Part shown: in pieces, positions 1 through 64,000 of the stretch
Layout: each line of letters opens with the position of its first letter
Position numbering within the stretch: the stretch's first letter is position 1
Source of the DNA: an uncultured bacterium
Lineage (GTDB): Bacteria; Krumholzibacteriota; Krumholzibacteriia; JACNKJ01
Assembly: GCA_963695095.1 (NCBI GenBank)
Contig: CAVOFT010000001.1
Coordinates: 1,760,001-1,824,000, forward strand
Length of the DNA stretch: 64,000 nucleotides
Direction of reading: 5' to 3'
Notes under the pieces: generated by a model
What the model was told of the DNA's origin: nothing
Databases searched by the model: none
The model's input: the letters and a program-made list of their open reading frames with translations, nothing else
Made by a program: the position numbers and the translations under genes

Positions 1-66
1 GCGGCCGGCCTCGCCCGCGTGCTCAGTCTGCGCTGATAAAGTCGGCGCCGCGCGGGGAAATTGCCA

Positions 67-95
67 TTGACAGTGCCCAGGCTCCCGAACAGTAT
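67..95 (+). promoter_or_regulatory. sigma70-type promoter of the nuo operon
   Basis: TTGACA (67-72), 17-nt spacer, CAGTAT (90-95), about 27 nt upstream of the nuoA ATG. Confidence 0.55.
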
Positions 96-122
96 GTCAC
101 GGATTGTGATGAAAGGTGCGAG

Positions 123-551
123 ATGAGCCTGATCGCCGCCGCGGACAGCTTCGCCGCCGGCTCCTATCTTCCCATCGCCATCCTCATCCTGGTCGCCCTG
201 CTCCTGTCGGGCGCCATGGTGGCGGCCAGCCGCTATGTCGGCCGGCGGCTGGACGCGCCGGGGAAGGCCACGCCCTACGAGTCGGGGATGGAGCCCAAGG
301 GCGACGCCCGCGAGCGCTTCTCCGTGAAGTTCTACCTGGTCGCCATCCTGTTCATCCTCTTCGACATCGAGGTCGTCTTCCTCTACCCCTGGGCGGTTCA
401 GCTCAAGCAGCTCGGCCGCTTCGGGCTCATCGAGATGGGCATCTTCCTGCTCATCCTCATGGTCGGCTACTTCTACATCCGCGGCAGCGGCGCCCTGGAC
501 TGGGACCGCGGCGGCCTCTACGAGCGGCGGGGGCCCGATGTCGACGCCTGA
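123..551 (+). CDS. nuoA: NADH-quinone oxidoreductase subunit A
   Basis: KATPYESG, FSVKFYLVAILFILFDIEVVFLYPWAV, GALDW; 3 TM helices. Confidence 0.97.
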   Translation: MSLIAAADSFAAGSYLPIAILILVALLLSGAMVAASRYVGRRLDAPGKATPYESGMEPKGDARERFSVKFYLVAILFILFDIEVVFLYPWAVQLKQLGRFGLIEMGIFLLILMVGYFYIRGSGALDWDRGGLYERRGPDVDA

Positions 552-1038
552 GGAGCTGGCCGCCTTCGCCGCCCAGGCCCAGCGCTGCTTCGGGGCGGCG
601 CTGCTGGAGCTCGAGCAGGCGAGGGGCGAGCTGACCCTGCGCGTGGGGCCGGAGGACCTGCTCGCGCTCCTGACCTGGGCCCGCGATGAGGCCGAGCCGC
701 GCCTGAGCATGCTCACGGACATCAGCGGCGTCGACGGGCTGGGCCTGGGCTGGCAGCCCCGCTTTCGCGTCAGCTACCATCTGCTCAGCCTGGCCACGGG
801 GCTGCGCCTGCGCGTGCAGGCCGATACCGTCGCGACGGAGACGGGCTGGGCGCTGCCCACCGCCACCGGGCTCTGGCCCATGGCCGACTGGAACGAGCGC
901 GAGGTCTGGGACCTGATGGGCATCGCCTTCACAGGGCATCCGGATCCACGGCGCATCCTGCTGCACGAGGACTATGCGCTGGGCCATCCCCTGCGCAAGG
1001 AAGTTCCCACCCGCGGCGTGGGCGACGACAACCGCTAG
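538..1038 (+). CDS. nuoC: NADH-quinone oxidoreductase subunit C (stand-alone, not a CD fusion)
   Basis: LTDISGVD, ADWNEREVWDLMGIAFTGHPDPRRILL...GHPLRK signature. Confidence 0.95.
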   Translation: MSTPEELAAFAAQAQRCFGAALLELEQARGELTLRVGPEDLLALLTWARDEAEPRLSMLTDISGVDGLGLGWQPRFRVSYHLLSLATGLRLRVQADTVATETGWALPTATGLWPMADWNEREVWDLMGIAFTGHPDPRRILLHEDYALGHPLRKEVPTRGVGDDNR

Positions 1039-1112
1039 CTGCGACGCGCAGGCCGCAGGGCGCGGCCGCCCGGCCGGCGCCGGGCCGGTCTCGCGAAACG
1101 AGGAGTGAGGGC

Positions 1113-1577
1113 ATGGTCGCTGAGGCCGTCCAGCGCGAGATCGACGCCATCGTGGCGCGCTACCCGGATCCGCGTTCGGCGCTGCTGCCCATCCTGCACC
1201 TGCTGCAGCGGGAGGAGGGCTGGCTCAGCCCCGCCGCCCAGAGCTGGGCCGCCGAGCGCCTGGCGCTCAGTCCGGCGATGGTGCAGGGCGTGGTCACCTT
1301 CTACACGATGTTCAACGCCGAGCCGGTGGGCCGCCACCTGATCCAGCTCTGCCGCACCCTGAGCTGCGAGCTGCGCGGCTCGCTGGACATCCGCGCCGCC
1401 CTGAAGCAGCGCCTGGGCATCGGTCCCGGCGAGACCAGCGCCGACGGCCGCTTCACGCTGGTGGAGGTGGAGTGCCTGGGCGCCTGCGGCACGGCGCCCG
1501 CGATGATGATCGGAGAGACCTACTACGAGAATCTGACGGCCGCCGGCCTGGATGCGCTGCTGGCCGCGCATCCCTGA
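1113..1577 (+). CDS. nuoE: NADH-quinone oxidoreductase subunit E
   Basis: RSALLPILHLLQ, VVTFYTMF, 2Fe-2S ligands CRTLSC...CLGACGTAP; RBS GAGGAG/GAGG. Confidence 0.96.
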   Translation: MVAEAVQREIDAIVARYPDPRSALLPILHLLQREEGWLSPAAQSWAAERLALSPAMVQGVVTFYTMFNAEPVGRHLIQLCRTLSCELRGSLDIRAALKQRLGIGPGETSADGRFTLVEVECLGACGTAPAMMIGETYYENLTAAGLDALLAAHP

Positions 1578-1600
1578 CGAGGCCACCCGGCGAGGACGCA

Positions 1601-2880
<1,280 letters not shown>

Positions 2881-2881
<1 letters not shown>

Positions 2882-3912
2882 TGGCCGACCTCATCATCAC
2901 GGTGGCGAAGATCCTGGCCATCGTGCTCGTCGTCCTGCTCGGGGTGGCCTACATGACCCTGGCCGAGCGCAAGGTCTCGGCCTTCATCCAGTGGCGGAAG
3001 GGGCCCAACCGCGTCGGTCCCTGGGGCCTGCTGCAGCCCATCGCCGACGGCCTCAAGTTCGTCCTCAAGGAGGACTTCACGCCGCCGGGCGCGAACCGGG
3101 CGCTGCACACGCTGGCCCCCATGCTGGTGATGATGCCGGCGCTGATCACCTACGCGGTCATCCCCTTCGGCGGCACCCTGCCCATCCTGGGCCACGAGGT
3201 GCGCCTGATCGTGGCTGACTTGTCCATTGGTATCCTCTTCATTTTCGCCATCGCCAGCCTCGGCGTCTACGGCATCGCCGTGGGCGGCTGGTCGAGCAAC
3301 AACAAGTACGCCCTCCTCGGCAGCTTGCGCGCCAGCGCGCAGATGATCAGCTACGAGATCGCCTTGGGCCTGGCCGTGATCCCGGTGATCATGTTCGTCG
3401 GCTCGCTGAAGCTCACGGACATCGTCGCCCACCAGGGGGCCAATCCCTGGTTCGTCCTCAGCCAGCCGCTGAGTTGCCTGCTCTTCGTGATCGCCGCCTT
3501 CGCCGAGACCAACCGCCTGCCCTTCGACCTGCCCGAGGCGGAGTCCGAGCTGGTGGCCGGCTACCACACCGAGTACAGCTCGATGAAGTTCGCCATGTTC
3601 ATGCTCGGCGAGTACGTCAACATGATGACGGCCAGCGCGCTGATCGTGACGCTCTTCTTCGGCGGCTATCACCTACCCTGGGTAGAGGGCCTGGCCTTCT
3701 TCGGCGCCCACCCCGGCTGGCTGGCGCTGCTGCAGATCGCCACCTTCCTGGCCAAGGTCTGCGTCTGGCTCTTCATCTTCCTGTGGGTGCGCTGGTCGCT
3801 GCCGCGCTTCCGCTACGATCAGCTGATGGGTCTGGGCTGGCGCGTGCTGCTGCCCCTCGCCCTGGCCAACCTGGCCTTCTACGGTCTGTGGACCCTCAAG
3901 GACCTGCAGTAG
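2881..3912 (+). CDS. nuoH: NADH-quinone oxidoreductase subunit H
   Basis: ERKVSAFIQWRKGPNRVGPWGLLQPIADGLK, AETNRLPFDLPEAESELVAGYHTEYS, LPRFRYDQLM; TGATG overlap with nuoF. Confidence 0.97.
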
Positions 3913-3921
3913 GGAGGGCGC

Positions 3922-4413
3922 GTGAAAGAGCTTCTCTTCTATTTCTTCGCCGTCCTCGCCCTGGTCTCGGGGCTGCTCGTGATCACGCGGCGCAATCCGC
4001 TCACCGCTGCGCTCTACCTGGTGCTCGCCTTCTTCTCGCTGGCCGGGATCTACGTCCTGCTCGACGCCTTCTTCCTGGCCGCGGTGCAGGTGGCGGTCTA
4101 CGCGGGCGCCATCATGGTGCTCTTCCTCTTCGTGATCATGCTGCTCAATCTGGGCCCCGACGACCTGCCGCCGATCATGACCCGCAAGGTGCGCTGGGTC
4201 TACGCGGCCGCCAGCGCTCTGCTCGTAGTGGTCTTCCTGGCCCTCGATCTGGGCCGCCGGCTGCCGCCGCCGGCACCGGGGCCCGCGGGCGAGGTGGGGG
4301 CCATCGGCGAGCGCCTCTTCGGCGCCTACCTGCTGCCCTTCGAAATCACCGCCGTCCTGCTCCTGGTGGCCATCGTCGGTTCCGTGGTGCTGGCCCACCG
4401 CGAGTCCAAGTGA
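3922..4413 (+). CDS. nuoJ: NADH-quinone oxidoreductase subunit J
   Basis: QVAVYAGAIMVLFLFVIMLL, YLLPFEITAVLLLVAIVG. Confidence 0.96.
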   Translation: MKELLFYFFAVLALVSGLLVITRRNPLTAALYLVLAFFSLAGIYVLLDAFFLAAVQVAVYAGAIMVLFLFVIMLLNLGPDDLPPIMTRKVRWVYAAASALLVVVFLALDLGRRLPPPAPGPAGEVGAIGERLFGAYLLPFEITAVLLLVAIVGSVVLAHRESK

Positions 4414-4431
4414 AGCGCTAGGAGGCGCGCC

Positions 4432-4734
4432 GTGATCGATCTCAACCATGCGCTCGTCGTCTCCTTCCTGCTCTTCGGCATCGGCGTGGCCGGCGTGCTG
4501 CTGCGCCGCAACGCGATCGTCGTCTTCATGTCCATCGAGCTGATGCTCAACGCGGTCAACCTGGCGCTCGTCACCTTCTCTCGCCTGCGCGGCGACCTCG
4601 ACGCCCAGGTGCTCTGCTTCTTCGTGATGGCGGTGGCGGCCGCGGAGGCGGCCATCGGTCTCGGCCTCGTCATCGCGCTGTTCAGGCGGCACGAGAGCAT
4701 CGACCTCGACCGGGCGACCCTGCTCAGGAGCTAG
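4432..4734 (+). CDS. nuoK: NADH-quinone oxidoreductase subunit K
   Basis: [32 protein letters not shown]. Confidence 0.97.
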
Positions 4735-4736
4735 GC

Positions 4737-6684
<1,948 letters not shown>

Positions 6685-6693
6685 GGGGGAAGG

Positions 6694-8285
<1,592 letters not shown>

Positions 8286-8291
8286 GCCACC

Positions 8292-9737
8292 GTGGACTCG
8301 AGCCTCAGCCTGGCCGCCCCCGCCATCGTGCTCGTGCTCGCGGCGATGCTCGTGCTGCTCGTCGAGCTGCCCCGGCGCCGCCGCGGCGGCGGCGAGGGCT
8401 GGCTCTCGGATGCCATTGCCCTCGCCGGCTTCGCCGTGGCGGCAGTGCTCGTCCTGCGCCAGTGGGGCGCGCCCAGCAGCCTCGGCTTCGGCGGCCGCTG
8501 GGTGCAGGATGGTCTGGCCACCTATTTCCACCTGCTCTTCCTGGGCATCGGCGCCGCCACCCAGCTGATGGCGATGCCCTACCTGCGCCGGGAGGCGCTG
8601 CCGCGGCTGGAGTTCCTCGCCCTGCTGCTCTTCGCCGTCACCGGCATGCTGCTCATGGCCGCCGCCACCGAGCTGATCACCTTCTTCCTCGCCCTGGAAC
8701 TCCTCTCGATGGCGCTCTACGTGCTGGCCGGCTACCAGCGCCGCCAGGCGCGCAGCATCGAGGCGGCGATCAAGTACTTCCTGCTCGGCGCCTTCGCCAG
8801 CGCGCTCCTGCTCATGGGCATGGCCCTGCACTGGGGGGCCACGGGCAGCCTCGCCCTGCACGCGGCCGCGCCGGTGGGCGCCGGCGCCCAGTTCAGTCCC
8901 GCCCTGGCGCGGGCCGGCTTCTGGCTCATCCTCGTCGGCTTCGCCTTCAAGGTGAGCGCCGTGCCCTTCCACTTCTGGACGGCCGATGTCTACGACGGCA
9001 GTCCGGCGCCGGTGGCCGCCCTGATGGCGACGGGCACGAAGGCGGCCGCCTTCGCCGGGCTGCTGCGCCTGCTGGGCCCGGGTCTGGCGCCGCCGCCGGC
9101 CGAGTGGGTGCCCGTGCTCTGGTGGCTGGCCGTGCTGACGATGTCGGTGGGCAACCTGATGGCCATCGTGCAGAGCAATCTCAAGCGCATGCTGGCCTTC
9201 TCCAGCGTCGCCCACGCGGGCTACCTGCTGGTGGCGGTCGTGACCGCCACGCAGGGCGCGGCGCGGGCGCTGCTCTTCTATCTGGTGGCCTACACGCTGA
9301 TGAACCTGGGCGCCTTCGCCGTGCTCAGCCTCGTCGCCCGCAAGGGCGAGGAGTACCAGTCCATCTACGACTATGCGGGCCTCGCCCGGCGGCAGCCCGC
9401 CCTCGCGATCCTGATGAGCGTCTTCCTCTTCGCCCTGGCCGGGATCCCGCCCACGGCGGGCTTCACGGGCAAGTTCGTCATCTTCGCCGAGGCGGTGCGC
9501 GCCGGTCTGCTGCCCCTGGCGATCATCGCCGTGCTCAACAGCCTGGTCTCGGTCTACTACTACCTGCGGGTCATCTACCTGATGACCATGAAGGAGGAGT
9601 GGGAGGAGACACCGGCCTTCGGCGTGCCGGCACCCGTGGCGCTGGTCCTGGCCGGCGCCCTGCTGCTCGTGCTCTGGCTGGGGCTGGCCCCCGGCCAGCT
9701 GCTGGCGGCCGCTGCCTATGCGGCGCGCGCGCTCTGA
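8292..9737 (+). CDS. nuoN: NADH-quinone oxidoreductase subunit N
   Basis: EAAIKYFLLGAFAS, FKVSAVPFHFWTADVYDGSP, NLKRMLAFSSVAHAGY, LAGIPPTAGFTGK. Confidence 0.96.
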   Translation: MDSSLSLAAPAIVLVLAAMLVLLVELPRRRRGGGEGWLSDAIALAGFAVAAVLVLRQWGAPSSLGFGGRWVQDGLATYFHLLFLGIGAATQLMAMPYLRREALPRLEFLALLLFAVTGMLLMAAATELITFFLALELLSMALYVLAGYQRRQARSIEAAIKYFLLGAFASALLLMGMALHWGATGSLALHAAAPVGAGAQFSPALARAGFWLILVGFAFKVSAVPFHFWTADVYDGSPAPVAALMATGTKAAAFAGLLRLLGPGLAPPPAEWVPVLWWLAVLTMSVGNLMAIVQSNLKRMLAFSSVAHAGYLLVAVVTATQGAARALLFYLVAYTLMNLGAFAVLSLVARKGEEYQSIYDYAGLARRQPALAILMSVFLFALAGIPPTAGFTGKFVIFAEAVRAGLLPLAIIAVLNSLVSVYYYLRVIYLMTMKEEWEETPAFGVPAPVALVLAGALLLVLWLGLAPGQLLAAAAYAARAL

Positions 9738-9749
9738 GTCCGGGCTCGC

Positions 9750-9779
9750 TTGACCGCGTGCGCGGCCCGGGCGTAGACT
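9750..9779 (+). promoter_or_regulatory. sigma70-type promoter of the S55 peptidase operon
   Basis: TTGACC (9750-9755), 18-nt spacer, TAGACT (9774-9779). Confidence 0.45.
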
Positions 9780-9832
9780 CGCGCCCCCGCCCGCCCGGCC
9801 TTCCCTCGAGGACCTTCGCAAAGGATGGCTGC

Positions 9833-11680
9833 ATGCCTCGCCCCCTCCGCTTCGGCGCCGCAGCCGCCGCCCTCGCGCTTCTCCTGGCTGCGGGCGGCCC
9901 GCCGGCCTCGGCCGCGGAGCTCTTTCCGCTCGCGGAACTCAGGCCCGGACTGCGGGGCGAAGGCTTCAGCGTCTTCGCGGGGGACAGCATCAGTCGCTTC
10001 CCGGTGGAGATCGTCGATCGCATCGTCGGGCGCGCGCCCCACGAGCTGATCCTCGTGCGCTGCCTGGGCGAGCAGCTGGCGCGCGACGGCATCAGCCAGG
10101 GCATGAGCGGCAGCCCGGTCTACGTGGAGGGCCGCTGGCTGGGGGCCATCGCCTACAACTTCAGCTTCGCCAAGGAACCGCTGGCCCTGGTGACGCCGGC
10201 CGCCGCCATGCTCGCCCTGGGCGATCGGGCGCGGGGGACAGGGCCTCGCGCCGCCGGGGGCAGCCAGCGGACGCTGCCTTATCTGGCCGCGGACTGGTCG
10301 CCCGCGCTCGCGCCGCTGGCGCTGCCCGCCGCTGGTCCCCTGCCGCTGGCCGTGGGCGGACTGGCGCCGGCGGCCATGCAGCGCCTGACGGAGCGCTATC
10401 GGCCGGCCGGCCTCGAGTTCATGCCCCTGGGTGTCGCGGCCGGCACCGCCAGCTCCGGCAGCGAGGAGAGCGCGCCGGCCTTGCTTCCCGGCGCGGCCCT
10501 GGCCGTCGAGCTCCTGCGCGGGCCGATCACGACGGCGGCGCTGGGCACGCTCAGCCACGTGGAGGGCGACAAGCTCTGGGCCTTCGGCCATCCCTTCCTC
10601 GGCGAGGGTCCGAGCGAACTGCCCCTGGCCGCGGCCCACATCCACGCCGTGCTGCCCAGCCTCTTCAACTCCTTCAAGCTCGGCACGATGGGGGAGCGCG
10701 TGGGCAGCCTGCTCGTCGACGGCGAGGCGGGCATCTACGGCCAGCTCGGCCCCGGTCCCTCCCTGCTGCCCCTGCGCGTGCAGCTCAGCCGCGCGGGGGG
10801 CCGCGAGAGCGCGGCCTTCGAGCTGGTCCGCCACCGGCAGCTCACTCCCCTGCTCGCCCGCCTCGCCCTGGACGGCTGGCTGCCCGCCCATCTCGGCGAG
10901 CAGGAGCAGGGCGCCCTGGAGCTGGTCCTCGGCCTGGCGCCGGCCCGCGGCGAGCCCGCCATGCCGCCCTTGCGCCTCGAGGAGCGCTTCGCCGGCCGGG
11001 GCAGCGCGCAGGCGGCGGGAGCCTGGCTGCAATCCCTGCTGCAAGCGCTCGCGGAGAGCCCCGAGGGTCCCCTGCCGCTGGACTCCCTCAGCGTGGAACT
11101 CACCTGGCGCGGCGGCGAGGAGCCCCTGCGCCTGCATGACCTCAGCCTGCAGCGGGAGGCCGTGCGCGGCGGCGAGCCCTGGCAGCTCTGCCTCCGCCTC
11201 GCCCAGGACGGCGAACCGGGCCAGGCCGCCCCCCGCGAGTGGCGCCTGGCCTTTCCGGATCCCGCGCTCGGCCCCATCGAGCGGCTCGTCGGCGCCCTGC
11301 CGCCCGGGGACTACCGGCTGCACGTCGCCGACGGCACCAGCTTCGAGCGCTGGAACGCCGCCCGCCAGCCCGCGCTCTACACCGTCGACGACCATGCGGC
11401 GCTGCTTGCGCTGCTCGGGCGGCTGGCGAGCAGCGGCGAGTGGGTGCTCTGGCTCGAGGCCCCGGGCGAGGACCGCGTGGCGGCCGGCCGCGAGTTCAAC
11501 CTGCCTCTGCGCTATCGCGCGCTGGCGCCCGTCTCGCGCCGCGAAGCCATCCTGAGTCCCAAGGAGCCGCGGCGGATCCTGGCCCTGCAGCGCCTCGAGG
11601 TGCCGGCCGGCGCCGCCGCGGCCGGACACCTCTCGATGCCGGTCACCGTTCTGGACACCCCGCGAAGGAGCAAGCCGTGA
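9833..11680 (+). CDS. Secreted SpoIVB-like peptidase S55 domain protein
   Basis: Signal peptide; LRPGLRGEGFSVFAG, GISQGMSGSPVYVEGRWLGAIAY (catalytic Ser motif), AFGHPFL; real start ATG 9833 inside the 8282..11680 ORF. Confidence 0.85.
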   Translation: MPRPLRFGAAAAALALLLAAGGPPASAAELFPLAELRPGLRGEGFSVFAGDSISRFPVEIVDRIVGRAPHELILVRCLGEQLARDGISQGMSGSPVYVEGRWLGAIAYNFSFAKEPLALVTPAAAMLALGDRARGTGPRAAGGSQRTLPYLAADWSPALAPLALPAAGPLPLAVGGLAPAAMQRLTERYRPAGLEFMPLGVAAGTASSGSEESAPALLPGAALAVELLRGPITTAALGTLSHVEGDKLWAFGHPFLGEGPSELPLAAAHIHAVLPSLFNSFKLGTMGERVGSLLVDGEAGIYGQLGPGPSLLPLRVQLSRAGGRESAAFELVRHRQLTPLLARLALDGWLPAHLGEQEQGALELVLGLAPARGEPAMPPLRLEERFAGRGSAQAAGAWLQSLLQALAESPEGPLPLDSLSVELTWRGGEEPLRLHDLSLQREAVRGGEPWQLCLRLAQDGEPGQAAPREWRLAFPDPALGPIERLVGALPPGDYRLHVADGTSFERWNAARQPALYTVDDHAALLALLGRLASSGEWVLWLEAPGEDRVAAGREFNLPLRYRALAPVSRREAILSPKEPRRILALQRLEVPAGAAAAGHLSMPVTVLDTPRRSKP

Positions 11681-13779
11681 TCCTGCTGCGCGCCGCCCGA
11701 GTCGGCCTCGCCCTTCTCCTCCTGTTGCCCGCCGCCGCCGGCGCCGTGCGCACGGAGTACTATCGCTACGCCCGCATGGAGGACTACCAGGACGCCAGCT
11801 TCCGCGAACTCGTCCTGGCCGACGACGGCAGCTGGCGCCTCGGCGCGCGCTGGCAGGAACTGCTGGCCGACGAGGTCGACTACTTCTCCGAACTCGCCGA
11901 CGATGGCAAGACCCTGCTCCTGGTCGGCGGCGGCAATCCGGGCAAGCTGGTGCTCTTCGACAAGGCGGGCGGGCGCCACCGCCAGATCCACAGCGCCCCC
12001 GACGAGCTCTTCGCCTGCGCCGAGAACCTGGGTCCGGGCGAGTGGATGGCGGGCGCCGGTCCCGGCGGCACGGTCCACCGCGTCAACGCGGCGGGGGAAG
12101 TGACGACGGCGATCGCCACGGGCGAGGAGTTCGTCTGGGACCTGCTCAAGGACGGCCAGACGCTCTGGATCGCCACCGGGAGCCGCGGGGCCATCCTCAG
12201 GCACGATCTCAAGAGCGGCGCCACGGAGACCTTCGCCACCCTGCCTGACCAGAGCGTTTTCTGCCTGGCCCTGGACGGCGAGGGCCGCCTCCTCGCCGGC
12301 ACCAGCGGCGCGGGTCTGCTCTATCGCTTCGCGCGGGACGGGAAGCGCGAGCAGCTCGCGGACTTCGATGCCGAGGAAGTGCAGGCGCTCGTCGCCGAAG
12401 CGGATGGCGCCATCGTCGTGGCGGTGGCCCAGGCCGAGCCCGACTGCGAGGAGAACTGCGCGGCCGTCTACCGTCTCCAGCCAGATGGCCTGCTCGAGAA
12501 GTTGCTCGGCTCGGATTCGGCCTTCATCGGCGATCTGCTGCCGAGCCCGGCGGGCGGGCTCTGGGTGGCCGCCGGCGACCCCGGCGAACTGGACCGTCTC
12601 ACGGGCCCCTATCACGGCGAGGTGCTGGGCGTCGAGCCCGAGCGCTATTACAGCGACCTCGCTCTGGACGCCGACGGCGAGACGCTCTGGCTCCTGCAGT
12701 CCAAGCCGGCCCGGCTCCTGCGCATCGGCGGCCGCGCCGAGACGGGTACCTTGACCTCGGAGGTGCTCGACCTGAACAACCGCAGCCGGATGGGCTCGCT
12801 GTGGCTCGAGGCCGAAGTGCCGCGGGGCTGCGGCTTCACGGTGGAGGCCCGCGCCGGCCATGGCGCGGAGCCCGGCGAGGGCTGGACGGACTGGGCCTCC
12901 GGCGCGAGCGAGACGGGTGGGGCGGGTCTGGGCTACCGCTTCGCGCTGCCCACTGCGCGCTACTTCCAGTGGCGCATCCGCTTCGAGGGCGCGGGCGAGC
13001 GGAGCCCGCACCTCCATCGGGTGACGGCCAGCTTCCTGCCCCTGAACCGCGCGCCCCTGGTGGGCAATTTCAATCTGCTGCGGCCGGAGGCGGGGCCCTT
13101 CGAAGACGCCATCGACCTGGGCGGCCGCCCCTTCACGCAGGTGCTCGAGCGCGGCGTCCGCGTGCAGTACCAGCAGAAGAGCGGACCCGACCTTGCGGCG
13201 GATCCGGACCTGGCCGCCTGGCGCGGGCTGCGCGAACTGCACTGGGACTGGCTGGACCCGGACGCGGACCGCCTGCGCGGGCGCATCGACCTGCAGCGCG
13301 AGGGCGAAACGCGCTGGCAGACCCTGGTGGAGGACTGGACGAGCAACACCTACACCTGGGACACGCGCGGCCTGCCCGATGGCCGCTATCGCCTGCGCCT
13401 CGTCGTCGACGACGGCCTGGACAACGGCGCCGGCTTCGCGCGGACCAGCGAAGTGGAGAGCGAGCGCGTGCTCCTGGACAGCGAGCCGCCGGTCTGCGCG
13501 CTGGCGCTGGAGCGCCGGGAGGGGTCACTGCGCCTGCGCGGCAGCGTGGCGGATGCCGCGAGCCTGCTCACGCAGGTGCAGCTGCGCGTGGGGGAGGAGC
13601 CCTGGCGTCGCCTCACCCAGTCCGACGGCCTCATGGACCGCCAGCGCCTGGACCTGGACCTCGATCTCGACCCGGCGCCCGCGGCCGCGCAGCTCGAGCT
13701 GCGCGCCGGCGACGAGTACGGCAACTGGGGCTACTTCCGCAGTGAGCTGCCGGTGCCGCCCGCCCGGTCCGGCCGCTAG
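11677..13779 (+). CDS. Secreted beta-propeller protein with C-terminal beta-sandwich/Ig-like domains
   Basis: GTGA overlap with upstream gene; signal peptide; propeller repeats ([28 protein letters not shown]); WTDW...ARYFQWR and [21 protein letters not shown]. Confidence 0.7.
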
Positions 13780-13781
13780 CG

Positions 13782-14876
13782 ATGGCGGGGCCTGCCGCCG
13801 GCTTCCGGCGCCTGCTTCTGCTCGCCGACGGCGCCCTGGCCAGGCCGAATGCGAAGACGGCCTTCGCCGTGCTGCGCTTCCAGCCGGAGCGAGCCGTGGC
13901 GCTGCTGGACCGCGAGACCGCCGGCTGCTCGGCCCAGGAGGTGCTGGGCTACGGGGGCGCGCTGCCCATCCTGGCCAGCGTCGCCGAGGCCCTGCCGCTG
14001 GCGCCCGACGGTCTGCTCGTCGGCGTCGCCCCGGCGGGCGGCGGCCTGCCCCCGGCCTACGTCCCCTTCTGCGTCGATGCCCTGGCCGCGGGTCTGGATC
14101 TCGCCAGCGGCCTGCATCGCTTTCTCGGTGAGGATCCCGAGTGGGCGTCGCGCGCGGCGAGCGGTGGCGCCCGCATCTGGGACCTGCGCCGACCGCCCGC
14201 AGCGCTGCGCGTGGCCACCGCGCCGCGGCCGCGGCGAGCGCGCGTGCTGCTCAGCGTGGGCAGCGACTGCAAGGTGGGCAAGATGACGGCCACCCTCCTC
14301 CTCGCCCGCGAGCTCGCAGCGCGCGGCCGGCGCGCGCGGGTGCTGGCCACGGGGCAGACCGGGCTCTTCCTCACCGGCGAGGGCATCTGCGTGGACGCCC
14401 TGCCGGCCGACTTCGTGGCCGGCGCCGTGCAGGCGGGTCTGGACGCCCTGGAGGGCGAGGCCGCGCCCGGTGCTACGCCGCCCGAGTGGCTGCTCGTCGA
14501 GGGCCAGGGTTCGCTCGCTCACCCCGCCTTCTCCGGCGTGAGCCTGGGCCTCCTCCACGGCAGCGCACCCGATGCGCTGCTGCTCTGCCATGAGGCCGGC
14601 CGGCGCCTCACCTCGCACATGGCGGACTGGCCGCTGCCGCCCCTGGCCGAAGTGCGCCGGCAGGTGGAAACCGCCGCGGCCTGGCTGAAGCCCGCTTCCG
14701 TCATCGCCGTGGCGCTGAACACGGCGGCCCTCGCCGAGAGCGCGGCGCGCGCCGCCTGCACGGAGCTCGCCGCCGAGCTCGGGCTCGCCGTCACCGATCC
14801 CCTGCGCTTCGGCGCGGCGGCCCTGGCCGACGCCCTGAGCGCCTTCCCGGGGAAGCAGAAGGAGGCTCCGGCATGA
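13782..14876 (+). CDS. DUF1611 family P-loop protein (DgcN-like)
   Basis: [66 protein letters not shown]. Confidence 0.88.
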
Positions 14877-15931
14877 AGCCGCGGCTCACGATCGAGACCC
14901 TGCGCCTGACGACGCGCTATCCCTTTGTCATCGCGCGGGGCGGGGCGCAGCAGTTCGAGAATCTCGTCCTCGCGATCGAGGCCGACGGCCTCGTGGGCGA
15001 GGGCGAGGGCAGTCCCACGCACTACTATGGCGAGACGCCGGCAATCAGCCGCGCGGCGCTGGAGTTCCTGCTCGCGGAGCTGGCGGAGCCGCTGGCGGCG
15101 GCGCTCGCCACGCTGTCGCCGGAGGCCATCGCGGCCCTCATGGCCGCCGCCGATCGCCGGCTGGCCGGCAATCCGGCCGCCAAGGCCGCCCTGGACGGCG
15201 CGCTCTGGGACCTCCACGGCAAGCAGCAGGGCGCGCCCGTCTGGCGGCTGCTCGGATTCACGGAGCCCGCGCGCCTGGCCAGCTCCTTCACCATCGCCCT
15301 GGCTGAGCCCGAACTGATGCTCGCGCGGGCCGAGGAGGCGGTGGCGGCCGGCTACGGCATCCTCAAGCTCAAGGCCGGCAGCGAGCGGGACATCGAGCTG
15401 GTGGAGGCCGTCGCCGCGGCCACGGGTGCGCGCCTGCGCGTGGACGCGAACGGGAGCTGGCGCGCCGCCGATGCCCTCGCCAAGCTCGAGCGCCTGGCCA
15501 TGGCCGGCGTCGAGTTCGTCGAGCAGCCGCTGGAGCTGGACGACCTCGCCGGCTACCGCGCCCTCGTCAGTCGCGCGCCGCTGCCCATCGTGCTCGACGA
15601 GAGCGTCCACGATGCGCTGGGCCTGGAGGTCTTCGGCGAGCTGGCCGACGGCATCAACCTGAAGATCTCCAAGCTGGGCGGGATCACGCGTTCGCTCGCC
15701 CTCGCCCGCAGCGCGCGGGTCTTGAACCTCGACCTGATGATGGGCTGCATGATCGAAAGCAGTCTGGGCATTGCCCAGGCGCTGCAGCTCGCGCCTTTGC
15801 TGCGCTGGGCGGACCTGGACGGCGCGCTGCTGCTCGCCGCCGACCCCTACGCGGGCTTGACCGAGGCGGCGGGGGTCTTCACCCTGGGCGAGGAACCGGG
15901 TCTGGGCGTTCATCGGAGGGAGGCTCGCTGA
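14873..15931 (+). CDS. Dipeptide epimerase (L-Ala-D/L-Glu epimerase / DgcA-like, enolase superfamily)
   Basis: [50 protein letters not shown]. Confidence 0.9.
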
Positions 15932-16446
15932 TGCGACTCAAGCAGGTGGCCGTGATCGGAGACGCGGAGGCTTCCGAAGCCGCCCTCGTCTTCGCCGAAG
16001 CGCTGGGCCGCGCCATCGGACGCCACGGCTGGGCGCTCGTCTCGGGCGGCCGGGACGGCGTGATGGGCGCGGCCAGCCGCGGCTGCCGCGCGGCGGGGGG
16101 CATCGTCGTCGGTATCCTGCCCAGCGCCGACGACAGCGCCGGCAACGAGCACTGCCAGGTGCTCCTGCCCACGGGCATGGGCTGGACGCGCAACAGTCTC
16201 ACCGCCCTGGCGGGGGACGTCGTCGTCGCCATCGGCGGCCGCGCCGGCACGCTCACCGAGATCGCCTATGCCTGGAGCTACGGCAAGCCCATCCTGGCCG
16301 CGACCGGCCTGGGCGGCTGGAGCGAGCGCCTGGCCGGCGAGGCCATCGACGACCGCCGACCCGACCGCCTGCAACCGGTGGCCACGGCGGCGGCGGCCGA
16401 GGCGGCCCTGCTGGCCCTGCTCGGCGAGGGCGAGGCCCGCGCGTGA
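15931..16446 (+). CDS. TIGR00725/LOG-family Rossmann-fold protein
   Basis: VAVIG, SGGRDGVMGAASRG, TGMGWTRN, GGRAGTLTEIAYA. Confidence 0.85.
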   Translation: MRLKQVAVIGDAEASEAALVFAEALGRAIGRHGWALVSGGRDGVMGAASRGCRAAGGIVVGILPSADDSAGNEHCQVLLPTGMGWTRNSLTALAGDVVVAIGGRAGTLTEIAYAWSYGKPILAATGLGGWSERLAGEAIDDRRPDRLQPVATAAAAEAALLALLGEGEARA

Positions 16447-17708
16447 GGCCGCTGCCGCGCATCCGCGAATCCGGACTCCGCGAGCTGCCCAGGCGCCTCG
16501 TCTGGCTTGGCCTGGCCCTGGCGCTGGCCGAACGCCTGCTGGCCTGGCTCCTGCTCGGCGCCGGCCTGCCCACGCACGGCTTCGAATCCGGGGTGATCGC
16601 GGACAACCTGCTCGCCGGGCGCGGCTACACGATGCCCTTCTACTACTGCGACGTGCCGATCCGCTCCTTCATCCCGCCGCTCTATCCGCTGCTGATGGCG
16701 GCCGCCAAGGCGCTCAGCCCGCACTGGGTGCTCCTGCTCCAGGGCCTGCAAATCGCAGCCTCCCTGCTCAACGCCCTGCTCGCCGGCGAGATCGCGGGCC
16801 GCTGGTTCGGTCGCCGCGCGATGATCGGCAGCTTCTTCCTCGTCGCGCTCTACCCGGTCTTCGCGGTCTACTCGCTGGCCATCTTCTCGACCACGCTGAT
16901 CATGACCTGGGTGCTCGTCCTGGTGAACCTGATGGATCGCGTCGAGGCCCCGCATCCCCTGCGCATGGGCGGCCTGACCGGACTCTTCCACGGCCTGGCC
17001 ATTCTCACCTCGCCGCCGCTGGGCCTGCTCGGCCTGCTCTTCCTGTTCCGGCTCTGGCGCTTCCGGCACCCGGGGCGGCTGCGGCGCACCCTGGCCTACC
17101 TGGCGGTGCTCGCCGCCGTCTGGAGCCCCTGGGTCCTGCGCAATGCGCGCGTCCATGGCACGCTCCTGCTGACCAGCACGAACGGCGGCTTCAACTTCCT
17201 GGTCGGCAACAACCCGCATGCGGGCGGCTACACCTGGGGCGAGTTCACCCTGGAGGACAGGTTCTGGCAGGTGGTGGAGCGCGAGCGCGTGGACACGCTG
17301 CCCGAGCCGGCCCTCGAGCGCTGGTTCTACCGCCGCGCCCTGGGCTACATCGCCGCCGATCCCTGGCACTACCTGGGCTTCTTCCTGCAGAAGGTCTACT
17401 ACTTCTGGTGGTGCCGCGACGTCACGCGCTTCGGCTATCCGACGCCCTGGAGCGTCGCCTACCAGTCGCTCTACGCCTTCCTGTTGCCATTCGTTCTGCT
17501 GGGCCTGCTGCTCTGGGCCCGCCGCTGGCGCCGGCTCTTTCCGGCCTACTTCCTGTTCGCCCAGTACAGTCTGCTCTACGGGCTCTACTTCGTGCGCAGC
17601 CGCTTCCGGTGGGAGATCGAGCCCCTGCTCCTGGTGTTCGCCGTGGCCGGCTGGCTGGAGATCCTGCGCCGCTTGCGCGGCGGCGCCCGCGCAGAGGAGG
17701 AGTGGTGA
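16443..17708 (+). CDS. Polytopic membrane protein, GT-C (ArnT/PMT-like) glycosyltransferase
   Basis: Multiple TM segments; IADNLLAGRGY, PPLYPLL, PWVLRN...STNGGFNFLVGNNP, RFRWEIEP. Confidence 0.7.
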   Translation: MRPLPRIRESGLRELPRRLVWLGLALALAERLLAWLLLGAGLPTHGFESGVIADNLLAGRGYTMPFYYCDVPIRSFIPPLYPLLMAAAKALSPHWVLLLQGLQIAASLLNALLAGEIAGRWFGRRAMIGSFFLVALYPVFAVYSLAIFSTTLIMTWVLVLVNLMDRVEAPHPLRMGGLTGLFHGLAILTSPPLGLLGLLFLFRLWRFRHPGRLRRTLAYLAVLAAVWSPWVLRNARVHGTLLLTSTNGGFNFLVGNNPHAGGYTWGEFTLEDRFWQVVERERVDTLPEPALERWFYRRALGYIAADPWHYLGFFLQKVYYFWWCRDVTRFGYPTPWSVAYQSLYAFLLPFVLLGLLLWARRWRRLFPAYFLFAQYSLLYGLYFVRSRFRWEIEPLLLVFAVAGWLEILRRLRGGARAEEEW

Positions 17709-18133
17709 TCCATCCCATGCTCTGGGCCGCGCTCGCGAGCGGGCTGGCGGCCCAGCTCTACAAGGTGCTCGTCGAGAGTCTGCGCGAGCGGCGCCTGAAG
17801 CTCTACCGCTTCTTCGAAACCGGCGGCATGCCCAGCAGCCACACGGCCGTGGTGACCAGCCTCGCCGTCGGCGCCTGGCGGGTCAACGGCTTCGACTCGC
17901 CCTTGTTCGCGATCACGGCCGTCTTCAGCCTCTACTTCATCCTGGAGGCCACCGGTCTGCGCCAGGAGGTGGGCAAGCAGGCGCGGGTGCTCAACGAGAT
18001 CCTCGACGAGCTGATCGACACCCGCCATTTCGCCCGCGAGCGCACCCGCGAGCTGCTCGGCCACACCTGGAGCGAGGTGGGCTGGGGCTTCTTGCTCGGC
18101 CTGGTGGTGACCGTGCTGCTGGTCCGACCCTGA
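17705..18133 (+). CDS. Divergent PAP2 family protein (DUF212)
   Basis: AQLYK, GGMPSSHTA, GLRQEVGKQARVLN, ELLGHTWSEV; GTGA overlap. Confidence 0.9.
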   Translation: MIHPMLWAALASGLAAQLYKVLVESLRERRLKLYRFFETGGMPSSHTAVVTSLAVGAWRVNGFDSPLFAITAVFSLYFILEATGLRQEVGKQARVLNEILDELIDTRHFARERTRELLGHTWSEVGWGFLLGLVVTVLLVRP

Positions 18134-18161
18134 ACGCCGCCGATTCCCGAGCAGGAAATCC

Positions 18162-18190
18162 TTGACGGTTTTCGGACCTCGCCGCACCAT
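18162..18190 (+). promoter_or_regulatory. sigma70-type promoter of the parA-CBM48 unit
   Basis: TTGACG (18162-18167), 17-nt spacer, CACCAT (18185-18190); strong RBS AGGAGGT before ATG 18268. Confidence 0.45.
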
Positions 18191-18267
18191 CCGCAAGCGG
18201 AGACCCCGACAGCCCTGCGCGCCATCCGAGCGGGTCCTCCGGGCGCCCGGACTCAGGAGGTAATCGG

Positions 18268-19350
18268 ATGAAGGTACTGGCCGTCGTCAATCAGAAGGGG
18301 GGCTGCGGCAAGACCACCCTGGCGATCCACCTTGCCGCCGCCTGGGCCAAGGAGGGCTTCCGGGTCCTGCTCGTGGACCTCGATCCCCAGGGTCATGCCT
18401 CGCTCGGCCTCGGCGTCGAAGTCGAGAACTGCGCTCGCGGCTCCTACGATCTGCTCAGCGATCCCGCGGCGACGCTGGCCGAGATGGCCGTGCCGGTCCA
18501 GGCCCATCTCGACCTGGTGCCCGGCGGCATCATCCTCTCGGCCGCCGAGCAGGAGCTGGCCCGCCAGCCCGGACGGGAGAGCCGTCTGCGCAGCGCACTC
18601 CTGCGCCACGGGGGCGCCTACGACTGGGTCGTGGTGGATACGGCGCCTGCGGTGGGGCTGCTGACCTTCAATGCCCTGGTGGCGGCCGATGCCCTGCTCG
18701 TGCCCGTCGACAGCAGCACCTTCACCCTGCACGGCCTGCAGAAGATTCTCGAGACCCTGGAAGTGCTCGAAGAGGAAACGCGCCGCCGGCCGGCCTGCTT
18801 CGTGGCGGCCAACCAGTTCGACCCGCGCACGCTCTTCAGCCGCGAGCTCTATGCCGAGCTGGCGGCCAACAGCCGGATCCGTCTGCTCGAAACGCGCGTG
18901 CGCAGCAGCGTCCGCGTCAAGATGGCCGCCGCCGGCGGCGTGCCCGTCATGGACCTGGCGCAGCCGGGGCCCGTCCGCCTGGACTTCGAGAACCTGGCCG
19001 AGGAGCTGTGGAACCATCTCACCGAGCTCAGCCTGGAGCGGGACCGCGAACTGGAGTCCCTGCTCTTCGGCCCCCAGCTCTGCGAGGAGGGCATCCGCTT
19101 CCGCCTGCGCGCCCCCGAGGCGCGCGAGGTCTATCTCACCGGCAGCTTCAACCACTGGAATCCCGGCGGCATCCCGCTCGCGCCGCGACCCGGGGCCAGC
19201 GGCGCCTGGGAGGTCGTGCTGCCCCTGACGCCGGGCAACTACGAGTACCGCTACATCGTCGACGGCCGGTGGGTGACCGATCCCAGCCATCAGCAGACCC
19301 GCCTCAACGACCTGGGCGTGGAGAACTCGCTGCTCGTCGTCGGCGGCTAG
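18268..19350 (+). CDS. ParA/Soj-family ATPase fused to a C-terminal AMPK-beta-type glycogen-binding domain (CBM48)
   Basis: NQKGGCGKTT deviant Walker A, VDLDPQGHAS, VVDTAP; C-term AREVYLTGSFNHW...GNYEYRYIVDGRWVTDP...NDLGVENS. Confidence 0.9.
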   Translation: MKVLAVVNQKGGCGKTTLAIHLAAAWAKEGFRVLLVDLDPQGHASLGLGVEVENCARGSYDLLSDPAATLAEMAVPVQAHLDLVPGGIILSAAEQELARQPGRESRLRSALLRHGGAYDWVVVDTAPAVGLLTFNALVAADALLVPVDSSTFTLHGLQKILETLEVLEEETRRRPACFVAANQFDPRTLFSRELYAELAANSRIRLLETRVRSSVRVKMAAAGGVPVMDLAQPGPVRLDFENLAEELWNHLTELSLERDRELESLLFGPQLCEEGIRFRLRAPEAREVYLTGSFNHWNPGGIPLAPRPGASGAWEVVLPLTPGNYEYRYIVDGRWVTDPSHQQTRLNDLGVENSLLVVGG

Positions 19351-19366
19351 CGCGAAGGGGCGCCGC

Positions 19367-20069
19367 ATGAGGCCGGCGAGCGGAGAGCGACGCCAGAGCA
19401 ATCACATCCGCAGCATTTCCTGGCTCTTCCTGAGCGAGGGCAAGCGGCGCGCCGGCCCTGCCCCTGGCACCGCCCACTGCCTGCTGCCGCCTCGCGGGAG
19501 CGCCCGGCTCGCCCTGGTTGCTCGCCCTGGCCGTGAATCTGGGCCTCGCCGCTCGCCAGCGGGGCGAGAGCGCCTGCCTCGAGTTGCCGGCCGCCAGCCT
19601 CCCGGTGGCGGCCCGTCTTCTCGGCGCGGCGCCGGAGGCCCTCGGCCTCGACTGGCGCAGCGGCGCCGCGGCGCCCGCCTGGCTGGAGCCGCTGCCGGCG
19701 CTCTATCTCGCCTCCGCGCTGCCTACGCTGCCGCTGGGCCTGCCCGCCTGCCGCTGGCGCTTCCAGCTCGGCGAGGGGCCGCTGCCGGGGGCAAGTCCCG
19801 TCCTCGCCCTGCTGGAAGGTCCCGAAGCGCTGCTGCCGGCGGCGGCGGGCGCGCCGCTCTTCCTGCTTGGCCTGGAGTGCCTGCCGGTGCCCCGCCCCGG
19901 GGTGACGGGGATCTGGGGGCCGCTGGCTCGGCACCAGCTCCTCGATCCGCGCCGCGAAGGCACGCCTGCCCTCCGCGCGGGGGACGCAGCGGTCGCCCGC
20001 CGCTATGGCGGCTTCCTGGAAGCGCTCCGTTCCATGCCGGCGCCCAGTCGGCAGGAGCAGCCCGCATGA
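19367..20069 (+). CDS. Hypothetical protein, probable degenerate ParA/MinD fold (one frameshift near 19439)
   Basis: ATG 19367 frame (…IRSISWLFLSE) joins the 19518..20069 frame if one G is removed from GAGGGC; LALAVNLGLAARQRG and GTPALRAGDAAVARRYGGFLEAL resemble ParA/MinD helices; no Walker A. Confidence 0.5.
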
Positions 20070-20389
20070 GCCCCGCCGCGCCCAGCCCTGCGCAGCTCCC
20101 GGCGATGGAGCCCGTGGTGGCCGTGCTCCTGCGGCGCTTCGAGCTGCAGCTCACCCAGCTCGACGCGCGCATCCGCCTCGAGGAGAGCCCCCTGCGCCGG
20201 GTCTATCGCCTCGACGATCAGGTGCTCGCCGTGCTGCATCTGCATCGGGACCTCTTCCGCCTGGAGACGGGCGGCGTACCGAGCTGGGAGGCCCGGATCC
20301 GCAGCCCGGAAGAGGCCCTGGCCGGCCTCGCCCGCGTGCTGGACCACTACTGGCGGCTCCTGGCGAGCGGCGCGCGGCGCGAAGCCTGA
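20066..20389 (+). CDS. Small hypothetical protein (107 aa)
   Basis: ATGA overlap with the upstream stop, RBS AGGAG, protein-like composition (LLRRFELQLTQLDARIRLEE...). Confidence 0.65.
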   Translation: MSPAAPSPAQLPAMEPVVAVLLRRFELQLTQLDARIRLEESPLRRVYRLDDQVLAVLHLHRDLFRLETGGVPSWEARIRSPEEALAGLARVLDHYWRLLASGARREA

Positions 20390-20497
20390 GCCGCGCCGCG
20401 GCCGTCCCGATGCCCCTGGACTTGCCCCTGAGCTTGCGGCATCATGGCGGCCGGATTTGTCGCCACGGCCGCCAGGCCGCCAACCCCGGAGAGAGCC

Positions 20498-21943
20498 ATG
20501 AAGGACAAGGTGCTCGCGGCCATCGAGACGGCGCGCCTGCGCGGCGCCGACTACGCCGATGCCCGCTGGGTCGAGACCCGCACGGAAGAGCTGATGGTGA
20601 AGAACGGCGCCCTCGCTCTGGCCGAGCTGCGCGGCACGCAGGGGGTCGGCATCCGCGTGCTCAAGGGCGGCGCCTGGGGTTTCGCCGCCACGGATCGCCT
20701 GGAAGGCGACAGCCTCCCCGCGGCCGCTGCGCGCGCCGTTGCCCTGGCCGAAGCCAGCGCGCGGGTGATGGCCGAGCCCGTGCGCCTGGCCGCCGAGCCG
20801 GCGGTCAAGGCCAGCTGGGCGACGCCGCGCGCCATCGATCCCTTCGCGGTCGCCCGCGAGGAGAAGCTCGATCTGCTCAGCCGCGTCGAGCGGGAGCTGC
20901 ATGTCGACGAGCGGGTGAAGGTGGGCCAGGCCCAGATGCTCTTCGACCAGCAGAAGATCCTCTTCGTCTCCAGCGAGGGCGCCGAACTCGAGCAGGACCT
21001 GCTCACCAGCGGCGGCGGCCTGGTCGCCATCGCGGCGGACGGCAACACCATCGAGCGCCGCAGCTGGCCCAACTCGGCCGGCGGCATGCACCTGGGCGCG
21101 GGCTACGAGGTGATCGCCGAGTATGCGCTCGCGGACAACGCCCGCCGGGCGGCGGAAGAGGCCGTGGCCCTGCTCGGCGCCGATCCCTGCCCGGTGGGGG
21201 AGCGGGACATCCTGCTCGACTGGTCGCAGCTCGCCCTGCAGATCCACGAGTCCTGCGGGCACGCCAGCGAGCTGGACCGCGTGCTCGGCATGGAGGCCAA
21301 CTTCGCCGGCCGCAGCTTCCTGACGCCCGAGAAGCTGGGCGTGTTCACCTACGGCTCGCCGCAGGTGAACCTGGTCGCCGACAATACCCTGCCCCGGGGC
21401 CTGGCCACGCGCGGCTGGGACGATGAGGGCGTGGCGGCGCAGAAGTGGCATGTCGTCGAGAACGGGCGCTTCGCCGCCTATCTCACCAGCCGCGAGCTGG
21501 CCGCGGTGGAGAAGAACCCGCGCAGTCGCGGCTGCAATCGGGCCGAGGGCTGGAATCGCATTCCCATCATCCGCATTCCGAACCTCGGCCTGGCACCGGG
21601 CAGCTGGGAGCTGGACGATCTCATCGCCGACAGCGAAGACGGCATCTGGATGGAGACGAACCGCAGCTGGAGCATCGACCAGATGCGGCTGAATTTCCAG
21701 TTCTCCACCGAGATCGGCTGGGAGATCAAGAAGGGCAAGAAGGCGCGCATGCTGCGCGGCTGCACCTACCAGGGGCGCACGCCGGACTTCTGGGCCGCCT
21801 GCGATGCCGTCTGCAGCGAGAAGTGGTGGCGGCCCTATGGCGTCCTCAACTGCGGCAAGGGAGAGCCAGGGCAGATCGCCCGCATGACGCACGGCTCGGC
21901 CCCGGCCCGCTTCCGCAAGATCCGCGTGGGGGTGAGCGAATGA
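20498..21943 (+). CDS. tldD: TldD/PmbA family metalloprotease, TldD subunit
   Basis: GADYADAR, GVGIRVL, Zn motif HESCGHASELDR, WDDEGV, NCGKGEPGQ; start ATG 20498 after GGAGAG. Confidence 0.92.
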   Translation: MKDKVLAAIETARLRGADYADARWVETRTEELMVKNGALALAELRGTQGVGIRVLKGGAWGFAATDRLEGDSLPAAAARAVALAEASARVMAEPVRLAAEPAVKASWATPRAIDPFAVAREEKLDLLSRVERELHVDERVKVGQAQMLFDQQKILFVSSEGAELEQDLLTSGGGLVAIAADGNTIERRSWPNSAGGMHLGAGYEVIAEYALADNARRAAEEAVALLGADPCPVGERDILLDWSQLALQIHESCGHASELDRVLGMEANFAGRSFLTPEKLGVFTYGSPQVNLVADNTLPRGLATRGWDDEGVAAQKWHVVENGRFAAYLTSRELAAVEKNPRSRGCNRAEGWNRIPIIRIPNLGLAPGSWELDDLIADSEDGIWMETNRSWSIDQMRLNFQFSTEIGWEIKKGKKARMLRGCTYQGRTPDFWAACDAVCSEKWWRPYGVLNCGKGEPGQIARMTHGSAPARFRKIRVGVSE

Positions 21944-23289
21944 TCGGCGAGCAGGAATTCCGGGCGATCCGGGAGCGGGTGCTGAAGGCCAGCCAGGCTG
22001 ACGAAGTCGAGCTCACGCTGGGCGGCGGCCGCGAGGAGCTGACGCGCTTCGGCGAGAATCGCATCACCCAGAACGTCTCCGAGGAGCGCTACGAGCTGCG
22101 GGTGCGCGCGCGCCTGGGCAAGCGGCAGGGCCTGGCCACCACCAATGACCTCTCGCCGGCGGGGCTTGCCCGCTGTGTCGAGAACGCCGAAGCCATCGCC
22201 CGCATCCAGCCCGAGAGCGAGCGGGTGATCGAGTTCCAGGCGGGCGGCGAGCGCTGCGAGGACGGCGCCTGGGCCGCCGACACCGCTGCTATCGACGCTG
22301 CCGCCCGGGCCCGCTGGGTGGAGACGGCCGTCAAGGTGGCCGCCGGCCAGGGCATCGAGCTCGGCGGCATCGCGCTGGCGAGCGAGGGCTCCATCGGCGA
22401 CTACGGCGAGATCGAGCCCTTCGCCGTGGCCAACAGCGCGGGCCTGTTCCGCTTCGGCAAGAAGACGCGCGCCGTCTTCGAGGTGAGCGCGGCCAAGGCC
22501 GACGGCGCCGGGCGCAGCCGCGTGCTGGCCAGGAGCGCGGCGGCGGTGGATCCCGCGCGCATCGCCGAGGACGCCTGCCGGCGCTGCCTGGAGAGCCGCG
22601 AGCCCGCCACGCTCGCGCCGGGGGACTACACGGTGATCTTCGAGGCCGAGGCCGCCCAGGATCTGCTCTTCTTCCTCACCTACCTTGGCTTCAACGGGCT
22701 GGCGGTGGCCGAGAAGCGCAGTCCGCTGGGCGAGCGGCTCGGCGAGCGCGTCTTCGGCGAGAACATCACGCTGCGCGAGGTGCCGTCGGATGCGAGGCTC
22801 TTCGGCCTCGGCTTCGATGCGGAGGGCGTGGATACGCAGGCGGTGACGCTCATCGACAAGGGCGTGCTCACGAGCTTCCTGCACGACCGCAGCAGCGCCC
22901 GCATCACCGGCCAGGCGGCGACGGGGCACGGCCTGCCCCAGCCGAACAACTACGGCGCCTTCATTCGCTTCCCCGTGCTCGCGGGGGGCAGGGCGACGCT
23001 GGCCGAACTCATCGCCGGCGTCGAGCACGGCGTGCTCGTCACGCGGCTCTGGTACACGAACGTCGTCGATCCCATGCGCATGATCATCACGGGGATGACC
23101 CGCGACGGCACCTTCCGCATCGAGAAGGGCAGCCTGGCCGGGCCCGTGAAGAACTTCCGCTTCAACCAGAGCCTGGTGGAGCTGTTCAACCGGGTGGAAG
23201 CGCTCGGCGCGGAGCAGGCGCTGGGCGCAATGGTGCTGCCCCACCTGCGCGTGCGGGATTTCCGCTTCAGCAGCGGCACCGATTTCTAG
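21940..23289 (+). CDS. tldE: TldD/PmbA family protein, TldE-like subunit
   Basis: LTRFGENRITQN, PGDYTVIF, FDAEG, TGHG, VTRLWY, TGMTRDGTFRIEKG; lacks HExxxH; ATGA overlap. Confidence 0.88.
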   Translation: MIGEQEFRAIRERVLKASQADEVELTLGGGREELTRFGENRITQNVSEERYELRVRARLGKRQGLATTNDLSPAGLARCVENAEAIARIQPESERVIEFQAGGERCEDGAWAADTAAIDAAARARWVETAVKVAAGQGIELGGIALASEGSIGDYGEIEPFAVANSAGLFRFGKKTRAVFEVSAAKADGAGRSRVLARSAAAVDPARIAEDACRRCLESREPATLAPGDYTVIFEAEAAQDLLFFLTYLGFNGLAVAEKRSPLGERLGERVFGENITLREVPSDARLFGLGFDAEGVDTQAVTLIDKGVLTSFLHDRSSARITGQAATGHGLPQPNNYGAFIRFPVLAGGRATLAELIAGVEHGVLVTRLWYTNVVDPMRMIITGMTRDGTFRIEKGSLAGPVKNFRFNQSLVELFNRVEALGAEQALGAMVLPHLRVRDFRFSSGTDF

Positions 23290-23316
23290 GCTCTACCGGA
23301 AGTTCTGAGGCATCCC

Positions 23317-23348
23317 GAGGTCGCCTGGTCCCGCAGGCGACCTCTTCC
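23317..23348 (+). terminator. Hairpin/putative terminator after tldE
   Basis: 11-bp stem GAGGTCGCCTG / CAGGCGACCTC with 6-nt loop; weak U tail. Confidence 0.5.
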
Positions 23349-23387
23349 GTCTGTCTTAACCATTTGAAAGATAAAGGATTGCATCGA

Positions 23388-23416
23388 TTGAGCCCCTTGC
23401 CGGGGCATGCTATACT
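23388..23416 (+). promoter_or_regulatory. sigma70-type promoter of the C25 peptidase gene
   Basis: TTGAGC (23388-23393), 17-nt spacer, extended -10 TGC-TATACT (23411-23416), AT-rich upstream. Confidence 0.6.
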
Positions 23417-23488
23417 TAACGCCTCTTGTCAGCGACATCACCCCTTCTGTCGCCCAGCGGACAGAAAACCACCACGCAGGAGACCCGG

Positions 23489-26400
23489 ATGTACGCTCGC
23501 CTTGCTCACCCTTTGCCTCGGCATTCCCTATCCCTGCGCCTGCTGCTCCTCACACTGCTCGTGCTCGCCAGCCTGCCCGCTGCCGCCGCTCAGATCGAGT
23601 GGACCTGGCGCGCCGAACCTGGCCTGCGCGCACTTGCAGACGGCGAGGATCTTGCCGCTCTGCTGGCTGAGCAAGCCTGGCAGACCGAGACGGCGGATCG
23701 CCCCGCCCTGCCCCTCTTCCCGCTCAGCCTGGCCATCCCCAGCGGCGAGCGCGTCGTGAGCGTTCATCTCGAAGACGTCCTGAGCGACCGCATCGCGCTG
23801 GACGCAGCGCTGCCCGCCTTCGCCGGCAGCGTGAACGAGGACGGGCTGCGCCGCGCGCTCTCGCCGCCTGCCGAGGGCGGCAGCTTCCCCGCGGACTTCC
23901 TCCATCTCTACAGCACCTTCCGCTACCGCGGCTTCGCCACGGCCGAAATCGCCCTGGCTCCTCTGCGCTACGAGGTGACGGCGGCGGGTCCCCTTCTCCA
24001 TCGCCTGCTCGCCGCCCGCGTGGTGGTGGAGACGGAGCCGGATCCCTCGGCGCTCATCCCCCTGCGCCAGCGCAGCGAGGACCTCGCGCGGGGCCAGCGC
24101 TTCCAGCAGCGCCGCGTCGCGAACAAGAACGCCGTCGCGGCCTTCGTTCCCCCCAGCGCGGTACGGCGTGACGAGGGCGTGTTCGCGCCGCGCTCCCTGC
24201 CCAGCATCGAGGGCAGCGGCGTGGACATGGTGATCGTCTGCTCGCCGCAGCACACCGCGACCTTCCAGACCCTGGCCGACTTCAAGCTCAGCCTGGGGCT
24301 GCCCACGGTGGTGCGCGACACCGACTGGATCCGCGCCAACTATCCCCAGGGCGCGGACCTGCAGGAGACGATCCGCTTCTTTCTCCAGGACGCCCTGGCC
24401 AAGTGGGGCATCCGCTTCGTGCTGCTGGCGGGCGACACCAATGACCTGCCCGTGCGCCGCATCTACTCCTACTTCAAGGATCCGCCGGAGGAGATTCCCG
24501 CCGAGCTCTACTTCGCCGACCTGGACGGCGACTGGAACGGCGACGGCGACTCGCACTTCGGCGAATCCACCTACGGCGGCACCCAGGGCGACGGCGTCGA
24601 CATGATCGCCGACGTCTTCCTCGGCCGCGTACCCGTGCGCGACGCCGCCAGCGCGCAGCTGATGGTCGACAAGATCATCGCCTACTCGAGCGCGCCGGAC
24701 CCCGACTACGCCACCAACATGAGCTTCTACGCCGAGGTGCTCTTTCCGGCGACCTGGCAGATCGGCGACCCCGTCGAGCTGATCACGCGCAACGGCGCCG
24801 ATTACGCGGAGAGCGTGAACAGCAGCTTCGTGACGCCGCAGATGGACGTGGTCCGCTTCTACGAGACGCACTGGCTGTATCCGGGCTCGGTGGCCGAGAC
24901 GCCGGCCGTGACGCTGAACGATATGAACACGCGCGCACATGTCGTGCTGCACGTCGGCCATGGCTTCCGCTACACGATGTCGATGGGCACCGGCTCGGTG
25001 GTCGCCAATGACATGCTGAACCTCACCAACGGCCTCGATCGGCTGGCCTCCATCTACGCGCTGAATTGCACGTCCTGCGCCATCGACTACAGCTGCCTCG
25101 GCGAGGCGGCGCTGCTGGCGCCGGCCGGCGGGGCCGTCTCGATGATCGGCACCATGCGCGAGGCCTTCCCCAACACCAGCGTCTACTACCAGAACTCCTA
25201 CTTCGGCTATCTCTACGGCGACAGCCTCAGCCTTGGCGAGTGCTTCACCAGGAGCCACAATGACTGGGCGCTGCTGGGCTCCGTCGAAGGCAGCCATCGC
25301 TGGACGCAGATGAGCTATCTGCTGATCGGCGATCCCTCGCTCGATGTCTGGCTGGACACGCCTCAGGCGCTGGCGGCCGCGCTCGTCGAACCCTACACGC
25401 TCACCAGCGACACCCTGAAGCTGCAGGTGAGCCGGGACGGCTCGCCGCTGGTCGGGGCCCGCGTGATCGCCAGCAAGCCGGGCGAGCATCGGGCGGAGGC
25501 GCTGAGCGACGCGGGCGGCTTCGTCGCCATTCCCTTCCGGGCGGAGTCGCTGGGGGACATCGAAGTCAGCCTGCTTCACCGCAACGATCTGCCCAGCTTC
25601 GCCCAGGTCCCGGTGACGGCGGGCAGCGGACCGCGCCTGGCTCTGGAACTGCTCAGCGTCGTCGACGACCCCAATGTCGATGCGCAGCTGGCCGGCAACG
25701 CCGATGGCCTGCTCGACGCCGGCGAGACCGTGCGCCTGGCCCTGCGCGTGCTGAACAGCGGCACGACGGCGGCGACGGCGCTCAACCTCGATCTCAGCCT
25801 GCCCGGCGGCGAGCTCAGCGTCCTCGACGGCCAGGAGGCGACCGGCCAGAGCGTGCCGGCCGGCGGTCAGCTCGACTTGCCCGCCGTCTTCCTGCTCGAG
25901 GCGCCGCAGACCCTCGCCGATCGCAGCAGCGCGCTGGTGGACATCGCGCTCAGCTACGGCGGCGGGACCGAAACGGACCAGCTCGAGCTGAGCGCCCACG
26001 CGCCGGTGCCCGGCCTGTTCACCTTCGTCATCGATGATGCAGCGGGCGACGGCGACGGCCAGCCGGACGCCGGCGAGACCTACAGCCTGATGCCCGTGTG
26101 GAAGAACTACGGCAGCACGCCGCTGGCGGGCTGGCAGGCCAGCCTGACGGCCATCGATCCGGCCGGCCAGGTGCTGGGCGGCCCCGTCGCCTTGCCGGGG
26201 CTGGGACTGCTCGAGCGCGGAGCCTCGGCGGGCATCAGCCTGCGCGAGACCAGCGTGGCCAGCCCCAACCGCTTCCAGCTCACGCTCAGCGGCCCGCTCG
26301 GGGAGGCGATCGTCGACACGATCACCGTGCGCCGGCCCACGCCCCCCGTTGGCCTGGAGCTCGATTCGAGCCAGGCCAGCACCGTCATCGACATGGCCTG

Positions 26401-28213
26401 GCTGATTCCGGCTCCGGCGCCGGCGGCCTATCTCGTCTACCGCAGCACCAGTCCCGGCGGACCCTACACGCTCGTGTCCACCGAGCCCACGCATCACGCC
26501 TACTTCCGCAACGATCAGCTGGCGGAGAGCACCACCTACTACTTCACCGTGGAGAGCGTGGACTCCTCGGGCTTCCGCAGCCCGCCCAGCGGCGAGTTCG
26601 CCTGGAGCACCAACCCGGCCATGCTCGACGGCTGGCCCCTGCAGACGAGCTTCGGCACCGCCAGCAGCCTGGTGATGGGCGACATCGACGGTGATGGCGA
26701 CAAGGAACTGGCAGCGGGCGCCGAGCTGCTCTACGCCTGGCACCACGACGGCGTCGAGATCTTCGACGGCGACGAAAACTCGGTCACCTACGGCGCGCTC
26801 AGCGCTGTCGGCGGCCAGTTCACCGCCGGCCTGGCGATGGCAGACGTCGACACGCTCTACCCGGGTCTGGAGATCATCGGCGCCTCGCGCGCGCCCAACG
26901 GCATCTACGTCTACCACGGCGACGGCACGCAGGCGCCGGGCTGGCCCAAGAGCCTGCCCAACTGGTGCTGGGCGACGCCCGCGGTGGGGGATGTCGACGG
27001 CGATGGCAGCGTGGAGATCTTCGCCGTCTGTCTGGACGGCACCCTGCGCGCCTGGAATGCCGACGGCACGCCGCAGATCGGCACGACGGGCATCTTCGCC
27101 AGCGGCCTCGGCAGCTGGTCGCGCTCGAGCCCCAGCCTCGCCAACCTGGACGGCGACGCCGATCTCGAAATCGTGCTCGGCAGTTCGGGCACAAGGAAGA
27201 TCTACGCCTTCAATCCGAACGGCAGCGCCGTGACGGGCTTCCCGGTCACCTTCACCGGCGAGATCCACTCCAGTCCCTCGCTGGGGGATCTCGACGGCGA
27301 CTACGACCTCGAGATTGTCTTCCTCTGCGAGAACGACTCGCTCTACGTGCTCAATCACAACGGCACCCGCTACCCGGGCTTCCCGGTCTACCTGGCCAGC
27401 AACGCGGCCGGGCTCGCGCCGAGTCCGGCGCTGGTCGACTTCGAGGACGATGGGCAGATGGAGATCGTGGCGGGCGGCGTGTTCGCCTACACCAGCATGA
27501 ACCTGACCGTGCTGAACAACCAGGGGCAGACCCTGCCGGGCTGGCCCAAGCACTTCGAGGAGAGCAGCGAGGCGAGCCCCGTGGTGATCGACCTCGACGG
27601 CGACGGCGAGCTGGAGATCCTGCTCGGCATGGAAACGGGCTACCTCTACGCCTTCAACGAGGACGGCAGCGACGTGGCCGGCTTCCCCATCCTCACGGAC
27701 GCCGAGCTGCGCAGCTGCCCGACGGCCGACGATCTGGATGGGGATCTCGACCTCGACATCGGACTCTACGGCTGGGACGCCTTCGTCTACGTGTGGGACA
27801 TGTCCGTCTTCTACAAGAACGGCCTGCCGCAGTGGAAGATGTTCCGCGCCAATCCGGCGCGGACGGGCCTGTTCACGCGCGAGGAGCAGATGACGCCCAG
27901 CGAGGAGCTGCCGGCGAGCGCGCCGGAAGGCCGGCTCTATGCCAATTTCCCGAACCCCTTCAACCCCAGCACGAAGATCAGCTTCGCCACGCCGGCGGGA
28001 CAGGGCAGCGTGCAGGTGACGCTCACGATCCACGACGTGCAGGGCCGCCGTCTGGCGACGCTGCAGGATGGCCTGCTGCCGCGGGGCACGATGCAGAACG
28101 CCGTCTGGGACGGCAAGGCGGAGACCGGCAAGCCCGTGGCCAGCGGCATCTACTTTGCGCGCGTGACCATGGACGACACCGTGCATGCACGCAAGATGGT
28201 GCTGCTGAAGTAG
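23489..28213 (+). CDS. Gingipain-like C25 cysteine peptidase with propeptide, Ig/FN3 domains, FG-GAP repeats and FlgD/T9SS-type C-terminal domain
   Basis: Signal peptide; FVLLAGD, YFADLDGDWNGDGD, LGRVPV, catalytic HVGHG and NCTSC, LIGDP; repeated GDxDGDGxxEI; NFPNPFNPSTKI...WDGKAETGKPVASGIYF...RKMVLLK. Confidence 0.9.
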   Translation: MYARLAHPLPRHSLSLRLLLLTLLVLASLPAAAAQIEWTWRAEPGLRALADGEDLAALLAEQAWQTETADRPALPLFPLSLAIPSGERVVSVHLEDVLSDRIALDAALPAFAGSVNEDGLRRALSPPAEGGSFPADFLHLYSTFRYRGFATAEIALAPLRYEVTAAGPLLHRLLAARVVVETEPDPSALIPLRQRSEDLARGQRFQQRRVANKNAVAAFVPPSAVRRDEGVFAPRSLPSIEGSGVDMVIVCSPQHTATFQTLADFKLSLGLPTVVRDTDWIRANYPQGADLQETIRFFLQDALAKWGIRFVLLAGDTNDLPVRRIYSYFKDPPEEIPAELYFADLDGDWNGDGDSHFGESTYGGTQGDGVDMIADVFLGRVPVRDAASAQLMVDKIIAYSSAPDPDYATNMSFYAEVLFPATWQIGDPVELITRNGADYAESVNSSFVTPQMDVVRFYETHWLYPGSVAETPAVTLNDMNTRAHVVLHVGHGFRYTMSMGTGSVVANDMLNLTNGLDRLASIYALNCTSCAIDYSCLGEAALLAPAGGAVSMIGTMREAFPNTSVYYQNSYFGYLYGDSLSLGECFTRSHNDWALLGSVEGSHRWTQMSYLLIGDPSLDVWLDTPQALAAALVEPYTLTSDTLKLQVSRDGSPLVGARVIASKPGEHRAEALSDAGGFVAIPFRAESLGDIEVSLLHRNDLPSFAQVPVTAGSGPRLALELLSVVDDPNVDAQLAGNADGLLDAGETVRLALRVLNSGTTAATALNLDLSLPGGELSVLDGQEATGQSVPAGGQLDLPAVFLLEAPQTLADRSSALVDIALSYGGGTETDQLELSAHAPVPGLFTFVIDDAAGDGDGQPDAGETYSLMPVWKNYGSTPLAGWQASLTAIDPAGQVLGGPVALPGLGLLERGASAGISLRETSVASPNRFQLTLSGPLGEAIVDTITVRRPTPPVGLELDSSQASTVIDMAWLIPAPAPAAYLVYRSTSPGGPYTLVSTEPTHHAYFRNDQLAESTTYYFTVESVDSSGFRSPPSGEFAWSTNPAMLDGWPLQTSFGTASSLVMGDIDGDGDKELAAGAELLYAWHHDGVEIFDGDENSVTYGALSAVGGQFTAGLAMADVDTLYPGLEIIGASRAPNGIYVYHGDGTQAPGWPKSLPNWCWATPAVGDVDGDGSVEIFAVCLDGTLRAWNADGTPQIGTTGIFASGLGSWSRSSPSLANLDGDADLEIVLGSSGTRKIYAFNPNGSAVTGFPVTFTGEIHSSPSLGDLDGDYDLEIVFLCENDSLYVLNHNGTRYPGFPVYLASNAAGLAPSPALVDFEDDGQMEIVAGGVFAYTSMNLTVLNNQGQTLPGWPKHFEESSEASPVVIDLDGDGELEILLGMETGYLYAFNEDGSDVAGFPILTDAELRSCPTADDLDGDLDLDIGLYGWDAFVYVWDMSVFYKNGLPQWKMFRANPARTGLFTREEQMTPSEELPASAPEGRLYANFPNPFNPSTKISFATPAGQGSVQVTLTIHDVQGRRLATLQDGLLPRGTMQNAVWDGKAETGKPVASGIYFARVTMDDTVHARKMVLLK

Positions 28214-28305
28214 CCCCGCGCCCACCACATGGCGCTCGCAGGCGTCTGCCCGCGGTCGAAACAACGACCGCGGCGCAGACGCCCGCAAGCGCCCTCTCGC
28301 ACGCG

Positions 28306-28333
28306 AGGGGGAGCCGTCAGGCTCCCCCTTTTT
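28306..28333 (+). terminator. Rho-independent terminator
   Basis: AGGGGGAGCC-GTCA-GGCTCCCCCT followed by TTTT, between convergent genes. Confidence 0.75.
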
Positions 28334-28348
28334 CGTGCCTGCGGGCGT

Positions 28349-29842
28349 CTACTCGAGGACGCGGAAGTTGGGCGGGAAGTCGCCGGGGCGGGCCTGGCCA
28401 CCGGCCTTGAGGTAGGCCTCCAGCACATCGCGGCCGAAGACGCCCAGGCTGTCCACGCGGCTGGCGAGCTGGAGCACCGGGCCGTAGCCGTCACCGCCGC
28501 CGTACAGGAAATCCAGCGTCGCCAGCGTGTACTCGCGCTCGGGATCCAGGGGCTCGCCGCCGACGTGGATCTCCAGGGCCAGGCTGTCGGCGATCGCGTA
28601 GTCGCCGCCGGCGATCTGGCCGAAGCGATAGTCGCCGTGACCAGCGGCGAGGAAATCGAAGAGGGCGCGCAGGTCGCTGCCCTTCAGATGCAGGCGCAGG
28701 ATCTGGTTGTTGAAGGGCAGCAGCTCGAAGAGCTGGGCGCGGGTGATGGGTCCTGCGGGCAGCTGGACCCGGTAGCCGCCGCTGTTCTGGAGGCCGAGGT
28801 CGGCGCCGGCGGCCTGGCGCAGGCGATCGGCGAGGAAGATGCCGAGAGGATCCGCTGTGCTGCTCTTGGCCTCGCCGCGGAAGGCCTCGGGCAGCGCGCC
28901 GAGGGCCTGGTCCATCTCGCGATCGACGAGGACGCCTGCCTCCTCGATGAGGGCCTTGACGGTGGGATCTTCCGGCCAGGCCGCCGTGACCGGCTCGTTC
29001 CGCCAGGCGAAGTCCCAGCCGCCGTCGGGGCGGCGGAAGCACTCCATCACACCGAGATTGTAGCCATAGCAGCCGGTCTGGCAGATGGTCACCGGGCCGA
29101 TCAGCTCGGGCGCTTCGAGGAAGCTGTGACTGTGCCCGCCGATGATGAGCGGGATGTCGGGCAGCGCCGCGGCGAGAGCGCGATCGGCGTCCAGGCCGCA
29201 GTGGCTGAGCAGCACGCGCAGATCGGCCGCGGGACGGGCCGCCGCCAGCCAGTCGCCGAGCGCGCGCTCGGGCGGCAGAACGAGGAGTTCGCCGCGCGCC
29301 GCTTCGCCCACCAGCTCGGGCAGTTCGCCGGCGATGAGCCCGACGACCTCGACGCGCAGGTCTCCGGCGAGCAGCACGGCACTCTCCGGCAGGAGGGGCT
29401 CGCCGCTGGGAAAGCCCAGGTTGGCGCAGAGGGTGGGGAAGGAAGCGCCGATGCGGGCGCGCAGGAAGCTCAGGTAACCGTCGTCGAGCTCATGGTTGCC
29501 GAGGGCCATGGCATCGCAGCCCAGCCGATCCATGAGGGCGATGCCCAGACGCCCGCGATAGAAGTGATAGAAGGGCGTGCCTGCGAAGAGGTCGCCCGCG
29601 TCGAGATAGAGGAGGCGCTCCCCGTGCTCGGCCCTCAGCTCGCCGATGCGCCAGGCGAGGCGGGCGAAGCCGCCCCGCAGCGCGCCTTCGCGATCGGGAA
29701 AGCTGCGGTAGTGGGCGTGCAGGTCGTTGGTATGGACGATGACCAGATCCGGCCGCGGGTCCGCCTGGGCGGCGACGGCGGCTGCGAGCAGCAGGCAAGC
29801 GAGCCCGCAGGCGGCTCGGAAGCGGGAGGGAAGTCCGTGCAT
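28349..29842 (-). CDS. Bifunctional metallophosphatase / 5'-nucleotidase
   Basis: Signal peptide; HTNDLH, LDAGD, GNHE, GGHSH, QNSGGYR, LLPFNN, GGGDGY. Confidence 0.93.
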   Translation of the reverse strand: MHGLPSRFRAACGLACLLLAAAVAAQADPRPDLVIVHTNDLHAHYRSFPDREGALRGGFARLAWRIGELRAEHGERLLYLDAGDLFAGTPFYHFYRGRLGIALMDRLGCDAMALGNHELDDGYLSFLRARIGASFPTLCANLGFPSGEPLLPESAVLLAGDLRVEVVGLIAGELPELVGEAARGELLVLPPERALGDWLAAARPAADLRVLLSHCGLDADRALAAALPDIPLIIGGHSHSFLEAPELIGPVTICQTGCYGYNLGVMECFRRPDGGWDFAWRNEPVTAAWPEDPTVKALIEEAGVLVDREMDQALGALPEAFRGEAKSSTADPLGIFLADRLRQAAGADLGLQNSGGYRVQLPAGPITRAQLFELLPFNNQILRLHLKGSDLRALFDFLAAGHGDYRFGQIAGGDYAIADSLALEIHVGGEPLDPEREYTLATLDFLYGGGDGYGPVLQLASRVDSLGVFGRDVLEAYLKAGGQARPGDFPPNFRVLE

Positions 29843-29914
29843 GCCGACCTCGATTGCCGTTGTGGAGGCCGGATCCAGGCCCTATGTTTGTCCCGGACCC
29901 GGCCGGGAGGCAGT

Positions 29915-31558
29915 ATGGAACCGCGCAGCGCTCGTCTCAAGGGCTTTTGCCCGCAGTCGTCCTCGTCTCTCCTCCCGCTGCTGGTCGCCCTCGGCCTTGC
30001 CGGCGCCTGCGCCCAATCGCCATCGCCGCCCGGCGACGACAACCACGTCCCGGAGGTGAACTCGCTCAACGTCGTCGGCGGCAAGCCCAACCTCGCCGCG
30101 GGAACCCTGAACGTCCAGCTGGTGGCCGTGACCGTGGATATCGATGGCGACACCCTCGCCGTGACCTGGTCGGGCCCGGGTGTTTTTCACAGCCCGCAGG
30201 TGCAGCCCGGCAGCGCGACGGTGCGCTGGAATGTGCCCCCCGGCCAGTACGGCCTCCTGGCCGTGACCTGCAGGGTCAGCGACGGCGCCGCCAGCGACAG
30301 CCTCGTCAAGGCCTTCCCGGTCGGGCGCGCCCTGACGACGGCGAACTTCGGCGACCTCGTCGGCGACGAGGTCGTCTGGAGCCCGGCCGATGCGCCCTTC
30401 TACGTGCTCCAGCAGGATGTGGACATCCCGGCCGGCGTCACCCTCAGCGTCGCCGACAGCACCCGCATCTACTGCGAGGCGGACACCCGCTTGACCATCG
30501 GCGGCAGCCTCGCAGTCGCCGGGACGGCGACGCGACAGGTCTTCTTCGCGCCAAACGCCGCCGCGACCAGCGCCCCCGGCTTCTGGAACGGGATCTACTT
30601 CGCCTCGAGCGGCGGCAGCCTGGCGCTCGACTTCTGCAACATCGACAACGCGGACGCCGGCGTGAACCTCGAGCTGGGCACCGGCCTGGGGGCCTACCTC
30701 GCCAGTTGCCGGTTTCGCTACTGCAGCGACGCGGTGAAGGTCGGCTTCGGGGAGATCAGCCTGATCGGCTGCCGGGCCGAGGGCTTCGGCCAGGGCCTCA
30801 TCGCCGATCACGCGGTGGTGACGATGGAGAACTGCACCTTCATCGACGGCACGGAGGAGTCCGTCAGCCTGCGGAGCCTCTCCAGCGGCAGCTGCGAGGG
30901 CTGCTTCTTCACCGACGTGGCGGCCCCCATCGTCAGCATCAGCGGCGGCAGCCGCATCGTCTTCCACGCGAATCGCTTCTTCGGCACGGGTCTGGCCTTT
31001 CTGGTCGGCGCCGGCTACGGCAGCACGCCGGAGCCTCTCGACGCCCGCTGCAACTTCTGGGGCGCGGGCGTGAGCGAGGCGACGATCATCGCCCGCATCG
31101 GCTATGCGGGCAGCGATCCCGCGCCGCTCATCTACACGCCCTGGCAGGCGGACCAGGGCGCCGCCTGCGGCGAGGATCCGCCCCAGCTCCTGGCGGATGT
31201 CCAGATCGTGTTCGACGCGCGGCACCCGCTCTACCCGGCGGGGGTGCCGGGCGTCGACCTGAGCGAGATGGCCCTGGACGGCTACCCGCGCCTGCTCGTC
31301 GTCGGCATCCAGCCTCAGCCGGACGGCTTCGTCCACGACTATGCCTGGTCGGCCTCGGCGGGCGGCAGTCTCTTCGTCGCGGGCCGGTCCTGGCCGGTGG
31401 GGGATCCCTATGTCGCGAGCTATCTCGGCCAGCAGGACGACGCGGCGGGCTCGGCCATCTTCTTCGTGCCGGCGGGCGCCGGCGGGGAGAGCGTCAGCGT
31501 GACGATCACGGACAGCTGGGGCCAGTCCATCGGCGGCGGCGCCAGCTTCAGTTACTAG
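29915..31558 (+). CDS. Lipoprotein with Ig-like domain and right-handed parallel beta-helix
   Basis: ATG 29915 after GGGAGG; lipobox-like LAGAC; WSPADAPFY...IPAGVTLSV, GFWNGIYF, beta-helix repeats, LDARCNFWG. Confidence 0.7.
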   Translation: MEPRSARLKGFCPQSSSSLLPLLVALGLAGACAQSPSPPGDDNHVPEVNSLNVVGGKPNLAAGTLNVQLVAVTVDIDGDTLAVTWSGPGVFHSPQVQPGSATVRWNVPPGQYGLLAVTCRVSDGAASDSLVKAFPVGRALTTANFGDLVGDEVVWSPADAPFYVLQQDVDIPAGVTLSVADSTRIYCEADTRLTIGGSLAVAGTATRQVFFAPNAAATSAPGFWNGIYFASSGGSLALDFCNIDNADAGVNLELGTGLGAYLASCRFRYCSDAVKVGFGEISLIGCRAEGFGQGLIADHAVVTMENCTFIDGTEESVSLRSLSSGSCEGCFFTDVAAPIVSISGGSRIVFHANRFFGTGLAFLVGAGYGSTPEPLDARCNFWGAGVSEATIIARIGYAGSDPAPLIYTPWQADQGAACGEDPPQLLADVQIVFDARHPLYPAGVPGVDLSEMALDGYPRLLVVGIQPQPDGFVHDYAWSASAGGSLFVAGRSWPVGDPYVASYLGQQDDAAGSAIFFVPAGAGGESVSVTITDSWGQSIGGGASFSY

Positions 31559-31561
31559 CGA

Positions 31562-31590
31562 TTGCCCGCAGCCCTGCCGCGTGCTAGGCT
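31562..31590 (+). promoter_or_regulatory. sigma70-type promoter giving a probable leaderless mRNA
   Basis: TTGCCC-17 nt-TAGGCT with TGn; ATG 31597 lies 6 nt after the -10; no SD. Confidence 0.5.
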
Positions 31591-31596
31591 TGATCG

Positions 31597-32169
31597 ATGA
31601 AGCCCGCCGTCTACCGCCGCGTTCGCACCTGGCCGAACGCGCTCAGCGCCTTCCGTCTGGCGCTGGCGCTCTCGGCGGCGCTGCTCTTCGTGGTCTTCGG
31701 CCTCGTGCTGGCGCCGATCCTCCTGTCCGTGGTGGCCAGCCTGCTCGATGTCGTCGACGGCTGGCTGGCTCGGCGTCTGCGGCAGATCTCCCGCCTGGGC
31801 GAGCACTTGGATCCCCTCGCCGACAAGGTCCTGATCACGGTGGTCTTCGGCGCCCTCGCGCTCTTCTTGCAGGAGCTCTGGGTGACCATCCTGGTCTGCC
31901 TGCTGCTCCTGCGCGAGTGGGGGATCACCTGGTTGCGCGAGGTCGTGCAGCGCCGGCGGAACCTCACCCTGCCGGCCGGACGGATCGGCAAGTGGAAGAT
32001 GCTGAGCCAGAGCCTGTTCGGTAATCTCTTCCTGTTCTGGATGAGCCGCGCCCCCGACGCTCGCCCGGGCGAGTCGGGCTTCCAGCCCAGCCTGGCCTTG
32101 GCGCTGGGACTGATTCTCGTGCTCTCCTACACCTCCGCCATTCGCTACCTGGTCCGTCTCCATTCCTGA
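31597..32169 (+). CDS. CDP-alcohol phosphatidyltransferase (PgsA-like)
   Basis: PNALSAFR, DVVDGWLARRLRQISRLGEHLDPLADK, GKWK. Confidence 0.9.
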   Translation: MKPAVYRRVRTWPNALSAFRLALALSAALLFVVFGLVLAPILLSVVASLLDVVDGWLARRLRQISRLGEHLDPLADKVLITVVFGALALFLQELWVTILVCLLLLREWGITWLREVVQRRRNLTLPAGRIGKWKMLSQSLFGNLFLFWMSRAPDARPGESGFQPSLALALGLILVLSYTSAIRYLVRLHS

Positions 32170-32179
32170 GCCCATCGCC

Positions 32180-32195
32180 TGGAACGAGAGTTGCA
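32180..32195 (+). promoter_or_regulatory. sigma54 (-24/-12) promoter
   Basis: TGGAAC-GAGAG-TTGCA matches TGGCAC-N5-TTGCW with exact spacing, upstream of the histidine kinase. Confidence 0.55.
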
Positions 32196-32304
32196 TTACG
32201 CTGTGGGCCGAGGCCCACAGGGGCATGTCGGACTATCTGCTTTGATCGCTATCGATTGAACCTGATCGCTGAGGCCTGGCATGAGCAGGCCGGGAGGCGC
32301 TGCC

Positions 32305-33573
32305 ATGGAGCAGTTGAGGGAGATCGCGCCGTCGGCCCTGCCCGAAGCGCGGAGGGATCTCGGGCGCCTGCTCGCCTGTCGGGACGCCGAGGCCCTGGCG
32401 GCGGCCCTCGCTGCCGAGTTCCTGAGCCGCTTCCCGGAAGCACAGGGCCTCCTGGCCGTCTGTCCGGCCGAGACGCGGGATTGGGTGGTCTGGTCCCTGC
32501 CCGAGCTCACGCAAGAGCTCTGGCCGGCCAGCCACCCCGTCGTCGAGGAGCTGCGGGAGGAAACCGAGGGCAAGCTGCTCGCCCTCGAGGGCCTGAGCCC
32601 CGGGGGGGAGCTGCTGGGTCTGGCCCTGCGCGACGGTCGCCGGGCCCTCCTGGGCGCTCTGGCCTTCGTGCTGCCGGGCTCTCTGCGCCGAGAAGCGAGC
32701 GAACGCCGCGCGCGCGAGGACTGGCTGGCCGAGATCGGGCCCATCGCGGCGCTGCTGCTGGAGCGGCGGGCCCAGGCCGAGCGCCTCGAGGCCCTCGAGC
32801 AGGAGGTGGATGAGCTCGAATCGCTCAAGGCAGGCTTCGTCGACACGGTGACGCACGAGCTGCGCACGCCCCTGACCAGCATCCTCGGCTTCTCCTCGCT
32901 GGCCCTGGATCAGCCGGGGCTCGTGCCGCACGCGCCGCTGTCGGAGTTTCTCCGCTCCATTCATGACTCGGCGCTGCAGCTCGATCGCCTGATCAGCGAA
33001 GTGCTCGTCATGAGCGAGATGGCCTCGGCCGAGGGCGTGCTCGAGCTGGAGGATCGCAGCCTCGGCTCCCTGTTTGCGGAGTACCGGGAGGGCTGGCTGG
33101 GCCGACTGGCCGGCAACGAGCGCGTGCGCTTTCCCGAGGACCCCGTCCAGTGCAGCATCCGCGTGGACCCCTATCAGTTCCACCGCATCCTGGGCCACCT
33201 GCTCAAGAACGCGCTTGCCTTCTCGCCGCCGGAGAGCGCCGTGGACCTGCGTTGCAGCTTCGTCGCCGGCCGCCGGCGCAGCGACTCCACGGATTTCCTG
33301 CGCATCGACGTGGAAGACCACGGGCCGGGCATTCCGGTGGTCGAGCAGGAGCGCATCTTCCGCAAGTTCTACCAGGTGGATCGCTCGAGCACGCGTGAAC
33401 ACGGCGGCGCCGGGCTCGGCCTCAGCGTGGCCAAGGAGTTCACGGAAGCGATGGGCGGCCGCCTCTGGCTGCGCAGCGAGGCGGGGCGCGGCTCCACCTT
33501 CTCCTTCACGGTGCCGGTGCCGCGCGATACCGGCCTGGCACCGCGCCGCCCGCCGGCGGGCTCAAAGCAATAG
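32305..33573 (+). CDS. Cytoplasmic sensor histidine kinase (HisKA + HATPase_c), orphan
   Basis: FVDTVTHELRTPLTSILG, LLKNALAFS, VEDHGPGI, FYQVD, GGAGLGL, GRGSTFSF; no TM; ATG 32305 after GGGAGG (alternative start 32281). Confidence 0.92.
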   Translation: MEQLREIAPSALPEARRDLGRLLACRDAEALAAALAAEFLSRFPEAQGLLAVCPAETRDWVVWSLPELTQELWPASHPVVEELREETEGKLLALEGLSPGGELLGLALRDGRRALLGALAFVLPGSLRREASERRAREDWLAEIGPIAALLLERRAQAERLEALEQEVDELESLKAGFVDTVTHELRTPLTSILGFSSLALDQPGLVPHAPLSEFLRSIHDSALQLDRLISEVLVMSEMASAEGVLELEDRSLGSLFAEYREGWLGRLAGNERVRFPEDPVQCSIRVDPYQFHRILGHLLKNALAFSPPESAVDLRCSFVAGRRRSDSTDFLRIDVEDHGPGIPVVEQERIFRKFYQVDRSSTREHGGAGLGLSVAKEFTEAMGGRLWLRSEAGRGSTFSFTVPVPRDTGLAPRRPPAGSKQ

Positions 33574-34740
33574 CTCCGGTGTCGCCTGCAGCTCGCCGCT
33601 GACGAGCAGGCGGCCCTGCCAGTGCAGCGCATTGACCTCCGTGCGCAGGCCCCACTCCGGCGTGTAGATGCCGGGCTCCACGGAGAAGGCGACCCCCTCG
33701 ATGAGCCGCCGCTCCTCCTGCGTCTCCAGATCGTCGAGATTCGCACCCGGGCCGTGGTCCTCGCGGCCGATGCTGTGGCCGAGCCTGTGCACGAAGGCCT
33801 CGCCGTAGCCGGCGGCGGTCAAGCGCGCGCGGGCCAGGGCGTCCACCTCGCGGCCCATCGGTGCGTCCCCGGTAGCGAAGCGCTCCGCGAGGAAGGCGAG
33901 GGCCGCATCGCGCGCTTCGCGCAGGGCGTGCCAGGCGCGCTCGAGGTCCGCCGGCAGCTCGTCGCCGGCGAAGGCCATCCAGGTGAAATCGGCATAGACG
34001 GCCTCGGCAGCGCCGAGCCGCGCCCAGTAGTCCAGGAGCACGACCTGCCCCCGCGCCAGTCGCCGGGGCCGGGCGGGATCGGGGCTGTAGTGGGGGTTGC
34101 CGCTGTCCGCCGCGAAGGCCACGATGGGCGGCGCGTTGGTCTCCAGCCCCTGGGTCCGCATGGCCGCCAGCATCCAGGCCTGGAGCTCGCAATCGGTCAT
34201 CGGTGCGCCGGCAGCCAGCGCTCGGCGCAGGCGATCCAGAGCCTCGCGGCGGATGGCCTCCAGGCGCGTGGCCGCCTCGCGGTGGCTGGCGAGGGCGGCC
34301 GGGCTCCAGGGCGCCTCCAGGCGCTGGACGAGGTCGGCCGAGCTGACGATCACCAGCCCCAGCTCGCGCAGCCACTCGAGCGTGCCGCCGTCGACATGGG
34401 ACACCGTCGGCAGCGCGCCGCGCGGGGAGTACTCCATGGCGATGCGGGGCCCGCGGGGCAAGCGCTCACGGAGCAGGGCCTCCAGCTCGCGCCAGCCCTT
34501 GAAGCGCAGCTGCGCGCCGGGCAGCTGGGAGAAGTGGTGGGCCTCGACGCTGGACTGCAGGCGCAGGGGCTCGCCGGTGGCGGGGATCCAGTAGAAGAAG
34601 CGGCGCGTGAGCAGGGCGTCGGGGGGCACGGCCAGCAGCTCGCGGGCCACCGGATTGGAGCCGCGGAAGTCGTAGAGCAGCCAGCCGGCCAGCCCTTCGG
34701 CGGCGAGGGCCGCCTGCACGGTCGCCAGGGAGTGCTTCAT
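33562..34740 (-). CDS. M24 family Xaa-Pro peptidase
   Basis: GWLLYDFRGSN, NPHYSP, YADFTW, HRLGHSIG, FSVEPGIY, GLRTE. Confidence 0.9.
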   Translation of the reverse strand: MKHSLATVQAALAAEGLAGWLLYDFRGSNPVARELLAVPPDALLTRRFFYWIPATGEPLRLQSSVEAHHFSQLPGAQLRFKGWRELEALLRERLPRGPRIAMEYSPRGALPTVSHVDGGTLEWLRELGLVIVSSADLVQRLEAPWSPAALASHREAATRLEAIRREALDRLRRALAAGAPMTDCELQAWMLAAMRTQGLETNAPPIVAFAADSGNPHYSPDPARPRRLARGQVVLLDYWARLGAAEAVYADFTWMAFAGDELPADLERAWHALREARDAALAFLAERFATGDAPMGREVDALARARLTAAGYGEAFVHRLGHSIGREDHGPGANLDDLETQEERRLIEGVAFSVEPGIYTPEWGLRTEVNALHWQGRLLVSGELQATPELLL

Positions 34741-35432
34741 CGTCCACCTTTCTCGAAGCTGATCTCGTAGGGCACCCAGCAGGCGACCGGGCGGCCGTCC
34801 AGGGTGCCGGGTGCGAAGCGCAATTCGCGGATGATGCGCTCGGCCTCGCCCCGACAGGGAGCGCAATCGAAACCACTCTCGTCGAGCAGTTCCCAGGTCG
34901 AGACGCGGCCGTCGGCCTCCACCCGCAGGCGATAGCGCAGACGGCCGCTGGACTCGAGCTCGGCCAGGAGTTCGCGGCGCGGCCAGGCCGCGTAGAGGAT
35001 GCGCGGCGAGTCGCGTCCCGGCGCGCTGGCCGCGCTGCCCGGGGCGGCGCCCGCTGCCGGAGGGGAATCCGCCGTGCCCGCGGCCGGGGCGGCTGCAGGT
35101 GGGCGCTCGGGGGCCTGCTCGCCGGAGGCGGCCGGCGGTGGTGCGGGTTCGGCAGCAGCGAGCGTTGGCTCCGCGTCGGCGGTTGGCGCCGCTGGCGCCG
35201 CCGCTGCTGCGCCGCCGGCGCGGGGATCCGCCGGATCCCAGACCACCTCCACCTGCCCCCAGTCGATGCCCGCCTCGCGCTTGCTCCAGTCCGCGCGGAA
35301 GAGGGCGCCGCCGAGGCGGGGCAGCAGCTCGAAGAGCAGCCAGGTGCCGACGACCAGGCCCAGCGCTGCGAAGACCAGCCAGCGCCGCGCGCGGGGTCCC
35401 TGTCGATGCGGTTGGATTGCTTGCGGGGTCAT
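34737..35432 (-). CDS. TonB-family energy transducer (orphan)
   Basis: N-terminal TM, Pro/Ala-rich linker, C-terminal TonB_C-like (LRVEADGRVS...RFAPGTLDGRPVACWVPYEISF). Confidence 0.75.
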   Translation of the reverse strand: MTPQAIQPHRQGPRARRWLVFAALGLVVGTWLLFELLPRLGGALFRADWSKREAGIDWGQVEVVWDPADPRAGGAAAAAPAAPTADAEPTLAAAEPAPPPAASGEQAPERPPAAAPAAGTADSPPAAGAAPGSAASAPGRDSPRILYAAWPRRELLAELESSGRLRYRLRVEADGRVSTWELLDESGFDCAPCRGEAERIIRELRFAPGTLDGRPVACWVPYEISFEKGGR

Positions 35433-35471
35433 CTCCCTGGGACTTATAAGGGGAGAGCCCGCCAACCGCAA
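35421..35471. promoter_or_regulatory. Symmetric bidirectional promoter
   Basis: TTGCGG-18-TATAAG on + and TTGCGG-17-TATAAG on -, sharing palindrome CTTATAAG (35443-35450) between divergent genes. Confidence 0.45.
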
Positions 35472-35486
35472 GGCAAGGGAGAAGCC

Positions 35487-36974
35487 ATGGCCGCCACCGT
35501 CGCAGAGCTTGCCGCCTGTCTCGCAGAGGAGCCGGGCGCGCCGCTGCGCCTGGAGGGGCTGCGCCTGCGCCGGGGCGATGGGGGACCGCTGCTGGCCGAG
35601 TCCGTCCAGATCGCCGGCGGCCGCTTCGTCCCGGTGACGGGCGAGGCGCGCGGCCTCGATCTCGGGGGCTGGGTGCTCCTGCCCGGCCTCTGCGACGCGC
35701 ATCTGCACCTCTTCCACGAGGCGCGCCGCCGCCTGCGCGTGGATCTGTCGGGGATCGTCCGGCGAGCAGAGCTCTGGGAGCGGCTGGAGGCCGGCGCCCG
35801 GAACGAGGGCCCCTTGATCGGCGTCGGCTGGGACGAGAGCGCCTGGGACGAGCCCCGCTTCCCCAGCCAGGCCGAGCTGGATGATCGTTTCCCCGGGCGT
35901 CCGGTGGGGCTGATCCGCGTCTGCGGGCACCTGGCTGTCGCCAGCGGCGAGGCCTTGCGCCTCCTGGGCAAGGCGGCCCCAGCGGGTCTGCTCCTGGAGG
36001 CGGATGCGGTGGCCCTGGCCCGCCGCTTTCCCCTCGAGCGCAGGGCGCTGCTGGATGCCGCCGGCGAGGTGGCCCGCGCCTTCGCCCGTCACGGGCTGAC
36101 TGCGGTGACCGACATGGGGGCGGCCGAGCTGCCGGCCCTGGCGGCGGCCCTGCCGGCCGACTTCCCCCTGCGCCTCGAGTACTTCCACGCCGGCCCGCTG
36201 GCCGAACTGCCCGCGCCCAGCGCCGGGGCCGCCGGGCGCCCGCTGGGCCGCAAGTTCTTCCTCGACGGTTCGATCGGCGGCCGGACGGCCGCGGTGGCGG
36301 CGCCCTACGCCGAAGGTGGCCGGGGCAGCCTGCTCATCGCCGATGCCGACCTGCGCGCGCAGGTGGAAGCGGCCCTCGGCGCAGGCTGGAGCGTCGCGCT
36401 GCACGCCATCGGCGAGCGGGCGCTGGCCCAGGCCCTCGAGGTCCTCGCCGCCCTGCGGCCGCCGGCCGGCCGCGCGCGGCTCGAGCACGTGGAGATGCTC
36501 GCGCCCGGACAGGCCGAGCGCGCCGCGGCCCTGGGCGCCGCCGTCTGCATGCAGCCCAACTTCATGGACCGCTGGGGACGCCCGGGGGGCCTCTATGCGC
36601 GCGCCCTGGGCGAGGATTACCGGGCCCGCTTCGGCGGCCCCGCCGACTGGCGGCGGGCCGGGGTCTGTCTCGCCTACGGTACCGATGGCATGCCCGCCGC
36701 GCTCTGGCCGGCCTTGCGGGCCGCCGTGGACGCCGAGCTCTTCGGCGCGGCCCGCGACGAGCCCGCCGCCGCCCTGGCGGCCGTGACCGGCGATGCGGCC
36801 CGCGCCGCGGGTCGGGAGGGCGCCTGGGGGAGCGTCGTGCCCGGCTGTTCCGCGGACTTTTGCCTTGTGGAGCGGGATCCCTGTGCCGATTACTTCAAGG
36901 ACGATGTGGAGGCGGCGCTCACCGTGCGTGCGGGCCGTCCCACCTGGCTCGCCCCCCCGCCCCAAGGACGGTGA
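35487..36974 (+). CDS. Amidohydrolase 3 family (YtcJ-like)
   Basis: PGLCDAHLH, GVGWDE, RVCGH, KFFLDGSIGGRTA, HAIGERA, RLEHVE, MQPNF, YGTD. Confidence 0.88.
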   Translation: MAATVAELAACLAEEPGAPLRLEGLRLRRGDGGPLLAESVQIAGGRFVPVTGEARGLDLGGWVLLPGLCDAHLHLFHEARRRLRVDLSGIVRRAELWERLEAGARNEGPLIGVGWDESAWDEPRFPSQAELDDRFPGRPVGLIRVCGHLAVASGEALRLLGKAAPAGLLLEADAVALARRFPLERRALLDAAGEVARAFARHGLTAVTDMGAAELPALAAALPADFPLRLEYFHAGPLAELPAPSAGAAGRPLGRKFFLDGSIGGRTAAVAAPYAEGGRGSLLIADADLRAQVEAALGAGWSVALHAIGERALAQALEVLAALRPPAGRARLEHVEMLAPGQAERAAALGAAVCMQPNFMDRWGRPGGLYARALGEDYRARFGGPADWRRAGVCLAYGTDGMPAALWPALRAAVDAELFGAARDEPAAALAAVTGDAARAAGREGAWGSVVPGCSADFCLVERDPCADYFKDDVEAALTVRAGRPTWLAPPPQGR

Positions 36975-39691
36975 CCGTGATCTCCACTGCCGCCCAGCAC
37001 CTGCCGCGCCGGCGCCTCGCGCTCGGACTGCTGGTCCTGCTGCTTCTGGTCGCCGCCTGCGAGAAGGACAGCGAAGTTCTGGACATCGTTCCGCCCGGAG
37101 CGCCCATCGCGGCCCTGATCCGCGTCTCCGCGCCGGACGGCGGGGGTCTGCTCACCGTGACCGGCCAGGCGGGGGCGGTGGAGGCGGGCGCCACCGTGCG
37201 CGCGACCAACGTGACCGCCGCCGGGACGAGCGTCAGCGCGACGGCCGGTGGCAACGGCGCCTTCACCCTGCGCCTCGCCGGGAGCCTGCTCGACATCGTG
37301 CGCCTGCGCGCGCTGGACGCCGCCGGCAACCAGAGCAGCTTCACGGACATCGTCGCCGGTGCGCCCTTCACGCTCGCGGCGGTGAGCGGCGATGCGCAGA
37401 GCGGCGGCGTCGGGGAGACCCTGCCGGCGCCGCTCGTCTTTGCCCTCAGGGATGGCGAGGGCGAAGCGGTAGCGGGCGTCGGCATCGTCTTCGCGCTGGC
37501 GGCCGGCGCCGGCAGCTTCAGTCCCGCCACGGGCACGACGGCTGCGAGCGGCGAGGTCAGCACCCAGCTCACCCTGGGCACCGTTGCCGACACGCTGATC
37601 ATCCTGCCGCGCGGCGCCAGCCTGGCCATTGACGTGGTGGAGGCGATGGGCGCACGCGCCCTGCCGGGGCCGCCGGCGGCCCTGGCCTGGACAGCGGGCA
37701 GCGGCCAGAAGGACGCGCCCGGCCAGACCCTGCTGGCCACGCTGCTCGTGCAAGCGCAGGACGCCTACGGCAACGGCGTGGCGGGCGTGGCGATCGGCCT
37801 CGCCGCCAGCGGGGGCGGCAGCGCACTGCCCGCTGCGGGCGAGAGCGGCGCGGACGGCAAGCTGGGTTGCGCCTGGACCCTGGGCGCCGGCCTGGGCAGC
37901 CAGACCCTGACGGCCAGCGCCGCCGGCCTCCCCGATGCGGTGGCGACGGCCGAAGCCGATGACCCGCCCTCGATCAGCGCGGTCAATCCGATCACGCCCG
38001 TCGATCCCGGGGACCTGCTCGCCGTCGACGGCGACAACTTCTGCGCGACCCCCGCCTACAACGACCTGCGTCTCGATGCCCTGCCGCTCGCAGTGGTGGC
38101 CGCCAGCGAGACCCACCTGGGGGCCCGCGTGCCGGCGGGGACGCCGGCGGGCGTCTACACGCTGAGCCTGCGCGTCGGCCACCAGGAGGCCGCCGAGACC
38201 TTCCTCGTCGAGGTGGTCCAGCCCCTGGGCCTGGTCGAGGATCATCCCCTGGTCGCGGGCAGCGCGACGATCGAGCTGGCCCTCGCCGAGACGACCAGCC
38301 GCTACGCGCTCATTCCCTACAATCTCGACTACTGGCAGCCGGGCCAGCCCAACTACAGCTATGCTCAGGAGGGCTACGGCATCGGGGCAGCGGCCTTCGC
38401 GCGCAGCGCGCGCGAGGCGGCCGCCGATCCGGCGGGGGACTTCCACCGCCGCCTGCTCGCCTACCGCGGCGAGGGCGCCTACACGGGCGCGCGGGCCGAG
38501 CGCGGCGCGGCGCCGGACCTCGGCGATCAGGAGCCCTTCTTCTGCCTGAAAACGGCTTCCGGCTGGACGACGGACCCGGCTAGTTATGCCGCGATCACGG
38601 CCACGCTGCGCTACATCGGCGCCCACACGCTGATCTACGTGGACAATGCGACGCCGGCCGCCAACCTGCCCGCGGCGAACCTGAACGCGCTGGGCAACCG
38701 CTTCGACCAGACCGACTACGGCATCGATGTCGCCGCCTTCGGCCAGCCCAGCGACGAGGACGAGAATGGCAAGGTGATCATCCTGCTCAGCCCGGTCGTC
38801 AACGCGATGACGACCTGGAACGACGGCTCCTACATCGGCGGCTTCTTCAATTCCATCGACCTGGACATCTGGTACAACATCAACGGCACGAGCAACCATG
38901 GCGAGTTCTTCTACGCCATCGTGCCCGATCCGAGCGGCCAGTTCAGCCCGGTCGCCCATCCGATCGCCGACACGATCAGCTCCCTGCAGAGCATCTTCGC
39001 GCACGAGTTCCAGCACATGATCAACACCGGCCAGCGCTACATCATCCAGGGCGACCTGAACAGCCCCGGCGAGGAGCTCTGGCTGAACGAAGGGCTCAGT
39101 CACCTGGGCGAGAATCTCTGCGGTTACGATGCCCAGAACACCGCGCGCGTGAAGCTCTATCTTCAAGGTGGAGTCCATGCGGCGACCAGTCTGATCCAGG
39201 GCCCGGCCACTCTCGCCGAGCGCGGGGCGGCCTACCTCTTCTGTCGCTACCTGGCCGATCGCTGGCCGGGCGTCGCCTTCACGCGCAGCCTGATCGGCGG
39301 CCCCGCGGCCGGCCCGGCCAACGTGGCCCAGGCGACGGGCGCGAGCTTCAACCAGCTGTTCAAGGACTGGACGGCGGCGATCTACCTGGACGACCGCGAT
39401 CTGGACGGCGACGGGCAGCCCGACGATCTGGGCGCGGCCTACCGCTTCACGAGCCACAACATCCGCACGGACTTTCCCTACCCGGGCGGCCCGGCCGAAG
39501 CGCTCAGCGTGCCCACGCTCTACGCCCACGCGCCGAGCTGGTCGGATGCCCTGGCTCCGAGCGCGATGGACTTCCTGCACGTGGCCGTCGGACCCGGTCA
39601 GCAGCCGCCTGCGGGCGGCATCCTGGCGCTGCGCGTCACGGGTTCGGCCAGCGGCGGCATGGGCGTGCTCAGCATCCGGGTGGCGCACTGA
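36971..39691 (+). CDS. Surface lipoprotein with Ig-like/IPT domains and a zinc metallopeptidase domain (M30/M6-like)
   Basis: Lipobox LVAAC; SGDAQSG Ig repeats; DENGKVIIL, GGFF, AHEFQHMIN, WLNEGLSH; DLDGDG. Confidence 0.78.
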   Translation: MTVISTAAQHLPRRRLALGLLVLLLLVAACEKDSEVLDIVPPGAPIAALIRVSAPDGGGLLTVTGQAGAVEAGATVRATNVTAAGTSVSATAGGNGAFTLRLAGSLLDIVRLRALDAAGNQSSFTDIVAGAPFTLAAVSGDAQSGGVGETLPAPLVFALRDGEGEAVAGVGIVFALAAGAGSFSPATGTTAASGEVSTQLTLGTVADTLIILPRGASLAIDVVEAMGARALPGPPAALAWTAGSGQKDAPGQTLLATLLVQAQDAYGNGVAGVAIGLAASGGGSALPAAGESGADGKLGCAWTLGAGLGSQTLTASAAGLPDAVATAEADDPPSISAVNPITPVDPGDLLAVDGDNFCATPAYNDLRLDALPLAVVAASETHLGARVPAGTPAGVYTLSLRVGHQEAAETFLVEVVQPLGLVEDHPLVAGSATIELALAETTSRYALIPYNLDYWQPGQPNYSYAQEGYGIGAAAFARSAREAAADPAGDFHRRLLAYRGEGAYTGARAERGAAPDLGDQEPFFCLKTASGWTTDPASYAAITATLRYIGAHTLIYVDNATPAANLPAANLNALGNRFDQTDYGIDVAAFGQPSDEDENGKVIILLSPVVNAMTTWNDGSYIGGFFNSIDLDIWYNINGTSNHGEFFYAIVPDPSGQFSPVAHPIADTISSLQSIFAHEFQHMINTGQRYIIQGDLNSPGEELWLNEGLSHLGENLCGYDAQNTARVKLYLQGGVHAATSLIQGPATLAERGAAYLFCRYLADRWPGVAFTRSLIGGPAAGPANVAQATGASFNQLFKDWTAAIYLDDRDLDGDGQPDDLGAAYRFTSHNIRTDFPYPGGPAEALSVPTLYAHAPSWSDALAPSAMDFLHVAVGPGQQPPAGGILALRVTGSASGGMGVLSIRVAH

Positions 39692-39720
39692 TCGCCGCGG
39701 GGCTACGGAGCTGCCAAGGA

Positions 39721-39749
39721 AAAGGCCCCCTCCCGGGGAGGGGGCCTTT
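39721..39749. terminator. Bidirectional rho-independent terminator
   Basis: AAAGGCCCCCTCC-CGG-GGAGGGGGCCTTT between convergent genes. Confidence 0.75.
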
Positions 39750-39793
39750 CGTCATCGTCGAGTCGCCGTTGCCGCTGCTAGAGGCGAAGCCTT

Positions 39794-40441
39794 CTAGTAG
39801 AGCGCCCGGATCCGGCTCATGTTGCTGGATTCCGTGGCGACGGTCTCCGTCGTGAAGATCCGGCCGGCCCAGCGCGTGTGATAGCCGGGGGGCACCTGCA
39901 CGCTCGCATTGGCGCTGATCCCGTTGAAGATCTGCCACTCGAGCATGGCCAGGTCGCCCAGTTCGGCCAGCCGGCTGCCGCCCGTGAAGGTGCAGTAGCC
40001 GTTGATGGTCCCGACGTCGGTCAGCGTGTTGAACAGGATGACCGCCGAGGAGAGGGTTCCGGTCAGGGCCGCCGTGCCGTCGCTGCCGGTGGCGATACCC
40101 GTGGCCGGGCTCGCCCCGTAGTCCAGGTCGAAGTCGGCATCCTCGTAGATCCCGATCGTGCCGCCGGCGAACTGATAGTTCTCGAAGATGCTCACCTGCG
40201 AGTAGCTCGTCAGCACCATGTCGGTGATGACCCAGGTGACCTCGTAACCCACGTAGTCGAAGTCGAAGGGGGGATTCTCCGGCTGCAGGGGCTCGAAGAG
40301 CCCGACGCCGCCGGCCATGTCCCCGGGTGTCGTCCCCTCGAGGTAGCCGTAGCCCTGCTTCAGGAAGTTGTAGATCGTGTCAGCGGAGGCAGGGACCGCC
40401 ATCAGGAGGAGGAGAACCACCCCGATGATCGCTTTTCTCAT
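39794..40441 (-). CDS. Secreted acidic beta-rich protein ending VATESSNMSRIRALY
   Basis: ATG 40441 after AAGGAG; signal peptide MRKAIIGVVLLLLMAVPASA; paralogous to the upstream gene. Confidence 0.8.
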   Translation of the reverse strand: MRKAIIGVVLLLLMAVPASADTIYNFLKQGYGYLEGTTPGDMAGGVGLFEPLQPENPPFDFDYVGYEVTWVITDMVLTSYSQVSIFENYQFAGGTIGIYEDADFDLDYGASPATGIATGSDGTAALTGTLSSAVILFNTLTDVGTINGYCTFTGGSRLAELGDLAMLEWQIFNGISANASVQVPPGYHTRWAGRIFTTETVATESSNMSRIRALY

Positions 40442-40480
40442 GCTGTGTCTCCTTAGCTGTAGTGTCACGGCCTCTGCTCC

Positions 40481-41143
40481 CTAGTAGAGGGCCTTGATCT
40501 GGCTCAGGCTGGAGTTATCGACTGCAATGTACTCCACCCAGACTTCGCCGTCGAGGGAGAGCTCGTAGCCGGCGGGGATGCCCGGATTGTGGGGCGGAAT
40601 CAGCGAGCCGCCGAAGGTGTAGGCTTCCTCGGTGAAGTAGGCGATCGCGCTGCCGCCCGTGAGCGAGATGTGTCCTTCGAAGACGCCCATGCCCAGATCG
40701 CGCCAGATCGTCATCGCGAAATCGGTGAAGGGCCCGGTAAGCCACGCCGTGCCGTCAAAGAAGCTCGGCGGCGGGGTGGGGATGCTCGGATACTCGTTCC
40801 AGTCCGAGTTCATGGCGGCATCCTCGTAGATGGCGAAGCTGCCGAGATTGTAGACGATCGTCGATACACCGGAGTTGACGATCTCGCCGTTGGAGATCAG
40901 CCCCGTGACGACGAGCGTGTACTCGAAGTCGGCGGGGAAGTAGGGGAGCGCGCCAGGGGCATCGATGCTGGTGACGCGCGAAATGAGGTGGATTTCGTCG
41001 CCGGGATCCGAGAACTCGAAGCCACCCACCTCGTAGCCGTATCCCGAGAAGTGGATGATGATGTTGCCTTGGGCCAGCAGCGACGTTGCTCCCAAGGCGA
41101 GTACCGCGGCAGCGGCAAGAGCAATCATGAGCGATTTCTTCAA
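40481..41143 (-). CDS. Secreted acidic beta-rich protein ending IAVDNSSLSQIKALY
   Basis: TTG start 7 nt after GGGAGG; signal peptide; shared motifs IYED, DGTAxLTG, TGGS, PxGY. Confidence 0.8.
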   Translation of the reverse strand: MKKSLMIALAAAAVLALGATSLLAQGNIIIHFSGYGYEVGGFEFSDPGDEIHLISRVTSIDAPGALPYFPADFEYTLVVTGLISNGEIVNSGVSTIVYNLGSFAIYEDAAMNSDWNEYPSIPTPPPSFFDGTAWLTGPFTDFAMTIWRDLGMGVFEGHISLTGGSAIAYFTEEAYTFGGSLIPPHNPGIPAGYELSLDGEVWVEYIAVDNSSLSQIKALY

Positions 41144-41331
41144 CAGACGACCTCCCGAGTTGAGCTGCTCCGTGAGCCTAGGCGAGGCGAGGGGTAGCAC
41201 CAGTTGTCTCGCTCGGCTCGCTGTTATCCACAGGCCGCAGGTCCGAAGCCAGGGCCGCCACATTGACGGCCAGCATCCAGAGCCACGTGCTCGATGAAAC
41301 CCAGAGAAAGCTCGCGGTGCACGCAGGGACG

Positions 41332-41360
41332 ATTATACCCTTGCCGCCGGCGCTGTACAA
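41332..41360 (-). promoter_or_regulatory. Strong sigma70-type promoter for the two secreted paralogs
   Basis: TTGTAC-17 nt-TATAAT on the minus strand; implies a 5' leader of about 180 nt. Confidence 0.6.
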
Positions 41361-41538
41361 CAGCATTTGCGGCCCTCCGCGGGTTCCAGGGCAAGATCCT
41401 TGCGTTTAGTTCGAATTGTCTCATTCTGGTGTCAACACTCGGCTTCCGGGCCGCCTTTCGACTTGACAGTGCGCGGAGACGGACCCTAGATGGTGAGCGG
41501 GCGCCTGCCGCCCTCTCCTGGTCGCCTGCGAGCGGGGA

Positions 41539-43305
41539 ATGCACCGCATGTTCATGTCAATCAAGCGGATGGGCCTGGGCTCCCTCCTGGCGACCGCGAG
41601 CCTCCTCTGCGCGGCCCCGGGCCTGGCCGCGCCCAGCTTCGTCGGCGCCCCCGACTACCTGCGCGCCTTTTCCCCCAACGGCGACGGCAGCCGGGACAGC
41701 TGCCGCATCCAGTTCAGCGCGGAAGGCCAGAGCCTGCCGCTGGATCTGATCCAGCTCGGGATCTACGCCGACGCCGCCGTGCCGCCCGGGCCGGCCTCGC
41801 TGCTCGCCGCTCCGGCCCCCGACAGCGTGAACACCAGCGGCCTGCTCAGCCGCGCCTACTACACCTGGCACGGCCGAGGCGGCGACGATAGCGCGGGCCA
41901 GCCGCTCTTACCGGACGGCTTCTACTATCTCCATATCATGCTTCAAGAGGGTAGCGATCCCAATCAACGCGCCAATTTCCTTTGGCTCAATCCGCCGATC
42001 CAGCTCGAGCTGAACACCGCCGGGCCAAGCCTCGCTGCCCTCGCGCTGGAGCCCTCCTTCTATTTCACGCCCCTGCAGAGCGACGCGGACACGCTGCTGC
42101 AGCTGCTCTTCTACTCGACCGACTTCGACACGCTCACGGATGAGGCCCGGGCCACCGTCAGCCGGCAGGGCGAGGGCGGCCTGTGGACGCCGATCGCCCA
42201 GATCGAGCGGGATCCTCGCTACTTCAACCCGAACGACGGCCTCGGGGGCTTCCGGCTGCTCTGGAACGGGAGGGACGGCGAGGGCGCCATCGTCGACGGC
42301 AGCTACCGCCTCGCCCTGCGCGTCGACGACGACGCGGGCAATCCCGGCGCGGACGGCCTGCTCGCCTGCAACCTCGACGCCAAGGCGCCCGCGTTCACCC
42401 TGGTCGACTTCGGCGGGCCCGTCGAGGGCGGAGTCAACTTCACGCTGCAGTCGGATTCCCTGCCGGATTCCCTGGTGGTCAAGCTCACCGACCGCAACGG
42501 CGTTGCCAGCTGCGTGGGCGCGCTGGACAGCACGGCCGTCTTCGATCAGGTCGGCCGGCTGCTGCCCGAGTCCGTCGCCGGTGAGCACTACTACGCCTTC
42601 GACCTGCCGGCGGGCTGGGGCGGGGCCGGCGATCCGCTCAGCACGCACCATTTCTACCTCGACGGCGCCGATCTCGCAGGCAATCTGCGCAGCGACCTCA
42701 ACAGTCCGATCAACATCAGCATTACCCTGGACGATCTGGCGCCCCCCGTGCCGAGCCTGGATCCGATGCCCAGCGAGCACATCCAGCCGGTGGTCACCCT
42801 TCGCGGCAGCTGCAGCGAGTTCGCGGTGACCATCGAGCTCGCCGAGGACGGCGCCGTCCGGGCGAGCACGGTCACCGACATCAACGGGCGTTTCATGATG
42901 CCGGTCCCCTTGAACCCGGGCAGCCACGTCTGGACCGCTAGCAGCGTTGACGGCGCCGGCAACCGCTCGGCGCCGTCGACGGGACTCACCCTCGTCTACA
43001 GCCCGGGGCCGGCGCAGCGGATCCCCGGCAGGCTGCGCGGCGGCGGCGACGAACCCTTCCAGATCAACACCCACGCGCCGGCGCGGGCCGTCATCCTGCG
43101 CTTCTACAGCCTGGAGGGCGAACTGCTGCGCCGGCTCGATGCGCAGGGCGGTCCCCTCCAGTTCAGCGCGAACTGGGACCTCAAGGACGCCGGCGGGCGA
43201 GCGATCATGGACGGCCTGTGCGTGCTCACCCTCGAGATCGACTACCTCAGCGGCGAACGCGATCTCGAGCGAAAGGTGGTGGCCGTTGTCCGCGCCACGC
43301 ACTAG
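41539..43305 (+). CDS. Secreted multi-Ig protein with FlgD-like/gliding-motility-type domains and T9SS-like C terminus
   Basis: Signal peptide; AFSPNGDGSRD, WHGR...LPDGFY, WNGRD...DGSY, DxAGN Ig repeats, NWDLKDAGG...RKVVAVV. Confidence 0.7.
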   Translation: MHRMFMSIKRMGLGSLLATASLLCAAPGLAAPSFVGAPDYLRAFSPNGDGSRDSCRIQFSAEGQSLPLDLIQLGIYADAAVPPGPASLLAAPAPDSVNTSGLLSRAYYTWHGRGGDDSAGQPLLPDGFYYLHIMLQEGSDPNQRANFLWLNPPIQLELNTAGPSLAALALEPSFYFTPLQSDADTLLQLLFYSTDFDTLTDEARATVSRQGEGGLWTPIAQIERDPRYFNPNDGLGGFRLLWNGRDGEGAIVDGSYRLALRVDDDAGNPGADGLLACNLDAKAPAFTLVDFGGPVEGGVNFTLQSDSLPDSLVVKLTDRNGVASCVGALDSTAVFDQVGRLLPESVAGEHYYAFDLPAGWGGAGDPLSTHHFYLDGADLAGNLRSDLNSPINISITLDDLAPPVPSLDPMPSEHIQPVVTLRGSCSEFAVTIELAEDGAVRASTVTDINGRFMMPVPLNPGSHVWTASSVDGAGNRSAPSTGLTLVYSPGPAQRIPGRLRGGGDEPFQINTHAPARAVILRFYSLEGELLRRLDAQGGPLQFSANWDLKDAGGRAIMDGLCVLTLEIDYLSGERDLERKVVAVVRATH

Positions 43306-44230
43306 CCGAGCGGTCGGCGCCCTCCTGCTGGCCCTGGCCCTGCCCTCCTCGGCCGGCGCGGCCTCCCAGGGCGGCAGCTTCCGGCTCTGGCCGCACGCCG
43401 CTCGCGACCTGGCCATGGCCGAAGCCGCCACGCTCCTGGCGCCGGGCGCCGAAGCGCTCTTCAGCCAGCCGGCCTCGCTGGTCGGCATGGACGGCTGGGA
43501 GGCCGGGGCCAGCCTGCAGCGGCCCGCCGGCCTGCCGGGGCTCGCTCTCGGCTCCTTCGTCATCGGCGCCGGCAGCGGCCGGCGGCTGGCCGGCCCCGGG
43601 GAGCGGACGCCGACCAGCCGGCACGCCGCGGCGCTGGGCTACCAGCACCTGGGGGCGGAGCTGGCGGACGGCTCGGGCTGGGGCGAATGGACGGCGGCGC
43701 TGGGCCTGGCCTGGAGCCCGCAGCGCTGGCTCTCGCTGGGCGCGCGCGGGGACTACAGCCGCGGCGGCAGCGAGGACGGCGAGGATCGGGGCCGGGCCGT
43801 CGCCCTGAGTCTGGGCCTGCGGGCGGTCGTGCTCAATCCGGGCCTGGAGTTCGGCTGGCTGGCGGGAGACGTCCATCAGCGCTTTCACTGGGAGGCGACG
43901 CCGGAGGATCAGCGGCGGCGGGCGGGCAGCCAGGTCTTCGCCCTCGCCGCGCGGCTGCCCGGCCAGCTCAGCGCGGAGCTGCAGGGCCTCTGGCGCTACC
44001 GCAGCCTGGAGCGGGCGGCCCTCGGCATGGAGTGGCTGCCCTTGGGGCCGAGCTTCGCCCTGCGCGGGGGACTGCTGCTCCATCGCCGCATCGAGGAGAG
44101 CCTCAGCCCCGCCTTCGGCGCCGGCTTCGCCCGGGGCTCCCTGCGCATCGACTACGGCTTCCGCTTCGAGCGCGCCGAGGGGCCGGGCTCGCAGCACCGG
44201 CTTTCCCTGCGCTGGGTGGACGGGCGCTGA
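43286..44230 (+). CDS. PorV/PorQ-like outer-membrane beta-barrel
   Basis: TTG 43286 overlapping the upstream stop; signal peptide; ARDLAMAEA...EALFSQPASL (degenerate ARxxxMGxA...NPAGL), GAGF...RIDYGF...QHRLSLRW. Confidence 0.65.
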   Translation: MSAPRTSRAVGALLLALALPSSAGAASQGGSFRLWPHAARDLAMAEAATLLAPGAEALFSQPASLVGMDGWEAGASLQRPAGLPGLALGSFVIGAGSGRRLAGPGERTPTSRHAAALGYQHLGAELADGSGWGEWTAALGLAWSPQRWLSLGARGDYSRGGSEDGEDRGRAVALSLGLRAVVLNPGLEFGWLAGDVHQRFHWEATPEDQRRRAGSQVFALAARLPGQLSAELQGLWRYRSLERAALGMEWLPLGPSFALRGGLLLHRRIEESLSPAFGAGFARGSLRIDYGFRFERAEGPGSQHRLSLRWVDGR

Positions 44231-44811
44231 TGGCGGCGCGCCTCGCCCCGTGGGCCGCCGTTCTGCTCGCGGGCGGCTTCGCGCTGACGGGGAGCGGCCC
44301 GGCGGCAGCGAGCGCGGCCGCGCCGTCGGGCGCGGCGATCGAGGGCAGCTACCTCCTGGCGGGCGGCGGGGCCGCCTGGCTCTTCGAGCCCGGCCGCGGC
44401 TCGCGGAGTTTCGTGGCGGAGGCCCTCTTCCATCCCGATGCCGTGGGGCAGTTCTCGGCCCGCCTCGCCCGCCTGCGCCTGGGCCTCTGCCTGCGCTACA
44501 CTCGCAGCCTGGTGGTGGACCGGCTGGACAGCCAGGGCGCCGAAGTCGCCGTCCGCCGCGGGCTCGGGCGAGAGGGCCTGCGCCTGGCGCCCTTCGTGGA
44601 ACTGGGCCTGGGCCAGTACCGGGTGGATGACAGGCGCCAGGCCGGCGCCCGCTCGACCTGGAGCGCGGTCCTCGGCCTCGGGGCCGAGCGCTCGCTGGGC
44701 GGGCGCTGGCTCATTGCCGGAGCCGTCCAGCTGCGCAGCCTCGAGTTCGCCGAGGAGGGCCTCAGCCACGCGGGCTTCACTCTGACTCTTGGCGGAAGGA
44801 TCGATTCGTGA
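44230..44811 (+). CDS. Small outer-membrane beta-barrel protein (OmpA/OMP_b-brl-like)
   Basis: TGATG overlap; signal peptide; amphipathic strands (LAPFVELGLG, AVLGLGAE). Confidence 0.6.
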   Translation: MAARLAPWAAVLLAGGFALTGSGPAAASAAAPSGAAIEGSYLLAGGGAAWLFEPGRGSRSFVAEALFHPDAVGQFSARLARLRLGLCLRYTRSLVVDRLDSQGAEVAVRRGLGREGLRLAPFVELGLGQYRVDDRRQAGARSTWSAVLGLGAERSLGGRWLIAGAVQLRSLEFAEEGLSHAGFTLTLGGRIDS

Positions 44812-45608
44812 ACGCCTATCGACGGCGGCGTGACGGCCTGCCCTTCGGCGACAGTCCCTACCCCTGGACCCTGCGCCTGGTCGCGATCAACGTGCTGGTC
44901 TTCGTGCTCATGCTGCTCGCGATCCGGACGAGCTGGGGCATCGGCCTCTTCAACGAGCTGCTGCTCGTCCCCGGCCAGGTGCTGCGCGGCCACGTCTGGC
45001 AGCTCTTCACCTACATGTTCCTGCACAGCCCCAGCCTCGAGCGCTTCCTCTTCCTGCCGCTGCCGACGCACCTCGTCTTCAACATGCTCATCCTCTGGAT
45101 GATGGGCCGCGAGGTCGAGCTCAGCCTGGGTAGCGCCACCTTCCTGCGCCTCTACTTCCTCTGCGGCCTGGCGGCGGGCCTGTGCAGCCTCTTCATGGGC
45201 AGCCCGGTGCTCGGCGCCTCGGGGGCGGTGCTTGGCATCCTGGCGGTCTACGGCAGCCTCTTCCCCGATCGCATCATCCTGGCCTTCTTCTTCATTCCGA
45301 TGAAGGTGAAGTACTTCATCTGGGTGGTGGCGGCCATCGATCTGCTCGGGGCCATCCAGGGCGGGGGCAACATCGCCCACCTGGCCCATATCGGCGGCCT
45401 CTTCACCGGCATCCTCCTGATGCGCACCGGCTGGTATCGCCACCGCTGGCTGGACCTCGGCAGCTGGCAGCGCCGCCGGGCCCTGCACCAGCAGCGCGAT
45501 CGGCATCGCCGGGTGGATGAGATCCTCGAGAAGGTGAGCCGGGAGGGGATCCACTCCCTGTCGGCCCAGGAGCGGAGCTTCCTGGAGCAGGCGCGGCGCG
45601 AGCGCTGA
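44808..45608 (+). CDS. Rhomboid family intramembrane serine protease with C-terminal helical domain
   Basis: WQLFTYMFLH, HLVFNM, GASGA, AHLAHIGG; C-term VDEILEKVSREGIHSLSAQER. Confidence 0.92.
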   Translation: MNAYRRRRDGLPFGDSPYPWTLRLVAINVLVFVLMLLAIRTSWGIGLFNELLLVPGQVLRGHVWQLFTYMFLHSPSLERFLFLPLPTHLVFNMLILWMMGREVELSLGSATFLRLYFLCGLAAGLCSLFMGSPVLGASGAVLGILAVYGSLFPDRIILAFFFIPMKVKYFIWVVAAIDLLGAIQGGGNIAHLAHIGGLFTGILLMRTGWYRHRWLDLGSWQRRRALHQQRDRHRRVDEILEKVSREGIHSLSAQERSFLEQARRER

Positions 45609-45747
45609 GCCGGCGAGTCGGCGCGGCGGGACGACCCTGCCCGCAGCCGACGTGCCGTCGGCGGCAGGGCCGTCCCGCCTGCCTGGGCGGGGGCCCGGTG
45701 GATCCGGACCGGATGGGGGATCGCGACGGATCCCCGGTGGGGGAGGG

Positions 45748-46719
45748 CTAGCCCCGGCGCTGGCCGTCCTTTTTCAGTTGCTTCTCCAGTTGCTCCAGCC
45801 GCTCTTCGAGCCGCTCGAGCTTCTGCTCGAGATCGCCCCGTGCGCCCTCGAGGCGGCGGATGATGCGCTGGCGCTGCGGGCCCTCATCGGCGAAGCCCTT
45901 GAAGAAGACGTTCATGTCGGACTCGGGAATCGTGACCGTCGTGCTGCGGCGCTTGCCCTGGCGCAGGTAGGCCAGCTCGCCCGGGTCCTCGCCGGCCAGG
46001 GCACCGACGGCCTCGCGCAGATCATCGGCGTCGCTCACCGTGGCACCGCCGAGGCCGACGATGACGTCGCCCGGCTCCAGGCCGGCCTTGGCGGCAGGGC
46101 TCTCTTCGTTCACGTCCAGCACGAGGGCGCCGGACGTCGCGCCGGGGAAGTAGGCGGCCAGGGGGCCCTCCAGATCGCGCACCTCGACGCCGAGGCGGCC
46201 GCCGCCCTGGTCGCCGAAGGCGTGAATCCAGTTCAGATGCTCAGAGCCGAAGCGCAGGTCCCGGAGACCGCCCTCACCGAGCAGCTGCGCGCCCTCCCGC
46301 TCGCCGAGCGTGACCTCGTAGGTCTTGACCTTGCCGTCGCGCTCGGCCTTGAGCTTCACCGTATCGCCGGGCTTGTGGGCGCGGACCTTGGCGCTCAGGT
46401 CGGCGGCATCGGCGACCGCCTTGCCCGCGAACTCGACGACGATATCGCCCGCCTGCAAGCCCGCGGCGGCGGCCGGCGTGTCCGCGAAGACCGAGCGGAG
46501 GCGCACGCCCTTGCCGGCAGCGCCGCCCTCGTCCCCGTCATCGAGATCGCCGAGGGTGACGCCGAGATAGCCGCCCTGGCCGCGCGCGCTCAGATCGGCG
46601 CCCTCGTCGATGACGATCACCTGGCGACCGTCGTCCGTCGTCCAGTGCTGCTCGCCGCCGACGGCCAGGGCCGGCAGCGCAAGGAGGGCAGCAGTCGCCA
46701 TTGCAAGCCATCGCTTCAT
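45748..46719 (-). CDS. Secreted tandem-PDZ domain protein without protease domain
   Basis: Signal peptide; GYLGV...TPAAAAGLQAGDIV and RLGVEV...SPAAKAGLEPGDVI; C-terminal coiled coil. Confidence 0.85.
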   Translation of the reverse strand: MKRWLAMATAALLALPALAVGGEQHWTTDDGRQVIVIDEGADLSARGQGGYLGVTLGDLDDGDEGGAAGKGVRLRSVFADTPAAAAGLQAGDIVVEFAGKAVADAADLSAKVRAHKPGDTVKLKAERDGKVKTYEVTLGEREGAQLLGEGGLRDLRFGSEHLNWIHAFGDQGGGRLGVEVRDLEGPLAAYFPGATSGALVLDVNEESPAAKAGLEPGDVIVGLGGATVSDADDLREAVGALAGEDPGELAYLRQGKRRSTTVTIPESDMNVFFKGFADEGPQRQRIIRRLEGARGDLEQKLERLEERLEQLEKQLKKDGQRRG

Positions 46720-46801
46720 CGTCGAAACCTCCAGGCAGGGGGGGAGAACACAGGGGCGATCTACGGCAGCTTTGCCGGGGAGTTCCAGCGCGAACGCTGC
46801 G

Positions 46802-46830
46802 TTGACCGGGGGCGCCCGCTCCCGTATCCT
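46802..46830 (+). promoter_or_regulatory. sigma70-type promoter, dapF operon (near-leaderless)
   Basis: TTGACC-17 nt-TATCCT; ATG 46839 lies 8 nt downstream, no SD. Confidence 0.55.
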
Positions 46831-46838
46831 CCCGCGCC

Positions 46839-47714
46839 ATGGCAATCGCAGTTCATCGCATGAGCGCCGCCGGCAACGCCTTCTACCTCGCGATCGATCT
46901 CGAGCTCGAGGCCGCCGAGGTCGCGGCACTCGCGCGCCGCGTGAGCGCCGGGCAGGACCTCGCGCCCGAGGACGATGGCCCGCGCGCGGCCCCGAGCGAC
47001 GGCTTGATCCTCTGCACGCGGCGGCCCGGCGCGCCGCCCCGGCAGTCCATGTTCAATCCCGACGGCAGCAGCGGCCACTGCGCCAACGGCCTGCGCTGTC
47101 TCGCCTGGCTGCTCGATCGCGAGGGGCGCCTGCCGGCCGACGGCATCATCGAGACCGTGGATGGGCCGGTGGCGCTCCAAGTGACCGGGGATCAGGTGGG
47201 GGCGGCGCTGGGCCCTCTGCGCCGCCTCGACGGCTTCCCCGCCCCGGACGCGCTCTGTGCGATCGCTCTCGATGAGGAGACCCTCACCGGCTATGCCGCC
47301 TTCGTCGGCAATCCGCAGTTCGTCATCTTCGGCGACGCCGCCCTGCAGGCCCGCGTCGGGGAGCTGGGGCCGCGCCTGCAGGGACATCCGCGCTTCCCGG
47401 ATGGCGTCAACGTCGAGTTCGTGCAGGCGGGAGCGGGCGCCGAGGGCGCGGACTGGACGGTGCGGGTCTGGGAGCGCGGCGTCGGCGAGACGCCGGCCTG
47501 CGGGACGGGCGCCCTCGCGGTGGCCGCCGTGGGTCCGCAAGGCATCGCCCGCGGCGAGACGCGCAGGCTCGCCTATCCGGGCGGCGCGCTGAGCGTGCGG
47601 CGCGATGGGGCGGACCGCCTGCACCTGGCCGGTCCCGTCCGCTACGAAGGTCGCTACCGGCTGACGGCCCTGGCGACGAGCCGACCGAGCACGTGGGAAG
47701 GAGAGGCTCCGTGA
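46839..47714 (+). CDS. dapF: Diaminopimelate epimerase
   Basis: AAGNAF, FNPDGSSGHCANGLRC, VGNP, FPDGVNVEF, VWERGVGETPACGTGA. Confidence 0.9.
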   Translation: MAIAVHRMSAAGNAFYLAIDLELEAAEVAALARRVSAGQDLAPEDDGPRAAPSDGLILCTRRPGAPPRQSMFNPDGSSGHCANGLRCLAWLLDREGRLPADGIIETVDGPVALQVTGDQVGAALGPLRRLDGFPAPDALCAIALDEETLTGYAAFVGNPQFVIFGDAALQARVGELGPRLQGHPRFPDGVNVEFVQAGAGAEGADWTVRVWERGVGETPACGTGALAVAAVGPQGIARGETRRLAYPGGALSVRRDGADRLHLAGPVRYEGRYRLTALATSRPSTWEGEAP

Positions 47715-48640
47715 TCGAGCTGCAAGGCGTGACGAAGCGCTACGACAAGACCATTGCCGTGGACGGCATCGACTACCGTTTCCAGCCGGGCAAGCTGACG
47801 GGCTTCCTGGGCCCCAACGGGGCGGGCAAGTCCACGACGATCCGCATGATCATGAACATCATCGCACCGGACTCCGGGCGCATCACCGCGGGTGGCCTGC
47901 CGCTCAGCGAATCCTTCCGCAACCGGCTCGGCTACCTGCCCGAGGAACGCGGGCTCTACAAGAAGATGAAGGTGATCGACCATCTCACTTTCTTCGGCAC
48001 GCTCAAGGGACTCAAGCGCGGCGAGGCGAAGCGGCGCAGCCTGGCCTGGCTGGAGAAGCTGGGCCTGGCCGAGCGCGCCCAGAGCAAGGTGGAGGACCTC
48101 TCCAAGGGCATGCAGCAGAAGATCCAGTTCGCGGGCACCTTGCTCCACGAGCCGGAGCTGGTTCTCCTCGACGAGCCCTTCAGCGGCCTCGACCCGCTCA
48201 ACGTCGATGCCTTCAAGGAGGTGCTGCTCGGCCTCAAGGCCAAGGGCTGCACGCTGATCTTCTCCACCCACATGATGGAGCAGGCCGAGCAGCTCTGCGA
48301 CGAGATCGCCCTCATCGACAAGGGCCGGCTGGTGCTCGCGGGCACCCTGCCGGCGCTGCGGGCCTCCTTCGGCCGCAGCAACCTGCGCGTGCGCTTCGCG
48401 GGGGACGCCGCCATCCTGCGCGAGGATGCGCGCGTGGCCGACTACGGCGAGCCCGCGCCGGGCCTGGCCGAACTCCGGCTCGTCGATGCCGGGCTGGTCA
48501 GCGCGGTGCTGCGCGACTGGAGCGCCCGTCTGGAGATCGAGCACTTCGAGGTGATGGTGCCCAGTCTGCACAACATCTTCGTCCACACGGTGACGGCGGC
48601 CGGCGCGGCGCGGCAGGAGGGGGCGACGTGGACAAGGTGA
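47711..48640 (+). CDS. ABC-2 type exporter ATP-binding protein (NatA/YhaQ-like)
   Basis: GPNGAGKST, GYLPEERGLY, LSKGMQQK, LLDEPFSGLD, STH. Confidence 0.93.
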   Translation: MIELQGVTKRYDKTIAVDGIDYRFQPGKLTGFLGPNGAGKSTTIRMIMNIIAPDSGRITAGGLPLSESFRNRLGYLPEERGLYKKMKVIDHLTFFGTLKGLKRGEAKRRSLAWLEKLGLAERAQSKVEDLSKGMQQKIQFAGTLLHEPELVLLDEPFSGLDPLNVDAFKEVLLGLKAKGCTLIFSTHMMEQAEQLCDEIALIDKGRLVLAGTLPALRASFGRSNLRVRFAGDAAILREDARVADYGEPAPGLAELRLVDAGLVSAVLRDWSARLEIEHFEVMVPSLHNIFVHTVTAAGAARQEGATWTR

Positions 48641-49902
48641 TGGCGGTGCTCATCCGCGAATACCTGGAGCGGGTGAAGCGCAAATCCTTCGTGATCGGCC
48701 TCATCCTGGTGCCGCTCTTCATGAGCGCGGTCATCGTGCTGCCGCTCTGGCTCAGCTCGGTGGAGGAGGAGGCCGGCAGTCGGGGCCTCATCCTCGATGC
48801 CAGCGGGCTCGTCAAGGCCCCCCTGGAAGCGGCCATGACCGCCGATACCCTGAGCGGCGGGCGAGCCCGCTATCGCTTCCTCGACGCCGAGGTGGGCGAT
48901 GCGCCGTTTCTTGCCGCCAGCACGCCGGATTCGGCGCTCAATGCGCTGCTCAGCGAAGGGGCCATCGATTGGGTGCTGCGCGTGCCTGCCGATGTCCTCG
49001 AGCACGGCCGCTGCGAGTACCATGGGCGGGTGGTGAGCAACTTCACGCAGCTGGAGGGCATCCAGTCCCGGCTGACCGAGATCCTGCGCGGCGAGCGGCT
49101 GCGCCGGCTGGATCTCGATCCTGCCCTGCTGTCGGTCCTCACGGTGCGCGCCGATTTGCGCACCTTCCAGCACAAGGGCGAGGCCACCAGCGAGGCCGGC
49201 TTCGAGACGCTCTACTTCGGCACGCTCACCCTGGTGATGATCCTGTACATGACCATCCTCGTCTTCGGCACGATGATCCAGCGCAGCATCCTCGAGGACA
49301 AGAACCAGCACATCACGGAGATCGTGCTGTCGAGCATGAGCGCCACCCGCTTCTTCACGGGCAAGATCCTGGGCATCGGGGCGGTGGGTCTGACGCAGTA
49401 CCTCGCCTGGCTCCTGCTCGGGGGTCTCGCCGCCGCCTTCGGCCTGCTCAGCAGCGCGCACCTGGAGGCTTTGCCCGCCCTGCAGCCGGCCACCCTGGCC
49501 GCCTTCGTCAGCTTTTACGTGCTCGGCTTCCTGCTCTACGCCGGGCTCTTCGCGGCGGTGGGCGCCATGAGCACCACCGACCAGGAGGCGCAGCAGCTCA
49601 TGCAGCCGCTGGTGATGCTGCTCGTCGTGCCCCTGGTGATCATGATCTACATCTTCCAGAACCCGGACTCGCCGGTGTCGGTCGTGCTCAGCCTGATCCC
49701 GGTCTTCACGCCGCTGGTGATGTTCATGCGCATCAACATCAGCTCGCCGCCCCTCTGGCAGGTGGGGCTGGCCTACCTGCTGCTCGCGCTGTCGGTGGTG
49801 CTGGTCTTCGTCGTCTCGGCCCGCATCTTCCGGGTCGGCATCCTGATGACGGGCAAGAAGCTGAGCTTGGTGGAAGCCTGGCGCTGGGTGAGGCAGCCCT
49901 GA
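48628..49902 (+). CDS. ABC-2 type exporter permease (NatB/YhaP-like)
   Basis: REYLERVKRKSF, LEDKNQHITEIVLSS, GKILGIG, 6 TM. Confidence 0.9.
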   Translation: MDKVMAVLIREYLERVKRKSFVIGLILVPLFMSAVIVLPLWLSSVEEEAGSRGLILDASGLVKAPLEAAMTADTLSGGRARYRFLDAEVGDAPFLAASTPDSALNALLSEGAIDWVLRVPADVLEHGRCEYHGRVVSNFTQLEGIQSRLTEILRGERLRRLDLDPALLSVLTVRADLRTFQHKGEATSEAGFETLYFGTLTLVMILYMTILVFGTMIQRSILEDKNQHITEIVLSSMSATRFFTGKILGIGAVGLTQYLAWLLLGGLAAAFGLLSSAHLEALPALQPATLAAFVSFYVLGFLLYAGLFAAVGAMSTTDQEAQQLMQPLVMLLVVPLVIMIYIFQNPDSPVSVVLSLIPVFTPLVMFMRINISSPPLWQVGLAYLLLALSVVLVFVVSARIFRVGILMTGKKLSLVEAWRWVRQP

Positions 49903-50771
49903 CGACTAGCCCGGGCATCGGCGCGGCGGGCGAGGGGCCGGCAGACTACCGCATCGGTCTGCTGCAGTTCGCCCCGCGGCTGGGTTGCCGCGAGGAGAAC
50001 CTGGCGGCCATCGCCGCCGGGCTCGGCGAGGCCGAGGCAGAGCTCTTCGTCCTGCCCGAGCTGGCGACCAGCGGCTATGCCCTGCCCGGCCGGGAGGCGG
50101 CCCTCGCCCTCGCCGAGCGCCCGGAGGGCAGTCCCGGCCTGGCCGTCCTGCAGGAACTCGCCGAGCGCAAGCGTGCCGCCCTGGCCGTCGGTCTGCCGCT
50201 CGCCGAGGGCGAGCGCCTCTACAACGCCGCTGCGCTCCTGCGCCCCGGCCAAGCGCCCTCGTTCTATCGCAAGCTGCACCTCTTCGACCGCGAGCGGGAG
50301 CTCTTCGATCCCGGCGATCGCGCGCCGGCCCTGGTCGAGCACGGCGGCCTGCGCATCGGCCTCATGATCTGCTTCGACTGGGTCTTCCCCGAGTTGGCTC
50401 GCTGCCTCGCCCTGGCCGGTGCGGACCTGCTCGCGCACCCCGCCAACCTCGTGCTGCCCGGCCTGGCCCAGGCGGCGATGGTGACCCGGGCGATCGAGAA
50501 CGGCGTCTTCGCGGCAACAGCGAACCGCGTGGGGGAGGAGCGCTTCCCCGCCGCGCCGGAGCCGCTGCGCTTCACCGGCAGCAGCCAGCTCCTGGATCCC
50601 CGCGGTCGGGCCCTGCTCGCCCTGGATGCGACAGAGACGCGCTGCGCCGTGGCGGCCATCGCGCCGGCAGCGGCTCGCGACAAGCGCCTGACGACTCGCA
50701 ATCACCTCTTCGCCGACCGCCGGCCCGACTGCTACCCCGGTCTCCTGGACGAGCATGCCGGCCCGGCCTGA
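49899..50771 (+). CDS. Carbon-nitrogen hydrolase (nitrilase superfamily); probable CTG start
   Basis: Glu-Lys-Cys triad LPELATSGY, YRKLHLF, ICFDWVFPE; no in-frame ATG/GTG/TTG near the domain start; CTGA overlap after GAGG. Confidence 0.88.
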   Translation: MTTSPGIGAAGEGPADYRIGLLQFAPRLGCREENLAAIAAGLGEAEAELFVLPELATSGYALPGREAALALAERPEGSPGLAVLQELAERKRAALAVGLPLAEGERLYNAAALLRPGQAPSFYRKLHLFDRERELFDPGDRAPALVEHGGLRIGLMICFDWVFPELARCLALAGADLLAHPANLVLPGLAQAAMVTRAIENGVFAATANRVGEERFPAAPEPLRFTGSSQLLDPRGRALLALDATETRCAVAAIAPAAARDKRLTTRNHLFADRRPDCYPGLLDEHAGPA

Positions 50772-51384
50772 GCCGAGCGCCGCGCGCGCGCTGGCCATGG
50801 CTCTCCGTGGCGCGCTGGCCGGTGGCGAGCCGGCGCCCGCCGACGCCGGCCTCCTGGATGCCGCCGTGCTCGTGCCCTTGCTCGATCTCGACGGTCGCCC
50901 GGCCCTGCTCTACCTGCGCCGCGCCCAGACCCTGCCCGATCACCCCGGGCAGGTGGCCTTCCCTGGCGGCCTGCGCGAAGCGGGCGACCGCGACCTCGCC
51001 GCGACGGCCCTGCGCGAGGCGGCCGAGGAGGTGGCGGTGGATCCGGCGGCCATCGAGCTGCTGGGGGCCTTGCCCCGCGTCAGCACGCTGGCGAAGTACA
51101 GCATCCAGCCCTGGCTCAGCCTCTGGCCGCCAGGCTGCTACGCGCCGGCCAGTCCGGCGGAAGTGGATCGCGTCTTCCAGGTGCCCCTGGCCTGGCTGGT
51201 GGATCCCGCCAGCAGCCGCGAGATCGAGATCGAGCTGCCCGAGCGGCGACTCAGCGCGCCGGCCTGGTGCTGGGATGGCGAAATCATCTGGGGAGCCACG
51301 AGGCGGATCACCCAGGAAGTGCTCCTGCGACTGCCGGCGAGCGGGCCCGGCTTTGGTCTTGAGAAAGGGCATGGCATGGACTAG
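50755..51384 (+). CDS. Nudix hydrolase, CoA pyrophosphatase (NudL-like)
   Basis: AAVLVPL, HPGQVAFPGG...ATALREAAEEV, EVDRVFQVPL, IWGAT. Confidence 0.9.
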   Translation: MPARPEPSAARALAMALRGALAGGEPAPADAGLLDAAVLVPLLDLDGRPALLYLRRAQTLPDHPGQVAFPGGLREAGDRDLAATALREAAEEVAVDPAAIELLGALPRVSTLAKYSIQPWLSLWPPGCYAPASPAEVDRVFQVPLAWLVDPASSREIEIELPERRLSAPAWCWDGEIIWGATRRITQEVLLRLPASGPGFGLEKGHGMD

Positions 51385-51387
51385 ACT
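51359..51387 (+). promoter_or_regulatory. sigma70-type promoter for acyl-CoA dehydrogenase-etfBA
   Basis: TTGAGA-17 nt-TAGACT overlapping the Nudix stop. Confidence 0.45.
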
Positions 51388-51441
51388 GCGGAGTCCGCAT
51401 TGCAATCGATTCAGGGGCCCTGGGCTAGACGGGATCCGCAC

Positions 51442-52584
51442 ATGGACTTCCAGCTCTCCGAACAGCATCGCATGATTCGCGATCTGGCCCGCGATTTTGC
51501 GCGCGGGGAGATCGAGCCCGTCGCGGCCCGCCTCGACGCGGAAAAGGCCTTTCCGCACGAGATCCTCAGCAAGGCGGCCGGCCTCGGGCTGATGGGCATC
51601 ACCGTGCCGGCCGAGTACGGCGGGGCCGGCCTGGACATGCTGGCCTACATCCTCGTACTGGAGGAGGTCGCCAAGGCCTGTGCCTCCACCTGCGTGATCC
51701 TGTCCGTGCACAACACCCTCGCCAACGGCAGCATCCTGCGCTTCGGCAACGACGCTCAGCGGCAGCGCTGGCTGCCGGATGCGGCCGCCGGGCGCACCCT
51801 GGGCGCCTACCTGCTCACGGAGCCGGGAGCGGGCAGCGACGCCGCCAACCTGAGCTGCCGCGCCGAGACGGTGCCGGGCGGCTGGCGCCTGCGCGGGAGC
51901 AAGGCCTTCATCTCGAACGGAGCCCAGGCCGACTTCGGCATCATCTACGCCGTCACCGATGCCGGGCAGGGCGCGCGGGCCATCAGCGCCTTCATCCTCG
52001 ACCTCCACGCCGAGGGCGTCCAGCGCGGGCCCGAGGAGCGGAAGATGGGCCTGAACGCCTCTTCCACCGTGATGGTGACGCTGGAAGACGCCTTCGTGCC
52101 CAGCGATGGGCTCCTGGGCGAGCTGGGCCAGGGTCTCAAGATCGCGCTCGCCATGCTGGACGCGGGCCGCATCGGTATCGCCGCCCAGAGCCTGGGCATC
52201 GCGGAGGCCGCGCTGGACGAGTCCCGCCGCTACGCCTCCGAGCGCGAGCAATTCGGCGCGCCGATCGCCAGCTTCCAGTCCATCCAGTGGCATTTGGTGG
52301 AGATGGCCCTGCAGGTGGAGGCCTCGCGGCTGCTCACCTATCGGGCCGCCGTGGAGTACGGCGCGGGCCGGCCGATCACCAAGGGTGCGGCCATGGCCAA
52401 GCTCTTCGCCAGCCGGGCGGCCGTGTTCTGCGCCGAGAAAGCGGTGCAGGTGCACGGCGGCTACGGCTACCTCAAGGATTTCAAGGTAGAGCGGCTGTTC
52501 CGGGACGCGCGGGTGCTGGAGATCTACGAGGGCACCACAGAGGTGCAGCACCTCGTGATCGCCCGGCAACTCGCCGCCGAGTGA
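51442..52584 (+). CDS. Acyl-CoA dehydrogenase (butyryl-CoA/short-chain type)
   Basis: MDFQLSEQH, LTEPGAGSDA, KAFISNG, GRIGIAAQ, REQFG, VQVHGGYGY, IYEGTTEVQ. Confidence 0.95.
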   Translation: MDFQLSEQHRMIRDLARDFARGEIEPVAARLDAEKAFPHEILSKAAGLGLMGITVPAEYGGAGLDMLAYILVLEEVAKACASTCVILSVHNTLANGSILRFGNDAQRQRWLPDAAAGRTLGAYLLTEPGAGSDAANLSCRAETVPGGWRLRGSKAFISNGAQADFGIIYAVTDAGQGARAISAFILDLHAEGVQRGPEERKMGLNASSTVMVTLEDAFVPSDGLLGELGQGLKIALAMLDAGRIGIAAQSLGIAEAALDESRRYASEREQFGAPIASFQSIQWHLVEMALQVEASRLLTYRAAVEYGAGRPITKGAAMAKLFASRAAVFCAEKAVQVHGGYGYLKDFKVERLFRDARVLEIYEGTTEVQHLVIARQLAAE

Positions 52585-52604
52585 TTCCAGGCGCAAGGAG
52601 GGGC

Positions 52605-53375
52605 ATGAAGATCGCGGTGATGGTGAAGCAAGTGGCCGATACTGCGGCCAAGATCGAACTCCTGCCGGACGCCAGCGCCGTCAAGCTGGCGGGCGTCCAG
52701 CTGGTGCTCAATCCCTATGACGAGTTCGCCGTGGAACAGGCCATCCGCGTGAAGGAAGCGGCCGGCGGCGAGGTGATCGTCTTCAACATCGGCCCCGCAT
52801 CGGCGGACGAGGCTGTGAAGACGGCCCTGGCCATGGGTTGCGATCGCGCCGTGATCCTGCGCGACGAGGCGGCGCTGAGTCTGGACGCTGCCGGCGTGGC
52901 GGCCGCGCTGGCGGCCATGATCGAGCGCGAGGGGGGCTGTGATCTGGTCTTCTGCGGCAAGCAGGCCACGGACGACGACAGCCACCAGGTGGGGCCGGCG
53001 GTCGCCGAACTGCTCGGCCTGCCCGCCGTCACCTTCATCACCGCTTTCGACCTGACCGGCAACGATGCCACGGTGGGGCGCGAGGCGGACGGTCAGCGGG
53101 AGACTCTCTGCGTGACGCTGCCGGCCCTCTTCAGCTGCCAGAAGGGGCTCAACGAGCCCCGCTACCCGAGCCTGCCCGGCATCATGCAGGCCGGCCGCAA
53201 GCCGCGGGTGACGCTGAGCCTCGCCGAGCTGGGCCTGAGTCCCAGCCCGCAAGTGTTGCGCCGTGCGCTCAGCGCGCCGCCCCCGCGGGCGGCGGGCAAG
53301 CTGATGGCGGGCGAGATCCCCGCTCAGGTCAAGCAGCTCGTCGAGCTGCTGCGCGGCGAAGCCAAGGCCGTCTAG
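52605..53375 (+). CDS. etfB: Electron transfer flavoprotein subunit beta
   Basis: MKIAVMVKQV, NPYDEFAVE, ALAMGCD, CGKQATDDD, NEPRYPSL. Confidence 0.95.
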   Translation: MKIAVMVKQVADTAAKIELLPDASAVKLAGVQLVLNPYDEFAVEQAIRVKEAAGGEVIVFNIGPASADEAVKTALAMGCDRAVILRDEAALSLDAAGVAAALAAMIEREGGCDLVFCGKQATDDDSHQVGPAVAELLGLPAVTFITAFDLTGNDATVGREADGQRETLCVTLPALFSCQKGLNEPRYPSLPGIMQAGRKPRVTLSLAELGLSPSPQVLRRALSAPPPRAAGKLMAGEIPAQVKQLVELLRGEAKAV

Positions 53376-53416
53376 GCCCCGACATTCCCGGACCCTCGAC
53401 GAGGAGGATAGCGACG

Positions 53417-54397
53417 ATGGCAGTGATCTGGGTCTACCTGGAAACCAAGGGGCAGGCGCTCAGCAAGGGCTCCCTGGAGGCGCTGGGCGAGGCGAGGCGG
53501 CAGGCCGACGCCACGGGCGGCAGCGTGACGGCCATGCTCATCGGCGCCGGCGTGGCGCCCCTGGCGGCGACGGCGGGCGCACAGGGCGCCGACCGCGTCA
53601 TCCTGGCGGAGGATGCGGCCTACGCCGACTTCAACCTGGAGATGCACACCCAGCTGGCCGGGCGAGCGCTCGCCGGCGGCGAGGCCGAGCTGCTGCTGAT
53701 GACGGTCAGTACGCACACGCGGGAGCTGGCTGCCCGCCTGGCCGCCCAGCTCGGCACGGGCCTGGCCGCCGATTGCGTGGAGCTGATTCGCGAGGGCGAC
53801 ACGCTGCTCTTCAAGCGCCCCATCTACGCCGGCAAGGCCTTCGAGACGATCGCGCTGTCCGGCAAGCCTGCCATCGCCACCCTGCGGCCCAACAACTTCG
53901 CGGCCATGGCCCCGGAGCCCGGCCGGCAGGCGGCCGTGCAGCCGCTGGCGGGGACCCTGGATCCCGCCGGCCTGCGTCTGGTCGTGAAGGAGGCCGTGGC
54001 CGCCGCGGCCGACCGCGTGCCGCTCGCCGAGGCGAGCATCATCGTTTCGGGCGGCCGGGGCGTGAAGGGCCCTGAGCACTTCGCCCTCATCGAGGGCCTG
54101 GCCGCGGTGCTGGGGGCCGCCGTCGGCGCCAGCCGGGCGGTCGTGGACGCGGGCTGGCGCCCGCATGCGGAGCAGGTCGGTCAGACGGGCAAGACCGTCA
54201 GCCCCGTGCTCTACATCGCCTGCGGCATCTCGGGGGCCATCCAGCATCTGGCCGGCATGAGCTCGAGCCGCTTCATCGTCGCCATCAACAAGGATCCGGA
54301 AGCGCCGATCTTCAAGGTGGCCGACTATGGCATCGTGGGGGACCTCTTCGAGGTGCTGCCGCTCTTGACCGAGGAGTTCAAGCGAGTGCTCAGCTGA
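53417..54397 (+). CDS. etfA: Electron transfer flavoprotein subunit alpha
   Basis: [55 protein letters not shown]. Confidence 0.96.
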
Positions 54398-54481
54398 TCG
54401 CCGCCGGCCGGCGCCGCCATCCAGGTCCATGATCAATCGCGACCGGCGGCCTGGGCAGCGGATCGGAGAGGGCAGTGCCCG

Positions 54482-54616
54482 CAAGGAAAACGGGATGACC
54501 TTTTGGCCACCCCGTCTTCCTTGAGAGCAATCCCTATACCTAAAGAGAGAAAGGCAATGGCATAAGCCTTTCAGATGCCGCCATTTAAGTCCACGGGGGG
54601 CTTGCCTGACGACATC
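54482..54616 (-). ncRNA. Candidate structured small RNA (unassigned family)
   Basis: Own promoter on the minus strand; stems GAUGUCGUCA/UGGCGGCAUC, GAAAGGC/GCCUUUC and a 19-bp terminal hairpin whose G-U pairs form only on the minus strand. Confidence 0.5.
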
Positions 54617-54619
54617 GGG

Positions 54620-54648
54620 ATACTAGCACAAGGTCTGCGGGCGTGCAA
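54620..54648 (-). promoter_or_regulatory. sigma70-type promoter of the candidate sRNA
   Basis: TTGCAC (54648-54643), 17-nt spacer, TGn-TAGTAT (54625-54620). Confidence 0.5.
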
Positions 54649-54732
54649 GCGGCGCCACGGCCTTTTGACAGGACTCACGGAAAATCGCCTAACAGATTGC
54701 TAATACATAAGTTACAAGGTGGTAACGGGTCG

Positions 54733-55710
54733 ATGAAGCGGGTCTTCAGTGGCATCCAACCCTCGGGAGAGCCGCACCTGGGCAACTACGCGGGCGCCCT
54801 CCTCAACTGGGTGCGGCTGCAAGCTGAGTACGAGTGCATCTACTGCGTCGTCGACTATCACGCGATCACGCAGAGCTACGAGACAGCGGCGCTGGCGCCG
54901 CGCACCCTCGACATGGCGACGGCGATCCTCGCCGCGGGCGTCGATCCCGAACGGGCGACGCTCTTCGTGCAGTCGGCAGTGCCCGAGCACACCGAGCTGG
55001 CCTGGCTGCTGAACTGCGTGACGCCCCTGGGCGAGCTGGAGCGCATGACGCAGTTCAAGGACAAGGCGGCCCGCGACCGCAAGAACATCAACGTGGGGCT
55101 GCTGGCCTACCCGGTGCTGCAGGCGGCCGACATCGCCCTCTATCGCGGCGAGCTGGTGCCGGTGGGCGAAGACCAGGTGCAGCACCTCGAGCTGGCCCGG
55201 GAGATCGTCCGCCGCTTCAACGCCCGCTTCGGCGAGGTCTTTCCCGAACCGCAGCCCCTGCTCACGACGGCCAAGCGCATCCTGGGCCTGGACGGCCAGG
55301 CCAAGATGAGCAAGAGCCTGGGCAACACGCTCGCCATGCTGGCCGACGCCGAGGAGATCTGGGCGAAGCTGCGGCCGGCGGTGACCGACGTGCGCCGCGT
55401 CCGGCTCAGCGACCCGGGCGAGCCCGAGGACTGCAACATCTTCACGATGCACAAGGCCTTCACGGGCGAGGAGCGGCGCGCGGAACTGGCCGCCGGCTGC
55501 CGGGGCGCGACGATCGGCTGCATCGAGTGCAAGCGGGTGCTGGCGGACAATCTCGATGCCGAGCTGGCGCCCGTGCGCGAGCGCTATCTCAGCCTCAGCG
55601 CGCATCCCGAGCGGGTGCGAGAAGTGCTCGCGGCGGGCGCTGCGCGCTGCCGGGGCATCGCCCGCGAGGTGCTGGGCCAGGCACGGGCGGCCATGGGGCT
55701 CCTGGGCTGA
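54733..55710 (+). CDS. trpS: Tryptophan--tRNA ligase
   Basis: FSGIQPSGEPHLGNY, YPVLQAADI, VPVGEDQVQHLE, KMSKS, CIECK. Confidence 0.97.
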   Translation: MKRVFSGIQPSGEPHLGNYAGALLNWVRLQAEYECIYCVVDYHAITQSYETAALAPRTLDMATAILAAGVDPERATLFVQSAVPEHTELAWLLNCVTPLGELERMTQFKDKAARDRKNINVGLLAYPVLQAADIALYRGELVPVGEDQVQHLELAREIVRRFNARFGEVFPEPQPLLTTAKRILGLDGQAKMSKSLGNTLAMLADAEEIWAKLRPAVTDVRRVRLSDPGEPEDCNIFTMHKAFTGEERRAELAAGCRGATIGCIECKRVLADNLDAELAPVRERYLSLSAHPERVREVLAAGAARCRGIAREVLGQARAAMGLLG

Positions 55711-55714
55711 GCCG

Positions 55715-56635
55715 CTAGCGCCCCGCCTGATCCCTGAGGAGGGTGACGCGCAGCAGGCCGTCGCGCCCCGGGGGATTGCCCTTGAAGCTGAGTCCCTCGT
55801 ACGCGATCTGGCCGTCGGCGAGCAGCAGGCGTTCCTCCAGGCGATCCGCGAGCCACTGGGCCCGCGCCGCCGCGAGCGGGGCGCTCTCCGCGTAGGACTC
55901 CACTCGGATCGCGCGGTCGGGCGCGCTCAGGATCTCCCGCAGCAGGCGGTCGATGCGCCCCTCCGCCTCGGGCAAGGGGCGGGCTTCCCGGGTGATGAAG
56001 AACTCCGCGGCCGCCGCCTCCAGGCGGAGGTTCTTGCCCTCGCTGTAGGCCAGGGTGGGCAGGACGAAGGTGCTGCCCGCGTACTGGTAGCGGTTGGTGC
56101 CCGAATCCTCGATCGTGAAGAGGAAGGAATAGGGGAAGCCGGGCCGGAGCATCTCGCCGTGATCGCTGCGGCCGTCCCAGGCGAGTTCCAGCGGCGGCAT
56201 CCCGTCGCCGTCCAGGCGCCGGAAGCTCTCGCCGCGATAGTCCGTGATCTCCAGCCGCCAGTGCCTCACGTCCGCGCCGACCGCAAATCCCGTGCGGAAG
56301 GTGGTCACCGGCGCCCGCGTCACCGCGCGGCTGCCGAAGTCGGGGATCACCGGGCAGTCGACGCGCTCGCTGTCGAAGAGATAGGGGTTGAAGCTCTCCA
56401 GGGGCGCGTACTCGAAGAGGAGCTGCTCCACCTCGGTGCTGCCATCGTCGAGTTCCTCCGGCCGGGGGTGGAAGTCCAGCTCGGTCTTTTCCACCTGGAG
56501 GCGGAACTCGTTATCGTCGACGACCTCGAGTTGCTGGATGGCCGCGGGCGGCGGCGCGGACTCAGCCGCTGCGGCGGCCAGGGGCGTCGCCAGCAATCCC
56601 AGGACGGAGACGATCAGCGCGAGGGGCGATTTCAT
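55715..56635 (-). CDS. Exported protein with FlgD-like Ig domain and degenerate OmpA-like C-terminal domain
   Basis: Signal peptide; WRLEITDYRGE...LAWDGRSDHGE; C-term FFITREARPLPEA...IRVESYA...LAAARAQWLADRL. Confidence 0.6.
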   Translation of the reverse strand: MKSPLALIVSVLGLLATPLAAAAAESAPPPAAIQQLEVVDDNEFRLQVEKTELDFHPRPEELDDGSTEVEQLLFEYAPLESFNPYLFDSERVDCPVIPDFGSRAVTRAPVTTFRTGFAVGADVRHWRLEITDYRGESFRRLDGDGMPPLELAWDGRSDHGEMLRPGFPYSFLFTIEDSGTNRYQYAGSTFVLPTLAYSEGKNLRLEAAAAEFFITREARPLPEAEGRIDRLLREILSAPDRAIRVESYAESAPLAAARAQWLADRLEERLLLADGQIAYEGLSFKGNPPGRDGLLRVTLLRDQAGR

Positions 56636-56652
56636 GTGGGCCTCCACGGGCA

Positions 56653-57993
56653 TCAGCGCAGTCGGAAGACGATGGTGAGCACTCCCCACTGCTCGGCGGA
56701 GTTGCCCGCCGGCAGGGGACTGAAACGCCAGTCGGCCAGGCAGCGCTTGGCCGCCTCGTCGAGCACCTGGTGGGGGCTCGCCTGCTCGACGAACACCTTC
56801 TTGATGCTGCCGTCCGGCAGCACGGTGAAGTAGATGCTGACCGTGCCCAGCCAGCCCTGTTGCTTCGCGGCGGCCGGATACGCGGGCGCCCGCGAGCTCA
56901 GGATGTCGCGGCCCAGGATGGGCCCGCTCAGGGTCATCGAGACGCCCTTGTCGGCCTGCCCGCCGGCGGCGGCCTCGGCGGGCGCAGCCGCCGCGGCGCT
57001 CGTCGGCCGCTCGGGCTCGATACTGCGGGCGATGGCCGGGGCCGGACGCGGCTCGCTCTCGAGGCGCTTCGCCAGCGGGCCGGCGCGAGTGACTGCATCC
57101 GCACCGCCCCGGGAGATGAGGCCCGTGCCGCGGCCGGGCTCGGCGGCCCCGGCCCCGGCCAGCGCGTCGTCGCCCAGGCCGCTCGCGCCGGAGCCGACCT
57201 GCAGCGAGGCGAGGGCGGTCAGGCGCTCCCGACTGCCGTCCTTGGCGACCAGATTGCCGCGCGGCAGCTCGCCGCGATAGGCCTCCTTGCCCTCCGCGAG
57301 CGTGCCACCCACGAGATCGGGGTGGCCGCCGGCCAGTCCGCCCGCGGGCACGGCCAGCGTGAGGGCAGCGCCGGCGAGCGCGGGCCCCTCGCCGCCCTCG
57401 ACCTTGAAGAGGGCCTCATCGCCCAGGCGGGCGCTGCGCCCGACGAGCATCTGCCCCTTGAGGTTCACGTCCTCGGCGCCCATCATCACCCGGCGGGGGT
57501 TGTCGGTGAGGCCGGCGCTGAGCAGCAGCTGATCCTCGCGCAGGCGGGGGACGGCGGGGCCGTCGGTCCGGCGCTGGCGAGACTTGAGGGCCTGCGCCGC
57601 GAAGGGGTTCGTGGCATCGCGCGGCGCCGGCAGCGGCGGCGGCACCGCGCTCAGCGCGGGCGTCGCCGGCTGGGCCTGCGGCTCGCCCTTGGCGAAGAGC
57701 GAGCCCTCGAGCGCCGGCGGCTCCTGCTTGGCGGGTATCGCGTCGGGAGGGGCCAGCTTCTCGGGCGCGAGGCTGACCTGCTTCGCGACGGCTTCGCCGT
57801 AGCGGGCCTCGATGTAGGAGATCTCCGTCAGCTTCCGCGTCTCCGCGAGCTGCCGGGCGCCGAGGCCGCCCAGCAGGAGGAAGAGCAGCAGGTGCAGCCC
57901 CGCCGACAGGACGAAGCCGAGATTGGTGTCGGAAGCCAGGCGACGGCGCCAGGGGCGCGGCGGCCGGCCCTTCTGCGGGGGGTTCAGGCTCAC
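56653..57993 (-). CDS. TonB family protein
   Basis: TM with SAGLHLLL (SHLS-like), long Pro/Ala/Gly linker, PAYPAAAKQQGWLGTV...LDEAAKRCLADWRFSP. Confidence 0.88.
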   Translation of the reverse strand: MSLNPPQKGRPPRPWRRRLASDTNLGFVLSAGLHLLLFLLLGGLGARQLAETRKLTEISYIEARYGEAVAKQVSLAPEKLAPPDAIPAKQEPPALEGSLFAKGEPQAQPATPALSAVPPPLPAPRDATNPFAAQALKSRQRRTDGPAVPRLREDQLLLSAGLTDNPRRVMMGAEDVNLKGQMLVGRSARLGDEALFKVEGGEGPALAGAALTLAVPAGGLAGGHPDLVGGTLAEGKEAYRGELPRGNLVAKDGSRERLTALASLQVGSGASGLGDDALAGAGAAEPGRGTGLISRGGADAVTRAGPLAKRLESEPRPAPAIARSIEPERPTSAAAAAPAEAAAGGQADKGVSMTLSGPILGRDILSSRAPAYPAAAKQQGWLGTVSIYFTVLPDGSIKKVFVEQASPHQVLDEAAKRCLADWRFSPLPAGNSAEQWGVLTIVFRLR

Positions 57994-58406
57994 GGCGTGG
58001 CCTCTCCCTTCTTCTGTTCGGTGGCCAGGGCGATGCGCGGCGCCCCGGCGCGCTGCACGGCGGCCAGCAGGAGCTCGATGTCGCCGTAGGCAATGCCCTC
58101 ATCGGCCTTGATCACGGCCATGCTGCTCGGCTGGCGGGCGAAGATGGCGGACAGCCTCGGTTCGAGCTGATCCAGCGTGACCGGCATCTCGTCCACGGCC
58201 AGGCTGCCGTCCCGGGCGAAGACCACCTCCACCTTGTCCTGGTCCTCGGTTTCGGTGGCGGCGGCGTCGGGCAGATCGACATCCGTCTCGCTGCGGTTGA
58301 GGAAGGGGCTGATCACCATCAGGGTCAGGACCACGACCAGGGCGACGTTGATGATCGGCACGACGTCCGCCTTCGGCGCGGGCAGACCGGAGGATTGTCT
58401 GCGCAT
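57990..58406 (-). CDS. ExbD/TolR family protein (conserved TM Asp replaced by Asn)
   Basis: DVVPIINVALVVVLTLMV, VDLPDA, IKADEGIAYG...AGAPRIALAT. Confidence 0.88.
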   Translation of the reverse strand: MRRQSSGLPAPKADVVPIINVALVVVLTLMVISPFLNRSETDVDLPDAAATETEDQDKVEVVFARDGSLAVDEMPVTLDQLEPRLSAIFARQPSSMAVIKADEGIAYGDIELLLAAVQRAGAPRIALATEQKKGEATP

Positions 58407-58408
58407 GG

Positions 58409-58837
58409 CTACTGCTCCTTCGCGCGACCCAGCAGGGCGAGGCCTTCGGCCCCGTTCTGCTTGAGGATGTCCATCACCGTGACCACGTTGCCCAGGCGCA
58501 CCTCCGGCTCGGGCACGATGATCACGGTGCGATCGTTGCTGGACGCCAGACGCGTGCGTGTCAGGTCCGCCAGCTCCGTGAGATTCACCAGCCGTCCATC
58601 GACCTGGATGCTCTCGGCCGTGACCAGCACGGTGAGCTTGTCGACGGCGCTGTTCTCCTTGCGGGTGACTTCCGACGTCGTCGCCGCCCGCGTGGCGTTG
58701 ACCTGGATGCCCGACCACAGCAGGGCCGGCATGGTCATCAGAAAGACGACAATCAGCGTGGTCACCACATCCGCGAGGGGAACGATGTTCGCCTCGGCGA
58801 TGCTGTCCAGTCGAGCGCGGCGCGTGCGGGCCATCAC
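58409..58837 (-). CDS. ExbD/TolR family protein
   Basis: NIVPLADVVTTLIVVFLM (TM Asp intact), GNVVTVMDILKQNG. Confidence 0.9.
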   Translation of the reverse strand: MMARTRRARLDSIAEANIVPLADVVTTLIVVFLMTMPALLWSGIQVNATRAATTSEVTRKENSAVDKLTVLVTAESIQVDGRLVNLTELADLTRTRLASSNDRTVIIVPEPEVRLGNVVTVMDILKQNGAEGLALLGRAKEQ

Positions 58838-59460
58838 TCCACCGGCCGGCTGTTGACGTACTTCCAGAACTCGTTGCGCGCGTCGTCAGCGTCCATGGCC
58901 CGCACGCGGATGCTGCGCGTGAAGGCGTTGTAGCAGATGGTGGCGATGACGGCGACCACGATGCCGGCCGCTGTCGTCAGCAGGGCCTCGGAGACGCCCA
59001 TCGCGATCACCGACGAGCCGCCGCTGCCCGTGACGGCGATGTCGCGGAAGGCGCGGATGATGCCGATCACCGTGCCGAAGAGCCCGAGCAGGGGCGCGAT
59101 GTTCGCCAGCGTGCCCAGCACGACGAGGTGCTTCTCCAGCTTGAGCTGCTCCTTCTCGATCTCCGTGTCCATGATCTGGTCGACCTGCTCACGGCCGGCG
59201 CTGAGATTCTCCACCGCGGCGCTCATGATGCGGCCGAGCGAGCCGCCGCCCTTCTCGCAGTAGCGCGCGAACTCGCCGAGCTGGTTGCGCGAAAGGTGCT
59301 TGCGCATGGCGGCCTTGAATTCGCGGGTCGAGTAGCGCGTGCGCAGAAAGTAGATCCAGCGCTCGAAGGCAAAAGTGACCACGACGATGCTGCAGGCGAT
59401 CAGCACCAGCATCGTCTGGCTCTTGAAGAACATCGCCATCATGTTGTTGTCCGAGAGCAT
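58834..59460 (-). CDS. MotA/TolQ/ExbB proton channel family protein
   Basis: LGTLANIAPLLGLFGTVIGIIRAF, GVSEALLTTAAGIVVA; ATG 59460 after AAGGAG. Confidence 0.93.
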   Translation of the reverse strand: MLSDNNMMAMFFKSQTMLVLIACSIVVVTFAFERWIYFLRTRYSTREFKAAMRKHLSRNQLGEFARYCEKGGGSLGRIMSAAVENLSAGREQVDQIMDTEIEKEQLKLEKHLVVLGTLANIAPLLGLFGTVIGIIRAFRDIAVTGSGGSSVIAMGVSEALLTTAAGIVVAVIATICYNAFTRSIRVRAMDADDARNEFWKYVNSRPVE

Positions 59461-59487
59461 TCCCACTCCTTTGCGGATCCGTCCGGG

Positions 59488-62484
59488 CTACTGGGCGCCG
59501 GCCTGTCGCAGTTCCTGGTCCAGGGTTGCCATGCGCTCGCGGGCGAGCGCCGCCCACTCGGCATTGTGAGGATTGTCGGCGATGCGCCGGTAAGCCTGGC
59601 GTGCAGAAGCCAGGTCGCCTGCCTCCTCTTGCAGCGAGGCGATGCGCGCCAGCGCGGCGATTCCGTGATCGTCGGCAAGCGCATTGGGAGCGGCCGCCGC
59701 GGCCTGGTAGGCCGCGAGGGCATCGTCGGCGCGGCCGAGCTTGCTCAGGCACTCGCCGCGCTGGTAGTGGATCTGCACGATGGGAACGCCGGGCTGCCCG
59801 GCGAGCGCCTCGTAGCGGGCGAGGGCCGCCGCCGCGTCGCCGGTCTCGTTCTGGCAGACGTCGGCCATCTGCAACTCGAGTTCCAGCCGGCGCTCATGCT
59901 GGGGGTAGCGCTTCAGGAAGTCCTCGCCGTTGCTGAGGAAGGTGGGCCACTGCTCGAGCTGCCGGTAGCAAAGGCCGGCGTTGAAGAGCCCGAGCGGAGC
60001 AAGTTCGTCCGTTGCGTACTGATCGGCGAGGATCAGGAAGTGCCCCGCGGCCTCGCTGTACTTCTCCTGGGCGTAGAGGATGTGCCCCGCCTTGAGCAGG
60101 GCCGCCGTGGCGAGCGGGCGATCGGGGTAGGTGGCCGTGAAATTCTCGAAGCTGACGCGGGCGCCTTCCAGGTCGCCGAGGGCGAAGCGGCACTCGGCGA
60201 GGTAGAAGAGCGCGTCCGGGGCCACGTCCGCGCTGGGGTAGCGCAGCGTGATGGCCTCCAGGCGCTGGGCCGCTTCCGCGTAGCGCTGGGCCCGGAAGGC
60301 CTCGCTGCCTTGCTCCCAGAGCACCTCGGCCGCGAAGGTGGCATTCGGATTCTGCTCGACGTAGGTCAGCATGTCGCGGCCGCTGCGCAGGAAACAGGCC
60401 TGGATGGCCTGCTGGGCATCGAGCGTGCGCAGGCCATCGGGGTGGGCCTCGACGTAGGCGCTGAAGAGCGCGGCGGCAGCATCGTAGTCGCCCTCGTTGT
60501 AGACGCAATTGGCCTGGTTGAAGAGCGCCTCCTCGGCGGGGGCGCTGTCCGGGAAACGCGCGGCGAGGTCGGTGTAGATCGCCCGCGCCGCGGCGTAGGC
60601 TTGCAGGCCGAACAGGGTGTCGGCGAGCTTGGCGAGCACGGCCGGCATGTCGGCGTAGTCCGGGTGCTCAGCGAGCACGCGCCGCCAGCGCGCCACCGCG
60701 TCTTCGTAGTACTGCAGGGCGTAGAGGCACTCGCCGGACTGGTAGAGGGCCTGGGCGCGCTCCTCGCCGGCGGGCGCGGTGGCGAGGAACTCGTCGAAGA
60801 GGCCAAGCGCCTTGCGGTGCTCCTTGCGATTGAAGTACATGCCCGCGGCCGCCAGGACATTGGCGGGATTCTCGCTGGCCTCGTTGCTGATGACGAGCAG
60901 GTAGCGCTCCTGTTCGAGGGCCGCTTTCTGGTCGTCGCCGAGCTGGCTGTAGCTCGCGGTCATGCCCTGGAGCGCGTAAGGCGCGGCGTCACTGAAGGGA
61001 TAGTCGTTCAGCACGAGCCGATAGAGATCGGCGGCATCCTGGTAGAGCCCAAGCGTGAAGTAGCTCTCCGCGATCAGATAGTAGGTGCGGGCGCGCCAGG
61101 GATTGGGCGTCGGCAGGAGCTTGCGCGCCAGGTGGCGATAGTTGGTGACGATGCGATTGTAGTCATCATCGCCGTAGAAGGACCAGGTGAGCAGGAAGAG
61201 CGCCTTCTCGCCGAGGTCGCTGCCGGTATCCTTGTCCAGGAGCTTGCCCAGTAGGTCGCGAGCGTGCTTGACGTCGTCCAGCTCCAGGTAATCGAGCGAC
61301 TGCATCAGCTGCACGCGCCCCGCCAGGGGATCGCCGGGATAGCGATCCATGAACATGTGCCCGAGGCCGATGCTCTGGTTCCAGTTCTCGTTGCGGGCGT
61401 AGTGGTGCATCATCCGGAAGAGGGCGCTGCTGCTGGTCAGGCCATCGGGGAAGGCCGTCAGGATGGCGCTGAAGGCATGATCGGCCTCGCTCTCGCGCCC
61501 GAGCTGGAAGTAGGCCAGCCCCTGCAGCATGAACACCTTCTCCCGCAGGGGGTCCGCCGGCGGCGCGTCGGCGAGCAGATCGCTCAGGCTGTCCAGGGCG
61601 CGCAGGTAGTCCTCGTCCCGGAACAGGATGGTGGCCAGCTTGAAGCGGGCCGCCAGCGCGTGGCGGCTGTCCGGGTGGGCGGCCAGCACCTCCTCGAAAG
61701 CGCTGCGGGCAAGCTGACGCTGGCCGGAGCGCAGGAAGCTCTCGGCGATGGCGAAGCGCACGTCCTCGGCCAGTGCCGTCGTCGGGTAGCGCACCAGGAG
61801 CTGGCGGTACTGCTGGATGGCCTTGAGGTACTGGCCCTCCTCGGCCAGAGTGCGCGCCGTGTAGTAGCGGGCACGCTCGGACTCCACCTGCTGGAACTGG
61901 GTGCGGGCGGTGGCCAGCTCGCCGCGCTGATAATGGTAGACGCCGTAGGCGAAGCGCAGCTCGGCGCGCTCGCCGTAGCGCGGCCAGGCCGCCACCAGGC
62001 GGTCGGCCGTCGTCTTGAAGTCCTCCCACTCGCCGAGCGCTACCCAGGTTTGCGCCAGGGCGAGCTGGGCGTCGCGCGCGAGGTAGCCGCCGTCGGCGCC
62101 CGCCACGGCCGCGAAGTGCTCGGCGGCGCGAGGGAAGTCGACGAGCGCGAAGGCGCACTGCCCGCGGCGCAGCAGGGCGGCGGCGCGCAGGAGCCCCCGG
62201 GTGCCGCTGGCACCGGGCACGCGGGCGAATTCGGCGTCGGCGGCCTTGAGGTCACCCAGCCGCCAGAGGCACTCGGCCGCCATGTAGCGCGCGCGCCCGC
62301 TGTGCTCGGAGTTCGCGAACTTCTGATCGACCGCGCGATAGGCATCCACGGCCGCCATGCTCGGACCGTCCCGGCGCAGCAGCAGATCGGCAGCATCGAT
62401 GAGCGCGCCGGCCGTCTCCTGTGCGCGGGCCGGGAAGGCCGCGATCGACAGGATGAGCAGGAGCGGCGGGAATCCTTTCCACAT
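59488..62484 (-). CDS. Large exported TPR protein (BamD/CpoB-type repeats)
   Basis: Signal peptide; more than 20 repeats such as YPxSxxAxxALF/YxxAE. Confidence 0.9.
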   Translation of the reverse strand: MWKGFPPLLLILSIAAFPARAQETAGALIDAADLLLRRDGPSMAAVDAYRAVDQKFANSEHSGRARYMAAECLWRLGDLKAADAEFARVPGASGTRGLLRAAALLRRGQCAFALVDFPRAAEHFAAVAGADGGYLARDAQLALAQTWVALGEWEDFKTTADRLVAAWPRYGERAELRFAYGVYHYQRGELATARTQFQQVESERARYYTARTLAEEGQYLKAIQQYRQLLVRYPTTALAEDVRFAIAESFLRSGQRQLARSAFEEVLAAHPDSRHALAARFKLATILFRDEDYLRALDSLSDLLADAPPADPLREKVFMLQGLAYFQLGRESEADHAFSAILTAFPDGLTSSSALFRMMHHYARNENWNQSIGLGHMFMDRYPGDPLAGRVQLMQSLDYLELDDVKHARDLLGKLLDKDTGSDLGEKALFLLTWSFYGDDDYNRIVTNYRHLARKLLPTPNPWRARTYYLIAESYFTLGLYQDAADLYRLVLNDYPFSDAAPYALQGMTASYSQLGDDQKAALEQERYLLVISNEASENPANVLAAAGMYFNRKEHRKALGLFDEFLATAPAGEERAQALYQSGECLYALQYYEDAVARWRRVLAEHPDYADMPAVLAKLADTLFGLQAYAAARAIYTDLAARFPDSAPAEEALFNQANCVYNEGDYDAAAALFSAYVEAHPDGLRTLDAQQAIQACFLRSGRDMLTYVEQNPNATFAAEVLWEQGSEAFRAQRYAEAAQRLEAITLRYPSADVAPDALFYLAECRFALGDLEGARVSFENFTATYPDRPLATAALLKAGHILYAQEKYSEAAGHFLILADQYATDELAPLGLFNAGLCYRQLEQWPTFLSNGEDFLKRYPQHERRLELELQMADVCQNETGDAAAALARYEALAGQPGVPIVQIHYQRGECLSKLGRADDALAAYQAAAAAPNALADDHGIAALARIASLQEEAGDLASARQAYRRIADNPHNAEWAALARERMATLDQELRQAGAQ

Positions 62485-62485
62485 C

Positions 62486-63724
62486 TCAGTTCACCTCGAG
62501 CTGGACGGGGGTCTTCAGCGTCGGATCGTAGTCGCGGATCTCGATCGCAATTTCCTGCGACCAGGGGTCGCCGTACTCGTCGAGCACGACCACGACGACG
62601 CGGTAGTTGCCCGTGGAGACGAGGCGGCCGTGGTCATCGCGGCCATCCCATGCGTAGGTCGCCGGCGGCTCCTTGCTGCCGCGCGCGCTGTGCACCGCGT
62701 TGCCGTCACCGTCGAAGATGGCGAGCTCCCAGCCGCGAGCCTTGCCGCGGAACTGGCTCTTGAGCTCCATCTCCACCTGGTTGCGCTCGCCGCTGGGCGA
62801 GAAGCGCGCGGTGTCGCTGCTGAGGCTGATCCCCGTCGCGACCCCGAAGCGCCAGGTGAAGCTGAGCCGGTGCGAGAGCCCGATCTGGGTATCCGCGACG
62901 GCGTAGTCGAGTTGCCAGGGGCCGTTGCGGTAGCCGCCGCCGGCGCCGTAGCTGCTGCGCTGGGTATCCCAGCCGCTGCGCAGGGCGAAGCCGCCGGGCA
63001 CCCAGAGCTCCCCGCCGGCCTGGAGGCCCAGCGGGGCATCGCCGACGCGGACGACGTCCAGGGTGGCCAGCATGCGGCCGCCCCGCAGGTGCAGCGCGCC
63101 GCCGGCGCGCAGGGTGAGGGGGAAGGTCTCCGCCGTCTTGTAGAGCGTGAGCGTCGGCGGCAGCAGGTTCTGCATCATGAGCCCGAAGCTGAAGAGCCGG
63201 TGCGGCCGGTTGAAGGCCGCCAGATCGAGGCCGGAGGCGCTGGCGCTGAAGCCGGCCAGGCTCTGATTCACGTTGCGGTAACTCGCGGCCAGGCTGAGAG
63301 CGCCGAAGCGGCGGGCGAAGCTGACCTGGATGGAGTTCTGCTGTTCGTCGAAGGTCTCGTCGCTGTCGGCGAGCAGGCTGCTGCGCTCGAAACCGCCCGA
63401 GCTGAGCAGTGCGCCGGCGAGGCCGAGGGTGCCGTAAGCGCCCAGGGGCTGGACGAGGCCCACGTACTCGTAGCGCGTGCCGGTGAGCAGCTCGGCGTGG
63501 AAGAAGAGCAGCTCGGTGCCGCGCACCTGCTCGAGTCCGGCGGGATTGGCGAAGAGGGCGCTGGCGTCGTCGGCCAGACCGGTGGCCGCGCCGCCCATCG
63601 CCAGGCCGCGCGCGCTGGCGGCGAAGCGCAGGAATGAACCGGGCAAGCCGCCCGCCGCCTCCTGGGCGAAGCCCGGACGGGCCGCAAGGAGCAAGAGCGT
63701 GCTGATCAGGATGCGATTTCTCAT
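62486..63724 (-). CDS. PorV/PorQ-family beta-barrel fused to a C-terminal FlgD-like Ig domain
   Basis: Signal peptide; FLRFAASARGLAMGGAATGLADDASALFANPAGL; LDYA...LSHRLSFTWRFG; then WELAIFD...YAWDGRDDHGRLVSTGNY. Confidence 0.82.
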   Translation of the reverse strand: MRNRILISTLLLLAARPGFAQEAAGGLPGSFLRFAASARGLAMGGAATGLADDASALFANPAGLEQVRGTELLFFHAELLTGTRYEYVGLVQPLGAYGTLGLAGALLSSGGFERSSLLADSDETFDEQQNSIQVSFARRFGALSLAASYRNVNQSLAGFSASASGLDLAAFNRPHRLFSFGLMMQNLLPPTLTLYKTAETFPLTLRAGGALHLRGGRMLATLDVVRVGDAPLGLQAGGELWVPGGFALRSGWDTQRSSYGAGGGYRNGPWQLDYAVADTQIGLSHRLSFTWRFGVATGISLSSDTARFSPSGERNQVEMELKSQFRGKARGWELAIFDGDGNAVHSARGSKEPPATYAWDGRDDHGRLVSTGNYRVVVVVLDEYGDPWSQEIAIEIRDYDPTLKTPVQLEVN

Positions 63725-63741
63725 GATGCTTACCTCGCCGG

Positions 63742-64000
63742 CTACTTGATCACCGCGATTTTGCGCTGCAGCAGTTGGCCGCCCGTGCGAACGGTGCACA
63801 GGTAGCCGCCATTGCCGACCACCTCACCCCGGCCGTTCCTGCCGTCCCAGGGCACCTGGTAGGTCTGGCCGGCGCCGGTCGCCAGCTCGTGGGTCCAGAC
63901 CAGATTGCCGAAATGGTCGTGGATGCGCAGAACGGCGGTGCCGTCGGCGCGGGCGATGAAGAGGATGACGGTTTCCTCGCGGCCGGCCTGGAAGGGGTTG
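63742..64000 (-). CDS. 3' end of a protein with FlgD/T9SS-type C-terminal domain (partial, runs off the window; not in the ORF track)
   Basis: My translation: NPFQAGREETVILFIARADGTAVLRIHDHFGNLVW...WDGRNGRGEVVGNGGYLCTV...QRKIAVIK*. Confidence 0.8.
   Translation of the reverse strand, partial: NPFQAGREETVILFIARADGTAVLRIHDHFGNLVWTHELATGAGQTYQVPWDGRNGRGEVVGNGGYLCTVRTGGQLLQRKIAVIK

Follow-up and report, generated by a model that had tools for sequence, protein, structure and literature searches.

The first gene of a conserved three-gene operon encodes a ParA/Soj-like ATPase fused to a CBM48 sugar-binding domain (ParA-CBM), and is followed by ORF2, a predicted ParA activator, and by the small protein ORF3. 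This locus, located in a window of 64,000 nucleotides (C1:1760001-1824000), is predicted to be a ParA/activator switch coupled to carbohydrate, for which the cargo is a candidate only. We tentatively propose, at somewhat less than an even chance, that it forms a chromosomally fixed ParA-type module tethering or distributing a glycogen-like polymer, with ORF2 as the activator. The fusion has already been described, whereas the operon, the fold of ORF2, its ParB-like peptide, ORF3 and the equal evolutionary rates of CBM and ATPase are new here. The features of the locus are listed below.

17717..18133, + strand: DUF212 (divergent PAP2) membrane-protein gene (Pfam E 2.3e-37), directly upstream of ParA-CBM
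18268..19350, + strand: ParA-CBM48 fusion gene, 360 aa, ATG start
18268..19017, + strand: ParA/Soj-like ATPase domain, residues 1-250 (AAA_31 E 2.3e-43; deviant Walker A KGGCGKT at 18295-18315)
19018..19065, + strand: variable linker, residues 251-266 (mean pairwise identity 16% vs ~48% for both domains)
19066..19341, + strand: CBM48/AMPK1_CBM domain, residues 267-358 (Pfam)
19367..19438, + strand: ORF2 N-terminal piece MRPASGERRQSNHIRSISWLFLSE, in the frame starting at 19367; ParB-like peptide, severed by a frameshift
19434..20069, + strand: body of ORF2, shifted to a second frame that is open from 19434 and has its first start codon, TTG, at 19518
20063..20389, + strand: ORF3, small alpha-beta5-alpha protein, ATG at 20063 or 20102

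The fusion gene has a GC3 of 0.91, typical for real genes in DNA of 72% G+C. A sequence-only reading of this DNA had described an intact Soj-like ATPase fused to a CBM48, and Pfam bears this out. The N-terminal part is matched by AAA_31 (residues 1-171, E 2.3e-43, 148.6 bits; cut-off 27) and CbiA (residues 4-226, E 1.2e-19), and the C-terminal part by AMPK1_CBM (residues 284-358, E 3.5e-13, 50 bits; cut-off 26.8) and CBM_48 (residues 267-335, E 4.4e-11, 43.4 bits; cut-off 22.4). All motifs quoted in that reading are found in the translation, namely KGGCGKT (residues 10-16), DLDPQG (37-42), DTAP (124-127), FDPRT (184-188), VRSSVRV (209-215), GSFNHW (292-297), YRY, DGRW, DLG and ENS. AAA_31 is paired with AMPK1_CBM (PF13614 and PF16561) in 120 of the best 120 homologues listed, so the union of ParA and CBM is no chance event. 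These homologues are 350-384 aa long, except for a 278-aa fragment (P0015) and one protein of 478 aa (P0117). Longer fused forms amount to 43 proteins at E<=1e-30, only two of which (P0121 and P0122) contain the CBM, the remainder being mostly ParA-cadherin/Ig proteins of about 1150 aa. The HMMs of ORF2 and ORF3 did not match P0121, P0122 or P0127.

The ATPase domain harbors the deviant Walker A motif of the ParA/MinD (SIMIBI) proteins, KGGxGK[ST], in the form KGGCGKT with the signature lysine included. It also contains the switch aspartates D37/D39, the Walker B aspartate D124 and the basic residue R187, and its Pfam score lies above the cut-off. In the alignment of 31 family sequences, K10-K15, D37, D39 and D124 are invariant, and R187 is kept in 30. 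Among solved structures, chain 8ray_B (E 1.1e-36) and Thermus thermophilus Soj (1wcv/2bek, E 2e-33) are nearest, and McdA (6noo/6non) is matched with an E-value of 5e-15. The NCBIfam model of partition ParA (Soj proper), NF041546, gave 117.4 bits, below its cut-off of 180. R187, located in the DPRT motif, lines up by eye with the DRRLN arginine of the Soj encoded in the same genome, and we take it to be the counterpart of R189 of Bacillus subtilis Soj. Hester and Lutkenhaus are said to have reported in 2007 that Soj binds DNA non-specifically through conserved arginines. The only ParB_N match of the genome (C1:150098-150373) lies 1.6 Mb away from the window, beside a canonical parA (C1:150729-151247), in agreement with the earlier statement that the window contains no parB. 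The fusion is an orphan, apparently active ParA.

The best solved relatives of the C-terminal domain are the CBMs of AMPK beta1/beta2 (4y0g, 2f15 and 1z0m; E ~1e-9). Alignment with these structures pairs GSFNHW with GSFNNW, YEYRYIVDGRW with HQYKFFVDGQW, and NDLGVENS with SQLGTVNN. The sugar-contacting residues of rat beta1 (W100, K126, W133, L146 and N150) presumably correspond to W297, R328, W335, L349 and N353 of the fusion. Among the 31 family sequences, W297, W314, Y327, D332, G333, W335, D338 and P339 are invariant, N353 is kept in 30, and R328 is kept in 27, with lysine in two and histidine in two. The AMPK-beta sugar-contact pattern, which had been read from the letters alone, is retained according to Pfam (both models above their cut-offs), the alignment to the solved CBMs and the conservation across the family. 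The fusion CBM differs from that of AMPK beta in the replacement of K126 by arginine and in the L146 position, which varies among hydrophobic residues in the ParA-CBM family. Moreover, the AMPK beta CBM sits on a kinase scaffold, whereas here the CBM is joined to a bacterial P-loop ATPase. Described members of CBM48 bind alpha-glucans, and the fusion CBM would be expected to bind a ligand of this type.

The two downstream genes are packed tightly behind the fusion. ORF2 begins within 16 nt of the end of ParA-CBM, and ORF3 overlaps or abuts ORF2. Among 29 related loci, ORF2 is present in 24 by a strict filter and also visible in two more (L019 and L025), while ORF3 is found in 17 by position and in another six by tblastn. 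The GC3 values are 0.80-0.95 for the frame of the ORF2 body and 0.85-0.97 for ORF3. In the window, ORF2 is interrupted by a frameshift located between ~19436 and 19500. The glgA gene of this assembly is likewise matched in two frames, and either both breaks are indel errors of the assembly or both genes are decaying here. The indel could not be placed by DNA alignment with two genomes of the same genus because the linker is too variable. In a search of sequencing runs, none contained a fraction above 0.10 of the sampled words, and the matches listed included no RNA run.

Intact ORF2 orthologues from six loci of the same family start with M..(R/K)..HIRSI..(L/Y/H)FL(S/G) and continue into the body, and the severed piece in the window contains HIRSISWLFLS. 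A ParB-like start peptide, LGRGLEDVSHLFLS, is shared between ORF2 and the equivalent genes of other phyla. Among 78 loci representing many phyla, 54 show its core, of the type (D/E)(V/I)SH(L/F)FLS, at the beginning of the downstream gene, and 15 of those 54 have LG(R/K)GL in front of it. The ParB of the same genome starts with KKVLGKGLDAILS. From this resemblance, the N-terminal peptide of ORF2 is likely an ATPase activator. In the model of an intact orthologue from the same genus (pLDDT 83.4), residues 1-38 are disordered, and the peptide lies within them.

The remainder of ORF2 lacks Walker A throughout the phylum and is predicted by the model to be a P-loop-less, catalytically dead ParA/MinD fold. 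Since the hhalign comparison with ParA-CBM was weak (17% probability, in register over the P-loop region), it was the fold search that settled this kinship. Foldseek placed BcsQ (6yb5, E 1.5e-4, prob 1.00) first, followed by MinD, FleN/FlhG, NifH and Soj. Pfam assigned no family to 25 ORF2 or 18 ORF3 proteins, and no ParB/Srx, HTH or CTPase domain was found in ORF2. The ORF2 counterpart of a Thermodesulfobacteriota locus (L075) matches Pfam ParA (4e-10) and AAA_31 (1e-9), and the partner body in Gemmatimonadales and Rokubacteria loci resembles a degenerate PD-(D/E)xK domain. The earlier proposal of a built-in cargo module working without a separate adaptor does not hold in this form, as the gene directly downstream presents a ParB-like peptide on what is modelled as a dead ParA fold.

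ORF3 was modelled with a pLDDT of 93.5. Structurally, it comes closest to YjbR (2fki, Z 8.7) and frataxin/CyaY/YdhG-like proteins (Z 7-8), with no REase among the top 50 matches, and Foldseek returned no match at E<=0.001. The ORF3 family has 71 representatives in 1.84 billion proteins, two of which are fused behind a PD-(D/E)xK-like domain. The ESM Atlas offered one weak lead, DUF5919 (30% of members, 154 shared features).

In the mechanism that we propose, ParA-CBM48 would act as an active deviant-Walker-A ATPase, forming an ATP-dependent dimer like Soj and probably binding the nucleoid, while its C-terminal CBM48 would hold an alpha-glucan-type carbohydrate. ORF2 would be the cognate activator, whose disordered peptide, a basic residue flanked by aliphatic ones, would bind the ParA dimer and thereby set off ATP hydrolysis and release. 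The dead ParA fold of ORF2, in whose place other phyla have a dead nuclease-like domain or a different body, may serve as an anchor or sensor, and ORF3, a small alpha/beta protein, may play an accessory part. As the likeliest job of the module in glycogen-making genomes such as the present one, glycogen-like polymer or granules would be tethered to the nucleoid and spread by the bind-and-release cycle of ParA. This extends the idea of the sequence-only reading by a partner protein. A wider version, which we regard as somewhat unlikely, is a housekeeping partition machine in which the ATPase grips glycogen-like granules or another cytoplasmic glycan body and is reset by a ParB-mimic peptide carried on a dead ParA or nuclease.

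The link to glycogen is supported by gene content in part. The source genome contains an alpha-glucan toolkit composed of GlgA, two GlgC-like proteins, a GT35 phosphorylase, two GH57 proteins and a CBM48 enzyme. Within the phylum, a strong GlgA match is present in 125 of 152 carriers of ParA-CBM versus 28 of 56 non-carriers, and in family f1 all seven carriers have GlgA and all five non-carriers lack it, although these counts are not an independent statistical test because the genomes are related. GlgB (TIGR01515, GH13), also tried as a marker, was a poor one here, as 16 of the 208 genomes of the phylum exceeded its cut-off. In contrast to the phylum-wide count, none of the 18 carriers from f8 and f9 has a strong GlgA, and four of five high-quality carriers tested are without GlgA, GlgC, GH13, GH57, GH77 and GT35. 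These four genomes, G174, G176, G196 and G198 (92-96% complete), showed no PF08323, TIGR02091 (cut-off E<=1e-20), PF00128, PF03065, PF02446 or PF00343. They nevertheless keep every contact residue of the CBM; hence the module persists where no classical glycogen pathway exists. In addition, no glycogen gene adjacent to ParA-CBM was found in the 21 + 80 loci examined by clustering, and we found nothing in the literature connecting ParA/MinD-type ATPases with the positioning of glycogen granules or with glycogen binding. The sequence-only reading had named a glycogen granule as the cargo, and carriers lacking glycogen pathways as the finding that would overturn the idea. The cargo proposal draws support from the GlgA of most carriers, while such exceptions do exist in f8/f9 and in the four genomes free of all six markers. 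The simple glycogen idea therefore fails in some lineages.

The same domain evidence would also suit a switch reporting carbohydrate status, in which the CBM48 senses alpha-glucan or oligosaccharide, gates the ATP/DNA cycle of ParA and reports to the nucleoid or cell cycle, by analogy with the AMPK beta CBM as a glycogen sensor. The dead ParA or nuclease bodies and the YjbR/frataxin-like ORF3 resemble modules for binding or sensing, not adaptors for a cargo, and no cargo-type gene is linked in the loci examined. However, the site is kept in the four carriers without the six alpha-glucan markers, no downstream target can be identified, and Pfam found no regulator or DNA-binding HTH among the ORF2 and ORF3 proteins of the operon. 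We consider a status switch, which was the alternative raised in the sequence-only reading, unlikely.

A different ligand would fit the persistence of the module, its site intact, in carriers that lack alpha-glucan enzymes. The CBM might bind another glycan or glycoconjugate, such as an envelope-polysaccharide intermediate at the inner face of the membrane, with ParA localizing or regulating a polysaccharide machine, or it might bind a protein. BcsQ, a member of the ParA/MinD family, localizes or regulates cellulose synthase. It heads the structural matches to ORF2, and the NCBIfam BcsQ model TIGR03371 aligns with residues 1-250 of ParA-CBM (E 7e-23), at 81 bits against a cut-off of 158. Envelope-glycan genes also recur nearby. 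The DUF212 (PAP2-like) gene immediately precedes ParA-CBM in 11 of 21 loci compared between families, the window being a twelfth in which ORF calling had missed the gene; a PMT_2 glycosyltransferase gene is located upstream in the window; and loci of families f3 and f7 have Wzy_C, GT4 and WecA-like genes on the downstream side. These neighbors vary between families, so the linkage to any single pathway is weak, and no bcs genes were found near ParA-CBM in the loci examined. Moreover, the contact residues match the alpha-glucan-binding pattern of AMPK beta position for position, and no membrane-targeting helix follows the CBM because the protein ends at residue 360. A ligand other than an alpha-glucan appears improbable to us.

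The distribution of the gene bears on the only published view of this fusion. Li, Burroughs and Aravind (bioRxiv 10.64898/2026.10.19.760177, October 2026) describe a 'ParA-CBM' system in a computational study, and the accessible part of that preprint infers immunity from a sporadic distribution and a fast-diverging CBM. An anti-phage or conflict system of this kind would use the CBM to sense a carbohydrate of infection or the depletion of a polysaccharide and the dead nuclease or dead ParA to sense DNA, upon which ParA multimerizes and contains the invader. The preprint assigns ParA-CBM to a conflict branch, ConB5, and mentions a variant having an additional inactive ParA as well as an inactive REase, which fits the operon. 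ORF2 is fast-evolving (39-57% identity within family f1, compared with 75-92% for ParA-CBM), the degenerate PD-(D/E)xK-like bodies mentioned above are consistent with a nuclease partner, and ParA-CBM also occurs in many other phyla with a patchy cross-phylum spread. Within the phylum, by contrast, the gene is near-universal, being single-copy and full-length in 152/208 genomes, 93/125 high-quality genomes and 66/81 genera. Its quick tree requires nine changes of family label, the minimum possible, against a mean of 29 after shuffling, and ParA-CBM is vertically inherited in the phylum, following family taxonomy. It is surrounded by housekeeping genes with conserved synteny, and neither defence genes nor a linked effector enzyme were found near it in the phylum loci examined. 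PADLOC-DB v2 (2023) gave no match for DUF212 or for three proteins each of ORF2 and ORF3, and on ParA-CBM only PDC-M28B (E 2.7e-4, residues 7-39, P-loop level). Mean pairwise identity over the 31 family sequences is 48.8% for the ATPase and 47.6% for the CBM. Neither the fast-diverging CBM nor the sporadic spread reported in the accessible preprint text is observed within the phylum, and a CBM evolving no faster than its ATPase, together with the lack of defence genes nearby, argues against an immune role in this phylum, which we regard as distinctly improbable.

The preprint also bears on novelty, since no described system of this kind had been known to the sequence-only reading; it is the only work that we found joining AMPK1_CBM with ParA. 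It describes the same ParA with a C-terminal AMPK1_CBM. The present locus contains the fusion and the second inactive ParA of its second variant, the latter described there as fast-evolving and equivalent to ORF2. The inactive REase of that variant probably corresponds to ORF3, which differs in being frataxin/YjbR-like with no REase matches. The accessible main text does not contain 'LGRGL', 'N-terminal peptide', 'arginine finger' or 'ATPase-activating'. Immunity is the only published view, given in one preprint; the vertical inheritance, core synteny and equal rates in the phylum argue otherwise.

Compared with ParABS, the locus shares a deviant Walker A ATPase closest to Soj and, in the ORF2 counterparts, an LG(R/K)GL-type peptide like that of ParB. 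It differs in that ORF2 is devoid of the ParB/Srx, HTH and CTPase domains of ParB, the ATPase possesses a CBM48, and the true parAB pair is located elsewhere in the same genome. The McdA-McdB and PomXYZ systems combine an orphan ParA ATPase with a non-ParB activator that uses an N-terminal peptide and act on a non-DNA target, as is predicted here. In those systems the partner recognizes the cargo, whereas here the candidate cargo module belongs to the ATPase, with a putative dead ParA or nuclease as partner. BcsQ places a ParA/MinD fold, similar to that of ORF2, in a polysaccharide system, but has no CBM. Bacteria generally rely on ParA/MinD ATPases to place large objects, and to our knowledge every cargo system of this type uses a separate adaptor. 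If the cargo is glycogen, bacteria would actively partition a storage polysaccharide. If the partition reading is true, this would be the first system dedicated to segregating or positioning a polysaccharide store, and one that is fixed throughout a whole uncultured phylum and scattered through at least 10 other phyla. Its architecture would set it apart from these relatives, with a sugar-binding module within the ATPase and an activator in which a dead enzyme fold carries a ParB-type peptide.

The ParA-CBM gene encodes a ParA/Soj-like ATPase fused to a carbohydrate-binding module (CBM) and is the first gene of a three-gene module. Its features are the following.

18268-19350, + strand: ParA-CBM open reading frame, 360 aa, GC3 0.91
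ParA-CBM residues 1-171: AAA_31, ParA-type ATPase half (Pfam, E 2.3e-43)
ParA-CBM residues 4-226: CbiA, ParA-type ATPase half (Pfam)
ParA-CBM residues 267-335: CBM_48, carbohydrate-binding half (Pfam, E 4.4e-11)
ParA-CBM residues 284-358: AMPK1_CBM, carbohydrate-binding half (Pfam, E 3.5e-13)

By its GC3 value the frame distributes G+C over codon positions as real genes do in this DNA (72% G+C), all four matches exceed the curated Pfam cut-offs, and every motif quoted in the sequence-only reading is present. None of the 25 NCBIfam families listed scores high enough to pass; for ParA_partition the score is 117 bits and the cut-off 180. The genome of the window (3.64 Mb in two contigs, 93.5% complete) contains a single ParB_N match, which adjoins a canonical parA and lies some 1.6 Mb away from the window. 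Since this sole match pairs with the other, distant parA, ParA-CBM is an extra, orphan ParA, in agreement with the earlier proposal. A third AAA_31-type ParA-like gene of this genome is located at 2770851-2771360 of contig C1 (L004, E 1.9e-36), within a 411-codon open frame.

In an alignment of 31 ParA-CBM sequences, the deviant Walker A motif (K10-K15), D37, D39 and the Walker B D124 are invariant, and R187 is retained in 30. Within the CBM, W297, W314, Y327, D332, G333, W335, D338 and P339 are invariant, N353 is retained in 30 sequences, and position 328 is occupied by R (27 sequences), K (2) or H (2). Among solved structures, the C-terminal half is closest to the CBMs of AMPK beta1 and beta2 (E ~1e-9), with GSFNHW, YEYRYIVDGRW and NDLGVENS of ParA-CBM aligned with GSFNNW, HQYKFFVDGQW and SQLGTVNN, respectively. 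We take the conserved CBM positions to be those that contact cyclodextrin in the AMPK beta1 CBM structure. Pairs of aligned sequences share on average 48.8% identity over the ATPase, 47.6% over the CBM and 16% over the linker. ParA-CBM is a ParA-type ATPase that is conserved and whose predicted carbohydrate-binding site is under selection.

Both domains are present in all 120 best homologues listed, which are 350-384 aa long save one 278-aa fragment and one 478-aa protein. The named ones belong to metagenome-assembled genomes of Krumholzibacteriota, Eisenbacteria, Latescibacteria and Gemmatimonadetes, the closest being a Krumholzibacteriota protein with 76% identity. With presence defined as a full-length match at E<=1e-40, ParA-CBM occurs in 152 of 208 species genomes of the window's phylum, in 93 of the 125 high-quality genomes and in 66 of 81 genera, nearly always as one copy. 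The one genome with two copies (G200, family f9) carries them at C1:1789209-1790282 and 960939-962012 (L064, L065); they are sisters in the tree, and a 646-aa gene lies downstream of the second. In a quick maximum-likelihood tree built from 47 ParA-CBM proteins and the Soj of the window's genome, nine family-label changes are required, the minimum possible (shuffled mean 29), and families f1, f2, f3, f6, f7 and f8 each form one branch with 97-100 SH-aLRT support. ParA-CBM is inherited as a core gene in this phylum. A wider species-genome scan yields at least 592 relatives, among the 600 pattern matches listed. The 80 kept are nearly all full-length (L136 matched over residues 1-249 only), and their record titles include Eisenbacteria, Gemmatimonadales, Fibrobacteraceae, Chitinivibrionia, Desulfobacterota, Myxococcota, Planctomycetota, Omnitrophota, Spirochaetales, Acidobacteria, Rokubacteria and Nitrospirae.

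Synteny reaches past the operon: in 12 of 21 loci the gene immediately upstream is DUF212, and SBP_bac_5, CarB, ClpB, a SurA-like gene, NamZ and MrfA also occur as neighbours. The module is followed by TldD/PmbA, a matrixin/fn3 lipoprotein, a C25 peptidase, or Wzy_C/GT4/WecA-like genes. C25-type genes lie a few genes downstream in 8 of the 21 loci; the 1595-aa protein at 23426-28213 (+) of the window combines a Peptidase_C25 domain, FG-GAP repeats and a C-terminal FlgD-Ig-like domain. The 80 loci of other phyla contain no recurring adjacent effector-type enzyme and no recurring glycogen gene. An SLOG/LOG-like gene (LDcluster4) is located near ParA-CBM in the window, at 15931-16446 (+), and a relative is found in 3 of these 80 loci (L087:4084-4764 matches Lysine_decarbox and LDcluster4).

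Two unannotated genes, ORF2 and ORF3, are conserved downstream of ParA-CBM. ORF2 (~230-310 aa) is found in 24 of 29 related loci under a strict filter and additionally in L019 and L025, and has no Pfam or PADLOC match. The model of an intact same-genus orthologue (pLDDT 83.4, residues 1-38 disordered) contains a domain that in structure comparison matches BcsQ best (E 1.5e-4, probability 1.00), followed by MinD, FleN/FlhG, NifH and Soj. ORF2 has no P-loop at the Walker A place, and GxxxxGK(S/T) is kept in 4 of 18 counterparts listed; the Thermodesulfobacteriota counterpart (L075) matches Pfam ParA and AAA_31 directly. ORF3 (~95-130 aa) is found in 17 of the 29 loci by position and in 6 more by tblastn. 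Its model (pLDDT 93.5) consists of a helix, five strands and a helix, and best matches YjbR (Z 8.7) and frataxin/CyaY/YdhG-like folds (Z 7-8), a middling Z range.

In the window assembly ORF2 is split, with the peptide frame starting at 19367 and the body in another frame, open from 19434; the shift falls within ~19436-19500. One frame at 19367-20389 (+) stays open over 340 codons, from the start peptide of ORF2 through ORF3. A gene caller could call it as a 340-aa chimera in which out-of-frame sequence joins the N-terminal motif of ORF2 to ORF3; relatives have ORF2, then a separate ORF3. The glgA gene of this genome (C1:1991745-1992480; L010, L011) matches PF08323 in two abutting frames (model positions 1-175 and 174-238), which suggests a frameshift. 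Together, the two cases point to assembly indel errors or to decay of both genes in the organism; because glgA too is matched in two frames, assembly indels are the simplest explanation of the ORF2 split.

ORF2 starts with HIRSISWLFLS in the window's family and with (R/K)xLxDVSHLFLS in other families. Across many phyla, the gene that follows ParA-CBM begins with this peptide core in 54 of the 78 loci with a ParA-CBM ORF, and 15 of these cores are preceded by LG(R/K)GL, for example KPLGRGLEDVSHLFLS; the ParB of the window's genome starts KKVLGKGLDAILS. According to passages of PMC12462528, a synthetic peptide of the ParB motif is enough to stimulate the ATPase, and roughly one in two chromosomal ParBs has Lys in place of Arg at the central position. 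What follows the peptide differs between loci: a dead ParA, a dead nuclease-like domain or, in Planctomycetota, long unassigned regions. Such variation is expected if the peptide is the part that always contacts ParA. In five Gemmatimonadales and Rokubacteria loci (L113, L114, L119, L121, L131), the partner has a LGRGLEDVSHLFLS start and a body reading by eye '...GEIDLLGIDRTNQLTIIDFELT...'. This PD-(D/E)xK-like body has T at the lysine position and is therefore likely an inactive nuclease replacing the dead ParA. The 1101-aa ParA-CBM homologue P0121 has a long C-terminal extension containing LDELAGLFLTE, which resembles the peptide core; it may be a ParA-CBM/partner fusion or equally a read-through artefact, and the ORF2 HMM does not match it. 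The partners of ParA-CBM are a dead ParA bearing a ParB-like peptide (ORF2) and a small accessory protein (ORF3).

In the mechanism that we consider most likely, ParA-CBM would form an ATP-dependent dimer, probably on the nucleoid, that holds a glucan through the CBM, and the ORF2 peptide would trigger hydrolysis and release. The window's genome encodes GlgA, two GlgC-like proteins, a GT35 phosphorylase, two GH57 proteins and one CBM48 enzyme, and glycogen is its best single cargo candidate. PF08323 (GlgA) matches 170 of the 208 phylum genomes, but only 16 score above the cut-off for the GH13 branching enzyme TIGR01515; GH57 proteins are the probable branching enzymes of this phylum.

Strong GlgA (PF08323 at E<=1e-15) and ParA-CBM in the 208 phylum genomes, whose mutual relatedness means that the tallies are no independent tests.
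ParA-CBM carriers: 125 with strong GlgA, 27 without
Non-carriers: 28 with strong GlgA, 28 without

The pattern is lineage-bound. In family f1, all 7 carriers have GlgA and all 5 non-carriers lack it (co-loss), and in f8 and f9 strong GlgA is absent from all 18 carriers. Among five high-quality f8/f9 carriers probed further, G173 has a GH13-GH77-GT35-GH57 cluster, and none of PF08323, TIGR02091 (E<=1e-20), PF00128, PF03065, PF02446 and PF00343 is matched in G174, G176, G196 or G198 (92-96% complete). Because these four keep the CBM motifs FTNWS, YEYRFIVDGxW and NEFGQENS without the alpha-glucan markers, their ligand is either not classical glycogen or the product of an unrecognised pathway. The sequence-only reading had named carriers lacking glycogen pathways as evidence against a glycogen cargo; such carriers exist in f8/f9, including these four, while 125 of 152 carriers have strong GlgA. 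We hold the glycogen-positioning reading as a tentative one, somewhat short of even.

The glycogen-less carriers keep three alternatives alive. ParA-CBM may be a carbohydrate-status switch, which we regard as unlikely; doubtful to a like degree is a non-glycogen glycan as ligand, or a role of the module in envelope polysaccharide. An immunity system is distinctly improbable: the fast divergence of ORF2 (39-57% identity where ParA-CBM shows 75-92%) fits a conflict system or a loosely constrained adaptor, whereas the family-congruent tree, the synteny, the lack of a recurring effector-type enzyme in the 80 loci, a PADLOC match at P-loop level only and the equal rates of ATPase and CBM make a mobile defence gene a poor fit in this phylum.

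The ParA-CBM architecture, earlier thought to be undescribed, has already been published in a preprint that predicts it computationally and interprets it as immune; no other paper with this domain pair turned up in a full-text search. The main text of Li, Burroughs and Aravind (bioRxiv 10.64898/2026.10.19.760177, 22 October 2026) presents a 'CBM-containing system' of ParA fused to AMPK1_CBM, reads 'Rapid divergence of the CBM' as pointing to immunity, and describes one variant with two further components, a second ParA that is inactive and evolves rapidly and an REase that is likewise inactive. REase is absent among the best 50 structural matches of ORF3; the ORF3 family has 71 representatives in 1.84 billion proteins, and two of them, with the ORF3 domain behind a PD-(D/E)xK-like domain, are probably the source of the 'REase' label. 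Among longer proteins, those nearest to the ATPase half (P0123-P0163) are ~1150-aa Planctomycetota proteins with ParA joined to cadherin/Ig-like repeats; they are probably the receptor-like ParA proteins of the preprint's section preceding its CBM section. The terms 'LGRGL', 'N-terminal peptide', 'arginine finger' and 'ATPase-activating' are absent from the preprint's main text, and the ParB-like peptide on ORF2 is new in this analysis.
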